A stretch of DNA of 64,000 nucleotides from Stegostoma tigrinum (Eukaryota): positions 6,738,178 to 6,802,177 of the forward strand of contig NC_081391.1 of the NCBI RefSeq assembly GCF_030684315.1, in the 5' to 3' direction. This document shows, in pieces, positions 1 through 64,000 of the stretch; positions within the stretch are counted from its first letter, which is position 1, and every line of letters starts with the position of its first letter. The position numbers and the translations under genes were made by a program. The notes beneath the pieces are model-generated. The model was not told the origin of the DNA, did not search any database, and saw nothing but the letters and a program-made list of their open reading frames with translations.

Positions 1-1294
1 TATTCCAGCTGTTGGTGAGATTGAACCACATTTTTGTGTAGACTAGGAGACTGGCAGCATTGATAAATGGGGATGTTTTGTTTGGTGCAGTGTGAAATGC
101 TTTGAATTTGGGACTTGACTCGTGAGACTTTGCTGTTTGTGTATCACTGTCTTACCTGATGAGGGAGCAGTTAACGCTAATGTTGGTACTTGTAATATTC
201 CTCACTCTGGAAGCAAATATTCAGACAAGGGTTTGGATAAATTGGCAACCTTGAACTCCAAGCATTTGCTCTGAAAGTGAGCCAGAGACCTGGGAAGGAA
301 CTATGAAGTGTTTGGGCACACTTGATGGATTGTTTGTGGAAGGGTACCAATGCAGGAGTTTAATTGTTTTGTACATAGTGTATTTTAGTGTGTGGGTGTA
401 TGCACAGGAAATGTGTGCGCAAGGATATTTAACACAATTGTTGGGGGGTGTGGGGACGAGTGAGAGGAAGTCAGCAACTTTACCCAGTTGCATTGTTATT
501 TGAGTTGATGTTAATGACTGGAGTGTCCTGGCACTTCTCCGCCCACATTGTGAGAAATCGTGCTTTGAATTGTAGGTTTGGCTGCTGTTTGAAATTGGGC
601 CTTTGCCAGCTGGTGAGTTTCCACTGCGTTTGCTGCCAGATTCACTCAGGAGATGAGGGTTTTGGGTGATGTGGGAGCAGCATAAGCCTGGGGAGGAGAA
701 AATAGAGAATCAGAGGATATTTTAAAAAAAGTCCAAAGTTTGATTTACTGTAACTTAAATTAACAAAAACTGATTCAGCCAGTTTGTACCTACAGTCTTA
801 AGAACTTCAAAGGTTGATTAATAAAGCCAGCGGAACCGAGCCTGTCTTTGGTAGCTCATTTGTGGGAGTCCTTGTTATTAGTCATTTCAAAATTATATCT
901 TGTGTAGAAGTGAATGTAATTTAAAAATAACTTCCCATGCAACATTATTTGTTTAAAATTTACTGACTGACCAGAACCAGACAACTAACTCTGCTCCAAG
1001 GATGCTTAGAAATATGTCATGTTGACTCTAAATGTGGAATCTCTCGTGTGGGATAAACTAGCTGACAACGGTGGAAAATGGAGGTGCCTGTGGACTGATG
1101 TACTTTTGACGATTGATGGCAACCATGAATTGGTGACAGGTGCCCAAATGGCAAACAACTACTCCTAATGCTCAATTGGCACTTAACGTGGGGCACTTGT
1201 AGCAGCACCTACTTATCTCAGATCAGTCTCTTCAGCTGTCAGTAGAAGTGCACAATATGAACCCATGCCGCTCCCACATGATTCGCATCTCTAT

Positions 1295-2085
1295 CACATC
1301 ACCGCTTGCAGATGACGCAAAAATTGGCTGTGCAGTTGATAATGAAGAGGATAGCTTTTGACTGCTGGGTGGCATTAATTGTATTTAATTCTGAGGCTAT
1401 GCGCTGGGGAAGGGCAAACAAAGCAAGGGAGTACGTGATAAATGGGAGGATATTGCAAGGCTTAGAAGACGTAAGAGATCTTGCAGTGCATGTCCACATG
1501 TCCTTGAATGGTGTAAAGCTGGTAGATAAGTTAGTAAGACAGGCAATCTGAGCTGCTTTCCTTCATTGGTAAGGTAAAAAAGACACCTGAGTTTTTGTAC
1601 AGTTCTGGTCAACCCTTTACAGGAACGGCATAATTGCTGTGAGCAAATGTTACAAGCTTGTTGGCTTGTAAATTGCAGCTATGAGGATAGATTGGATAAG
1701 TTGAGGTTGTTTTCTTCAGAAGAGATGAGACTAAGAGATAATTAGATTGCGATCTTCAAGGTAATGTGGAGCTTGGATAGAGTAAGGGATACATTTTGCT
1801 GTCCAGCCAAAAGGTCTATTATCAGGGGACAGATTTGAGTTAATTGGCAGAAGGGTTACAAGAGACATGGAAAGCATTTTTACCCAGAGTGGTAAGTTTG
1901 TGGAATTCACTGCTCATTGTGGTGACTGAGATGGAAACCCTTAACACAGTTAAAGGAACCGGATCTACATCCAAAGTACTGTAGCCTGCAAGGTTTTGGA
2001 CTGGTGCTGGAAAGTTGAATTATAACGATGAGCTAGTTTATTCAGATGCTGCAGACATGATGGGCAAATGGTTGCTGTGTGCTGC
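1295..2085 (+). mobile_element. Degenerate CR1 LINE 3' fragment
   Basis: ttgcagatgacgcaaaaattggc (ADDAKIG RT motif), VQFWS motif and CR1-type 3' end. Confidence 0.8.
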
Positions 2086-2216
2086 TTAGATGGAGGAAAA
2101 GATGTTGATGATTTGCTGTTAGGTTAGTAGAACAATGAGTGCAGCTGAATGTGCTTTGGAAAGCTGAAGTCGTATTCTTTCGTTAGAGTCTCGGGGACAG
2201 AAAACTGTTAGGCTCA

Positions 2217-2372
2217 GACATAATGGGAACTGCAGATGCTGGAGAATCAGAGATAACAGTGTGGAGCTGGATGAGCACAGCAGGCCAAGCAGCATCTCAG
2301 GAGCACAAAAGCTGACGTTTCAATCCTAGACCCTTCATAGAAAAGGGTCGTCTGAAGGGTCTAGGCCCAAAA
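2217..2372. mobile_element. Short fold-back Penelope-like terminus (family A)
   Basis: Matches the terminus of the 5406-6698 element; ctagacccttca...tgaagggtctag is inverted. Confidence 0.75.
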
Positions 2373-3416
2373 TTAAGGTTAACTTCCATTTGGTATTTGA
2401 GTACAGTGGTTGATCACGAACTTGAACTTGCTGTCAGGCTTTTTGTCACACTACGTATTAATAGTTGCAGTATTTCCTCAATGTGTGGTGTTGGGTTCTT
2501 GTCTAGCTGATGTGGTCAGTAACTACACGTGACAATTTTTGACTGAACTATCAAGTCCACTGCAGATGGGGATTTTATAGGCTTGTGTGTTGTAAACTGC
2601 TGTGCCAACATTTCCTGATGTTTATTTTCCTTGTGTCAAGTTGCCATGGAGTTGTAAGCTCTAATTAATAGCTGGCTGTGAGAACTAACTTGCCTATCCT
2701 AAATTGTACAGCAGTGTGTAAAAGCTGTTCAGATTGTAGATATTCACTGAGTGCTAACATTATTTGAAGCTTATGGTTAGTGCCTGTGATTGTCAGAGAA
2801 TTATAGTTAGAAATCCAAACCACTTTGGGCTTGCCCTTGGTGATGAGTAGAGAGCAAGCACATTTTAAATTTTACCACAGTTCTTCTGAGCCCCAAGCCT
2901 ATGAAGTCTCAATAGCAGAACTGTTGTCACTTGTCATTGGAGCTGTGTTGCTGTTGTCAGTAAAGATGTCAATACAGTCAACATCAGTGAGGTATGATCA
3001 CATGGCCAGAGTGTGCTGAGTGACAGTTCTGTATGAAGCCTTGTTCAATAAAATGTAATGTTTGTCGACCACTTAGCCTCCTGCAGCCTTATTGATTGCA
3101 GTGAAGGGTACAAAGTCCACCAAGATCCATGACAGTGATGAGTCAGAAGTTATTTCCTTCCTGTACAGTTAACATGTCTTTCTTGCCTCTACTCCATCTC
3201 TCCTGTAATGTTCTATTTCTGAAAGAGACCAAAAGACTTGACTTGCTAGGTTCCTGGACTGATTGTCTGAACAGGCAAGCCTGTTGTCTGTCAGCAAACA
3301 TCGCCTATGCTTCACTCCCTTGTTCACCTATTTGAATGCCCCACTGCCAGATTGCAGTTCTCCATTCTGGTGCTATTCTGGGCTTTAACCCCTGAACAAA
3401 CATGTCTTGTACTTAA

Positions 3417-3498
3417 GACAACAAAGTGTGGGGCTGGATGAACACATGCCAGCATCAAGCAGCATCTGAGGATCACAAAAGCTGACGTTTTGGGCTTG
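3417..3498 (-). mobile_element. Penelope-like terminus fragment (family A)
   Basis: gctggatgaacac...aaaagctgacgttttggg; tgtacttaa occurs on both sides (3408-3416, 3499-3507). Confidence 0.7.
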
Positions 3499-3919
3499 TG
3501 TACTTAACCCCAGTTTTTCTCTGTGTTTGCTTTTGGCATTATAGTGTTTCCTTCCCATTCTGCTGGCTGCTTTAGTGGAAGGAGGGCAAGTGACTGATAC
3601 GCAAGCAGTCATACTTGATCCTATCTGGGGCTGGCAAAGTGTGGTAGAACCTGGGGTCAAGTAAGCTCGCCTTTAACTGAAGTAGTAAAGGGTAAAGGGG
3701 TCTGAGGACCAGGACGCGATAGGGCTGAGTACTTTAAGACTACAATGTGGTTAGATGCAGAGTGAGTGGAAACTGGGGTGCTGGATGGAGTGGGGTCAAA
3801 ATTTTGGTGGTTACAGGGATATTGGCAAAGATAATATGGCTGAAATATGCAATTTCTGTGTAGTTAACAATAGTGTAGTAACCCATAATATACTTTGTGC
3901 AAACATGTTAAATCACCGG

Positions 3920-4087
3920 AAATAGACAATAGGTGCTGGAGTAGGCTATTCGGCCCTTCGAGCCAGCACCACCATTCATTATGATCATGGCTGATCATCC
4001 ACAATCAGTATCCTGTTCCTGCCTTATCCCCATAAACCCTTGATTCCACTGCCTTTAAGAGCTCTATCTATTTCTTTCTTGGAAGTA
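3920..4087 (-). mobile_element. CR1 LINE 3' end fragment
   Basis: ggagtaggctattcggcccttcgagccagcaccaccattc...ccttatccccata is a typical reverse-complement CR1 3' UTR. Confidence 0.7.
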
Positions 4088-4242
4088 ATGCATGAGACTA
4101 TGAAGGAATGCCTGATACGGGGCAAGATGGTTGTTCTGTGGGTTTTCTAATTTTGATGAGCTTCGTTGAGTCTGCCACGTCAAACAGTTTAAAGGCTGCT
4201 TATGTTAATAATTAAGCTTCTGTTTGTTTTTTTAATATGTAG

Positions 4243-4309
4243 AATTCTCTTGGGAGCACAAATCCAAATAGAGTTCACTCAGACTAGCCCCTGAATCTTG
4301 TGCCCCAGG
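4243..4309 (+). other. Candidate short 5'UTR exon of MRTFA
   Basis: Acceptor ttctgtttgtttttttaatatgtAG, donor CAGG|GTAAGG, 67 nt, no ATG, non-repeat context. Splice signals are the only support. Confidence 0.25.
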
Positions 4310-4499
4310 GTAAGGAGGATAGCTTCCTGGCTATTAGCTGAAAAGTGCTGTGTAAATACTGATGCTCAAATCAGAATGAGCTTGGTCATACCAGCAGTGG
4401 GAATCAGACTCTGAAGACAGCCTTACAGGCCTTTGTGCACAAGGGCAAGATCACAGAAATTCAGGGTATGGGGATTATGGAAGAGTACTATTTACTTCA

Positions 4500-4800
4500 G
4501 GTGTATTGGGTGTTGCTTGTACAGCCAGCATTTATTGCTTTGACAGGGAGACCTGAACCGCAATCATGAGAGTGGCTTCGTGGGCCAACTGCGGGGCAGT
4601 TGAGAATCAACCACATTGCTGTGGGTCTGCAGTCACATGCAGGCTAGAAGGATATTCGTGAACCAGATGGATTTTTGTCAGCTAACCAAAAGTAATGTGC
4701 TCCCATATTACCTTTACTAGCTTTTTAATCTAATTTATCAAATTAACTAGATTTAAATTCCCCAGCTGCCATGCTGGGATTTATATTCCTGCGTACAGGT
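4500..4800 (-). mobile_element. tRNA-derived SINE, same family as 22406-22736, degenerate
   Basis: agcatttattg...caaccacattgctgtgggtctgcagtcacatg...gtgaaccagatgg. Confidence 0.65.
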
Positions 4801-5405
4801 TGTTTAGAAACCTAATCACGAGCTGTCTTGTTTGTGTTGTGGTCCCTTCTGCCCCGTTGAGACAGACGTGGAGTGATTTAAGTGTACTTTAACTGAAGTT
4901 TGAGAAAACCCCGTTCAGGATTCTCAAAATCAGCATTGTTTTTTTTTCCATTTGGCCGCTCTGCTCTTCCGTGGGCGAAGTGCCTTCTCTCACTGACCAG
5001 TTAAAAATGATTCAAAGACATCCTTGCAATCCAGATCAATGAGTGAACAGCACTCTCCAGCATCCATTCATGGTTACATCATGGTAATTGCTGAGGGTTG
5101 CGCAGTGTGTGTGTATTTAATGAAGAACAAACATTCTTGGTGATCTGTACCTGACTGCTAGAGAGACGTAAACACGTACAGATGCAAAATCACAGCAAGA
5201 TCTGTTTGGCCTCTCCCAGGAGTCAGGGCTGCCACATTGTTCCAGCTTTGTGCTGCACAGAAAACGAAGATGGTGCTTCACATAGACAGAAGCCACAATC
5301 TGGTCCAAATATCAATTTCTACCAGATATCATTAACACTTGGAGCTTCTAATTAAAAGTCACACTCGTGGAGATTCCAGCAGATAAGCTATTCAGTGGCC
5401 TTCAG

Positions 5406-6698
5406 AGATGATGGGAACTGCAGATGTTGGAGAATCCAAGATAACAAAGTGTGAAGCTGGATGAACACAGCAGGCCAAGCAGCATCTCAGGAGCACAAAA
5501 GCTGACGTTTTGGGCATAGACCCTTCATCAGAAAAGGGGCATGGGGAGAGGATACTGAAATAAATAGGGAGAGAGGGGGAGGCAGACTGAAGATGGATAG
5601 AGGAGAAGATAGGTGGAGAGGAGAGTATGGGTGGGGAGGGGATAGGTCAAGGGGGCGGGATGAGGTTAGTAGGTAGGAAATGGAGGTGCGGCTTGAGGTG
5701 GGAGGAGGGGATAGGTGAGAGGAAGAACAGTTTAGGGAGGCGGGGACGAGCTGGGCTGGTTTTGGGATGCACTGGAGGGAGGGGAGATTTTGAAGCTTGT
5801 GAAATCCACATTGATACCACTGGGCTGCAGGGTTCCCAAGCAAAATATGAGTTGCTGTTCCTGCAACCTACGGGTGGCAGTGTTGTGGCACTGTAGGAGG
5901 CCCAGGATGGACGTGTTGTCTAAGGAATGGGAGGGGGAGTTGAAATGGTTCGCGACTGGGAGGTGCAGTTGTTTACTGCAAACCGAGCGTAGGTGTTCTG
6001 CAAAGCGGTCCCCAAGCCTCCTCTTGGTTTCCCCATTGTAGAGGAAGCCACACCGGGTATAGTGGATACAGTATACCACATTGGCAGATGTGCAGGTGAA
6101 CATCTGCTTGATGTGGAAAGTCATCTTGGGGCCTGGGGTGGGGGTGTGGGGGCAGGTGTGGCACTTCCTGTGGTTGCCGGGGAAAGTGCTGGGGCTGGAG
6201 GGCAGTGTGGAATGGACAAGGGAGTTGTGGAGAGAGTGGTCTCTCCGGAAGGCAGACAAGGGTGGAGTTGGAAAAATGTCTTTAGTGGTGGGGTTGGATT
6301 GTACTTGGCGGAAGCGTCAGAGGATGATGCGTTGTATCCAGAGATTGGTGGGGTGGTATGTGAGGACGAGGGGGATCCTCTTAGGGTGGTTATTGTGTGG
6401 GCGGGGTGTGAGGGATGAGTTGCGGGAAATGCGGGAGACACAGTCAAGGGTGTTCTTGACCACTGCGGGGGGGACGTTGCGGCCCTTGAAGAATGAGGAT
6501 GTCTGGGAAGTGTGGGAGTGGAATGCCTCATCCTGAGAGCAGATGCGGCGGAGGCGACGGAATTTGGAATAGGGGATGGAATTTTTGCATCTCCCCATCC
6601 CCCTTTTTCTGATGAAGGGTCTTGGCGCGAAACATCAGCTTTTGTGTTCCTAAGATGCTGCTTGGCCTACTGTGTTCATCCAGCCCCACACTTTGTTA
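5406..6698 (-). mobile_element. 5'-truncated Penelope-like element (RT thumb + GIY-YIG endonuclease) with inverted terminal pLTR and 14-bp TSD
   Basis: ORF pieces CKNSIPYSKFRRLRRICS and FTCTSANVVYCIHYTRCGFLYNGETKRRLGDRFAEH...PVANHF. Inverted repeat ~5440-5548 / 6590-6700. TSD tcagtggccttcag (5392-5405) / tcagtagccttcag (6699-6712). Confidence 0.92.
6606..6640 (+). ncRNA. Minimal hammerhead ribozyme motif, degenerate, in pLTR
   Basis: CTGATGA (6609-6615) - A GGGTC TT GGCGC - GAAA (6629-6632) - CATC. Confidence 0.55.
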
Positions 6699-7419
6699 TC
6701 AGTAGCCTTCAGTACGTTTTCACTTGCCTACAAGAAATGACTTGTTCCTACTATTGTACAAGTCTGATGAGCTGCTTTTGACTGAAGAGGATCGTTGGCT
6801 CAGTGCTTGTACTCTCTGGAGGTTAAACAGATTGCTAAATTACTGTTATATTTTGTCTCCTTCAGCCAACAGAAAATGGATTTCTTGGCATAAGTTTTCT
6901 TGCCCTAGTCATGTTTGGTTTATATGATGATATTTACTTTGATTTAAAGTTCTGAATTGTTTTGCTTTATTTAAGAAATTTTGAGTTTGCAGCAGATGTA
7001 TTCGTGTATTTTGAAGTTTACTGAGATTAAAACAATGTCTCATGTTTACCATAGATAAGTCTGTGATCACCACGCTTAAACATTTTGTTTGTGACCCATG
7101 TGTTTATTTTGTGAGCTATAAAATATTACCGTGAAATATGAAAAGATGCTGCACTAGTGTTGTAATGTCTGTCATCATTCTTGTTTGACTAAATATTTGT
7201 GGTGGAACTTGTGGATCTGATGTTAAAGAAGCAAGTGCAGTTGGTCCATCAATGTAGGAGAACGTACACAGAAATGTTTTTTGGCTTGTAGCCTCAAGGT
7301 GCTTTCCTGTGTGTGTGTGTGTATATCTTTGAATACAGTTGTTTGGCTTTACTGTGCTGTCTTACTAACTGTGGCACCTTCAGGGTTTAAGTGGTTAGAT
7401 CAGATCCTAGCACAGATTG

Positions 7420-7518
7420 CAACAAAAACAAAGTTGCTGGAAAAGCTCAGCAGGTCTGCCAGCACCTGTGAAGAAAAAAACAATTAACATTTCGGGTCTG
7501 GTGACCCTTCCTCAGAGT
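7420..7518 (-). mobile_element. Mini Penelope-like terminus (family B) with hammerhead motif and ~13-bp TSD
   Basis: Minus strand reads CTGAGGA-A-GGGTC-acca-GACCC-GAAA-TGTT. Flanks ctagcacagattg (7407-7419) / cttgcacggattg (7519-7531). Confidence 0.75.
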
Positions 7519-8076
7519 CTTGCACGGATTGACTTTGTCCTTCTGCTTGTAGAGTGAACTTTTGCATCCATGTTTCTTTCCTTCCAAGTCTTGTGCCCAG
7601 TTGTTTGTTTGTTGTAAACATATGGCTTTGAATATTCTGTTAGTAATAATTTTGTACTTGAAACAAGAAACCTTTCATCCAAATGTTTGTGAAATGGGGC
7701 TTTCTCTTGCCGCAGTTGACATTCCGTTCAGCTGCTGATCTGAGGGTCTGCCTCCAATAGAAGACATTGATTTGAGTGTTCAACAGAGTAGAATATCTTG
7801 CCTAGTCTTTGCACATTTCAGATCTAAAGAAAACTAACTCTGAACACAGCTGCATGATTTCAAGAGGCTTTTGTAAAGAGGCGTGCAGGGTGGAGATCAA
7901 TAGAAAGGAATTGTGGAGTGCGACAGTTTGACAACTGAATTGGAGACACTGTAAGGTCAAAAATGCAATGTCAGACTAAAAGGAAGTGGAGAGCGTGGGG
8001 CTGGATAGAGTTGCACAGTTGGGGTAGGGTTTGAGCACATTAGGCGAGGTTTCAGAAGCTAATATGCTAGAAACAG

Positions 8077-8258
8077 ATAGCAAGAACTGCAAGTGCTGGA
8101 GTCAGTCAACATAGTGTGGAGCTGGAGGAACATAGTCGGTCAGGCAGTATCAGAGGGACAGGATGGCCGACATTTCAGGTCAGGACCCTTCAGAAAGTTC
8201 AGAAGGGTACCAACCTGAAACGGTGACTTTCCTGTTCCCCTGATGCTGCCTGAGCACC
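8077..8258. mobile_element. Fold-back mini Penelope-like element with 14-bp TSD
   Basis: Inverted tttcaggt..acccttc / gaagggt..acctgaaa. TSD tatgctagaaacag (8063-8076) / tatgctagatgcag (8259-8272). Confidence 0.75.
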
Positions 8259-8329
8259 TATGCTAGATGCAGGTTCAATGGAAGATAACAAAGCTGGAAT
8301 TGGATTCAGAAGACAAACTGCTGTAATTG

Positions 8330-9200
8330 TTTTTGAGCTTGAACATATAGGAGGCATGGTTGGTAAGTTTGCAAATGACACCAAAATTGGTGGTACTCTG
8401 GACAGTGAAGGTTATCTAAGAATTCAAAGAGCTCCTGATCAATTGTATCAGTGGGTAGTGGATGGAGTTTACATTGGATAAATGCAAGGTATTGCATTTT
8501 GGTAATACAAACAGGTGCAGGACTTGTACGATTAATGGTAAGGCCCTGGGTAGTGCTGTAGAAGAGGGACCTGCATCACGGGCAGACAGGGTGGTTAAAA
8601 AAGTGTTTAGCACACTTGCCTTCATTGCTCAGACCTCTGAGTATAGGAGTTGGGATGTTCTGTTGATGTATAGCATGTTGGTGAGGACTGTTCTGGAATA
8701 CTGTGTCCAGTTCTGGTCACCCTGTTACAGGAATTGCATTATTAAGCAGGGGAGGGTTCAGAAAAGCTGTACCAGGATTTACCAGGAATGGAGGGTTTGA
8801 TAGAAAAATAGACTGAACAGGCTGGGGCTTTTCACTGGAGTGTAGGACGTCGAGGGGTGACCTTTATTGCGTGTCATTAAATCATGAAGGGGTCAGATAA
8901 GGTGAATGACAAGACTGTTTTCCCTATGGGGAAGTTCAAAACTAGCAGTCATATTTTTAAGGTGAGAGAAGAAAGATTTTAAAAGGAAGTGAGAGGCCAT
9001 TTCTTACAGTGGTTCATGTGTGCAATGAACTGCCTGAGGAAATGGCAGATGGAGATACAGTTATGACATTTAAAAGACATTTGAATAAGTATATGAATGG
9101 GAAAGATTTTGAGGGATATGGGCCAGTTTAGTTTGGGAATATGGTTGGTGTGGACAGGTTGGAATGAAAGGTCTATTTCCATGCTGTATGACTCAATGCT
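8330..9200 (+). mobile_element. CR1 LINE 3' fragment
   Basis: GKFANDTKIGG, DKCKVLHFG and LVRTVLEYCVQFWSP motifs plus 3' UTR. Confidence 0.9.
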
Positions 9201-9984
9201 TCTAGTCTTTAACCGCTCCTTTACCAGCTCTCACTTGTTTTCTAAACGTCTGCTAGGTTTTCACCCATTTGCAAGGACAAGCTTGGATCACCACTGCTTT
9301 CACCTTTTGTAGCTTTTCTGTGGGACTTTGACATTCTTGAAAGTTGAGGTGCAGTTTGTTGGGGATTTCAGCTTTATGGTTCAAGTAGTCAAAGAAGTTG
9401 ACGAGACAAGATATTTCTAATAGATTAGTCAGTAGATTAATATTATACAGGCAGTCCTCAAATGTTTAATTAAGGTAATCAATTCCATTACTTCATGCAG
9501 ACCGAAGCAACACACCTGACTCTAACTGACTGTTTTGATTTCCTTTTTGGATGTGAGCCTAATGTCAGCCTGTTGTTTTCCCATAATGGTGGTTAGTGAC
9601 TTTTAAATTTTTTTCCCAATCGCATCGCAGTCCTTGAAGACAAATGGTATCTGCCACTGGGAACTGCTGTGTTTTGAGCAAGTCCAGCCTGTCTTCTAAT
9701 GCAATTTATTAATCATACCACGTGTGTTCTAGTTGTTTTCCCTTGATCTGGGAGCAAGTAACCTCCTTTATTTCACTCAGATCTTTGGCATTTTCCTTTT
9801 TGTTCAATTACAAATTGTAGCTTTTGCTTCTAATTATACATGCTTTCTTTGGTTCTGCATTACCTCGGCCACAGTGACCCCCTTCACTTTTATTCTTGCA
9901 ATGTTTATAATGGGGTAATTTCTTCATTTAGCAATCTCTGACTTAGTAGAATGCTGATAGCTAGACTGTAAATACTTTTAAGTG

Positions 9985-10485
9985 ATAGTTACCTTCAAAT
10001 GAAGTAGTGTTCAATACACTGCACCCGATGTGGCCTACTCTACTTTGGAGAAACCAACTGCAGACTGGGCTACCCGTATGCTTTGTCGAACACCTCCAGC
10101 CAGTGCACAAGTAGGACTCTGACCTGTAGCCAGTCAGTTTAACACCCTGTTTTTCTCACATACACACTTGTCTGCCCTGTGTACGCTGCAATGCTCCAGT
10201 GATTCATATAGCAAACTGAGGGAACAACATCTCATCTTTACAACCTTCTGGACTCAATATTGAGTGTAACACCTTCAAATTGTGAAGCAACACCCATTCC
10301 TTCCCTTCCTTTTAGTTTTACTTATTGCATCCTCTGTCACCATGTCCTCTCTCTCCCCTCCCACTCCAGTGGGACTGTCTGTTCTTTCCAGTTTGGCACT
10401 TAGACACACTGTTGTCTTGCCATTCTCACGTACTGATCACTTAATTTGTGCTATTAGCACCTTTTGCCTTGGCTCTGATGAACAG
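9985..10485 (+). mobile_element. Degenerate Penelope-like 3' fragment (GIY-YIG)
   Basis: tgcacccgatgtggcctactctactttggagaaacc (CTRCGLLYFGET); ends at ctctgatgaa, a hammerhead 5' half. Confidence 0.7.
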
Positions 10486-10487
10486 AC

Positions 10488-10640
10488 ATACAGAACATAG
10501 AATAGTACAGCACAGTACAGGCCTTTCGGCCAACCATGTTGTGCCAAACTTTTACCCTAATACTAAGGTCTATCTAACCTCCACCCCTACCTTATACTAT
10601 CATTCATATGCCTACCTACCAGCTACTTAAATGCCCCTAA
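10488..10640 (-). mobile_element. CR1 3' end fragment
   Basis: agaacatagaatagtacagcacagtacaggcctttcggcc tail. Confidence 0.7.
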
Positions 10641-10922
10641 TCTTGAAATTTTAGCTTGCTGTCCCCCCTGCCCCTGCATGGGTGCTGCCTGACCTGCTGT
10701 GGATTCCTGCATCTGTAATGTTCAAAAACCTCCTTGAATTCATTCAGATTACTACTTCACTCATTTCAATGATCTTCAATTTTAGCTCTTCAAATTATAT
10801 TTTGAATTAAGAAGGATGTTAAATACAATCTGTCACTGTCCCCAAGAGGGTCCTGTTGCTCCTCACATGATGTCTAGGTCATTTACAAATACCCAGCTTA
10901 TGGTTAGCATCATTGCTTCTGT

Positions 10923-11015
10923 GGTGCTCCTGAGATGCTGCTTGGCCTGCTGTGTTCATCCAGCTCCACACTTTGTTATCTTGGATTCTCCAGCATCTGC
11001 AGCTCCCATTATCTT
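10923..11015 (+). mobile_element. Penelope-like terminus fragment (family A)
   Basis: Near-identical to 55175-55262. Confidence 0.75.
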
Positions 11016-11519
11016 TGCTTCTAGCCTTCCTGGCACTGAGATATGAAGTGCTCATTAGCTATACTTAGAAGTTGGCTCTAAAACTCAAGCATTATCTCCT
11101 TGTTTCTATGCCTACTCTTATACACTCTGTTCACTTCAGAGAAGAAGCTTTTTTGATCTAGCATCAGTCTCTTACCTTGATTTTATTGGATTGTTCAAAG
11201 AATGGGAACAGCCACTTGAGTATGTTCTGCACCACCACTCCATATATTGCTATCATTTAATGTTATCCTATCTATTAGGCATAAGAAGTCAGACACTTGT
11301 CCTTTCAAGCCACTTTGTCATTTCTGAAGTCTGAAACTAGATCATCATTTTAATGTTTAAACTTGAAAGAATCCTGACAAGTCTATGTAGTCTACTATAG
11401 TAATTCCAGGTTTAAGCAGTCTACCATCATAATTTAAACTCTTTTGCTTTTATTTTGATGATTTTGCACTGAAGCCCTTCCAAGGCTAGTATGTGTTTCC
11501 TCAAGGGTGGTCAGGTGAG

Positions 11520-11970
11520 TCACTGGTTAGCACTGCTGCCTCACATTGCCAGGGACCTGGGTTTGATTCCACCCTTGGGTGACTGTCTATGTGGAGTTGT
11601 CTATGTGCATGTTTTCCCTGTGTCTGAGTTCTGAGGAAGGATCACCGGGCCCAAAATGTTAACGATTTCTTTTCATTCACAGATGCTGCTAGACCTGCTG
11701 AGCTTTTTCAGCCAATTTTGTTTTTGTTCTCCCAGTATCTACGTGGGTTTCCCGTGGGTGCTTCAGTTTCCTCCCACAGTCCAAAGATGTGCAGTTTAGG
11801 CAGATTGGCGGTGTTAGATTTCCCATGGTGACCAAGGATATGCAGGTTAGCCATGGGAAATGCAGGGTTACAGGCTGTGGTAGGGAGTGTGTCTGGATGG
11901 TGTGCTATGTGGAGGGTGGGTGTGGATTCAGTGGGCTGAATGGTCTGCTTCCACGCTGGTATGGATTCTA
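11520..11970 (+). mobile_element. HE1-like V-SINE interrupted by a mini Penelope-like element (~11626-11727)
   Basis: tggttagcactgctgcctcac..ggacctgggtttgattcc tRNA head; gtgggtttcc..tttcctcccacagtccaaagatgtgcag V-domain; CR1-like tail. Insert carries ctgaggaaggatcaccgggcccaaaatgtt. Confidence 0.85.
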
Positions 11971-12594
11971 AGTGGTGTATTCCCCAAATTGCTGCCCTTC
12001 AGATATGGTCTAGTACAGCTGAAGTGCATCCCTTTTGAATTGCAGCTTCCTTGTGATAAAGGCCAATGGTACATTAGTATTCTTCATTACCTATTGTGCT
12101 CATGCATTAGTGATTCATGTATGTAGAGACATGTAAATCATTTGCTGTTCCAGAGCTCCAAGTCTCTCACCATTTTAAAAAATGCCCCGTTTGTCTTTTA
12201 GGTTCAAAGAATGCCTCAAACCTTCCCCTCACTCATCAACCTCTGTCTGACACATTTTGTTCAATCACTTACTGCATGTCTGTTTGCAACTTCATGTTCC
12301 CATCCAAAATAACATTGTATTTCTCTTAACCTGGTGCCATCTTTAAACTTAAATATGCAAAATGTCTCTTTGTTCAAGTCATTGATACAAATGTTGAAAA
12401 AACTGAGGACCTGTTGTCACATGCTTTTATCCCTGCTGCCTTGTCTCCTCTGCGCAAGAAATTTCCAACCCATGTTTAAAAGCTCCTTTCGTTCCCTTGC
12501 ATCTTGCTTTTAATAATCTTTCAACAATTGACTAAATTCAAGCTGTTTTCAAATAGCTCTTCAATTTTATTTGTTCTTGTACAGAGATTTGAAT

Positions 12595-12704
12595 GAAATA
12601 AATCAAAAAATACAGATGCTGGAAATGAGGAACAAAGACAGAGCAATTGCTGGGCCTGGCAACATCTGTAGACAGAGAGTCCAGTGACCCTCCCCCAGAA
12701 TGTT
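12595..12704 (-). mobile_element. Mini Penelope-like terminus with 13-bp TSD
   Basis: cagatgctggaaat...ggcaacatctgtagacagag..cagtgaccct. TSD cagagatttgaat (12582-12594) / cagaggtttgaat (12705-12717). Confidence 0.7.
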
Positions 12705-13189
12705 CAGAGGTTTGAATTTCTTGCTTCTTGGTTAGCAAGTGACAACTTGTATCAGTAGTACAATTGTGTTACAGAGTGGCACACTGGTCCTTCGTGGATA
12801 GCAAACCTTGGGAATCCAGTACCTTGGCACGCAACTGCCTTGTTGAAGTTCACTACTTAGCTGATTCATTGAAAGCGGATGATATTTTCTTAAAATTTCC
12901 TTTAACGTGTGGAAATGATATCAGGTTGTAGTTACCCTGGGAATTTCCTTTGCTCATTGAGGGACGTTTTTTCAGTTTTACAGTAAGCAGAACTGAAGCC
13001 ATCTAGCCTGCAAAAGCTGCAATAATTTAGTGTCTTGCAACTGCATTTTTAAATTGCTTTACACAGTTGTTATTTAATAGAAAAATTCCTTGGTCAGAAG
13101 TGGGGGTGTAGAGAAGGAACTGTGCAGACAGACTGACAACTCCCACGTCTTAGCTTAGTTTTGAAATTTATCTGTTGGCGGGGGGAGGG

Positions 13190-13495
13190 AGGGCCTTGCT
13201 AGCCAGGCTAGCATTTGATTGCCCATTCCTAACTACACAATTGAGAGTCAGTCTCATTGTTGTGGGTCTGGAGTTGCATGTAGGCCAGACCAGCTATTCA
13301 TTCTTTCTTAAAGAATGTTTTTGAGCCATGTGGGTTTTTAACGACCATCAGTACTGGTACCATGGCATCCATTACAGTAGCTTTTAGTTCAAGATTTTAT
13401 TGAATTCACATCTCACCATGAATACCGCCTTTGCCCCCACAACATTAGTTTGGGGTTCTGGATTACTACTGCAGTGACATTACCGCTACTCGATC
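13190..13495 (-). mobile_element. tRNA-derived SINE, family of 22406-22736
   Basis: agcatttgattgcccattcctaa..gtgggtctggagttgcatgtaggccagacc..tctggattact. Confidence 0.7.
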
Positions 13496-13689
13496 ACCTT
13501 TGCACCTTAGTACACCTTGCTCACAGGCCTACATTAGCTACAGGTGCAACGAAACCTTTTTTCTTTTTGAAAAGTCTTCTCCTTGCTAAAATGGCCTACA
13601 GTGGTAAGGCAGCCGATAGGCTAAGGAGGGAAAAAATGTTGCCAGTTGCAGGGGAAAGTGGAGTGTCGTCAATAAACAAAAACATGAAC

Positions 13690-14100
13690 CTTTAAAACCA
13701 AGGCAGTCACTAGTAATTGCAGAGGTTGACTAAAAGGTGTCTTTGAGACACATAATGCACATGTAATCAAGACAAGTAGAGCCAAACAAGCAAGGACCTT
13801 TTTGTTTTGGGTTTCAAAGTAGCAGTTTTGTACAGCTATAAAGTGTTTTAGTGAGACTGCACTTGGAATACTGTATACGGTTTTGGTCTCTTTACTTAAA
13901 GGGTACAGTTGTGTATTAGCATTTCAGAATATTCACTTGTCTGATTCTGGTGATAAAGGGGCAATCTTGAGCAAAAGTTGTGCGGGTTGGTCCTAAACCT
14001 AGTGGAGTTCAGGAGAATGAGAAGTGATGAAGTTGGAATATGCAAGATTGTGAGGAGATTTGATAGTGTTGCTGAGAAGATGTTCCTCTTTGTGACAGTG
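13690..14100 (+). mobile_element. Old CR1 fragment
   Basis: gtgagactgcacttggaatactgtatacggttttggtct (VRLHLEYCIRFWS). Confidence 0.7.
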
Positions 14101-15519
14101 TCCATGCAAGGCCCCTATCATAGGTATTCATTCCCTCCTTTCAGAGATTGCTTAAAAACCCACCTCTTCGAGCAAATGTTGGTTAATTTGTCTTTTATAT
14201 TGGTGTCAGGCTATGTTTGATATTACTTCTGTGAAGCACCTTGACACATACATAAGGGTTATGTAAATGCAGCTGGTGATTGTTGGCCTCACCTCTGCCA
14301 TGGGTGTGAAATTTCAGCATCTGTGGAAGCAGTGGGTTTGAATTTTTATTACTTCTGTGTGTTTTTCATTTGATCCAATATAACTCTATTTCTGTTGGAA
14401 GAATATAGTTTTTTTAATCCAGAAACTAGCTTGATTGAGGTTTCTGTAGAGACTCCTGAAATGCGTGCACATCCAGCTTCGGGCTGACAAAGAAAAATTA
14501 TTCTGATTTAAGAACCGCACCATAATTAGGTTTAAAATGAGCTCAAGCAAGTGTGATGCAGATTGTTCTATGAATATTGGATTGTTACCTTCCATTTAAT
14601 GATTGGGATCTCTTTGCCCCTTGCCCCAAGGTGGAGCACAGTGACTCATTTCTCCTGAATGTAGTTCATTGTTGCTCTTGGTTAAAGTGGCGTAACATAT
14701 GTGGAATAAAAATGGAAAATACTGGAAATTTTCAGCAAATCTGGTTTGTATCCCTGGAAAGTGAAACAGTGGCTATTTCAATCCCAATATGGAACAGTCC
14801 CTGAATGTATGTGAGCACATAGTGTAGTTAGTTTTGTGATTTTTTTTTCCAGTTGAAATCTCTAACTTGTTTTGAAGTGGAGCCATCTCTGTCCCCAGAG
14901 TTCAAATTTGAGTGTGTTTCACTGACAACAGCATGCATATATGTAGTCAAAGCAAGAAAATGACTTTAATGAAGCACAATGGGACATTTATGTATTCTCT
15001 AATGTACATATTATTTATATGTAATTACTTTGTATTTAATCTAAAGAAATGTTAAAGTGCTTCACAAAGCATTAAATAATGAACAGTCAGTTGGACAACG
15101 ATGACCAAAAGCTCAGCTAATGTGATGGGAGGGGTTTTGTTTGACAATGAAGTGATTTTGATGTTGCGATGGGGTTTCTAAGCTAAAGTTTCACTATTTG
15201 AAAAGTATTAAATCCTTTGGAACTGTTGTTTCCAGAGTTGCAATCTTAACACCTTGTAATAATTTGAAGAGTCATAGGCCATTTTGGAGGATGCTGTGCG
15301 CAAGTTTTTGGTTTTGAATCTATTGCCTGTCTGATTTCATGACATCTCATCATTGAAATTATGGACTTTCTGTACTGTTTCAAACTGCTGAAAATTAATT
15401 GCAGCTTATCCTTTGCTCTCCCTTTCAAGCATTTCTAGCAACTGGGATGTGTGTGATCTTTTTTTTTAAAGAAAATCTTTTTTCTCCCCTTTTTTTTTCA
15501 GGGTAATATTCGCGCCAAG

Positions 15520-15709
15520 GTGGATTTGCCAAATGAAGTTAGCCTTCCCCCTGCCGTCTCTGGGACTGGAGCAGATGGCAGTGGGGTTGGCGATGGTGAA
15601 GACGATGGTTCAGCTCCGAGTCCACAGAGTGAAGCGGTCACAAATGAATTGCAGGAGCTCACATTGCAGTCAAACAATGGCCTCTCTCCATTGAACAAAA
15701 GAAAAAATG
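15520..15709 (+). CDS. MRTFA: First coding exon of myocardin-related transcription factor A (MRTF-A/MKL1). Exon is 15502-15709; CDS probably starts at GTG 15520; ends in phase 1.
   Basis: Long polypyrimidine acceptor (tttctcccctttttttttcag, AG at 15500-15501) and donor AATG|GTGAGT after 15709. Translation VDLPNEVSLPPAVSGTGADGSGVGDGEDDGSAPSPQSEAVTNELQELTLQSNNGLSPLNKRKN resembles my recollection of the human MRTF-A N-terminus (..NEVRLPPSV..DGGGAGENDD..APSPQSEAVANELQELSLQ..LPPLSERKN|VLQL). The NEV.LPP segment favours MRTFA over MRTFB. Confidence 0.88.
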
Positions 15710-15987
15710 GTGAGTACCTGTGGACTGCATATAGTACAGTAGTGCCTTGCATATTGGCAGTTTGTGGTCTTGCCCTAATCTCGTGCGCATGTGAGATTTT
15801 GCCACTCAAAACTTTAATCTGGAGCTTGGTGAAAATAGGATCAAATACAGTTGCGATGTCTTGTGTGCTTTAATAGTTTGCCAATGTTTACGCAAAAACT
15901 ATTCTCTCTAGTACAATATCTATAGGAATCCTAGCATCAGAACTGTGATGCTTTAAGAGTTTGTACAACCTGCACAGCTAAAGGTCC

Positions 15988-16400
15988 AGTCTAGCTCAAT
16001 GGGTAGCATTCTTGCCCGTAAATCAAATAATCGTGGTACAAAGTACTACTGCAGATACTTAAAACTATCATGAAGGCTAACAACCCCAGGTCTTCTGCAT
16101 TGCTGGGTGCCGTCTTTTGGAGTAACTATTAAACCAGCCTGCTTTCTGCCCCTCCAAGTTGATTCCACAGCACCGTTCTGAAATGGAGAATGGAAACTCT
16201 TCTTGTAGTGTTGACCAGTAGTTCTCCCCAAACCAGTGTTGCTAGAACAGATGAGGTGATCATATTGCTTAATCATGGGAGCACGCTGTGCAGCAGCCAA
16301 CTTGTGCACTACATGCATTCCAAAAGTAACTACAGCCCATAAGCATTTCACAGGCCATGTAATATTCTGGGATGACCAGAAACAGTGAAAATACTATCTG
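15988..16400 (+). mobile_element. Deu-domain SINE (SacSINE1-like), degenerate
   Basis: agctcaatgggtagcattcttgcc tRNA A-box; gcattgctgggtgccgtctttt..ttaaacc Deu-like core. Confidence 0.6.
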
Positions 16401-17107
16401 AACACTTTATTTTCTTCCCATGATTTAATGGAGCTGGTGAGCAAAGCTGCCTTAATTAGTGATGTGAATGATTCCATAAATATGATAGAGTATGTTTGCT
16501 TGAGACTGGATATCGTGAGCTCTGGGAGTTGGCAGTGGCATGAGTGGTTGTGTTCTTTCTTTCTTTGTAACTCAGGGTGAGGTCAGTTTCAAACAAGCAT
16601 TTAAAAAAAGTTGCAAAATGTAACTGAAGTTAACATGCAGATTTGTTATTTTCCCTGTCATCTGTTTTCAATTTTCAGAAAATGTGAAAACTGTTTCTTG
16701 GAGATGTTGTACTTTGAATTGTTTATACAGTTTCTTAATCAAAGCTGTGCTTTGTATGTGAATCAGCAAACTACATCAGTTTAGATTTGTGGTTTTCATT
16801 GGAGGCATCTCAGTCAAATGATGCTAGATACATTTAAACAGGACAGGCAGCATCTTTGGAGAGAAAATTGGAGATTTTGTCAGAACTGATGGTAAGTGCA
16901 GATACCGAATTCAAAAACAAACTTGTTTTAAACTTTGATTAACAGCAACATCTGCACAACTTACCTAAAGTTCAAAGCCTCTTCAGGAAGTTGCACAGAT
17001 CTTAATGTTGGAATTTACTCAAAACATGGTGCAAGTTGCACTCAATGTAACAATAGTGATGTCTCAGTAATTGTATTTGAGTTCACAGTTGTGAGCAGCC
17101 TGAGGGT

Positions 17108-19085
17108 AAAGAATCATACAGAATGGAAACAGACTCTTCAGCCCAACATGACCCCAAACTAAACAAGTCCCACTTGCTTGTATTTGGCGCATATCCCTCC
17201 AAGTTTTTCCTATTCATGTACGTATCCAAACGTCTCTTAAATGTTGTAACTGTACCTGCATTTGCCGCCACTTCTGACACTTTATTTCAAATGACCCACT
17301 CTGGTTTTAAAAAGAAATTGCCCCTCATGTCCTTTTTACATGCTTCTCCTTTATGTTAAAAATACACGCCCCCTTGTTTTGAACTCCACCAGTCTAGGGA
17401 AAAGACTTGCTATTTACTTAGCTGTGCCTCTGATTTTACGAACCTCTAAGATCACCTGTTAACCTTTACACTCCAATGTAAAAAGTTCCAGTCTAAGCAT
17501 CTTTGTTGATAAGTCAAGCCTTCCATTCCCAGCAGCATCCTGGTAAATCTATTCTAAACCATCTCCATTTTAATATTATCCTTCCTACAGCAGGGTGACC
17601 ATAATTACATGCGGTACTCCAGAAGAGGCCTCACCGATATCCTGTACAAGCTCAAAATGACTCCACTCTGATACATAATGGTCTGAGCAATGCAGGCAAG
17701 CATGCTAACCACTGCCTTAACCACCCTGCCTACCTGTGATGCAAAGTTGAAAGGATTACATTCCTGAACCCCTAGGTGTCTCCATTTTTACAATGCTATC
17801 CAGGGTCCTGCCCTCATTCGTTTTTACCAAAATGCAATACCTGTCTTCTACTGTCAAGTCAATTTTGTATAGAATTGGAAAGCTCAACCTGAATCCCATA
17901 TAATCTAACTTTGCTAATTAGTCAACCACGTGGAACCTTGTCCAAGTCTTCACTGAAGTCCAAGTAAACAATGTCCACCGTACTGCCCTCAGTCCTTTTG
18001 GTTGCTTCCTCAAAAAACTCAATTAAGGTTGAGAGACACGATTTCCCTTGCACAAACCATGCTGACCATCCCTAATCAGAGCTTGCCTCTGCAAATGCAT
18101 GTAAATCCTATCTTTCAGAATTACCTCTGACAACTTACCCACTGCTGATATCAGGCTATAGTTCCCAAACTTCTCCTTCCAGCTTTTCTTAAATTCGGAC
18201 ACTGTCCAGTCCTCTGGCACCTCACCCATAGTTATAGATGATCTCAATACTTCTGCTAGGGGTCCCACAATTTCTTCCCAACTTCCCACAATGTCCTGGG
18301 TTTTGCTTGATCAGGTCCTGATGACATATCCACCTTTTATATTTTCTAAGACCTCCAGCATTTGCTGTTCTCTCTTGTGAACTGTTTTCCAAACATCAAT
18401 ATTTATATCCCTGTGTTCTCTAGCCTCCATTTCTGTCTCCCCGTTAAAAACTAATAGGAGAGATAATTAATGAATATCTCTTATATCCTGAGGTTCAACA
18501 CACAGATGACCTTGTCAATCTTTGAGGGGCTCCATTTTCTCTTTAATTGCTCTTTTGCTCGTAATGTACTTGTAGAATCTCTTTGGATTATCCTTGAAAT
18601 TATCTGTCAAGACAATCTCAGATCCCCTCTTGAAGAATGTCCTACATACTTGTTATACTCTTGAAGAGATTCATTTGATCCCAGTTGTCTGTCTATAATA
18701 TGATTCTTTCTTATTCTTGACTCAATATTTTTATTCATCCATTGTACCCTTATCTTATCAGCCTTACCTTTCACCCTAACAGGAACATAATGCCTCTGAA
18801 TTTTCCTCATCACAACTTTGAAAGCCTCCCTCTTGTCAATTGTCCCTTTCCCTGTGAACAGTCCATTCCAATCAACTTTTGATTGTTCTTGTCTTGTACC
18901 ATTAAAATTTGCCTTACTCCAGTTAAGAACATAACTTTCATGGAAGGCTTCTCCTTTTCCATGACTCACTTAAAACTAATAGAATTTTGATCAGCAGTCC
19001 TAAAGTGTTTGCCTGTTGACAGTTTAGTCACCTGTTCTGCCTTGAGACCAAGTTTTGGTTCTTCTCTGGTAGGTATATTTACATA
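17108..19085 (-). mobile_element. CR1 LINE fragment with internal deletions
   Basis: EVPEDW..KEKFGNYSLISAVGKL..LIRDGQHG and NWSKANFNG..VPVRVKG motifs; 3' UTR near 17110-17300. Confidence 0.9.
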
Positions 19086-20289
19086 TTGATAGCTTGCAAT
19101 CTTGTTTCATTTATCCTGAATTCAAATAGTCACCCTTTGAATTTTCTCATTGTTGGGTTTTAAGTGCATCCAGGTCACGTGTTGCCATGACAGTTCTGTT
19201 GTTCAGCATTCGTGAGTGGTTGCATTACAAGACACTTACTTTTCCCTGAAATGGCCTGACATCTCTTAGCCTTGTTGTTATGCCCTCTTAAATTGTCCCA
19301 AACGATCATAAATGTGAAAGTTTGGAAACTGTGTCCCCTGTTTTCTTTGGTCAGCTGTAGTGTGGCACTTCAAGTGCATAAGTGTTAACTAACTTTTGAC
19401 ATTCCAAGCACAAATAGTTCTCCTAAAGTGCGAAGCTTGTTCTTGTACTACCTTGTGCTACAGTAAATAATGTTCATGGGGAAATGGCAATAGAAAGTTG
19501 GCAATTCGCATTAATGAAACATGGGCTACAGCAGAACTATCTGCGTGCCAGACTTTGCAGGTGATGTTTTCTATCTTGAGTTATTCAGTGTCTCCTTCCC
19601 ATTAATTACTTGAATGTATAAGCCAAGAGAAACCCTACTGGTGATATTTTGGTCCAACATCTATAGTGAACAACTGACCTTAGTGCCAATTTGGGACACT
19701 CAGGCTGGTGACTAACACAAGTTTGCTCTTTACTTTTTAAAACAAAAACTTCCAGTCTTGAATACAAGTATGATTTTTGCAGATGTTGAGTGGATTTACA
19801 ATGGAACCAGTTTTGATAAGATTGTGTTGATACATATATGTCCATCTGAATGTCAATAACGTGTTAGCATCTACCTGGGAATGCAAATCCCAAAGTAAAG
19901 TGATTGCTTCCTCGTTGAATTTCGGGTAATTAGTCTGCAGTGTAGTCTGTATAGGGGATACTTGATAATATCCAGCATTGTCTGTGCATTGCCATATGTG
20001 TGTAAGGGGTTTTTACTGAAGCCCCAGTGGTGGAGTTTGGATGCACTGGGGCCTTGGCCAACCCTGAAGGAGAGAGTCTCACCATTTTGAGGAAATAAAC
20101 AGTACTTTAGAGAAGATAGTGATATTTTCTTTTGGTCTATGCTTGATGAAAAGGAATTTGGTGCAGCAATTCCTTTTTAAAAAAAGAAAGGCGGTGAAAG
20201 GATCTGGTAAATAATTCAGATCACCTACTGATGAGAATAATTGAGTGAACGGTGTGTAATGGGGAGCAATACTGGAGTTTTGTTTTAAG

Positions 20290-20720
20290 AGCCTGACTGG
20301 TATTGGCTATCCCTTGATTTGAGGATGACAGGGTTGTGACTGAACAGGCAAGTCCCTGAGTCCTCAGACCTTTGAGCACTTTGGGGAGGTGCTAGTGCAG
20401 GATTTGCTTCCTCCTCTTCCCCTTTCTGCACTCACTCTGCCTATTGTTGTTGAGATGTTGGGTTCAAAGAGTGAGGAAGCTCAACAGACAAGTTGCCATA
20501 CTGAATAATGGGTAATGAGATTCTCCCAATTATTAATGTAGTGTTGCTGCACTTCAGTGGTAGCTTCATTGTGTCTTTGAAGGCTTTTCTTCATTTTCCC
20601 TGGAACTCTGGCTATTGGAGAGTTGAGAAAACAGGTCCTTTCAGAAGAGTCTTTTTGGTCTTTGGGATATAGTGTTCAATCCATGATGACTGATTTTGTG
20701 TGAGTTTTGCCTGAGTACTC
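20290..20720 (-). mobile_element. Probable RTE-type LINE 3' fragment
   Basis: ccttgatttgaggatgac tail is similar to the reverse complement of ~34030-34050; degenerate C-terminal coding remnants. Confidence 0.4.
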
Positions 20721-21821
20721 GTGCTGACTTCTAGCTTGATTGTATGTGGAAGGGAAGATTGAAGGAGGGTGTGTCTCGCAAAATTAAGATTCTGGAAAAT
20801 AATTTGAGAATAGAAGTTAGTAAATCATTCCTTCACATTCTGTGAAGCAGAAGTTGGCGCGTTCCATGTATGTTATTAAAAGAAGTTAGCGAGAGGGTTA
20901 ATTTTGATTGCTGAAGAAAGTGATTGGCTGCACAGAGCAAAGTTCACTGGCATTGTAAAAGCTTTGTGTGTTCAAGGCTGTCCTCATTTGAGGTGGTGAG
21001 CTGTATCGAACAAGCAGGAGGAGAGGCCCATACCTGAAAGTGTCCCACCCCCACTGAACAGTCGTCACCAGTGATAACCTTTTCACACAACCTTCATTTG
21101 AGAGAGAAATCGCACAGGAGTGAGAATGTGGTGGTGAATAACTTTGACCACGAGCCACTTGAAGAAAACACCCTTGTTTGGAAATGGAAAATCTGCTGCT
21201 CATGATCCACTGTGTGCACAGAGCAGGTAAGGTAGAGCTCATGTCTGAGGCATCAGGGTGGTGTTCAGTTAAATGGCTGTCTCTCTGGGAGCAGCTTATT
21301 CCCAATAGAATGGTTTAACTCTGAATTGTTTTCCTAGTTGATGAAGAGAGCTTTTCAGCAGGAGCTATGGGGCCCCTGAGATGGTAGTGATGTGTTTTAA
21401 TTTTGTTTTGCAATACTGCTTGCATTGCCAATTTCTATATACTGAGTGCACATTCCATTACAGCTTCTGAGTGGTGGCATGTTTGAACAAAGAGTCTCAA
21501 CAGTTGTCTATGCTTCTTAAATCAAATAATGTACTGTGGGCTTTAACCTCCCAATTTGTCGTCATTCCCTTGCCTACTGAGGCCATGCACTGTTTCTGAG
21601 TTTGGGAGCTGTGCTGACAGAGACTTCTCCAGTCCCACAGCACAGGTGGCGATTGTTGGGTTGACTTCCTAATTTTACTCCATGATCTTGCTGTAGAGTG
21701 TTTGATGCCCCTTGCAGACCAGAGTCTTGGTGAGGCTGTGACAAATTATACACTGTCACAGCCAAGTTTCTGAGGCAGTGCTGCTTAAGGTTCTTGGGAA
21801 GATCTGTAGCTTGTGTTGTGG

Positions 21822-22095
21822 GTTAGGTTGTTGATTTGCTCACCAGGCTGGATGGTTATTGTTCAGATGTTTTGTCATCATGCGAGGTAACATCAGTGTG
21901 GCCTCTGATGTGGTGATGGCTTTCTACTCCACTTAGTATTTATACAATCTGGTCTGTTGAGGTGTTTTGTCATTTCTGTTTTTTTTTTGCAAGGGGTCTA
22001 ATTTTTGTGCCTGGGGTCTAATTCCACATGCCAATTGATTGCCTTATGGGTGGAGAACCAGGCTTCTAGGAATTGCTGTGCATGTCTATGGCTTG
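21822..22095 (-). mobile_element. Degenerate Penelope-like 3' fragment, family of 54219-55440
   Basis: QFLEAWFSTHKAINWHVELDP; terminus similar to the reverse complement of 55320-55440. Confidence 0.75.
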
Positions 22096-22405
22096 AGTGA
22101 GGAAGGTCAGTGTTACAGTTTGCTGGTTTGCAAATTGAAATGAAGGCAATCCTAGTGTGAGAGCCTCTTGCCAGTCGTTGTTTGACAAAGGCCAATTAAC
22201 TAAACGTTTACTTTTTGCCTAAAAAGTTTATCCATCCATCTTCCTGTCTCCTTTCAACTATGGCACATACATGGTAGGACAGAACCTCAGTCTGTGCCGT
22301 ATGTTTTCAAGTTTTAATAAACAATCTGAGCAAGAGGAATGAGTATTGCGAGCTTTGTCCCTAATTGACAACTGCACCTAGGATTTCTATTTGAGTTTCT
22401 ATACG

Positions 22406-22736
22406 GGAGGCGATGGCCTAATGGTATTATTGCTGGACTGTTAATCCAGAGACCTGGATAACATTCTAGGAACGTTGGTTCAAATCCCATCATGACAAAT
22501 GGTGGAATTTGAATTTAATAAAATATCTGGAATTAAGAATCGATTGTTGGGAAAAAACCCATCTGGTTCACTAATGCCCTTTAGGGGAGGAAACTGTCAT
22601 CCTCACCTGGTCTGGGCCAACGTGCGACTTCAGACCCACAGCAATGTGGTTGACTTTGAACTGCCCTCTCGGCCATAAGGAATGGGCAATAAATGCCAGT
22701 GACGTCCTCATCCAGTTAAAGAATAAAGAAAAAAAT
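22406..22736 (+). mobile_element. Near full-length tRNA-derived SINE with LINE-like tail
   Basis: A box ggcctaatggt, B box ggttcaaatccc, tail gggcaataaatgcc..aagaataaagaaaaaa resembling the end of the LINE at 48140-49160. Confidence 0.8.
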
Positions 22737-23914
22737 TCCACATTGTCTATTACGGTGGGAGAGGGAGGTTAATAACATTTTTAAGAGGCTAGGTTTTTAC
22801 CTAGGGCATAAAGTGAAGAATCATGCCATTTGGCCCAATTAGTCTCTGCTGCTATGTATATTCCAGTCAAGTTCCCTCCCTTTTTTTCTTGTTGGAAACA
22901 ATAAATGTAACCATTCATTTCTTTTTCTCTCAAATGATTATCCAGTTTCCCGTAAAAATTGGATTTACACAGTTGACTTCAGCCACTCCCTATGGTAGCA
23001 AGTTCCATTTTTACACCATACTGTGGATGAAGATGTCAACTTTGAATTCCCCATTGGACTCCAAACTGCATTCCAGCATTACTAAACCTAGCAGGAAGAT
23101 TATTGTCCTTGATGAGGTCTTTCTTGCAGAATTTTGATGCCAGTCTCGCATATCGCAAACAAAAGGAATTATATTACTTGTCAATATTAAGGTTAGAAGC
23201 ATTCAGTGGAAAGCATACAGTCCCTCTTTCTTTAGTTCTTTGACCAGATGGGAGTCTCTCTGCCAAAGTCAACATTTACTGCCCATCCCTAATTGCTGTT
23301 GAATTAAGTGTTGTGCTCAGCCATTTTGGAGGACTGTTCAGAGTGAATTGCATACATCTCTGGAGTCGGGTCAGTCTGACAGGGGAAGGGGTCCCTTCAC
23401 TAAAGTTTGGATTGATCTGAGGACCATAGTCGTTGAGACCAAAACGTTAAAAGATTTCAAGAAAAAAAATACATATAATTCTTGGGGCTAAAGGGGTGAA
23501 ATTGGGAACAAGGTACTGAGTAGGATGATCAGCTATGATTTTATTGAATGGGGGAGCGGGATTGATGAGCCGAATGGTATGCTTCTGCGGACACGAGATT
23601 TTGGGAAAACTGAACGTGTTGGCCATGAGAAATACTCTGTGCAAGTCTGAGATTGGGAATTCTGTAGCGAATTATTTCCCAGTTTCCCTGAAGTTTGTCA
23701 GTTTAGTAGCCTGGAATTGTGCAGCTGGACAGTGTTTGTGGCAAGTATGAAGTTTCCAATATTGTTTTGGGACTGTCTGTTTGAGGGATAAATGGAGGAA
23801 TGAAGGCGGACATGTGATCTGTTCTGAATTTTGCTGTGCAGCAGGTTTGGCCCCGCCATGCGGTGAGCTTGGAGGAACTGTCAGGTGTAACATTCTCGTA
23901 CACCTAACGCCCTT

Positions 23915-24760
23915 TTCCATCTAGCTGGTAGTGACCATGGATTCGGAGTGTGCTGTTGGAGTCGTAGTGAGTTTCTGCTGTGCATCTTCTAGTGGTGTAA
24001 AGCATTGCTACTGTGCACTAGTGAAGGGAATGTATAAGGTGATGGGGTGGGGTGTCAAATGAGCAGGCTGTGTTGTCTTGGATGGCATTGACCTTTGAGT
24101 ATTGTTGAAGCTGCACTCTTAGTTCAAACCTGCCTCCGAGCAACATGTGCTCGTTTCTGTTTGTGGCACTTCATTCAATTGTCAGTGAGCTCCTGTGCTG
24201 ATCTGATTCAATTTAAATTGAATCAGCCATTTTAATATGAGCTTTTGTATTTGATACATCCTTCCTCCTGCGATGGAACCAGAGCAGACAATCTGAGAAG
24301 GCTACTTTTAATATTTTTTGATCCAGTTTGTTCCACAGCCCTCATGTTTGTGCACCTGGTGAGGTGGAGTGGGACAGCTTGGAGTAACTTCTAATAGAAC
24401 TGCAGCTGGGCTTGGCCAAGGTGGCCATTAACAGACACTACTGTCACTGCTATGTTCACTAAAAGTGGGTCAGATCCAACCCTGCCACTTATCAGGTCGA
24501 AATTTGGTCATCAGAAAAGTGATTGTGCTGTCATTGATAGTGCTGTCAAGCTGCACTTAGGACTAACCTGCTTTCTGCTCCGTTTGGTTTTCACCACCAG
24601 GACTAGTCAGCTCCTCAGCTAATTTAAAGCCTTGAATCAAATATCCAGCAGAAACTGAACTCCGGATATTACCTAAGAGTGACCTGTTTTTGACACCAAG
24701 GCTGCTTTTGACCAAGTATGGTATCAGAGTCCTAGGAAAACTGGTGTCTGTCAGCCTGCT
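23915..24760. mobile_element. Degenerate CR1/L2-group LINE fragments (minus ~23915-24125, plus ~24440-24760)
   Basis: Similar to the 48140-49160 family; RT-like remnants (FGFH.., FDTKAAFDQVWY). Confidence 0.55.
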
Positions 24761-25649
24761 GCAGGCTTTCGGTGATCCCTGGGCACCCAGGAAGCCTGGA
24801 ATGAATCATCACCTTCCATCTGAATAGCTAAATTCCTTTTCCTTTGCATTTTTTAAAAAATTGCATATTTGCAGTACAATGTTCAGAGGGGGTAGTTGGT
24901 TCTACTTTGGATCCCACCAAAAGTTTGAAAATAGAGGTTCAAGTCCCATTTTTGATCAACACTTGACCTTAGTTTAACCTTATATGGGCACATTCTTGTT
25001 AATCTGACTTTTAGCAAAGTGCTGCAGCCCAGACATTTTACAAGCCTGACTAAGTCATTTCTGTGCAGACTGTTTTCCATTGCCTGTCGACTGCACTTTG
25101 TGCACCTACAACTTGTTTTCATAGTGATGCAGCTGGATGCTGTTTAGAGCCAGGAGGGCTGTGGCCAGGGAGGAGCACCGGTCAATTATTTGTGTAATCT
25201 CGGAAGATTTCTAAGAGTTTCTGCCATGCTTCACTCCAGACAGAGTTTTATAATTTAACTGTATAAGTAAGCAATTTGCTACATAGCTAACTTGCATAGC
25301 CAGTTTGAACAATTTTAATTAAGTTGTCATTGGTTATAAATGAGCTTTTAATACCTCATTCACCAAGATTGAGCTTTCAGCTAAATGTGTTGACCCATCC
25401 ATGGCTCATCAACTTGAGACCAAAAGTAATTGGTGATATTCCTGTTTCTTTGCTGTCCCTTTTAAAAGGATCAGTAAAATCAGATTGTGATAAGGTAACC
25501 TAAACTTGAGTACATTTAATATCATTGTAATTTCTTCAAAATGTCTAGCAACTAATGGACCATTCTTGATGGCAGATCCAAAATCGGTGTGGAACTCTAG
25601 GATTAAACCCTACTCTTTCACCCCCCAAAAAACTCCTCCTTTCCCTGAC

Positions 25650-26290
25650 TGCAGATCATTGTTTTCTCTCAAATCCTCTACCCTCATCTCCAACAAGTGT
25701 GAGGAACTCGCAATTCGTTCTCACTAAGATTAAGACCATCCAATCAGCTGCATCTGTCACCTACTAGAACAAATTTTGTTTAAAGCACTCTCCTGCCCTT
25801 GTCCTGAACTTTTATTGTTAACTCAGTTCTCCTTATGCCTTCTGAGCTCATTTTGATCATGAAACTCCAATCTTGCATCCTAGATCCTATTCTGCTGATC
25901 ACTCACTAGCCTCCTTCCTCGCTCCAGTGTTAGCTGACATTGTTGGCAGTTCTCTAAACAAATACTTCCTTACGTCTTTATTTTCAAATCCCTTTGTGGC
26001 CTGACTCACCCCACTCTCTAACCTTAATTCTCACAACCATCTGAGATCTCTGTGCATCTTGACCACTGCAGATTCCAATTGCAGGTGTCTTGGGCTTAGT
26101 TAAATCTCCAAGTTTTAAACTCCTCTGTCCCTCATCCTGTTTCCTGCTTTAAGACTTAGAGTTCCCTCTTTGTCTCAACTTTAGATAATCTACTGTCACA
26201 TTTTTCTTTATTATGCTCCTCTGAAAAGCCTTGGGCTAATTTATTGTGATAAAGGTGCTATTTGACTATATGTTATAGTGTTGCTACTGT
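25650..26290 (+). mobile_element. Degenerate L2-like LINE fragment
   Basis: SNKCEEL..KIKTIQSA-like remnant and tail ctgaaaagccttggg..taaaggtgctat. Confidence 0.5.
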
Positions 26291-27029
26291 TAAGATGGCA
26301 AACATGGCAGCAAAACTGTCAGGAAAATGCAACACTTGACCAATGAATGTGTTTTTTACTGATGTTACGTGAAGGATAAATGATGACCACTGCTTGTGGT
26401 TTGACTCCTCAGCCAGTGCATCTTGCAATCTGCTGTCTCAGTCAAATGCTGCCCCTTCTGTTCAATGTTTCATCCAAAAACAATACTTTCTCAGTATTAT
26501 TTTCTGCACTATTGCCCCCAGTTCTTTGACAGCTGTAAAAATGTCAATAACCATTTGAAAATTCAGCATTCACTTGCCCTTGCAGTTCATTCTATCCCCC
26601 TCAGTTGTGTCTCTCTTTTTGGTTGGGTTCCATTTCTGTTGGTTCCCCTCTATTGTTTTTGTGTGTATCTTGGGCACTCATAACACATTCTTGAGCGTGT
26701 CTTCCGTAGCTAGATTTTTTTCCCCCCGTAACAAGTTGCCAGCCCACCAACAGAGATGGTGGGTGTGGGTGAGGGGCAGTGGTCCATAGCAAACATTCCT
26801 GACTTGGGAGTCTCTCCTACTGGTGCTGCTTACCATACTGGGTCTGCTGGAGGGTTTTGCAGGATTATAATGAACCTGTTTTGCCATGGAACAGAGTTCA
26901 CAATGTGACCAGAGTCCTGGAATTGGTCTTGTACCTGAAACTTGTACCTCCTGAGGCAGCGATGCAAGTACTGGGCCGCAAGACTTCTTTCATTGCCTCT
27001 TGTTACAGCAAAGCATGTTCAAGGAGAGC

Positions 27030-27350
27030 ATCTGGGTGTTAGTGGTAAGGCCAGCACTTATTGCTCCTCCTTAATTGCTCACAAGTAATTGGGAATGAAC
27101 TGCTGTGGCAACTGAGCAACCTATGAGGCCATTTCCAAGAACAGTGAAGAGTTAACCACCTTCCCGAGACTTAAGCACGGCTGACAGATTTCCTTCTGTA
27201 AAGGATGTCAGTGACTCAAATGAGCTCTTAGAATAATCCTGTTATTACTTAGTCACTGTTACCGATGCTTACTCTTTATCCTAAGTTAATGTAATAATGT
27301 AGTGCTGAATTTTCCAGCTACTAGTCTAGTAAGATTAACAGTGCTACTGC
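27030..27350 (-). mobile_element. tRNA-SINE copy, degenerate (22406 family)
   Basis: ggccagcacttattgctcctccttaattg..cagatttccttctgtaaaggatgtcagtga. Confidence 0.55.
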
Positions 27351-28285
27351 TCTTAATAAAATCATTGTGGTTGAGGGGGACAAAAGTGTAATGGAGGCAC
27401 TTTGTACTAGTAGCATAACCTCAATATATACCGCATCTATTTCTGTGATGTCCTTGGTTCATGAAACCTGATTCACCTGTAGTATAAGGAATTTTTTTTC
27501 TACAGTAAATGTTAGTAAGGGATGTAGGTATAGTGGAAGGAAGGGGAGTTGAAGTAGAAGATTATCCATCGTCTGAGATGAGTAGTCGAATGGGTAGGGT
27601 GGTGCAGGTAGCCTAGAATGGCCAGTGTTCCTTCTCTCCCATTTCCTGTGTTCCTAAACTGAGAGCATTGGATGAGTGACACATTTGGCTATTTATTTAG
27701 GACTCTAGCCCATTGTTTTTAAGGGCACTCTGAGTTATACTGCTGATGTTGAATGTGGCCTGAGGTGATGTTTTTAACCTGTTTGTTAATCTGTTTGTCT
27801 GTAAACAATGTAATTCAAAAACATCAATGGTCAGTTTTCAAGGAAATATAGAATACATCCCGAGGAAGAAGTGAGTCATTTTTGATAGCAGTGTAGATCT
27901 GGATTTTGGTTTCTAAATGATCTGTCAGTGCTGGGAGACTTGGTGAATTGTTGCTTTTAAAGAATGGTATGGGTTGTTTCACTTGCAATGCTGACTGTGT
28001 TTGAAGTTGTGGATTGTCTTGGCTGCTGTGCTGGAAAATGTCTGTCTTCAAAATTTCAGTGTTCAGAGCACATTTGTTAGATGTGGCCTTACCTGAAGTC
28101 TGTGACGTGGGAACTCTTAAGATTTCTTCTATTTCAGCTTCGCAGTTAGAGCATCAGCCCACCAGCAAAAGGACTCGAGGAGCAGCTGAGTCATTCAGAT
28201 TATTAAAAAAAATTCTAGAAATAGTTTAGACAGCATCTGTGGATTAAGAAACAATGAATGTTTCATGTCAGTGACCTCATTGAAG

Positions 28286-28512
28286 TCCTGTGTTTGCGTG
28301 GGTTTCCTCCGGGTCCTCAGGTTTCCTCCCACAGTCCAAAGATGTGCAGGTTAGGGTGGATCGGCCATGCTAAATTGCCTGTCGTGTTCAGAGGTGTGTG
28401 GGTTATAGGGGGATGGGTCTGAGTGGGATGCTTCAAGGGGGCGGTGTGGACTTGTTGGGCCAAAGGGCTTGTTTCCACACTGGAGGGAATCTAATCTGAT
28501 CTAATCTAATCT
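28286..28512 (+). mobile_element. 5'-truncated HE1-like V-SINE with (TCTAA)n tail
   Basis: gcgtgggtttcctccgggtcctcaggtttcctcccacagtccaaagatgtgcaggttagg; aatctaatctgatctaatctaatc. Confidence 0.85.
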
Positions 28513-28738
28513 TTATCAGGACCATTAACTAAATCATAGATTGACATGGTGTTGAAAGAAGCTAATCAGCCCGTTTGTGTTTGCATTGATTCTCCAATGC
28601 ATTATGATCTTGTGCCATTTTCTAGCCTATCACCCCCGCCATACTCTTCTGCTTTATTTCTACTCAAATAATGATTCGATGCCCTCTTACATGCCGTAAT
28701 TGAACCAGCAACCTCCCCACGGCCAGATCCAAACCACC

Positions 28739-28954
28739 TGTAGTGATTATAATGAGATCAGCCAGGTGGACCTCGTAGAATGAGTTCCCGAATTGGAGCT
28801 GTTAATCTTGTTCCATCAAGGAGCCCTGGCTGACAGATATAAACAGGATTGTCAGGTTCTGTTCACTCTGAGGAAGCTGGATCACTGTCAAGGGCTCCCC
28901 ATATAAATGAAGGGTGACTTGGTGATGGTTTCCGGCCTCTCTGCGGTTATTTCA
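28739..28954 (+). mobile_element. Solo LTR (216 bp) nested in a minus-strand CR1 fragment (~28530-29380)
   Basis: TG...CA termini, TATAAA at ~28838, 5-bp TSD ccacc (28734-28738) / ccatc (28955-28959); CR1 sequence resumes on both sides. Confidence 0.7.
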
Positions 28955-29499
28955 CCATCCATTGTGAGAGAAGGGTTCTTCTCGCATCACAATTATGAAT
29001 CATTTAAATCTGTGCCCTCTGTTTTTTGTCCTTCTACAAGCAGGAACAGTTTCTCCCTATCTCCCCTGTATTGATCATTCAAGATTTCGAAAACTTATTA
29101 TCAGATCTCCTCTTTGTCACCTTCACTCAAAAGACAACAGCCCTAACCCCTCCAATCTGTCCTCATTACTGATGTTTCTCATCCCTGTATCCATTCTTGT
29201 TTGCCTCTCCTGTACTGTCTCAATATGTTCGCATCCTTCCTAAAGCTTGGTGCCCAGAACCTCACCCAATACCTCAGCTAAACTTTGAGTATCTTATATA
29301 AATTCAACGTACCCTCTTTGCTATTGTCTAGTACATCCTTTTTGATAAAGCTGAGGACACTGTATGCTTTCTTAACAATTTTGTCTCCATCTGACCTGCC
29401 ATTCTTACTGGTTTGTAGCATATTGACCCGTGTGTGTCTACTACTACTTCCTGTAGAATTGCACCTCTTATTTTATGTTGTCTACCCAGGTTCTTCTTA

Positions 29500-29665
29500 T
29501 GCGTGGACCTTCCATATATTAGACTTGATCTTTCTCTGCAACTGTAATGCCATATTCTGCATTCTGTTCTATTACCCTGATACACTTACGCAAGGTGTGA
29601 TTTGTCTGGAAAGCATGCTAATTAATAATTTCACTATCTTGATATGTCATGACAATAAATCAAAA
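29500..29665 (+). mobile_element. Probable Rex-Babar/L2-type LINE 3' UTR fragment
   Basis: tattctgcattctgtt...gatttgtctgga..catgacaataaatcaaa tail. Confidence 0.4.
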
Positions 29666-30439
29666 TGTATCACTTCACACTTCTATTGAATTTCATCCAA
29701 TGCCCATTTGCCCTCTTCAACTTCTGAACATCATCCTTTTTGATGGGTTCACTCATACTCCCATAGGTAGTAGCTTTGCGCCATTGGCTCATCAGCCCAA
29801 CGTGCACACGCAGTGTTTAAACTTGTGGCTCCTCTTCTATTAAGCAGGACTGCTGTTGCCAACTACTTGTCATTAGGGTAAAACGCGTTTCTCAGTGGTC
29901 TAAACACAGCTTGTCTTCCTGTTGGTGGTTGGCAAATTCTGCTTCGTAGCTGATGTTGAAGAAACAAAAGTGATGTTGAATGAATGCTTGGCCACCACAA
30001 ACCAGTTGTCCCTGCAATAATCTTCCTGACACCTGGGAAATACTTGTGTTATACTTTTGATGAACCATTATTAGCCTGAAATGCTGAAAGTTTCTCTCTC
30101 CACAGATGCTGCCTGACCTAATGAATATTTCGAACATTTGTTTGTTTTTAGTGCGGATTCTAGAAATCTGCGGTATCATTTTATGTCTGGTTAACACGGC
30201 ATGGTGGAAACTTGTACTTTCTAAAGCACTCTCTTCACTTATTGGCCTTTGTACTTAGCAAGATGTGTGGGCAACTGTACTTCAATATTGTACATTAGTT
30301 ACTAGTGATGATCCAGTCCGTGGTTAGGTATAGTGTGGATCTGCTTTGATGCTCTGTGTTTTTGAATAGGCCTTTCAGAAACATTGTGCTTCACTGTGAT
30401 ACAGTTTACCCTTACACATATTGGCAATGATGAAGGGAA

Positions 30440-30806
30440 ACTTTGATTTACATAAGTACCTTTCACAAAAACTCAAAAGGCCCTTGCAGCCCATTAAATG
30501 CTTTTCTTGAAGTGAACCAACAGTAAGCACCCACAAAGAAGCAAAGTGCAATGACCAGATTTAGCATGGTTTCTCATTGTTTATAGCGGGATAAATATTG
30601 GCTCCTGTTTGAAATGGTGCCATTGAGCAGACAGGTGGGCCTCTGTTTAATGTGTCAACTGAAAGAGGGAACATACAACAGTGCAGCACTTCATCAGAAC
30701 TACATTCATGTGTCAGCCTTAGTTTTTCTGCTTGAACCCAGGGATGGGACTTGAAGCTGTAAGTTTTGTGAATCAGGGGTGACTGTGCTACCCATTGAGC
30801 CACAAC
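30440..30806 (-). mobile_element. Deu-domain SINE (SacSINE1-like)
   Basis: gggataaatattggc..gtttaatgtgtcaactgaaaga..acagtgcagcact..gggacttgaa..gtgctacccattgagccac. Confidence 0.7.
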
Positions 30807-30923
30807 TGGTACTGTTCTGTGCTGGCTTTGACTGGTATATGGTCCAGGCCCTCCTGTCTGGGTGGGGAAGCCAACTGAATTTTGTTTTGTTCTTATTTCT
30901 TCCTTTTTGTGTTTCCCATTAAG

Positions 30924-31043
30924 AGCACTCGGCTCCACCTGGTGCTCCTGAGATGGGAAGCCAGGCGAGCGAGGTGCGGACTTCTCCACAACTTCGTCAA
31001 TGCCACTCTACCTTCAGTCAACAGGAGGAGCGCCTGCTAAAGG
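30924..31043 (+). CDS. Candidate 120-nt phase 1-1 alternative (cassette) exon of MRTFA
   Basis: ~40-nt polypyrimidine tract ending ...cccattaAG (30922-30923) and donor AAGG|GTGAGA. Open in frame with the upstream exon: (E)HSAPPGAPEMGSQASEVRTSPQLRQCHSTFSQQEERLLK. Richer in GC and CpG than its flanks. No homology confirmed. Confidence 0.5.
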
Positions 31044-31699
31044 GTGAGATGTATTCTGAGATATGTACCTCTTATCTGTGGGTATGTTTGTAAGGGACTG
31101 AGGGGGAATAGTGGTCCGGGGCAGATAGTAACTAAAGCCACTATGTGGCCAAACAAGATGCTGTGATCCCAGGCCACATGGAGACATTTCCTGAGAGAAA
31201 TGGTTTAGAATATTATTTTAATACAGAACAGTAAATTTGAGTATATTCTAGAGTCCTATTTATGTGATTATTTTCCTTAGCCATGTGACTTTGTTGATTT
31301 GACGTGCGTTCTAGCAATGGTCATGGTTCATATCTAATCTGTTCCTGCAGTCCTTCCTTTAACTTCCTTTTTCAATTTCGCACTGGTAATAACTTGGAAT
31401 CCCTCATTACTGATTAGCATTGGATCATTGGCTTCTGTGTTGGTAAATTATCCATGCTTTTATGTTTCCCCTCTGTTACCCTAAAAATTTTGGAAATGAT
31501 GAATTTTTTTAAGCAGTCAAAAATGGTGAATGCACCAGGTTACAATGGGGATTCTTTGTTAGCTGTTCAACATCAGTTTCTTTCTTTAAGGATTTCAGCC
31601 ATTCGATGGTGTACCAATCTACCATAGAAATGGTCTATGAGCTGCTGGTGAGCTATGGTTCGCATTGTTTTGGCTTTACACTAATTGTATTAGAAAAGA

Positions 31700-32050
31700 G
31701 TTTTTTTCTAATTCATTTATGGGATGTGAGGGTCTTGCTGGCCAGGCAGCATTTATTGCCCGTCCGTAATTGCTCAGGGGGCAGTTCAGTCAACAGCATT
31801 GCTGTGGGGTTGGAGTCACATGTAGGCTGTAACAGGTGACGATGGCAGTTTTCTTCCCTAAAGGGCAATAGTGAACCAGGTGGGTTTTTACCCATCAATG
31901 GATTTATGGTCATTATTAGATTCTTAATTCCAGATATTTTGAATTCAAATTCCAACATCTGTGGAGCGATTCGATCCTGGGTCCCCTGGACATTATCTGG
32001 GTCTCTGGATTAACAGTGCAGCAATAATTCTACCTGGCCGTTGCCTCCCT
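31700..32050 (-). mobile_element. Near full-length tRNA-derived SINE (22406 family)
   Basis: Reverse complement aligns by eye to 22406-22736 along its length. Confidence 0.8.
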
Positions 32051-32499
32051 ATACATCAGAGTATGTTCTATAATATGGAGATGCCCAACACCTCTGGAGC
32101 AGGTGGGACTTGAACCTCATCCGTTATTACTGCACAACAAGAGCTCCCATTGCTTTTTGGTCCAGTTTTCATCAGGCAATGAGAACACAAATTGGGTTTC
32201 AATCTATCCACCTCTGTGTTATGGCTTCATGTTCTTGCTGCACCGTTCTTCCAAAGTCAGATAGGATGACACGTCAGCAGGAAAGATTTAAACCATCTCC
32301 CACTATTGAGGAAAAAAAGGTTGTAAAGCATTCGCTCATAACATTTTCTATTAGCAAAAACATTTTTTTATCAGCAACTGACGCATGACGATTGAAGAAA
32401 ATTATGTACAATGATTATTCAGAGCCCAGTTGTTTATAATTTACCGAGCAGAAGTTTGCTTGTCCGCAGCTTGATTCCTAACTTGTCATGTGACTAATG

Positions 32500-34060
32500 A
32501 CTGTGTTGTATTTGCAAGAACTACGAAACCGCAAACACATGGCATTCTAAGCAGGAAGCTCCACCGAAATACCAAGGAAAGTTAAAGATTTACAGACAAA
32601 TAAAGGCAGGATCCAACAAAAACAAACTTTGTGTGATCTAGACAACAGATGGCAGGTGGAAAGAGCCCAGGAAATCCAACAACACTGACGGCCCTGATTT
32701 CAGTGCCACATCCAAGGACCTTCCATACAGATGAGAATGGGATCACTCATCAAGGTCAGAGGGGAAATGAATGTTATTTGGAAGGTGCACTTTGAGGATC
32801 ACCTGAACCAAGACTCAGTCCTCAACTTGGATGCCCTTGATAACAGTCCACAGGATCATACCTGCCATCACAGTTTCAGCCTGGCATGAGGGTGAAACCT
32901 GCTGACAAAGATGGATTGAGGTCTAAGAGGACTCTTGGCACAATGTATAACTGTACCTCTTTCATCTGTAAAGAGGAGGTCCATCTGATCTGAGACATGA
33001 ATAATTGTAACCATCCTCTGAAAAGGAGCTTGACTGAGCCTGGTAATGACAGAATGGTGCTGTCATCACGGGGAAGGTCTTTGTTGGACCCCCCCGCCCC
33101 AATCACTTCCCCTCAATGGCTTAAAAAAAGGCCCTACTGTAATCACGGTGTTGATTCCATCCGTCCAGGGGCACAGTGAACGTGATGACCTCAGCAAGAC
33201 AGTTCCAAGAACACTAGTGTATAGCAGCAAATTTTACAGCCAGCATTTGTTGTGCCCACTAAGGCCAAACTTGAAACCATTGATGCATTTTCAGTGGTAA
33301 ATGAGAGAACAGGCCTTGGTTAACCACTCAGAAGATGTAGTTTCACTTCTAGCCTGCTCCCTCATTGTGATGTCTCCTGTTGTCAGGGCCCAGTGGTGAG
33401 TTGGCGGATAAGGTAAACCCATTGATGTATGTCAAGAGCCACCTGTCAGCAAGGGAAGATATTGATGAAATTCGGCATGACCTATCTGAGGAACAGTGTG
33501 TTTGATGACCAAGCTTATGACCCACAGACCAATGGTGTTATCTGCCCATTTGTATGCAGCAGAGAGTAGACATCTCAAATTCCAAGAGAAATGTCATTTG
33601 CGATTCTTCTGCAAAATCCTGCAACTCAACTGTCGGTATAGCCACAGCAACATTAACGTTCTCTTTCAGGCTACATCTCCAGCATCAGGCACTGATCGTG
33701 GTCATTTAGCTGCATTAGGCAGGTCACATTGTCCACAGGGCTGATTTGTAAAACAGGGTGTCTACTCACGTCTCCATCACGGCAAGCGGTTACCAGGCAG
33801 GCAGAGAAAATCCTTCAAAGTCGCCCTGAGAAAATGCCACATTCCCATGAAATTATGGGAATCTCTTGCCCAAGACCAGCCAAACTGGAAAGTGAGAAAC
33901 TGGAGACCAAGAGCAAACAGTGAAAGGAGCATGTGGAACCCACCCACCTTTTCAAACATCACCTGTAAAAACATGTGCGCATCATAAAGAAATAGTCACC
34001 TCTGGTCCCATGGCATTAGAGTTGAAGAATGTCATCCTCTGTGTTGAGGGACTGCCGAGG
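32500..34060 (+). mobile_element. Degenerate RTE-clade LINE fragments (~32500-32880 and ~33390-34060)
   Basis: RWQVERAQEIQQ, WKVHFEDHLN and VLSAHLYAAE..RHLK..KILQL..NINVL motifs typical of RTE ORF. Confidence 0.65.
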
Positions 34061-35019
34061 GAATGAGAATATATTGAGCAGCACATGCCTAATGATCTAC
34101 CTGTGTGCTTCCAATCATCCTGTAGTTCTTTGAATTCCCCGAATGATGAGAAATTAAGGAACTTGCCAAGAAGACTTTGGAATTGGTTTTGAAAATGTGA
34201 ACATGATGATTGGAGAAAATATCAGTAACATAGGATGGACGTTCTGTCTTATAGGCATGTGCATCGTAGACTGCAGTTTCGTGATGGCAAAGCTGGGCTA
34301 TTGGAGGTATAAAAAATAGAACAGAGTAAAACCTCAAATTTTAAACGCATATTATATATCAATAGATGCGAATCTCAGCAATAATGACAATACTGGCTAA
34401 ATGAGATTCCCTTGGGGAGCCATGTTTGCACACTTGTTTAGAATGAACTGGGGTTTGGGTATTTGAGGGTATACACACCGATGACTTCAGCATCTTGGAC
34501 AATCACCCAGAGAGGACTTGTCATATTTCAGGCTGATGTGTAAAATGTTTGGGAGAAATTGAACAGGACAGGTGCAATCTTGCTAGCTTGTGCATGCTGA
34601 GGAAGCTTGCCAGAAACTGCCTAGAGTTCTGCAGAACTGGAAGTTAATTACCTATCTGTACCTTGTCGAGGAATTAGTGCATCCGGGATCCACGTTGCAG
34701 GAAGGCTTTCTGAGTTCAAGGACCAGACAGGAGAATGCCTGAAGCCATGATGCTCCTTTGGAGGTGCAATGGGCTGAATTAGCCGCTTTCTATGCCATTA
34801 AACCTCTGTGACATTTGTGACTCAATGCCATTTACCTACAGTATACCTTGATATCTTTCATATTTAGAAATCTGTGATGAACATAATCAATTGAGCTCCA
34901 CAACTGTCTGAGGTGGAGAATTCCAAAGACTCAGTGCCCTCCTGAGTGAAGAATGTCCTCATCTCAGTCTTAAATTGGTTTTTCCTCGTTCTGAGACTGC
35001 CTCCTGTTTCTAGACCCAC

Positions 35020-36835
35020 TTGGAGTCATACAGCTTGCAAACAGACCCTCTGGTCCAAACAGTCCATGCCAACCATAATCCTAAACTGAATAGTCACACC
35101 TGCCTGCTCCGCCCTTATCCCTCCAAACCTTTCCTATTCATCCACGTATCCAGATGTCTTCAAAATGCTGTGTTTGATCCTGCATCCACCACTCGCTCTG
35201 GAATTTCATTCCACATATGAGACACACTCTGTACAAAAAAACATTGCCCTGCGTATCAGCTTTTAAATTTCTCTCTCCTTTCACCTTTTAAAATGAGCCC
35301 CTTAGTCTTGCAAATCCCCCATCCTAGGGAAAAAGACAACTACTATCAACTCTCTATGCTCCTCATTATTTAAACTTACATAAGGTTACCTGTCAATTTG
35401 CAGTGGTCCAATGGAAAGAACTCCCAGCCTAACCAGCCTTTACTTATAACTCAAACCTTCCATACCTGGTAAATCCTGTAACACACTTCTGAACCCTGAA
35501 CAGCTTAATAGTGTCCTTTCTATAGCAGGGTGACCAGAACTGGACACAGTAATCTTAGAAAATCTTCACTGTCTACTACACCACCAATTTTGGTGTCATC
35601 TGCAAGCTTACTGACCATGCCATCTATATTCATATCCAGATCATTTACATACATGACAAGTAAAGAGGACCCAGAATGTATCCCTGTGAAACACTGCTGG
35701 TGACAAGCCTCCAGTCCGAATACCAACCCTTCACCACTACTGTTGTCTCCTGCTCTTAAGCCAATTATGTATCCAGTTGGCAAGCTCACCCTGAATCCCA
35801 TGTGATCTAACATTACTAATGATTCTACCGCATGAAATCTCCTTGAAAGCTTTACTAAAGTCCAAGTAAACTACAACTATTGCTCTGTCCTCATCAATCT
35901 TTTTGGTAACTTCCTCTGAAAAGCTCAACCAAATTTTTGAGACATGATTTCCCTTGCACAAAGCCATACTGACTATCCCTAATCAATTTTTTGCCTCTAA
36001 ATGTCCGTAAATCCTAACTTTTAAAATCACCTCCAACAATTTTACCCACAGCTGAAGCTGGACTCTCGCTTCTGTATTTCCACAGTTTCTCCTTGCAGAC
36101 TTTCTTAAACAAAAGTACAACATTAGCCACCATCCAGCCATCGGACACCTCGCCCGTGATTATAGGCGATGCAAGTATTTCTGCAAGGAGTCTCTCCGTT
36201 TCCTCCCCTACTTCCCACAATGTGCTGGGATAGATTAGATCAGCTCACCTTTATATGTTTTTAAAACATTAAAATTTATTTCTGTTCTCTTGCCTTAATT
36301 TCTTTCTCCGTGTAAAAACTGGTACAAAATATTAATTTACTACCGCACTCATCTCTTGGTGCTCAACATAAAGGCAACCTCCTTGATCTTGGAGGGGCCT
36401 TATTGTCTATCTCATTGCTGTTTTGCTCTCAGAGTACTTTTAGAATTTCTTTGGATTATCCTTAACCTTATCTGGCAATGCTATCTCATTATCCCCTCTT
36501 GAGCTTCCTGATTTCTTAAGAATGCCCCTACCCTCTTGATATTGATTTGAGATTCAATTGAACCAAGTTGTCCATGTCTAAAATAAGAATCTATTTCATT
36601 TTTGATTAGAGCCTCAATATTCATGCATTTTTCCTTAATCTTACCCTTCATTCTAACAGGAATATGATGCCTCTGAATTCTCATCATCACACCCTCAAAA
36701 GCCTCCTGCTTGTCCGGCATCCTTTTACTTGTGAGCAGTCGCCTCCAGTCAATTTTTGAAAGTTCTTGTCATACTGTTAACATTTGTCCTACTCCAATTA
36801 AAATCTTTAACTTTTATGGAAGGCTTATCCTTTTC
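35020..36835 (-). mobile_element. CR1 LINE fragment with internal deletions, same family as 17108-19085
   Basis: YVNDLD..SKLADDTKIGG, VVYLDFSKAF and ANVVLLFKK motifs. Confidence 0.92.
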
Positions 36836-38042
36836 CATAACAACTTCGAACATCTTGCCACCACATCTAGCCTGTCTAACCCTTTAAGAAATCTATAAGT
36901 TTCAGTGACATCTTCATCCCTTATAAATGCTGAAGGACGCAGGCGCAGTCTCCTCACCCTACTCAGAGCAGTCCTGCCATCCCAGAAATTAAGGAGCGTG
37001 TTCAGCCTCTCACATTCCTGTTGTCTCTTGAAACAGGAACTGAAATGACCCCACTTCCCTGTTGTCACAAATGCAGGCCCTTGTTGGGAGGTATGGTACA
37101 TCACGACCCTAGGAGAAATGCAATTTAAATTGAGATTTACATTTGTTATGGCTGTTTAACTGTGTATTCGCTGGGGAGCACAGCTGAATAAATAAACGAG
37201 TTTCAAGGAATTTTGTTCTGTCAGTTTAGTCATGATTGAGAAATAGGTTGGTGCTTGAAGACTAATCTTCAACTGGAGCAGAGTCCAAAGCTCAGTTCGT
37301 TAACTTTGCTATCTTATCAGAATTGATTTGACTGTCTGGTTTTACTCAAAAGCGCTGTTAATGGACAATGGTCCTGTAAAAAAGAAATATCCATCTGGAA
37401 TAGTTAGTATTTGGTGTATCACAAAACTTTGGTTGATATTACACTCTTTTCAGATTCCTGTTTGCAGTTTCTAGTGTGGATCATCTGATTTCATTTTAGT
37501 TGACAGAAGAGAATTGTACTGTGTACTGTCCTGTGTGCATTCGATCTTGGGTTTACCTTTTACCCTTATCAGGAACGCCCTTTTATACAGTTTTTTTAAA
37601 AAGAAGTTTGCACTCATTTCAGAGATAAAGACAAACCTAAGTAACTGCTGGTAATCCAACAGGCAAGATATCCTAGAAATAAACTGCTGGTAAGTTTAGA
37701 TTGACAGACTAGCCAGGTCTTGGTAAGGAGCTCTCAGCAGAGCTACTCGACTCATTGAGCGCTCTGACTACTTTCTTGATATTGTCTGAGCATCTAAATT
37801 GCTACCATTGTCTGTATTGCAGTCTCTTGAAGAATGTACTTCCCTGGATTGTAGATTTGTTGTGTTTATCTTCCCTGATTGCCCAGCTCCAAAAGCACTA
37901 TGCTTCTATAGCTTCAAGCTGCCGCTGCAGTCATTGGTGAGATATGGAGCTTGAGCAATGTTTCTGAGAATTCCTGACACACAATGTTGTGCTTCACCCA
38001 TCCATAAAAATCTTAAAAGTATTCCTTTTGTGACACCCAATT

Positions 38043-38362
38043 ATAGAATCCCTACAGTGTGGAAGCAGGCCATTCGGCCTACTTGAGCCGCACCAAACCT
38101 CTGAAGAATATAACGAAGTGTAGAGCTGGATGAACACAGCAGGCCAAGCAGCATCTTAGGAGCACAAAAGCTGACGTTTCGGGCCTACACCCTTCTGAAG
38201 ATTCTCAGATTCTCCAGCATCTGCAGTTCTTGTTATCTCTAAGTATATTCTGCCCATTACCCTAGACCTGTAGCCCTGCATTTCCCATGGCTAATCCACA
38301 TTTGCGCATCCTTGGAGACTGGGTAATTTAGCATTGCCAATCCACCTTTGGCACATCTTTGG
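38043..38362 (-). mobile_element. HE1-like SINE 3' part with nested mini Penelope-like element (~38110-38240)
   Basis: atagaatccctacagtgtggaagcaggccattcggcc tail; aatttagcattgccaatccacc..cacatctttgga; family A terminus inside. Confidence 0.8.
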
Positions 38363-38603
38363 AATCAGTTCTTAAATAATTTCATGGTTTTTATCTGCAT
38401 GAACCTATCCAGGTTGTTTCTTTGTGTGAAGAACCTCTTTAGAATCAGTTCTAGTTTGCTTGACCCTGCCTCCTGCTTTCTCTGTACTTGGTGGAGGAGA
38501 TGGACGGTTTTGTAAGGTACATGGTCAGTTTCATTTGTGGCTTCACCTGCTACGTACTTACAAATTGACCTGCAGATAGAAACAGTAAGGGAGTGGCTTG
38601 TCT

Positions 38604-39143
38604 CTAAAACAAATTGTGGAGAAACTCCGGACTGGCAGCATCTGTGGAGAAGGAAAACAGAGTTAGCTTTCTGGGTTCAGTGACCCTTTAGACCTGATTG
38701 TAGCTTGGAAAAGGTTGGTATATTTGCTGGAGATGGGTTTGAGGAGGGGGAAATGAGTAAAGGATAGATAAAGGTTAAGCCCAGAGAGAACAGCGATTGG
38801 GCAGACAGAAGGGTGGGTAATGGTCAGTCTGGAGAATGAATAGTTGCTATTGGGGACATTTAGAGCTGACAGTGGATTGATTATGGTAACCACCCATGTG
38901 ATAACAAGGCCTGGTGTTTGGGGAATTGGGGTAAGGACATGGAAGAAGTTGCTCAGGCCCTAAAATTATTGAACTTGATATTGAGTCCTGAAGGCTGTAA
39001 GGTCACCAAGCAGAAAATGAAATGCTGTTCTTCTAGTTTATGCTGACCCTCACTGGAGCAGTGCCGCAAACCCAAGACAGACCCAAAATATTAACTTTCT
39101 CTCCACATTTCCAGCATTATCAATTCTTGGTATTTTTTTGTTT
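38604..39143 (-). mobile_element. Penelope-like 3' fragment with 12-bp TSD
   Basis: Terminus ggcagcatctgtggagaagg..cagtgaccctt; endonuclease C-terminal remnant at ~38965-39070. TSD agtggcttgtct (38592-38603) / agtggctagtct (39144-39155). Confidence 0.75.
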
Positions 39144-39569
39144 AGTGGCTAGTCTGTGGTGGTAATGGATATTTTTTGATTTATGTGGACATTTTGGGTA
39201 CTTTCCTCTTGAATGTGAATGAGGAAGGTTCTTGCATTTAGAAGGCGGGCCTTTTTGTTGAAGGGTGACATCAAACTTTGAAACTGCATTCAAAAATGGT
39301 AAATGTTCTTAAAGATTCTTACATTTAATTCATTCCTCCCCTCATTGTTTCTAGCCTGTGTACCCTGGTGTGTCAGAGGGTGGGTCAGTTGTTGTCCAGG
39401 ATGTATGCATTAACCAGTGTTTTTGTATTTCAGCAAAGATATGTTGAGTATGACTCACTGTATAAATGCAGTGCTGTACTACAGTAATGCACCATCTAGT
39501 GGCTCTGTAAAGAAGTGTCCTGGCTTGGTATTTACTGACTCATGGCTTCCATTGCAAGCAACGGCATTG

Positions 39570-40105
39570 TTATAGAATCAATTTTCATGATATGGAAACA
39601 GCACTTCAACCCATTGTGTCTTCACTGGTTACTAAATATCTATTCTAATTCCAATTTCCAGCACTTGGCCTGTTGCATTCTATGCTGTGGTATTTTATGT
39701 TTGCCTAAAAACTTCTTACATGTCTTGCTGGTTCCTGCCTCTAACACCCCTTCCATAACCTGAAGTGAAAAGTTTTCCTCAAATCCTCTCACCACACTGG
39801 TTCTTAGCTTAAAACTGGTTATTGAAGGGGAAATGTTTTTCCCTATCTACACTGTCTATATCCCTCAGAACCTCATATATTTCCATCCAGTTTTCCCCAA
39901 ACCTACTCTGCTTTAAGAAAACAACCCCAACTTATCTAGTCTCTCTTCATAGCTGATTTGCTCTGGCCCAGATAATATCCTGGTGAATCTTGACTGCACT
40001 CTCTCTCTATTGCAATCGCAGCTTTCCTATAGAGTGATGACCAGAACTGCTCCCAGTCCTCCAACTGTGGCCTAACTAATGTTATATAGAGCTCGGTCAT
40101 AACCA
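39570..40105 (-). mobile_element. CR1 3' fragment
   Basis: gtgatgaccagaactgctcccagtcctccaactgtggcctaacta (reverse of VRPQLEDWEQFWS). Confidence 0.75.
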
Positions 40106-41071
40106 GTGGAGAGAAAACACCGTTAATGTTTTGGGTCGGTAACTTTTCTTATAAAACCAAATATCTTATATACCGCCTTAACATCCTTATTGGCAACATA
40201 TGCTCTGTCTCTTGACCCTCTTCTGGAATACACGCGGCAGAATTTGCTGGTGAAATCTGTTACTACATTCATAGCAAGCACAATGACAACTCAGAATCAA
40301 AGTAACAGATAAGTCATTGAGAATTATTTTTGTCTGTCTGTGGCAATTTCAAGCCTATTCGTTTATATTCGGCAGTAAATTAGTGGGGGACAAGCTGCAC
40401 AAAATGAACAATGGCGAAAGCATAAATGATGTTTTAAAAACGTTTTATTCTGTGACTTGCACTATATCATAGAGTTTTGGTTAGGACCAGTGGATTTAAA
40501 GGAGAATGCAGATTATACCAATTTGTGTTCGGTTTGTATCAAATGTCATGCAGAAGGTGGTCATCCAGGAGGCATTGTCCCAATGTTCTTTCAAGTGGCT
40601 CTGTTCATTACTGTATCTAGCAGCTGGAAAAATCCAACTTAACATTAATGCCATGTTTTATATTGAAACTTCAGAAAATTAAAGGCTCAGGATTTATCCA
40701 TCTGTTTAATGTGTTTTGCATTGAAAATGTGAAATATTTGTGGCATCTTGCAAGAACCTGTATTATGATGCCCACCCTAAATGACGCCTGTGTTAATTTG
40801 AAGATATAACTGTGGTTTAGTTATGAGCACAAAATGGATCAAAGCTGGTATTGTGGATATAATCTTGGGGAGCAAGCATTCTCAAGTGGCAATAAATGCC
40901 ATTGTGGTGGTGAAGAGCAAAATGATGGGTCAGTACGTTTAGGCTTAAAAAAGGGTCCAGAGGCAGTTTTGGAGCTGTTGTAGATCCTGGCATATGAATC
41001 AATGCAATGTACGAGATTACCTCATTCTTTTCAGCCCGAGAAAGAACATTTTTTGTACGCTTGCCGTATCA

Positions 41072-41650
41072 ATTAACCATTGAGTATAGAAATTGGGATG
41101 TCGTGTTGTGGCTGCCCAGGACATTGGTTAGGCCGCTTTTTTGGAATACTGCATTCAGTTGTGGTCTCCCTATTATGATAGGAAAAATGTTGTTAAACTT
41201 TAAAGGGTTCAGAAAAAGTTTTGAGGATCTGCAGGGATTTGAGGATTTGACCTATCGGGAGAGGCTGAATAGACTGGGGCTGTTTTCCCTGGAGCATGGT
41301 GGCCTTAGAGGTGGTTGAAAACATGAGGGGCACAGATGTGGTGAATAGTCAAGGTCTTTTTCCCCAAGTCAGTGGAGTCCAAAACTAGAGGGCATAGATC
41401 TGAGGTGAGAGGGGTAAGATTTAAAAGGGACCTAAGGGACAACTTTTTTATGCAGAGGATGGTGTGTATGGAATAGGCTGCCACAAGTAAAACAATTTAA
41501 AGGGCATCTGGGTGGGTATATGAATAGGAAAGGTTGAAATGGATTTGGGAAAAATGCTGGCAAATGGGACTAGATATAATTTTGGATCTCTGGTTGGCAT
41601 GGATGAGTTGGACCAAAGGGTCTGTTTCTGTTCTGTACAATTCGATGTCT
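41072..41650 (+). mobile_element. CR1 3' fragment
   Basis: IEYRNWDV..LVRP..YRERLNRLGLFSLE plus 3' UTR. Confidence 0.88.
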
Positions 41651-41834
41651 CAGTAACCACCCACCTCCTTGATCACAACATGCTGTACGTTCAGTTTTTC
41701 GCCCCATAAATAGATGTCTCATTTAACAGTTCTTCATAACTAGGTGCAAGTCGTGAAGCAGGCAGTATGGGCTGTGTAGCAAAGATGCACAGGAGCTTGA
41801 AGTAGATAGAAGTGTGGATGCTGTCAATCAGGAA

Positions 41835-42699
41835 TAAAAACAGAAACAAAGAAACCTACAGGACAGGAACAGGCCCTTTGGCCCTCCAAGCCTGCGCTGA
41901 TCAAGATCCTCTGTCTAACCTGTCATCTATTTTCTAACGGTCCGTGTCCATTTGCTCCCTGCCCATCCATGTACCTGTCCAAATATATCTTAAAAGACGC
42001 TAACTTGTCCGTGTCTACCACCTCCACTGGCAACGTGTTCCAGGCACCCACCACCCTCCGTGTAAAAAAACTTTCCACGCATATCTCCCTTAAACTTTCC
42101 TCCTCTCACTTTGAACCCATGACCCCTACTAATTGAGTTCCCCCACTTTGGGAAAAAGCATTTTGCTATCCACCCTGTTTATACCCCTCACGATTTTGTA
42201 GACCTCAAACAGGTCCCCCCTCAAACTCCATCTTTCCGATGAAAATAATCCTAATCTATTCAACCTCTTTTCTTAGCTAGCACCCTCCATACCTGGCAAC
42301 ATCCTGGTGAACCTCCTCTGCACCCTCTCCAAAGCACCCACATCCTTTTGGTAATGTGGCGACCAGAACTGTGCACAGTACTCCAAATGTGGCTGAACCA
42401 AAGTCCTATACAACTGCAACATGACCTGCCAACTCTTGTACTCAATACCCCGTCCAATGAAGGAAAGCATGCCATATGCCTTCTTGACCACCCTATTGAC
42501 CTGTGTTGTCACCTTCAGGGAACAATAGACCTGAACACCCAGATCTCTCTGTTCATCAATTTTCCCCAAGACTTTTACACTTACTGTATAGTTTGTCCTT
42601 GAATTTGATCTTCCAAAATGCATCACCTCGCATTTACCCGGATTGAACTCCATCTGCCATTTATCTGCCCAACTCTCCAGTCTATCTATATTCTGCTGT
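41835..42699 (-). mobile_element. Young-looking 5'-truncated CR1 LINE
   Basis: Clean ORF MEFNPGKCEVMHFG..LVQPHLEYCAQFWSPHY..LERVQRRFTRMLPG (42273-42653) and intact 3' UTR. Confidence 0.95.
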
Positions 42700-43114
42700 A
42701 GTCCAAGAATGTGTTACACTGCAACATGTCTGCTGTGAACATGGGTTTAAACACAGTTATTAGACACGGTATGGGTGCTCATCAATACTGTTCACTATAC
42801 AGGATAAAAAATAGAAGTTGCTGGAAAAGCTCAGCAAGTCTGGCAGCATCTCTGAAGAAAGAAAAAATCAGTGTTAACATTTCAGGTCCAGTGACCCTTC
42901 CTCAGAACTGCAGGTATGGTCACCGGGCCCAAAGCGTTAACTCTGATTTTTTTTTTTTTCTTCATAGATGCTGCCAGACCTGGGCTTTTCCAGCAACTTC
43001 TGTTTTTGATCCTGTATGGTGAATAGTATTGATGAGCACCCATACCGTGTCTAATAGCTGTGTTGAAACCCATGTTCACAGCAGACATGTTGCAGTGTAA
43101 CACATTCTTGGACT
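42700..43114. repeat. Long inverted repeat (arms 42700-42896 and 42918-43114)
   Basis: Outer ~105 bp of non-repeat-looking sequence is duplicated in inverted orientation (4 mismatches counted). Inner ~90 bp is a family B Penelope-like terminus. Loop is 21 nt. Confidence 0.95.
42873..42909 (-). ncRNA. Near-intact minimal hammerhead ribozyme motif
   Basis: Minus strand reads GTT-CTGAGGA-A-GGGTC-actg-GACCT-GAAA-TGT-T-AAC: stem I GUU/AAC, 5-bp stem II, short near-palindromic stem III. Confidence 0.65.
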
Positions 43115-46100
43115 GTTTGGGATGGGCCTCAAATGCTATCCTTTGAAAGAAATAAATCACTTTTTTTTGTCTTTAACTTGGAGAAGCTTACTAAACTTAC
43201 TCAGTGGACATATTACAAAGTTGCCAATCAGAGGTTCTGTTCCCTCTAATTTTCCTGCTCTTGCATAGGTCTCCAAGGTCCGTGTGGCTGTGGCTTCCAG
43301 ACCAGAGGCCTGTACGTTCATAGGATCCTCTGAGCAGCTGCCGCACAGCTTAGAAGAAGTGTTGATCAAAAATATATGCATGGGGAGAAAAGAGATTTGC
43401 AATAATTCTTCATTTGTTTAAATGGAGTTTAAATTTTAATTTCATACCCAGTCCCTGTGACTGCACCAAGTACGCTGAGCACCATTCTCTAATAGTCTTG
43501 GTGGCCCCACAGCAGTCGTTTTCGTTCAGCAAGTTCCTCGTCACCATTGAATTTAATGGTGTGGCAGACATGTCAATTGAATGGATTTTCTGGCCCTTCG
43601 GGCGGTGTCCAGGTCATTGGCTGATTTTGCCCAGTTTTTAAAAATGTTTTTGGAGCTAGCATCAGGAAGAAGACTAGCATTTGCTTGCTGGTGCTCCTGT
43701 TAAACCTGGAAGATGCAGTGAGGACTTTGTTAATGGATTTTTCTCTACTATCCTTGTATGTTCCAGATGTACTGTTCAGGTCTCCCTGCAGTAATGAATA
43801 TGCAGATGACAGTTGCTCAGTGCAGTAGGACTTCTGACTTATGGTGGTCTTTGTTGTCAAACACACATTTCTTTGGTTTGTAGAACGCTGTACCGAAACA
43901 GCTGTTTGAATGTTCCCTGTCAGGTCTTAACTCTCAAATGGCCAACATTCAAGGTGCTCGCATGAGGAAAGGTCTTCAAAGATGTTCCGAAATTTCTGTT
44001 TGAGTACTACCAATGGTTCAATATGGTGACAATTTACCTGTCAAATTGTGTCCTGCTTAAATCACAAGGCCTTAATGTTGAGGCAACATGTGACTCTATG
44101 ACTGTGACAAAGGAAGCAAATCCTCCACCGTAGTTCCGTGCATATCTGGGCATATCCTGGCCTCCATGTCCAAAGATCAGCATATCAAGAACTAGGCAGA
44201 TTAATTACTGTTTTGTGTCAGGGCTCATGCACCCAGATTTCTCTCTTGCTAGTTCTTGTTATTGTCTGACTGTATTAGAGCAACTTGTCCGTCTCTAATT
44301 TTCATCCTTACCTGTGTAGAAACCTCCTTAGAATTGCTTTGACCTTCTCACAATGGCATACCTGAGATCAGGAGCTGGACTGGCATAAGATCACATTGTT
44401 CAGTGTGCCCTTCGACTAAATATATCATTCTGTTGTACAATGGTACTTACCTGTAGTGGAAGTGTGTTTGGACACCAGGTCAGGTTTGAGAAGCAGTGGA
44501 CATTCTCCTCGGATCTAAGGAAGCTACCGGGAGATCTGATGGAGATGTGCACGGTCATGTCAAGTTTTTTCTACCTAACCTAATTTTTCCATTAGCTGAA
44601 GGCACAAGGAGTGGAGTCACGTGGTTTGGTGTAGATAGCAACAGTTAAGTGTTCTTACTGCATAGCCATGTCAGCCATGATGTGCTAACTAATGGAGCAC
44701 TGCGTTTGGTTAAATTGAGGCATTTTCACAATGGCAATCTAAAAGTAGTGGATTGCTGAGGCTCTGATTATTTATAATATATGACTGACTTGGATGATGA
44801 AAATGAATGCATTATCGCCAGATTTGTGGATGATACAAACGGGTGAGAAGACAAGAAATAAGGATGGCACAGCCTGCTAGGGATATTGATAGACTATGTA
44901 ATGGGAGAAAAACTTGGCAGCTGGAGTATAATGTGTGAAAAATTGAAGCTCAAGTGTGAGTTTGCCTTTGATCAAATGAAATTTTTAAAGTTAAGAACCT
45001 ATTTTAGTGACTGGATTTAATCTCTTACCCAGGCATGGACTGTACCTCTCGCAGCAGTCTGACACTTTGCCGGGTGACAAGTTGCTTGCATGTACAAGTT
45101 ACAATGACAGCTTTCCAAGCCTGTTATTGATGCATGGATCCAACAGCTGTGATGTTAGTGAAAAAAATAAATTAAAGACTCTGACGGTTAGTGTGATATT
45201 AAAAACCTGAAAAAAAGTCTCGAGTCAACATGTGCTGGTTGGAGCCAAGAGGGCAGCTGTGTAAGTACTATTTTGGTTGCAATAAGTCACTTGTTGCCAT
45301 GTGTTGTCAGTCTTGTATGTGCAGACTATGGCAAATGTTACCCTCTGTCACATGTAGCTGCTTCAGAGTGCGATCACGGTATCAGTTGGAGAGCTTTTGG
45401 ATCTTGTTCTGGCTGCTGTATTATGAAGCAGAGGAAAGTCCTGATTAGATTCTTTTGAACTAAGCTAAGGGTGCAGGGCAATTGAGTCACGCAGGCTGAA
45501 TGTCAGAAGTTGGAAATGATAAGTATTCTGGTTGCACTGCTGTAGCTTGAGACTGCACACCGTTGATTGCCCCAAGAAAAGCTTTAAATGTACTTTCTTC
45601 AAAAGCAGTCTTCTACCATGCTGGATGAGACCAGGAAAATCAAGCCAGTCTTGTCCGAGATCCTGTCTGTCAACGGTCACGACACTTGGAAAGGACATTG
45701 CTGTGCTGACAGTACTCGTTACCGGGGGTTAAAAGAAGGTTAGCTTTCTCCTGCTTGTGGTCATTTTCACCGAAAGTAGACTGTTGCATATTGTTCACCT
45801 TCGCCTTCTGCATATCTGCCCAATCCTAGCAACTGTTGACAGACTTAAATGGCTTTCTGATGCAGAACCTAATATAAATCTACGTTCGGGCGAATGAATT
45901 TCTGGTAATTTACAAACAAGCAAACTCCTTGTGATTTGACTCGTTTGCACTCATTTGAATAAACTTTTGGATCTGGGAAAATTATGAAAAATTCAGACCT
46001 TCAAGAGTGCATCGTTGGGTTTACTAGTGACAGAATGAAAATTGCACATGCAAGTGTAAAGCATTGGGTATAGTTCAGGTGGGTGGGGTGGCGGATGGGT

Positions 46101-46787
46101 GACGTATGTAATTGAGTGGTGTTACGTCTTGTCAAATTGCTGCAAAGCCATCCTAAAACCCTGCTGTCCGTCGGTCAGCCGTGTCTTAGTCGTAGGCACG
46201 AATCATCTCGCGTTCGTATTGTGGGGGAGCCATCAGGTTAATGAACTTGACAAAGAAATGACTACATGTATGCAGAAGAGGGGAAGGAGGTATCTTTCAT
46301 TAGTATTCAGAACAGGAAGAAGGCAACCAAGACACAGTTCCGCTAAAAATAACAATTTAGCATACAATGAATTGAAAAATAATTCTAGAATAATTCTATG
46401 GCTAATGGAATGAAGCTGTGTGTGTCATGAGAAGTAACAATCCTTGAAACATCATAAAACATATGGTATTGGGGGCTGGAGATTATTTCCAAATGATTGC
46501 TAGGCTTGACTGAATGATTGTTATAAATAATGCCTATTTGAAATGTGTGATATCGTAGAATTGCAATGCAGTGGGTGTGTCCCTATCCCTGGTCTGGGTG
46601 GCCCAGGTTCAACTCCCATGTGCTCCAGAGCTGTGTAGTAATATCACTGAATAGGTTGATTTAAAAAGTTAGGTCAGGTTAAATATTAGAATTTCTTCCT
46701 TCGATTATTTGTTGCTGGTCTCTTTATCTTTTTATTTGAATGCCATAATGTGGAGATGGTTTGTTTGGACTGGGATGAACAAAGTCG

Positions 46788-46890
46788 GCTGTCACACGAC
46801 ACCAAGTTATGGTCCTACAGTTTATTTTTTTCAAAAGCTTGCGATGTTAAATAAACCTGTTGGACTGCAACCTGGTGTCGTGTGACTTCT
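46788..46890. mobile_element. Fold-back remnant of a Penelope-like terminus (family C)
   Basis: gtcacacgacaccaagttatggtcctacagtttattt / aaataaacctgttggactgcaacctggtgtcgtgtgac are inverted; related to 53727-53820. Confidence 0.7.
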
Positions 46891-48139
46891 ACCTTTATTT
46901 GGGTGGAATGTGTCATATCTGAATGTAACCTAAATTCCTGACAGTCAACCTGTCCAAGAAACCAAATGGCGAGCTTGCTTTGAGTTCTCGATTGACTAGC
47001 CACCTACAGACTGCTGGATTAATGCTACTGGTGGTGGGAGGTGATCTTTGAGTAAGATTTAACTAGTGACATTTAAGGGCTTCAATCAGTTTGGAGTTTG
47101 GGGACCATCCCCAGGACTTCCTGCCACTGGATACAGGACAGAGTCCCCACCCTCAAACCTCCTGCCTGATGCAATGTCCCCAGCCCTCTGACACCAAATC
47201 TGGAACCAGGAGTGGCGTTGAATTCCATCCAAGGGAATTAACAAGGACCCTATTTAAAGCTTTTAACAATTGAATATTTAATTTGCTAAGAAACTTGTGC
47301 CTGGTTGTGAATATTTTTAGTCATTTTCAATTATTTAAAGCAAGCAGTGAATTGAACATTTCATTGAAATGCTGATTTTCTTTTAATAAGTCGATTCTCA
47401 GCTGCAATAATAAAACTGTACCAGGTTATCACTCTTCAGTAGCATTCTGAAAGAGCTGGTTCGTGGAAAAATTTCACATTTGTAATGCAATCAGTTTGAA
47501 TAAAAATTGAATGGAAACTTGAACATAGGATATGGTTTGAAAACAAGGATAGTTTAGATCCAGATTACCGATTTTATACCCAATTTTAAAGCTATGAGAT
47601 GGTCTGTCAAAATTATTTCACAGTTGCTGATTTTATCTCTGGTTTATACTTATAGGAGAGTAGCTACAATATGTTCATGGTTTAAGCATGGATGTGAGGA
47701 ATTTTTTTTTTCTCTGAAGGTTGATTCTATACAACCCTCTTTCTCAGAACAGTGGAGACAACGTGATTGAAATGTTTATGGCAGAGGTGAGGACTTTCTG
47801 TACCAACAAGGGAGGTGGAGGATATCAGTGACAGGCAAGGAAATGAACCTGATTTAATGAGCCATAATCTGAAATGGTTTATGCCTAATTCACATGTTCT
47901 AGGCATAAGGCTGTTCATTTAATTGTGGGAAAGGTCCATATGGGCTGCTCAGAAAATGGCTTGAATGACTACAGTAAAGAGAAAAAAAATATATAATGAG
48001 GACAGAAGGGGGATCCTGTTGTTTATGTTCCAAAACTCAGATGGCGCTATTCCACTTAGAGTTTTAAACCAGCATTTTAAGAAGATCATAAATAGGCACG
48101 GTTGTTGGCTACTTAACCCTCCAAGCTTCTTTGTCCTGT

Positions 48140-49160
48140 AAAGTCATGGGAATAAGGAAAATCTCTCCATTGGTTGGCGTCATTCAGGCGTATAGGAAGA
48201 TGGTTGTGGTTGTTGGAGGTCAGTCATCTTGGATCCAGGGCATCTCCAGGAGTTCCTCAGGGTAGTGTCCTAGATCCAACCATCTTCACTTGTATCAATG
48301 ACCTTACCTCCTCCAGAAGGCGAAAGGGTGGGATGTTTGCTGACTGCACCTTGTTCACCATTTGCGGCTCCTCAGATACTGAAGCAGCTCCGTTTCCAAT
48401 TAGAGCAAGATCTGGATGGTGCCCAGATTCGGGCTGAAAAATGGCAAGTAACATTCAGGCCATACAAATGCCAACTCCAGTAAGAGACTAGCTAACCATC
48501 ACCCCTTGATGCTCAATGATGTTGCCATCTCTGAATATCCAACTATCTATATCCTGGAAGTTGCCATTGACCAAAAACTCAACTGGACTGCCATATAAAT
48601 ACGGTAGCTACAACAGCAAGTCAGAGGCGAGGAAAACTGCAGTCACCACTTGACTCCCCAAAGCAAGGAATGTGATGGGATACACCCCACTAACTTGCAT
48701 GGGGTGCAGCAACAGCAACACTTGAGGAAAATTGACACCATCTGGGACAAAATAACTTGCTTACATCACACCACATCCATTACAATTCACTCCCTCCATC
48801 ACAGGCACTTGGTAGCAGCTGTGCATGCTATCTATCAGCTACACTGCAGAAACTCACCAAAGGTCCTTCAACAGCACCTTCCAAACACGCAACCGTCTTG
48901 AAACACAAGGACAGCAGTTACATGGGAACACTATGCCTTGAAAGTTTCCCTCCAAGCCTGACTTGGAAATGTGTCACTGTTCCTTCAGTATTGCTGGATC
49001 AAAATCCTAGAATTCATTCCCTGAGGGTATTGCAAGCCTACCTACTCGTATAAATTGCAGCAGTTCAAGAATGCAGTTCCCCCACTCTTTCTGAAGGAGT
49101 GACTAGGAACAGGCAATGCTGATCAGATGACCAAAGCCCATGTTCCCAAAGTGATTTTAA
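48140..49160 (+). mobile_element. CR1/L2-group LINE 3' fragment
   Basis: GVPQGSVLDPTIFTCINDL..GMFAD and AEKWQVTF motifs. Confidence 0.88.
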
Positions 49161-49726
49161 AAAATTCATGGTTCATCTCTTACCTTCCTGCACTCCTGCA
49201 TGTCCTTAATTTTGGTTTCCAAAAATTTATTCACCTCTTTCTTGAATATACTCACTGGTATCTGTGGAGTAGACAATTCAGAAAAACAGCAACCCTTTTA
49301 GGGAAGGAATGTGTCTTTGCCTTGGCCCAAATGGCCTGGTGTGTTTATTCTGTGGGTAAGGTCCCTAATTTTGTTTTGTTAGAACTCTGCAAATTAGATC
49401 CCTTTAAAATAAATATCCATCTCCTTCTGGAGGTGAACTGTCCGCCTTGTTAACTTTCTCCTTTTAACAATGCCTGATGTTAGTGGAAATATCTTGTAGT
49501 TATTATTTGGGTTTCTGGACAGGCTGATGCAGCATGTTTGTGATGATGTGCATCCATTCTGCTTTTAAACAGTAACTGTTCTAATCAGCCTGGAGGACAC
49601 GTTACCTGCTGAACTTGTCAGTTTTGCTGTTCCTTGCAATGTGGACAAAACACCCCAAATTCTTGTTGCTTGCTTTTTAATGGTTAAAGTTGACATGCAG
49701 GGCTTTTTGCCAAATAAAAGAACCAT

Positions 49727-50288
49727 GGCAGTGGTTAGCACTGCTGCCTCAGCGCCAGGGACCTGGGTTCAGTTCTACCCTCATGTGACTGTCTGTCTAT
49801 GTTTGCACATTCTCCCCATGTCTGCATGGGTTTCCTCCACTTGACTCCCCAAAGCAAGGAATGTGATGGGATACACCCCACTAACTTGCATGGGGCTCAG
49901 CAACAGCAACACTTGAGGAAAATTGACACCATCTGGGACAAAATAACTTGCTTACATCACACCACATCCATTAGAATTCACTCCCTCCATCACAGGCACT
50001 TAATTTTGGTTTCCCAAAATTTATTCACCTCTTTCTTGAATATACTCACTGGTATCTGTGGAGTAGACAATTCAGAAAAACAGCAACCCTTTTAGGGTGC
50101 TCTGGTCTCTTCCTGCGGTCCAAAGATGCGCATGTTAGATGGATTGGCCATGCTAAATTTCCCATAGTGTCTTGGGTGGGAAATGTAGGGATAGGGTAGG
50201 GGGTGGGTCTGAGCAGAATGCTCTTTGGAGGGTTGATGTGGACTTGGTGGGCTGAATGGCCTGTTCCCACGCTGTAGGGATTCTATGA
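49727..50288 (+). mobile_element. HE1-like V-SINE interrupted by a templated insertion (49837-50097)
   Basis: tRNA head and V-domain are split at gggtttcctcc|gggtgc; tail gctgtagggattctatga. Confidence 0.88.
49837..50097 (+). repeat. Local duplication joining copies of 48646-48810 and 49205-49303
   Basis: Near-identical direct copies; the two ORFs sharing TPQSKECDGIHPTNLHG in the track reflect this. Confidence 0.95.
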
Positions 50289-53200
50289 AAAGAAGGGAAC
50301 ATGCTGCTATTTGCTAAACCTAAACGGGTATCTGTAATAAAAACCAGCCTGATACCGCTCATTGCTGCAAGTCTTATTTCCTGGAGCTCTGCCCATCTCT
50401 CCACTTCCTCAAACAATAGTGTTGGCATTCAGGGACCACAAATGCCACTTTTGGTGTTGATATACAGCTCTTGAACTCTCTCTCTCTTCCCCTTAGCTAA
50501 GTGTGAAGGTGGATGATCAGAATTAGTAGGCTCCTTGACTAGTGAATATCCTGTGAAGCTAGATATGTTCTATCAGGGGTCATCAGATAGGAATTGGAAC
50601 TGAAGTCTTCCTTGTCTGGGAATACAAATGTCGTAACTCGGCCCGTAATTTAAGATGGGGTTGAGAAATCTTTTCTTGGAGGTTTGTTACTAATTGGAAT
50701 TATAACAATGGAAGCTGCTTAAAGCAGAGTTACGTTTTTCATTCACTAGGTGGTCCAAGGTTGTGGATGGAAAGTGTGCAGAATCCATTCAGCCATGATT
50801 TTATTGAATGGAAGAAATGGCTGAAAGGGTGCACTCATGTTTCTAATGTTCTTGTGTTAAGCCAGTTAAAGATTTTATTGATGTGCAGCATTTTCCCATG
50901 TTCTTTCTGTTGTATTTAAAAAAAACACTTCAATAAAGGAGGCAATTAATTAAACTGAGGCAAAACATCTTTCCAAATATAGCTTCCTGTTATCATTGCT
51001 TCTTACTGGCTAATGACTTAATCAATACAGTCTATTTATAAAACTCTTAAGTATATAGCCTTATCCTCAGCAAGCATTGAACTGTAATTAGATTTCAGAG
51101 CTATTTTAATTACTGTGGCATCAGCAGAACTATTATATGAATGAAGTAAACATCAATATAAACACATGGAATCTTTGTGCTACATGCTATTTGGCCCATT
51201 GTGCCTTTGTTGGCTTAGCAAAGAGTTATGTATTTAGCCCCTGTTCCCTCCTCTTTCCATGCAGTCCTGAACAGTTTTTCTTCAAGTCCAAAACTAATTC
51301 CCTTTTTTGCCTGGCTCTGTTCTTAGTTTTCACATGTATGATGCAGTATGGTCCTAACCTTTCCTTTATCAGATACTACTTTCATCTCTGGAATCATGAG
51401 AGAGCAAAATACTGCAACTGCTGTAAATCTGAAACAAACACGGAAAGTGCTGGAGCAATGCCGCAGGTCTGGCATCATCGTTGGAGAGAGAAATGGAGCT
51501 ACTGTCTAAAGTCCACTCTCCTTCACCGATGCCTACACACAGTTGTAGCAAGATTTTTCTGTTCCATCTCTATTGCAATAAAGACCAACATTTCATTTGT
51601 TTTAATCATTTACTATATTTCAGTGCTAACTCAGTGTGATTGAAGTACAAGAAATCCATGTGCCTCCTTTATACTGCATTCTGAAATATCCCTCTTTCAG
51701 TATTGATATGCTTTGCTACTCTTCCTGCTGATGTGGGTGATCTTGCACCTTCCCACATTTTACTCTAAATTTTTTTTTTAACCCCTGGAGCCCATCTTCA
51801 GCCCGCTGTGTTTGGATCTTTGTCACAAGTTGCTCTCCTATCGATCTTCCTATTACCTGGAATTTTAATTATGCTTTTAATGGTGGTAACCTCTGTGAAA
51901 GATGTTATTCAACTTTCTAAACTGTTATTCATTGGCTTCTCTTTTGTGCCAAAACCTGAGTGCATGTCTTGAGTTGATCTTAAATCATGAAGTAATTGAG
52001 CTGTATCTTGCGTCTTTTCTGCCTTTCATACTTTTAAATGGCTTCGGTGGGAAAGTGTATGTATCACTGGCCCTGTGACTTGGCTAAGTTTTAGTATTAT
52101 GTCAGATGTAACTGACAGAGAAAACCCTTCTGGAATTACTTGGCAGTTACATTTATTTTATTTCAGGTCAGCACCTGCCTCTGAAGTTCAACTAATAGAC
52201 TGTTTGCCTCACTGCATGTCACCAAAACCTACTTAAAAATCTTTTGGTTAGAATTTGCTTGTGGATTAAAAATCTTTCTCCATATGCTGTCAAATTTCTC
52301 TTGTTCTTGCTTTGGGCCCACCCATGTCCGCAAAGATTTTATTAAGCCGATGAGTAGCGTGTACCTATTTAAAACTCAATCTTTCAACCTGGTTAGTAAA
52401 TGTTCTTGTGCTTTCATTTTAAACTGGTCTCTTGTGTTACTGGGAGGATGGCTCTGAGTGAGTTTGTTTCTGTGGGCGCACACTAATAGGAAGCTACTTG
52501 CCAGTGGTTGCAGTTCCCTTTGATTTGCAAGGAGGTGTCCTACTTGCTATTGCAGATGATTTCTCTGTTTCTTCATTGTGCATTGAAGCTTTTAGTTAGG
52601 ATTGCACAGTCTAAAGTGTCTCCACCTGATCCTTGGCTTCTTACTGTCTCCTTGAGGTATTTTTAATTGCATGGTCAGGCATGTGGAATAACACATCTCC
52701 AGTGCATTTGGGCTTGAACCCAGCCCTTTTCACTCAGGTGCTACAACTGTGCCACAACAGCCTCAAGGTGACTCCTTTACTTTGGCAGAATCATAGATTC
52801 TCAATAATCAGAGTTAGGATCCTGCTGTTGTAGCAAGAAGTAATTACAGCTCCATACTTAGCATGCTGTCCTGCTCCTGAACTATGCACTATGGAAGAGC
52901 ACTGTGACTGTGGTGCTAACAATTAAAACTTTTTATTTTCCCTTTTTCTCCCCAACTGTGATTTCCTCTCATTTAGTGATTCTGTTGGTTTTCAGAAACA
53001 TGCATTATTGCACTCTAAAGAACCTAACCCCAAATAAATTAGGGGCTGCAACCCATTGTTTAAACAGCTGCAGCAGCCTATCTCGATGTAACAATAAACT
53101 AAAAAGACCAACAAATATCTTTTTACTGGTGATCAGGGCAAGAATGTTAACCAAGACACTGCCAAACCTCCCAGCTTGTCTTTGAATAATGCCCTGGGAT

Positions 53201-53726
53201 CTTTTCCATCCTCTTGAAAACCCTCTGAAGTGACTTTTTGGTTCTGCATTATTACCAGAAGGATCTCTCTTTGAGTGTGGCATGGCTGCCCAGATTGTGT
53301 GCATTTAAGTTTAATTAAATGAAAGCAGCAACAGAGAATGATGAAAGCCAAGATAGTTTAAAATTTTGTCTGAGGAGCTTAGGGGTATGGTGGGTTAGCT
53401 TTTATTTCTGACCTCTGAGTGAATCCAATTAAGGTATGAGTAGCTTTCTTTTGGCTTCAGGGTTCTAACTAAAATTAGATTTATTGGCGAGAGTGAAGGA
53501 GATGTGGTTCTTAAATCACTGTATTGCATGAAAACAGACCATTTCATTATAAATTGAAAATAAACTTGGCTATTCTGCTCTTAGGTGGTTGGTGTGGACT
53601 AGAAATGAAATGGAAAGACGATACTGACTTCATGGCAGTTGGTTTTCTGAGCCATTATATATTTATTTAGTATTTAGGCAGAGGAAGAGGGAACATCTAC
53701 TTCCCTTTAACTATCCGCCACCAAGT

Positions 53727-53820
53727 CAGAAGTCACACAACATCAGGTTGTAGTCCAGCAGGTTATTTGAAATCACAAGCTTTCGGAGCATAGCCCCTTC
53801 ATCAGGGGAAGGTGACTTCA
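53727..53820 (-). mobile_element. Mini Penelope-like terminus (family C) with hammerhead core
   Basis: Minus strand reads CTGATGA-A-GGGGC-tat-GCTCC-GAA-AGCT-T-GTGA (53773-53805); gaagtcac / gtgacttc are inverted ends. Confidence 0.75.
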
Positions 53821-55086
53821 CATCCTGTCCTCCATGAGTATGTGATGTGGCTGCAAAGCATAAGCAATCAGTGAATCCACAATCTTCTGATTCAGATGAG
53901 GTCCATGTGCCACTTGTTTACACCATGCAGCGTTCCTGAATGCCTCTGACTCTGTTCAATTTAATTTTAATTTTAGTCTTCCTGTTTCAACTTTGAAAGT
54001 CAGTTGTGTTTTGTTACAATATTCAAGTAATATTATTTTGATATGTAACATTAATGTGATCTTTCAGATGTGAATTATTTCTTAAGGAACTTCTACAGAG
54101 TAATGTTTGCTGAACCTTTACTAGTGACTTCCTTCAGTCAGAAAATTGTGTCTTTTCCAGTCTTTGCATCACTCTCTTCTGCTATGGATCTGGAGATAGA
54201 TGATCCCATCGGGATCACCGGGACACCCATCGGATTACTTATTTCTGGACCCGTAGCAGAAGCAGTGATGCAAAGAGTGGGAAGGACTGCCCTTCAGCAA
54301 GTCCAACCTAAGCTATGGGTGCGTTACATAGACGACACCTTTGTTATCATTAAATGGACCAAATGAGAAGAAAGACACAAACTCATAAACAACACCCTCA
54401 CCGGAGTAAAATTCACCAGAGAAGAGGAAAAGAACAAACAACTCCCATTCCTGGATGTCATGGGAGAGCGCAAGACAAATGGGGAACTGCAAATGAAAGT
54501 ACGCCGAAAAGCCACACACACAGACCAGGTATTGAACTTCAATAGTAACCATCCCAGCACACACAAACGAAGCTGCGTGCGAATACCCTTTAAACGGGCA
54601 GCAGCGTGGAACTAAGCCACGAGGAGGAGGAATACTTCTTCCAAGTGCTAAGGATAATGAATATCTAAAGAACTGAGTCAGGAGATGCCTAGAGGAACAG
54701 CACCAGAAAGATCCTACACACCTCGACACACTCCTCACACTGCCCTACATCAGGAAGACGTTAGAACTCACCACAAGACTCCTACGACTGCTGGGCATCA
54801 GAGTGGCACACAAACCCATATCAACCCTACGACAAGTGCTCACTTGAACTAAAGACAGGACAAGGACAGGACCAATGTCATCTACAAGATCCCCTGCAGA
54901 GGGATCCTCACCCATCTCAAACCACCTGGTCAAGGAGAACCACAACTTCGACTGGGACAACACCAAGATCCTGGGAAAGGCCAGGCAGAGACAAGAATGA
55001 GAATTCCTGGAAGCATGGCACTCCACGAAGCAGGTTATCAATAAACACATTGAACTCGACCCCATATACATTCCACTACGGAGGAA

Positions 55087-55262
55087 GATAATAAAATGTG
55101 AGGCTGGATGAACACAGCAGGCCAAGCAGCATCTCAGGAGCACAAAAGCTGACGTTTCGGGCCTAGACCCTTCATCCTGAGATGCTGCTTGGCCTGCTGT
55201 GTTCATCCAGCCTCACATTTTATTATCTTGGAATCTCCAGCATCTGCAGTTCCCATTATCTC
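55087..55262. mobile_element. Young fold-back mini Penelope-like element (family A) nested in the family D element, 15-bp TSD
   Basis: Perfect 53-bp arms at 55087-55139 and 55175-55227. TSD tccactacggaggaa at 55072-55086 and 55263-55277. Confidence 0.93.
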
Positions 55263-55359
55263 TCCACTACGGAGGAAACCTGGAAGTGAGGCAATCCATC
55301 GCGACGGACCCCAGAGTTTAAAAACCAGGTGGGAAAACACACCGATGCTTCATCAGAGG

Positions 55360-55403
55360 CTGCACTGAGGATGTTACCAAGCATAGTAATGAAACGCCTG
55401 CGG
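55360..55403 (+). ncRNA. Minimal hammerhead ribozyme motif in the family D pLTR, one core substitution
   Basis: CTGCA-CTGAGGA-T-GTTAC-caagcata-GTAAT-GAA-ACGC-C-TGCGG. Stem I CUGCA/UGCGG, stem II GUUAC/GUAAU; the expected ACGU reads ACGC. Confidence 0.65.
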
Positions 55404-55759
55404 AACAACAAACCAGCTCGGCGAGACAACCAACCTCAACAGTAGTGTCCTCTCCGATGAGGCTTTGGGCTGAGCTGCTGTTTACACGGGAGTGATCTAA
55501 AAGGCACTTTTTGAAGTGTTTTTTTTTCTGGCCAGCATTCATCCTTCAACCAGCACCAATGAAATAGGTCGACTCTAACTTTACATTTACAGCTTGTAAC
55601 TCATTGCTGTGTGCAAATTACTAATTCTATTTATGAAGGGACACTTCAATTGTACTTAATTTGCTGTGAAACTTTAGAGTGAGGAGGAGTTTTGAGACAT
55701 AGCATGCAATCTCCATAGGTGTCGTAGAAATGCAGACCATTTTCTTGGCACTAAATGGA

Positions 55760-56080
55760 TGACTCAGTGGCTAGCGCTGTTGCCTCAGCGCCAGGAAACA
55801 GCTTCCATTCCACCCTTTGGACACTGTCTATGTGGAGTTTGTGCATTTTCCCTGTGTCTGCGTGGGTTTCCTCCGGGTGCTCCGGTTTCCTCCCACAGTC
55901 CAAAGATGTGCAGGTTAGGTGGATTGGCCGTGCTAAATTGCCAGGAGTTGACAGGGGTGTGCAGGCTGGATGGGTTTGTCATGGGAAATGTAGGGTTTCA
56001 GGGATACGGGAGGGGAGTGGGTCTGGTTGAGATGCTCATCAGAGGGTTGTCATGGATTTGATGGCCTGCTTCTGCACTGA
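55760..56080 (+). mobile_element. HE1-like V-SINE
   Basis: ctcagtggctagcgctgttgcctcagcgccagg..gcgtgggtttcctccgggtgctccggtttcctcccacagtccaaagatgtgcagg. Confidence 0.9.
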
Positions 56081-57139
56081 CATTTCTTAGAAATCACAGA
56101 ATCCCTACAATGTGAAAACTCTGGTTAGGGAGTGTTGAAATAAGGATTCTCTCAGATACCTTTAGGACTAAGTAACAGGGTGCAATCACCACTGCTTGAT
56201 ATCTGACTGTATCAACGTATTTGCCAAAATGAAATGGAATGTGCAGCATGGAGGCAGACCTTTGCTTTTGGTTGGTCAATGCCAGTGTTAAACACGAAAC
56301 CATTTTTGTTCTTAACTCAATCAACATCCCCCATGCCTTTGTCCAAGCTGATCTGTCCCAATTGAGCATCAGATTAAACCTCTTTCATCTAGATGTCTGC
56401 CTACTCAGAGTCCATCCATATAAGATGGTCACCAAGAAGCCCAACAGAGAATTTGGAAGGAATTTCTCATAACCCGAAGAGTGGTAGGAATATGGAACTC
56501 GTGGATGGTTGAAGCGGACATTATAATCTCTATTCAAGAGGTAACTAAAGAATCATAGGGAGAATAGCAGCTGGTAGAATTTCACAAAAAATGGCAAAGC
56601 CTCAAATGATCACCAGAACCAGCATTGGGCCAAGTGGCCAGTTTGTGTGGTATATCCAAAACAATCCTCCAGTGTGAATAGCAGACAGTACTGTGCTGTC
56701 TTCTGAGGGTAATTTGTCTTTGGAATTCTCTAGCCCAGTGAAGGTGGCAGACTCGGTCTTTGAATTTGTTCAACGTTCCAGGCTGAGCTCGATTGGATTT
56801 TGATTTATAAGAAAGCCAAGGGTTGTGGAGAAAACTGCCAGGGAAGTGAAGTGAAACTCATGATCAGATTAGCAACTCTTATTGACTGCCAAAATGAGCC
56901 TAAGGTGACAAATGACCTCCCATTTCTTACTACGTTTGACTTCTCCATCTCCTCCATTCCTTTTAAGATACTTAATACCTCTTTCGCTTATCTTTTTCTC
57001 ATCAGCTGTAACGTCTGTGGCTGTGCCAATTTTGTCAGATGACCTACTTGTGAAGATCTTTTTGCATTAAATGTGATATCAAATTGAAAATTGTTGTGTT
57101 CCTTCTAATCTACAAATACGCTTATTGCCCTAACTTCCA

Positions 57140-57455
57140 AAGAGGGCTTGACAGAGTAGATATTGAGAAGTTGTTACCCACTTAAGATTCTGAATCCAGG
57201 TATTTGGTTGGAGAGTCTGCCATTTTGGACTGAGATGGGAGAGATGTCTTCGTTCGGGGTTGTGAATTTGCTATTTCAATGTACGTGGCCCTCAGTTGCT
57301 GAATGTATTCAAGGCTGGGGATAATAGAATCTTAAGACTCATAGAGGGACAAAGGGCGTCAGGTGGGAAAGTGGACTTGAGGTTAAGGATCAGTCATGAT
57401 TCTGTAGAATGACGGAGAAAGCTTGAGGAGCAGGCAGGATGACCCACTTCTCCTA
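57140..57455 (+). mobile_element. Old CR1 3' fragment
   Basis: gggcttgacagagtagat..gggttgtgaat..gaatgtattcaaggctg..gatcagtcatgat. Confidence 0.6.
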
Positions 57456-57654
57456 CTGTTGCTGTTATTGTTTATCATTTTTTATCTTTCCTAATTCTGC
57501 CAGATGTTGAAACAAAATGCATTACGTTGTTTTAACCCAGTGCATTCTTCCCTGTAACGTTAGTCTGTTGAGATTTTTACCACTGTACCAGAATCCACAA
57601 GTTTGCAAACACTTGTCACTGACCCACTATTTCCTGATTTACCTAAGTGTTCCC

Positions 57655-57925
57655 CAAGTACAGTCCAATTGACCCAACATAACATATCCACACTGACCGT
57701 CTGAAGAGCATGCTGCATCCCCAAACATCCCTGCACACTACAGGCAATTTAGCATGGCCAATCCACCTACCTTGTGCATCTTTGGACAGGGGGAGGAAAC
57801 CAGAGCACCCGGAGGAAACCCACGTAGACAGAGGGAGAAAGGCAACCATTTGAGATTGCACCGAGGTTGGACTTGAGCCCAGGTCCCTGGTGCTGTGAGG
57901 CAGTAGTGTTAACCACTGGGCCACT
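57655..57925 (-). mobile_element. HE1-like V-SINE
   Basis: Reverse complement of the V-domain and tRNA head. Confidence 0.88.
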
Positions 57926-58200
57926 CTTGTGTAGCTTGGTGTTTTAGTTTAATTTCTTAATGTAATCTAAGTTCTCACTTAACAATTCCTGTTTTGAGCT
58001 GTTATTCCAGTTTGGATTTTGATCTTTCTCTGAGTTGGTTTGGACAAGGTAGAGAATCCCGTATAGTATCATGCAAGGCATTGTTTTGTTGTGATTAAAC
58101 CACATTTCATAAGTGGTTTCTCTCATCCACAAAGGCTGCAGAGTTTGTTAACACTCTCTCTGTGCACAGTCTTGCTGAGACCATTGTCTTGTGGCTGCAG

Positions 58201-58437
58201 TAGTGCTTCCCAAACTTTTCCCGCTGAGATTCCATTTTGAGGCTTGAAATCTGTTCACCCTGCAGTGAGAATGCTGTAGTAGGGAGGAGACCTGGAAAGG
58301 TTGGGTTTGTGGGGAGCTGAGATCTGGTGCCTGTTAAAGCATGAACATGGTTATTCAAACTCATTTCGAACTTTGTGTACACTGTTGCTCCAGAGCTCAC
58401 AACGTCAACTTCCTGAGCTCCACTTTGGGAAACCTTG
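58201..58437. mobile_element. Possible ancient hAT-Charlie-type MITE
   Basis: Degenerate TIRs tagtgcttcccaaac / ctttgggaaaccttg; 8-bp flanks ggctgcag / agctacgg differ only by transitions. Confidence 0.4.
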
Positions 58438-59371
58438 AGCTACGGTATGCAGTACAATTGGTTTTCAATTCTCTCTCAAATGTTGTAATTATATAATATT
58501 TACCATGGTGAAATATTCCAGAACTTATCAGGACTTATCAGAAATTTAGCACTGAGCTCTGAGGGGTGATGTTAGGACAGTAAGCCAAAGGCTTGGTTCA
58601 AGGTACAAGGGCAGAGATATGGGGAGGTTTCAGGAAGGCATTCAAAAGCTTGAGATTCATGCAGCTGAAGTGATGCCTGTGAACTAGCGAGTGATGGAAG
58701 TAGGAGATATGCGGAAAATTGTACTTTATTTTAAACGAACTTTGTGATTTCTGAATGGCAAGGTTTAGGTGTGGAATCTAGATGCAAGAAATAACTTGTC
58801 CATGAGTAAAGGAAAGGTCCTTTGGCATTGAATAGTAAGTCAGACCATCTCTAGTGAGCTCATTTGTACTATCACCTGTTGTTTACGATGTTCTCTTCCT
58901 TACCTCTTCCCTCCCCTGTACACTTGACCTTCTGAAGACCTGTCTTTGAAGTACCAATCTCTGCGATAACTGTGCATTTTACCACTTTGGCCTTTTTCTC
59001 CCTAGTCATTCCCATATTACATTATATAAGACCATTCCTTTACTGCCACTGTGTCATCTCCCCAAATAACACTGAGTGTGCTTACACCACTTGGACTGCA
59101 ACAGGTTAACATTACCACTGCCTTAGAGCAATTAGGAGTGGGAGGGGGCTTTGGAATTTTGTTTTCAAGAGGAAAATGTCTCATAAAAGCATCATAAAAG
59201 AGTAACACTGTTGGTAGTGATAGATGATGGCAAAATCTTGGAAAGATCTTTCAAATGTGTGTGCGCAGGTAGAAAATTGTGGACATGCTTTTTAATGTTT
59301 GGGTTGCCTGTGGGTAATTGGCGCCCGTCTGAGCACTTAGTGACTCGGAAAAGGGCTGTGTTAAACAGTAT

Positions 59372-59561
59372 AACAGTGTGGAGCTTGAGGAAGACAACAG
59401 ACCAGGCAGCTTCAGAGGAGCGGGAAAGCTGATGTTTCGGGTCTGGAAGAAGGTTCCCGACTCAAAATGTCAGCTTTCCTGCTCCTCTGCTGCCTGGCCC
59501 GCTGTAGTACTCCAGCTTCACACTGGCAGCAATGCTTCAGCATTGGCAGTTCTTACTATCT
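59372..59561. mobile_element. Fold-back mini Penelope-like element with 16-bp TSD
   Basis: Inverted arms agtgtggagct..aaagctgatgtttcgggtc / gactcaaaatgtcagcttt..agcttcacact. ctgtgttaaacagtat is identical at 59356-59371 and 59562-59577. Confidence 0.85.
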
Positions 59562-60019
59562 CTGTGTTAAACAGTATGCTGCCTTTATACTCGCTCTTGT
59601 CTGTGTTCCTAGCACTGCCATCACCTGTCTTGGCTCCTTTCTGTTGTCAGGCTGTTTGGCACCACTTCTTGGACAAGCTGCAGTTTGCTCCAGTTAACTC
59701 CTAACTCATTATCAGCTCCTACTTTCAGGATTCCCACCGGCACCGTTGATTCCACTGCCCTCGCCAGTGCCAAGGCTGAGTCACCCTGCTCACAATCTCA
59801 ATATACTGTTCCACTGTGAGCTGAATTTCTTCCTTATGCATTACAGTCTACTTCTGTCACCTTAAATGACCTATCTTTTGTTTACCCCTGCTATCTTGTC
59901 CGTTGGCCTGGTGTTTGCTTTATTCCGATTACAACTCGAGCATCTATCTTCATTTAAAGGCATTCTTTAAAAATGCATGTGTATTAACATCTGTGTTTGT
60001 GATCTCTTTTTATCTGTTA

Positions 60020-60345
60020 TTCTTCCATAGGATGTGGGTAAGGCTGACAAAGGCAGCATTTTAATGTCCATTCCTATTTGCCTGTGAACAGAGAGGCTTG
60101 CTTGGCCATTTCAGACAGCAGTTAAAAGTGAACTGCATTGCCTGAGGGTCTGGAATCGCATGCAGGTTTAACTAGCTCAAGGGCACTAATGAACTAAATG
60201 GGTCTTCACAAATGTCAGATTTTTATGATTTGAATTTTCATTCCACCAACTTCTTTGGTAGGTTTTGAACCCAATGTTCCATGTGTTATTATTTGCCTCA
60301 ACCTTTGGATCGCCAGTCCAATAACATTACCACTATACCACTGTC
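60020..60345 (-). mobile_element. tRNA-SINE copy, degenerate (22406 family)
   Basis: ggatgtggg..gcagcattt..gggtctggaatcgcatgcagg..tttgaaccc..ccagtccaataacattaccactatacc. Confidence 0.6.
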
Positions 60346-61677
60346 AACCCTTGGTTTGCCCCACGGTTGACACTTGACTTGCTTGTAATGTCAGTGATTA
60401 ACAAAAGAGGGGAGGAAGAAGAATCCCAATGCCTAACTGGGTAACATGCATCTCATCTGGGCAGATTAGAGTGTAGGCTCAGAGCTACTTGGTAACTTCG
60501 TGTCGCTGTAATGATGTAGCTGTGATCCCTCTTGCTGTCCTCTGTCATACTTGTGCCCTGCAACAGCCCCCAATTCCTAAAGGGAGGTACCTTGTGCAGG
60601 ACATCATATAATGAGGGAATGCTGTTGTGCATCAGCAGACGCAGTCCTAGACAGAAGGATGATCCAGTTTCAGTGGCAAGGAAATATCGACTGGGGATCT
60701 CCCTGCTGCTGTAGCTTTCACCTGTCATCACAGCCGTTGACATCATATGAATACTTTCTACCTGAATCACCATTTGAGGACTTGTTTTGGATTTGCTTTG
60801 GCTGGTTCCACTCCTTCAACCTTACTGTCAAGGTTAATCCTACCAGGAATTGAGAACAGCTGGCACATCACTCATGGGAGCAACAGAACATATGAACCTC
60901 TTTGCAGGCAGATGGCAATCCATGGGAAGAAGCACCCCCCACCTCCCTACTCCATACATGTAGATGCTACTCCTCCGCACCTTCAGTGTGCAGCAACTAT
61001 GGGTCAGATTGCTGAAAGGGAATTGGTTAAGATCACATTTCAGGAGTTAAGCTGTAGCATTTTTACTGTTGGTTGATCTCTGGATGATTGCCCTGCTCTC
61101 GTTCCAAAGAAAACATTTTGCGCAGAGAATGGTGGGGGAGAAAAATTACTGGCTTGTGTGTTAGATTTACATGTGAGGATCGTTAAGATAAATGAGTTCT
61201 GGGAGTGTTGTGAAGAATACATATGGGAGAGTGAGACAATGCTAGATGGATCCTGCTCTGCAAGTGAAATCTCAGAATGGGTTTGACGGCTTGGAACTCA
61301 TACCCCACATTTGCTGATATAACTAAGTTTCCTGTCTTGAGACTTTTTTCTGTTATTGTCTTTGCGTTTGTTTGTATTCTTTCATGAACCACAGCTAACC
61401 GAACTCATGACTGAAACTATAACAAAATCCTTTTAAAGCAGGATTATTTTTTCCATTAAAGTGGACCGGCTGGAGATTGATGTTAAGCAAAATGCAGTAC
61501 GTGAAGGATAATCATTCTTAAAAGGAGACTAGAAGTTGAAGCTTTTTCTCTTGCAGTCATCATAACTGCAACACGACAAACAAACATGAATGAAGAAGCG
61601 ACACCACTTTATACTAAGGGTGCTGATAGGTTGGGCCATATCTGTCATGGAGGTGCATCAAGGACAGTTGGTTAATC

Positions 61678-61805
61678 TAAAACAAAGAACTGCTTTTACT
61701 GGAGATATGAAACAAACAAAAACAAATTGCTGGAGAAAGTCAGAAGATCCGGCAGCATCTGTGCCGGAATAGCAGTTAATATTTTGAGTGCAGTGACCCT
61801 TGTTC
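61678..61805 (-). mobile_element. Mini Penelope-like terminus, degenerate
   Basis: aattgctggagaaagtcag..ggcagcatctgtg..gttaatattttgagtgcagtgaccct. Confidence 0.6.
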
Positions 61806-62371
61806 ATAATAGTTAAATGTCAGTCTTAATTCTCAGATTAAGCAGGTAGTTGCTGATTGGTCAGGGCATGGCCATGGTGACGCAGCACATGCAGTGGTTT
61901 AATGGCCCCTTTTCTGAAGGGATACAATGTTTATACAGATTCCTTCTGTTGACATAAAAATTTGTCTTGAGTATTAATATGTTAGGGTTCTAATGCATAT
62001 AAATACATGACATTGCAGGCCTGGCTGATCATCTTAGATCATTTAAATTGGTTGAGCACGTGCTGTCTGAAAATGAGCAATTCGTTAGTGCATGTGGCAG
62101 CTTAGAATATCCAGAGTAGCCATACTTTGTGTGAAATAAGTTTTGAAACTTACGCATACACATTCTGTTACTTCCACTGTGTTCATCCCTCTGTCCTTCA
62201 TATGTCAAATAAACTTTGATTGCCAATTACTTTCATTTGAAGAAATACATCCGTTTTCCAACCTGGGATGCTCAAAAATAGGGCCACTTATTTATTTCCC
62301 TACCTACTCCCGTTTTGGGTGCACCAGGGCCAGTTTTATTGCACTAGTTGAGGTTAACTGACTTGCCTCGG

Positions 62372-62680
62372 AATAAAATACAGTAATGCTGGGAATCTGA
62401 AAGAAAAACAGAACAGGCTGGAGAATCTCCACAGACTAGGCAGCACCTGTAGAGAGAGAAACAACTATCCTTTCAGGTCCAACTCAGAGTGGTAAGGGCG
62501 TGGAACGCCCTGCCTGCCAATGCAGTTAGCTCAGCTGCATTAGGGGCATTTAAACAGCCCTTGGATAAGCATATGGATAGTGATGGGATAGTGTTGGGGG
62601 AGGGGCTTAGATTAGTTCACCGGTTGGCACAACATCGAGGGCCGAAGGGCCTGTTCTGCACTGTATTGTTCTATGTTCTC
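62372..62680. mobile_element. Mini Penelope-like terminus (~62372-62483) followed by a + strand CR1 3' end (~62484-62680)
   Basis: aatgctgggaatctgaaag..ggcagcacctgtagagagag; then cagagtggtaagggcgtggaacgccctgcc..gggccgaagggcctgttctgcactgtattgttctatgttct. Confidence 0.75.
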
Positions 62681-63529
62681 TGACTCTTAATGGAACTGCA
62701 CTGTAAATGCAACAGACACCAGATTCCTGGAGCTGTGTGCCTGACTGGTATTTTTGTGCAACCTTTCAGTCTTTACCTGTTAATTCACTATCGGCGTTGA
62801 TTTTTTTTCCTTTTTGCAAAAACAGTTAGTGCTAGAAGTAGTAATCAGGGTAGAGCTTGGTAACAATGTTATCTTCCAGTTATACCTTGCTATATTTCCA
62901 TGTATGTTCTGCTGGCTTGTTCCATTTATCGTGATCATGGGCAGAGTTTGGTGTTTGTATTTCAAAGTAGGTTTTACAGAAACAGTGAATGCATTTACTT
63001 TCTGTCCTTTGCCCTGCTGGTTTACCCCCCACCCCAAAAAAAAAGGAAGTTGATCTTTGTGTTGTGTGCTGCTGCTGTCTGGACTTGTAGAATGGTATAG
63101 GTGTTTTCTTCCTACCCTGTGATCCGTCACATCTCCCAAATGCCTCATGTGATATCGGGAATGATGAGTAGATGGTAGGGAGAAATTGTAAAATTGAGCA
63201 TGTGCTCTCATGCTTTGTATTTGCCTTTAGCTTTTTGGAAAGCAAAACATTTTATTGGTGATTTCCTTTCATTTGCTCACAAAAATATCCCTATATTTCG
63301 ATGTATTTTAACAGTAAATTTTAAATGGTATTCGGTGTGAAAACTGTTCACTGGATGTTAATCGTGCGAAAATGTTTTGACTCAGTTTAAAATTAGGATT
63401 GACTGAGACCAACACTTGTGGTTTGAATTATTTTGGTCTCTTTCTATCTCTGACTACAGCTGATTTTATTTGTGTCCAGTTTGCTGATCTAGAACCAGGC
63501 CTGGTTTGTGCAAGATCAGAGGATATTTT

Positions 63530-63670
63530 TATAGAGTCAGAGTCATACAGCACAGAAACAGATCTTTTGATCCGACTCGTCCATGCTGAACATAATCCCG
63601 AACTAAACTTGTCCAACCTGCCTGCTCTTGGCCAATATCCCTCCAGACGTTTCCTATTCATATATCCAAA
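63530..63670 (-). mobile_element. CR1 3' end fragment
   Basis: atagagtcagagtcatacagcacagaaacagat..ttcctattcatatatcca. Confidence 0.75.
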
Positions 63671-64000
63671 CCATTTAAGTTGGTCTTGGTTCAAAAATGG
63701 GGTTTCTGCCAGTGGCTACCTGGTAAATAGAGTAGAAAAACTGGATTTTCATTAGAATGTGGAGTGGTCTTTTTTTTTTATTTGATATGATCTCTCCTAA
63801 TTCCTTTTTCCTATGACTTCCTCCCACTTTGAGCATGGATTCAATGCCCATTTTGCTTTTAAAATGATTGAAAGAGATTGTGTTGAAACAGCTCACAGTG
63901 AGGTTGAAAGGCTTTGTGGTTTTGGTAGAGCAAATTTTATATTTAACAGAAAGCAACTCTGAAGTAGGTGTGATCTAAGTATATAGTGCTCTGGTCAAAC

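What the first reader, a model, noticed from the sequence alone, without database searches (positions are those of the whole stretch)
15502..15709. Conserved non-AUG (GUG) start of MRTFA in a probable shark
Seen: the exon has no in-frame ATG. GTG at 15520 sits in an optimal Kozak context (gccAagGTGG) and similarity to MRTF-A begins there (VDLPNEVSLPP). Recalled knowledge: the long mammalian MRTF-A isoform has been described as initiating at a near-cognate codon, either a CUG at the LPP leucine or an upstream GUG. Here that leucine is CTT, which is not near-cognate. Inference: the GUG is the ancestral start and has been kept across jawed vertebrates. AUG-dependent annotation would miss the N-terminal extension, which includes the SP site and the LQELTL export-signal-like motif.
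Basis: partly seen in the sequence, partly recalled or inferred. Interest (0 to 1): 0.7.

Follow-up and report, generated by a model that had tools for sequence, protein, structure and literature searches.

The report
Shark-to-rat GUG start with downstream hairpin
In a shark, the gene for the actin-sensing transcription cofactor MRTF-A carries the same unusual GUG codon and surrounding letters as rat, followed by a predicted RNA hairpin whose pairing rat also keeps, so this likely is an ancient hairpin-assisted start of translation, although a GUG start is already published for human and ray-finned fish appear to have lost it.

Summary
Confirmed: a spliced 208-nt MRTFA exon (carpet-shark-like genome) with no in-frame ATG and a GTG at 15520 in strong context. 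The GTG and 14 nt around it match rat cDNA. A GTG start is already published for human MRTFA. 'Kept across jawed vertebrates' overreaches: the motif is in 6 of 6 cartilaginous-fish models and 112 of 120 tetrapod models, altered in 5 of 5 frog models, absent from 120 of 120 ray-finned models; AUG-bearing first exons exist in rat and probably amphibians. New here: a predicted hairpin (-33 kcal/mol) begins 23 nt from the GUG, the reported optimum for structure-assisted initiation. By eye, rat keeps the stem with two double-sided changes, and the rodent CUG 'start' lies inside it, which favours GUG over CUG. Out-of-frame AUGs follow the GUG. No initiation was measured; the structure rests on two sharks and one rat. 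The scan noted a different MRTF extension in an invertebrate, not this.

The parts
15478..15501 (+). Polypyrimidine tract and AG splice acceptor (phase 0 with respect to the main frame)
   Evidence: junctions
15502..15709 (+). MRTFA exon orthologous to mammalian exon 3 (first coding exon of the long isoform), 208 nt
15514..15527 (+). GUG codon (15520-15522) with its context; 14 nt identical to rat FLMKL1/MELODY cDNA; G-6, C-7, A-3, G+4, A+5
15542..15591 (+). Predicted RNA hairpin starting at +23 from the G of GUG; 18 pairs, one bulged base in the lower stem, -33 kcal/mol
   Evidence: rat compared by eye
15544..15546 (+). CTT leucine, orthologous to the rodent CTG proposed as start; lies in the 5' arm of the hairpin (+25 to +27)
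15533..15694 (+). Out-of-frame (+1) ORF, 53 codons, fed by six ATGs, ending at TGA inside the exon; would catch ribosomes that pass the GUG
15619..15624 (+). Ser-Pro site orthologous to mouse S33
15643..15669 (+). NELQELTLQ, orthologous to the mouse NES1 core NELQELSLQ
30924..31043 (+). 120-nt in-frame cassette exon with an in-frame ATG (30953) in strong context; joined to the exon in contigs of X8 and X2
45588..45738 (+). Probable alternative ATG-bearing first coding exon that bypasses the GUG exon (86% identical to a bamboo-shark isoform start)

Best explanation
The exon is the first coding exon of the long MRTF-A isoform, and scanning ribosomes likely start at its GUG, likely helped by a strong context and by a predicted hairpin 23 nt downstream that would stall the 40S subunit with the GUG in the P site. 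Ribosomes that miss the GUG would mostly be caught by the out-of-frame AUGs that follow and stop inside the exon, so output of the S33/NES1-bearing protein from these transcripts would be set by GUG efficiency (inferred). The module (context, GUG, stem) is shared by sharks and a rodent and is therefore likely ancestral to jawed vertebrates; it appears lost in ray-finned fish, which have in-exon Met codons, and relaxed in frogs, whose models start in an upstream AUG exon. Shown: exon, splicing, lack of upstream in-frame ATG in two transcript forms, shark-rat identity of the context. Predicted: the fold. Inferred: initiation, stalling, ancestry.
For: Exon 1 joined directly to this exon (own species, run X8) has no in-frame ATG back to an in-frame TGA; the exon 1-2-3 form (seen in the relative, X3) has an in-frame TAG in this species' exon 2 and no ATG after it. 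All 5 listed differences to the related shark are synonymous third positions downstream of the GTG. 14 nt around the GTG are identical in rat; GTG is forced in a dunnart model by two-frame deduction; human MRTFA TV1/3/4 start at a GTG in exon 3 (review passage). Hairpin: z -3.6, 0 of 200 dinucleotide shuffles as stable; more stable than all 331 other coding windows of the gene tested and absent from the AUG-started paralog (-12.5). Rat by eye: 7 differences in the two arms, none breaks a pair; both 5'-arm changes are matched by the partner (U.U to G-C at +27, G-C to U-A at +34), two are one-sided and pair-keeping, one is the bulge; the codon-length difference falls in the loop. The relative's one stem change turns G-U into G-C (-35.8). 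Residue changes in three other cartilaginous fishes stay compatible with 15 of 15 core pairs; random sets of 2-4 changes do so in 9-29%. Reported optimum for a helper structure is +23 to +26 (PMC11165317). An AUG-started downstream ORF after non-AUG starts is a described pattern (PMC5714202).
Against: No initiation or protein data for any shark. The structure comparison is three DNA sequences (two close sharks, one rat, the rat by eye) and the register was taken from the shark fold. Against synonymous recodings the stem is only modestly unusual (80 of 2000 with the gene's codon usage, 25 of 2000 flat), so Pro/Gly codons explain much of its stability. Turtle and caecilian residues force loss of 1-2 core pairs. 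Conservation does not step up at the GTG. The START optimum was measured for CUG, GUG was inefficient in that reporter for a context reason, and an older figure is about 15 nt. Other in-frame near-cognates lie upstream (CTG in exon 1, CTG in good context in exon 2). Rat MELODY reads through this codon as Val. Rodent papers assign the start to CTG.
Confidence: 0.55

Rival explanations
1. The GUG is the start, but context alone does the work; the hairpin is a by-product of Pro- and Gly-rich codons or serves another purpose (splicing, protein binding, pausing).
For: Synonymous-recoding null gives only z -1.9 to -2.4; context already has G-6, C-7, A-3, G+4 and a non-G at +5, the features reported to raise non-AUG initiation; turtles lose one pair.
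Against: Two double-sided changes between shark and rat and the loop-confined indel (by eye); position at +23; the AUG-started paralog has no such stem; frogs, which altered the motif, also lose compatibility (11-13 of 15, alignment unsure).
Confidence: 0.25
2. The long protein starts further upstream, at an AUG in an unseen MELODY-like first exon or at another near-cognate codon in exon 1 or 2, and the GTG is read as an ordinary valine.
For: Acceptor is phase 0 and the frame upstream of the GTG is open in all species seen; rat MELODY is a cloned example; frog, caecilian and Arapaima models share a similar upstream AUG peptide and turtles share another; amniote residues upstream of the Val are conserved; several shark models start at upstream Mets.
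Against: The upstream peptides of the cartilaginous-fish models differ from each other, and none has an intact counterpart in the 58 kb between exon 1 and this exon here: one maps to a stretch with the Met lost and a stop, exon 2 has an in-frame TAG. RefSeq models of three cartilaginous fishes have no upstream AUG. The junctions identified in contigs are exon 1 and exon 2 only (few runs, contigs drop rare forms).
Confidence: 0.15
3. In sharks this exon acts as leader; protein comes from the downstream AUGs (cassette exon, alternative first exons, exon 4).
For: These AUG starts exist and are what RefSeq annotates in three species.
Against: 5 of 5 listed differences are synonymous in the main frame; SP and NES1 residues are conserved from sharks to mammals; six or seven out-of-frame AUGs lie ahead of the downstream starts.
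Confidence: 0.05

Closest known systems
Human MRTFA long isoform (MKL1_L, TV1/3/4), GTG start in exon 3 (Scharenberg 2014, seen only as cited in review PMC8079280)
   Same: Orthologous gene and exon; GTG in Kozak context; encodes the S33 site and NES1; untranslated exons 1 and 2 upstream
   Different: Shark; the rodent alternative CTG is CTT here; extension is 7 residues shorter before the SP; I could not read the primary paper, so whether it mentions conservation or a hairpin is unknown
Rodent MAL(fl)/FLMKL1 with leucine (CTG) start and rat MELODY (PMC3821035)
   Same: Same exon; same 14 nt around the GTG; same 24-nt spacing from GTG to the LPP leucine
   Different: The CTG is not available in shark and in rat lies inside the predicted stem; no MELODY-like AUG exon was found in this genome
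STructure-Assisted RNA Translation (START) / downstream-hairpin enhancement of non-AUG starts (PMC11165317)
   Same: Stable stem (beyond the -15 to -20 kcal/mol thresholds reported) at +23, within the reported +23 to +26 optimum
   Different: Here a natural GUG with apparent shark-to-rat covariation; function untested; optimum was measured on CUG
EIF4G2/NAT1 GUG start and the NAT1 motif (PMC5714202, PMC13754004)
   Same: GUG with GCC at -6 to -4, purine -3, G+4; out-of-frame AUG ORF downstream
   Different: Differs from GCCGCC at -9 and -8 (rat also at -7); MRTFA/MKL1 not named in either main text or in the two held supplements of PMC13754004; that paper calls the motif mammal-specific

Membership tests
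MRTFA ortholog | RPEL, basic/Q, SAP and C-terminal exons downstream on the same strand | tested here: met
MRTFA ortholog | Groups with MRTFA, not MRTFB or myocardin | tested here: met
   with named shark MRTFA-like proteins (100/100), these with bony-vertebrate MRTFA (88/85, below the starred level); the genome's C27 copy falls with named MRTFB (100/99), C26 apart. Synteny not tested.
Conserved non-AUG N-terminal extension | No in-frame AUG upstream in the transcript | tested here: met
   two transcript forms only; rare first exons not excluded
Conserved non-AUG N-terminal extension | Near-cognate codon and context invariant across species | tested here: inconclusive
   DNA seen for two sharks and rat, deduced for one marsupial; elsewhere residues only; lost or altered in ray-finned fish and frogs
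Conserved non-AUG N-terminal extension | Coding-type conservation downstream of the codon | tested here: met
   5 of 5 listed substitutions synonymous; a sixth difference was not listed
Conserved non-AUG N-terminal extension | Conservation begins at the codon | tested here: not met
   upstream residues to the acceptor are also conserved
Conserved non-AUG N-terminal extension | Initiation shown by profiling, reporter or N-terminal peptide | not testable with these tools
   reported for human in the review only
START-type helper hairpin | Stem more stable than about -15 to -20 kcal/mol at +23 to +26 | tested here: met
   prediction only:
START-type helper hairpin | Covariation across many species | tested here: inconclusive
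   three DNA sequences, rat by eye; residue compatibility
START-type helper hairpin | Disruption lowers initiation | not testable with these tools
   needs reporters
NAT1 motif GCCGCCRNNXXXG | Full match, or single-base variant | tested here: not met
   two mismatches (-9, -8); key -7/-6 positions match

The most novel reading that the evidence does not exclude
MRTF-A carries a translation-control module older than the shark-bony fish split: a GUG, a helper hairpin at +23 that has shaped the PPxV...DGGG residues of the N-terminus, and a trap of out-of-frame AUGs. It makes the amount of export-signal-bearing MRTF-A depend on start-codon stringency (eIF1/eIF5/5MP), shows the rodent 'Leu -92' CUG start to be a mis-assignment, and was replaced independently in teleost mrtfab by a different near-cognate (Leu) start that toggles to AUG.
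Probability: 0.3. Interest if true: 0.72.

Novelty: new member of a known kind. Interest (0 to 1): 0.5.

Why it matters
MRTF-A is the main actin-controlled SRF cofactor, and two start codons (human GUG, rodent CUG) are in print for its long form. A shark that has the GUG but not the CUG, plus a stem that buries the CUG and sits at helper distance from the GUG, turns that disagreement into a simple reporter test. If the stem is functional it is a rare natural, deeply conserved example of structure-assisted GUG initiation in a well-studied gene, links MRTF-A dose to start-codon stringency, and means many vertebrate gene models start this protein wrongly.

Tried and rejected
No listed run is on record as RNA; the contigs laid are spliced, but they cannot show start site, strand or level. 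Own-species runs X7, X9, X10 gave no cover of exon 2: no evidence either way. A third loose end after the exon matched nothing in the window or the 90 kb downstream; its agreement was 0.62 and it is probably a blend of two junctions. Search of the 58 kb upstream for counterparts of 12 annotated upstream peptides found only exon 2 and one degenerate stretch (short peptides, low power). No BSAC-like first exon found in the window. Rfam: nothing near threshold. The 50%-cluster search returned no chimaera, coelacanth, lungfish or gar N-terminus that I could identify, so these lineages are untested. The equal 190-nt distance from start to donor in MRTFA (GTG) and the paralog (ATG) is not used as evidence: the first 99 nt are 27% identical. 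The primary human paper (PMID 24424023) could not be read.

Full report
1. The observation. The exon 15502-15709 is real: pyrimidine tract and AG before it, GTGAGT after it, and contigs from four runs match it edge to edge and run on into other exons (two runs identical to the window, two from a relative with six differences). It has no in-frame ATG; seven ATGs lie in the +1 frame. The GTG at 15520 has GCC at -6 to -4, A at -3 and G at +4; such an in-frame context arose in 0.8% of 20,000 shuffles, a minimal one in 37%. The LPP leucine is CTT.

2. The gene. Best protein hits are shark MRTFA-like models at 97%. RPEL, SAP and C-terminal exons follow 49-130 kb downstream. In a 25-row tree (22 stored proteins that I picked, three paralogs of this genome) this copy groups with named shark MRTFA-like proteins (100/100) and these with bony-vertebrate MRTFA (88/85); the C27 copy groups with named MRTFB (names). 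The genome looks like a carpet shark.

3. The refutation test. Loose ends led to exon 1 (CpG island, ends 58 kb upstream) and a 76-nt exon 2 (34 kb upstream). Run X8 joins exon 1 to this exon; run X3 of the relative joins 1-2-3. In the 1-3 frame there is no ATG back to an in-frame TGA; in the 1-2-3 frame this species has an in-frame TAG in exon 2 with no ATG after it, and the exon-1 ATG is closed after four codons. In-frame CTG codons exist in exon 1 (no G+4) and exon 2 (good context). Database models disagree upstream: those of C. plagiosum, H. ocellatum, C. carcharias and M. hypostoma start at unrelated peptides, RefSeq models of C. punctatum, Cetorhinus and M. birostris omit the exon's protein. 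None of 12 upstream peptides has an intact counterpart here beyond exon 2 (low power).

4. Conservation. The relative keeps the GTG and context, and all 5 listed differences are synonymous third positions. Rat cDNA (supplement of PMC3821035) shares 14 nt around the GTG and the 24-nt spacing to the leucine. A dunnart model read in another frame forces GTG and CTG, assuming wallaby residues. At residue level KV[DE] is present in 6 of 6 cartilaginous-fish models; among the best 120 of 488 hits (all tetrapod where named), 99 have it, 13 start at that V/M, 5 (all frogs) have it altered, 3 lack it; among the best 120 of 272 hits (ray-finned where named) none has it and 118 have a Met within 30 residues before the SP. 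Caveat: many ray-finned models begin at that Met, so upstream DNA is unseen; the few longer ones also lack the motif. Rows are clusters, not species. Chimaera, coelacanth, lungfish and gar were not retrieved. Conservation does not begin at the Val: amniote residues from the acceptor on are equally conserved, which fits rat MELODY, an AUG first exon read through this codon, and a shared upstream AUG peptide in amphibian models.

5. The hairpin. Folding 15530-15600 gives a stem at -33 kcal/mol, z -3.6, 0 of 200 shuffles, beginning at +23 from the G of GUG, pair probabilities 0.96-1.0. It beats all 331 windows from five other coding exons (minimum -29.1) and the same offsets in the AUG-started paralog (-12.5); against synonymous recodings it is reached by 80 of 2000 (gene codon usage) or 25 of 2000 (flat), so amino-acid content explains part of it. 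Comparing the rat cDNA by eye in the shark register (17 positions): seven differences, none breaking a pair; +27 U.U becomes G-C and +34 G-C becomes U-A (both sides changed), +33 U-A becomes U-G, +37 G-U becomes G-C, the bulged base differs, and the one-codon length difference lies in the loop. The relative's only stem change is the same G-U to G-C (-35.8). Residues of three further cartilaginous fishes and of 84 amniote models allow 15 of 15 core pairs; 22 turtle-type models allow 14, caecilians 13-14, a salamander-type model 12, frogs 11-13 (alignment unsure; three rows not placed); random sets of 2-4 residue changes keep 15 of 15 in 29, 21 and 9% (the shark changes are partly shared). In rat the proposed CTG start occupies +25 to +27, inside the stem.

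6. Mechanism. Reporters place the best distance for a helper structure at +23 to +26 (measured on CUG), with thresholds near -15 to -20 kcal/mol, and note that GUG needs extra compensation (PMC11165317, passages); an older figure is about 15 nt (PMC3105428, passage). G-6, C-7 and a non-G +5 favour non-AUG starts (PMC13754004, passages). An AUG-started out-of-frame ORF after non-AUG starts is described (PMC5714202, passages); here it runs 15533-15694. The extension holds the equivalents of S33 and the NES1 core, which promote Crm1 export in mouse (PMC4963197, passages). I therefore infer hairpin-assisted GUG initiation setting the level of the export-competent long isoform, with AUG-started short isoforms from other exons (30924-31043, 45588-45738). 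None of this was measured.

7. What is known. The human GTG start is stated in a review (PMC8079280, passages) citing Scharenberg 2014, which I could not read; rodent papers use the CTG (PMC3821035, passages and supplement). Searches for conservation, ribosome profiling or a stem-loop at MRTFA found nothing relevant; PMC8199744 and PMC4422812 (passages) added nothing; MKL1 is not in the main text of PMC3105428 (its supplements not read) or PMC5714202 (supplements not read). The library lacks most subscription papers, so absence from print is not established. The scan has no note near this place and one on an invertebrate MRTF extension, untested here.

8. Verdict. Real feature; a shark member of a known non-AUG start, with a narrower distribution than claimed and an apparently undescribed conserved hairpin that makes the GUG-versus-CUG question testable. 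Interest 0.5.

Noticed in passing
L013:1453-1491 (exon 2, G000:C50): Out-of-frame 12-codon upstream ORF with ATG in strong context, ending 5 nt before the exon end and 23 nt before the GUG; exon 2 inclusion would likely damp GUG initiation. Its stop codon is kept in the relative.
   Followed up: partly
L016:7552-7566 (exon 1 region): Four-codon ATG...TGA ORF just 5' of where the contigs begin; in frame with the main ORF in the exon 1-2-3 form but closed by its stop, which the relative keeps.
   Followed up: partly
ray-finned fish proteins P0008, P0144, P0153, P0169, P0172, P0208, P0242, P0243 versus P0006, P0159: Thr-Leu-Ala exactly 27 residues before the SP in 8 models, Thr-Met-Ala at the same distance in 2, and 27 models beginning Met-Ala 20-30 residues before it: pattern expected of a CUG/UUG start that toggles to AUG. 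Codons not seen.
   Followed up: partly
proteins P0007, P0012, P0124-P0127, P0129, P0137: Frogs, caecilians and Arapaima share a similar short AUG-started peptide before this exon, suggesting an old MELODY-like first exon in bony vertebrates.
   Followed up: partly
L056:1500-1689 (-), G000:C27: The MRTFB paralog exon has an in-frame ATG 190 nt before its donor, the same distance as the MRTFA GTG, and no downstream hairpin.
   Followed up: yes
window 30924-31043: In-frame 120-nt cassette exon also present in other shark and ray models, with its own in-frame ATG.
   Followed up: partly
L016:7590-10000 and L015:1-5500 (intron 1): About 7.5 kb of 70-80% GC, repeat-like sequence directly after exon 1; a second CpG-rich block of about 14 kb lies in L023-L022. 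Not examined.
   Followed up: no
window 14697-14745 and 16073-16500: Short stretches hit by many unrelated contigs at under 90% identity, probably interspersed repeats.
   Followed up: no

What the first reader, a model, noticed from the sequence alone, without database searches (positions are those of the whole stretch)
30924..31043. Candidate undescribed in-frame 40-aa cassette exon just before RPEL1, with its own AUG
Seen: strong pyrimidine tract, AG acceptor, G|GTGAGA donor, exactly 120 nt, phase 1-1 matching the upstream exon, no stop codon, CpG retained. It holds an in-frame ATG in good context (GagATGG, 30953). Inference: inclusion would separate the basic KRKN from VLQL, the region reported as an ERK docking site next to RPEL1 in mammalian MRTF-A, and put ERLLK before VLQL. 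It could also give an AUG start lacking the N-terminal export-signal region, so it may act as an isoform switch. The AAG acceptor is weaker than YAG.
Basis: partly seen in the sequence, partly recalled or inferred. Interest (0 to 1): 0.7.

Follow-up and report, generated by a model that had tools for sequence, protein, structure and literature searches.

The report
Shark-and-ray optional MRTF-A exon
This is a real, spliced 120-base exon of the actin-sensing gene regulator MRTF-A, kept across sharks and rays and already present in automatic database gene models, which likely weakens the protein's docking site for the ERK kinase, as a reported brain-specific exon does at the same spot in the mouse sister gene MRTF-B.

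Summary
The exon is real. Its coordinates, splice sites, frame and AUG check out. Assembled contigs from related organisms join it to the upstream exon (2 of 4 runs) and to the RPEL1 exon (2 of 4 runs). It is not unannotated: a RefSeq predicted zebra-shark MRTF-A carries it letter for letter, and 17 of 18 shark and ray species seen have models with it. Four species have both inclusion and skipping models. None of 187 non-elasmobranch MRTF proteins has it. Its last 21 residues are identical between a carpet shark and a devil ray, and its Met is kept in all 17 species. Inclusion splits the RKN|VLQL ERK-docking motif, as the mouse MRTF-B SOLOIST exon is reported to do. Docking loss is inferred, not shown: one or two basic residues remain, and splitting a motif does not explain 21 conserved residues. 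Use of the AUG is unproven, and seven out-of-frame AUGs precede it. I saw no skipping junction in reads. Verdict: a new member of a known kind, of modest interest.

The parts
15502..15709 (+). MRTF-A exon encoding the NES1-like NELQELTLQ segment, the S33-like SP site and the KRKN half of the ERK-docking motif; candidate non-AUG start GTG at 15520 (A at -3, G at +4)
   Evidence: joined to the cassette in contigs X13 and X8; start codon inferred from the human GTG start in exon 3 (PMC8079280)
21184..21226 (+). coding part of a BSAC-like alternative first exon (ATG to phase-1 donor G|gtaagg); other sharks have models that splice it onto the cassette
   Evidence: P0220 joins it straight to RPEL1; P0236, P0230, P0221, P0238 and P0017 join it to the cassette
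30873..30923 (+). AG-free zone, polypyrimidine tract and AAG acceptor of the cassette
30924..31043 (+). the alternative exon, 120 nt, phase 1-1, 40 codons (38-41 in relatives)
30953..30955 (+). in-frame ATG, Met kept in 17 of 17 species with the exon; use as a start not shown
30983..31042 (+). conserved core (20 codons here, 21 elsewhere) that abuts RPEL1; predicted helix running into RPEL1
31044..31049 (+). donor GTGAGA; joins the RPEL1 exon at G000:C50:6803034, just past the window
45588..45738 (+). coding part of a second alternative exon (MLD...GLKE type, phase-1 donor); similar to the YHSL(R/K)E exon of birds, turtles and lizards, not to the cassette

Best explanation
This is a real, in-frame exon of shark and ray MRTF-A, likely optional, that is spliced in between the export-signal exon and the RPEL1 exon, swapping the residues in front of RPEL1 and so likely weakening ERK docking. 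Shown: both junctions in relatives' contigs; conservation across sharks and rays; basic residues in the nine positions before the first RPEL1 leucine fall from 3 to 1 (2 in this species), and net charge falls from +3 to -1 (0 here). Taken from automatic database models: skipping, and use behind a BSAC-like first exon. Inferred from mouse data: weaker ERK docking, less phosphorylation of the S98-equivalent site (PLKSP, present) and so less ERK-driven release from G-actin, leaving the included form under actin control alone. Inferred from conservation and a weak model: the 21-residue core extends the first RPEL1 helix and has a contact of its own. Speculative: its AUG starts a three-RPEL protein without NES1.
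For:: X13 record 9 and X8 record 24 carry 15500-15708 directly next to 30923-31043, each with 3 gap letters (frame kept); in X1 and X14 the letters before the RPEL1 exon are the cassette's 3' end; 17 of 18 species have models with the exon, 6 behind the NES1 exon, 7 behind another first exon, and 4 also have skip models; core 21/21 identical Hemiscyllium vs Mobula (whole protein 820/1105; 19% of 21-residue windows are fully identical), and indels are whole codons only. DNA differences in X13 are 5/121 in the exon, 14/209 in the upstream exon and 28/207 in an intron piece. PMC4963197: the D-box overlaps RPEL1; BSAC lacks it and shows no S98 phosphorylation. PMC8593110: SOLOIST's 21-residue insert disrupts RKNVLQL in MRTF-B; the RPEL1 peptide of PDB 2v51 has 5 residues before the aligned stretch, the positions the exon replaces.
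Against: A loose D-motif pattern (basic, 2-6 residues, L-x-L) still matches the inclusion form through the R of EERLL, and through K here, so docking may persist. Splitting a motif needs no particular sequence, so it does not explain the 21 conserved residues. This species has the most changed core among the sharks seen (R to Q, one R lost, Q to K). No skipping junction was seen in any run laid. No laid run was from the window's own organism, and the runs were picked because they hold the exon. Heptranchias has no model with it among 7 proteins. The structure model is single-sequence with mean pLDDT 40, and it fuses the whole RPEL1 motif into one helix.
Confidence: 0.55

Rival explanations
1. 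The main job is a gain. The conserved 21-residue helix adds a binding surface (actin, importin, CRM1 or another partner) to RPEL1, and any ERK effect is secondary.
For: The core is as conserved as the NES1 segment and contiguous with RPEL1. Predicted helix 12-48 has pLDDT about 67-80. Inclusion creates an L-xx-V-xx-L-x-L export-signal-like pattern that is absent in the skip form.
Against: The same pattern also arises with the BSAC and MLDK-type exons. The isolated RPEL domain and two predicted N-terminal elements did not score as export signals in mouse (PMC4963197). No known domain or homologue was found for the core.
Confidence: 0.25
2. The main job is to supply an AUG. With the exon, the first in-frame AUG moves in front of RPEL1, so the AUG-started product has three RPEL motifs and no NES1, instead of the two-RPEL 'met' product.
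For: Met is kept in 17 of 17 species while flanking residues vary (5/9 before it and 6/10 from it, shark vs ray). 13 of 18 species have models that start there. The upstream exon has no in-frame AUG, and a further upstream exon has an in-frame stop in this species.
Against: Automatic models tend to take the first in-frame AUG (my knowledge of such pipelines), so those starts are not evidence of initiation. Seven out-of-frame AUGs precede it, and the last (15707) opens a 39-codon frame that overlaps it. In rays the codon before the Met is Gln, which puts a C at -3 (inferred from the protein).
Confidence: 0.12
3. The exon is close to constitutive in elasmobranchs, and the skip models reflect minor transcripts.
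For: Long contigs in X13 (1499 nt) and X14 (7025 nt) run through with the exon included. No skip junction was seen.
Against: Skip models exist in two carpet sharks, the white shark and a devil ray. An X4 contig starts exactly at the RPEL1 acceptor, a hint of more than one upstream partner. The runs were selected for holding the exon, and contigs drop minor forms.
Confidence: 0.07
4. A chance pseudo-exon or annotation artefact.
For: The AAG acceptor is not the optimal YAG.
Against: Both junctions are in contigs from four organism labels, and the protein is conserved across sharks and rays.
Confidence: 0.01

Closest known systems
SOLOIST / MRTFB isoform 4 (mouse; Ishibashi et al. 2020, known here only through the review PMC8593110)
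   Same: An in-frame exon inserted just before RPEL1, in an isoform that keeps the upstream exon, splitting RKNVLQL.
   Different: It is in the paralogue MRTF-B, 21 residues long and neuron-enriched. The shark exon is in MRTF-A, has 38-41 residues and an internal Met, and its tissue is unknown. Homology could not be tested because the SOLOIST sequence was not seen; no similar exon was found in the readable part of this genome's MRTF-B intron.
BSAC / MKL1_S (hMRTFA-TV5) alternative first exon of mammalian MRTF-A
   Same: Replaces the residues before RPEL1, removes the basic half of the docking motif, and gives a three-RPEL protein with an AUG start.
   Different: BSAC is a first exon that also removes NES1. 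The cassette can keep NES1 and can follow a BSAC-like exon. Sharks have a separate BSAC-like exon (21184-21226). There is no profile similarity.
MLDK...YHSL(R/K)E alternative exon in predicted MRTF-A isoforms of birds, turtles, lizards, teleosts, coelacanth and mammals
   Same: Same intron, phase 1, internal Met; in turtle models it is also spliced between RKN and RPEL1 (6 proteins).
   Different: The shark counterpart is a different exon at 45588-45738 (hhalign probability 78, E 1.7e-5 against sauropsids). The cassette scores no better than shuffles against it (34 of 200 shuffles as high).
RefSeq predicted isoforms of elasmobranch MRTF-A (e.g. XP_048377083.1, XP_060705644.1, XP_041034062.1, XP_062918793.1)
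   Same: The very same exon.
   Different: These are automatic models with no functional description that I found.

Membership tests
MRTF-A (MKL1) gene | three RPEL motifs, then basic/Q-rich region, SAP domain and coiled coil | tested here: met
   RPEL1-3 and the downstream motifs lie on C50 in order
MRTF-A (MKL1) gene | A rather than B paralogue | tested here: met
   RPEL1 reads REELASQ, as in MRTF-A structures; the B-type copy (REQLVDQ) is on C27; records are named MRTF-A or MRTF-A-like. No tree was built.
cassette exon | spliced at both ends in transcripts | tested here: met
   (relatives' contigs; RNA status is the tool's guess, but the contigs lack the introns)
cassette exon | skipped in some transcripts | tested here: inconclusive
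   skip models in 4 of 18 species; no skip junction in the runs laid; the 3 models of the species matching the window include no skip form
cassette exon | frame-preserving and conserved | tested here: met
SOLOIST-type ERK-docking-disrupting insert | inserted between RKN and VLQL | tested here: met
SOLOIST-type ERK-docking-disrupting insert | loss of ERK docking and of S98-site phosphorylation | not testable with these tools
   sequence only: basic residues fall from 3 to 1-2, and a loose pattern still matches
SOLOIST-type ERK-docking-disrupting insert | neuron-enriched inclusion | not testable with these tools
   the runs carry no tissue record
SOLOIST-type ERK-docking-disrupting insert | sequence homology to the 21-residue MRTF-B exon | tested here: inconclusive
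   paper not held; no similar exon in this genome's MRTF-B intron, about 15 of 90 kb unreadable
neural microexon (3-27 nt, SRRM4-regulated) | length 3-27 nt | tested here: not met
   120 nt; definition from the abstracts listed
BSAC-type alternative first exon | first exon without an upstream acceptor in use | tested here: not met
   the acceptor is used; a separate BSAC-like exon exists

The most novel reading that the evidence does not exclude
Sharks and rays independently evolved, in MRTF-A, the same ERK-uncoupling splice switch that mammals have in MRTF-B. Their version also adds a 21-residue helix kept almost unchanged since the shark-ray split, a binding element of unknown partner on RPEL1, plus an AUG that yields a three-RPEL protein without NES1. 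The RKN|VLQL junction would then be a repeatedly used evolutionary hinge between actin-only and actin-plus-ERK control of SRF.
Probability: 0.3. Interest if true: 0.5.

Novelty: new member of a known kind. Interest (0 to 1): 0.3.

Why it matters
MRTF-A integrates actin and ERK signals, and the biological context for isoforms with and without the docking site was left open in PMC4963197. A third, apparently separate exon at the same junction suggests that tuning this motif by splicing is under recurrent selection. It also offers a natural variant that keeps NES1 but changes the docking site in MRTF-A itself, which BSAC does not. The impact is limited: the exon is lineage-restricted, already in automatic annotation, and its principle is published for MRTF-B.

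Tried and rejected
1. Tandem duplication from the MLDK-type exon. A gap-free resemblance of the last 15 residues to the bird exon suggested it, but hhalign gave score 8.0 with 34 of 200 column shuffles as high, and 93 of 200 against sauropsids only. Rejected. 2. Homology to BSAC-like exons: none. 3. A paralogous exon in this genome: none by tblastn or in the MRTF-B intron (about 15 of 90 kb unreadable). Five 63-nt open phase-1 segments there could not be assessed. 4. Repeat origin: single DNA match in the genome, but that search skips common words. 5. Homologues outside elasmobranchs: HMM best score 4 bits on N-termini of 180 proteins. phmmer of the 40-residue peptide against 1.84 billion representatives gave 0 hits, which is uninformative because it missed the known shark proteins too. 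The ESM Atlas gave only RPEL clusters below 0.9. No protein named as chimaera, lamprey, gar or MRTF-B was among the hits, so absence there is untested. 6. No listed run is on record as RNA. Contig depths were not used to estimate inclusion. 7. Splicing-factor motif scan within 300 nt: no RBFOX or QKI site, nothing decisive. 8. No complex prediction was run: ERK with a docking peptide and RPEL with actin are textbook pairs, and one job cannot compare two isoforms. 9. The SOLOIST paper was not held.

Full report
Observation. Bases 30924-31043 are 120 nt, flanked by a pyrimidine tract with AAG acceptor and a G|GTGAGA donor, and open in phase 1-1 with an ATG at 30953. The upstream exon 15502-15709 ends in AAT G| and encodes NELQELTLQ...KRKN. 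The RPEL1 exon is not in the window. It lies at G000:C50:6803034-6803099, 857 nt past the end, and begins TA CTG CAG. RPEL2, RPEL3, the basic and Q-rich region, SAP and the coiled coil follow. The MRTF-B copy is on C27, so this gene is MRTF-A. The exon is single-copy by DNA and protein search of the genome.

Splicing evidence. A run search listed 22 runs. The 18 guessed to be RNA come from five other organism labels and hold 0.20-0.44 of the words; the four full holders are of unknown kind. I laid four runs on 15300-31500. In X13 (record 9) and X8 (record 24), one contig carries 15500-15708 directly adjacent to 30923-31043, read from the record coordinates in table 8 (the displayed part of the joints table did not list it). 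Each has 3 gap letters, so the frame is kept. X1 has a contig lying exactly on 30923-31043 with one difference. X4's piece on the exon was not among the rows shown. I then laid four runs on the RPEL1 exon. In X1 and X14 the letters before it are the cassette's 3' end. X4's contig starts exactly at the acceptor, and X8's starts inside the exon. No skipping junction was seen in either call. None of these runs is from the window's organism, and all were chosen for holding the exon.

Already annotated. The peptide hits RefSeq predicted MRTF-A isoforms. XP_048377083.1, named Stegostoma tigrinum, carries the window's exon letter for letter between KRKN and VLQL. Among 72 proteins from 18 elasmobranch species (cluster look-ups; tally), 17 species have the exon. 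Six have it behind the NES1 exon, 7 behind another first exon (mostly BSAC-like), and 13 have a model starting at its Met. Four species (Hemiscyllium, Chiloscyllium plagiosum, Carcharodon, Mobula hypostoma) also have the skip form. Heptranchias (7 proteins) has none with the exon. Of 187 non-elasmobranch proteins retrieved (180 with RPEL1; mostly mammals, birds and reptiles, some teleosts, coelacanth, lungfish), none has it, and an HMM of the exon scores at most 4 bits on their N-termini. No chimaera protein was retrieved, so the exon can be dated only to before the shark-ray split. These are automatic models, so they support the isoforms but do not prove them.

Conservation. The part before the Met is 5/9 identical and the ten residues from the Met are 6/10 identical between Hemiscyllium and Mobula. 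The last 21 residues are 21/21 identical and continuous with RPEL1; the whole protein is 820/1105 identical, and 19% of 21-residue windows are fully identical. The Met is in all 17 species. Length changes are whole codons. This species is the outlier among sharks: R to Q, one R lost, and a final K for Q. At DNA level the exon differs less than the upstream coding exon (X13: 5/121 against 14/209, with an intron piece at 28/207; X8: 4/121 against 19/209).

Mechanism. In mouse MRTF-A a D-box ERK-binding motif overlaps RPEL1. Mutating it, or using BSAC which lacks it, impairs S98 phosphorylation, which otherwise weakens actin binding and favours import; NES1 is residues 41-49 (PMC4963197; passages and one results section read). 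The shark skip form has KRKNVLQL, and the PLKSP site is present. Inclusion lowers basic residues in the nine positions before the first RPEL1 leucine from 3 to 1 (2 here) and net charge from +3 to -1 (0 here). I therefore infer weaker docking. Against this, a loose D-motif pattern (recalled consensus) still matches, and mere disruption does not account for 21 conserved residues. A single-sequence AlphaFold model of the Hemiscyllium AUG-start isoform makes the core one helix with RPEL1 (residues 12-48, local pLDDT about 67-80, mean 40), which is weak support for a structural extension. Inclusion also creates an export-signal-like pattern, but so do the BSAC and MLDK-type exons, and the mouse RPEL region did not score as an export signal.

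The AUG. The upstream exon has no in-frame AUG but has a GTG in strong context at 15520. An exon further upstream has an in-frame stop in this species, in line with the human non-AUG start in exon 3 and untranslated exons 1-2 (PMC8079280, passages). With the cassette, the first in-frame AUG would precede RPEL1 rather than lie at its end as in the 'met' isoform (PMC3821035, parts 1-2 of 4 read). However, seven out-of-frame AUGs come first and the last overlaps it. Database starts at this Met may only reflect a first-AUG rule. Unproven.

Comparison with what is known. A review (PMC8593110, passages) reports that SOLOIST/MRTFB i4 differs from isoform 3 by a 21-residue exon ahead of RPEL1 that disrupts RKNVLQL, is neuron-enriched and lowers dendritic complexity. 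The primary paper was not held, so I saw neither its sequence nor its supplements, and homology is untested. No similar exon was found in this genome's MRTF-B intron, of which about 15 of 90 kb was unreadable. The same MRTF-A intron holds two more alternative exons here: a BSAC-like one (21184-21226) and an MLDK-type one (45588-45738). The latter is similar to an exon that turtle models also splice between RKN and RPEL1. The cassette is not detectably related to either. Eight literature searches showed no paper on this shark exon; I saw listings only for most hits, and the library lacks most subscription journals. PMC13605766 (passages) added nothing.

Verdict. The exon is real (about 0.97) and alternative (about 0.85). 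Weakened ERK docking is about 0.55 and use of the AUG about 0.4. It works like SOLOIST, but membership by descent is not shown. New member of a known kind, already in automatic annotation; interest 0.3.

Noticed in passing
window 21165-21226: BSAC-like first exon. Other sharks read ...LFGTENPLLMIH..., but here the upstream LFG codons are out of frame with ENLLLMIH and a new in-frame ATG (21184) precedes it. This looks like a one-base insertion rescued by a new start.
   Followed up: partly
window 45588-45738: MLDK-type alternative exon; its counterparts end in YHSL(R/K)E in birds, turtles, lizards, teleosts and many mammals, so a widespread MRTF-A N-terminus exists that the reviews I read do not list among the named isoforms.
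   Followed up: partly
window 15520 and 15533-15709: GTG in strong context as candidate start; seven out-of-frame AUGs all in one frame, six ending 47 nt before the cassette AUG and the seventh overlapping it.
   Followed up: partly
RPEL1 acceptor (L014:855-857), Narcine models P0018 and P0058: Narcine models differ by one Ala at the cassette-RPEL1 junction, suggesting a tandem acceptor there.
   Followed up: no
about 18.5 kb upstream of the window start (L047): An exon translated as coding in bamboo-shark models has an in-frame stop in this genome, so those annotated N-terminal extensions are probably 5' UTR.
   Followed up: partly
about 36-43 kb upstream of the window start: Large CpG island (GC up to 0.79), the likely main promoter.
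   Followed up: no
window 31270-31476: An intronic piece 230 nt downstream of the exon is matched by an X13 contig at about 86% identity; not examined for a regulatory role.
   Followed up: no
window about 17000-19000, 22400-22700, 28300-28900: Highly repeated elements drawing thousands of contigs in all four runs; not classified.
   Followed up: no
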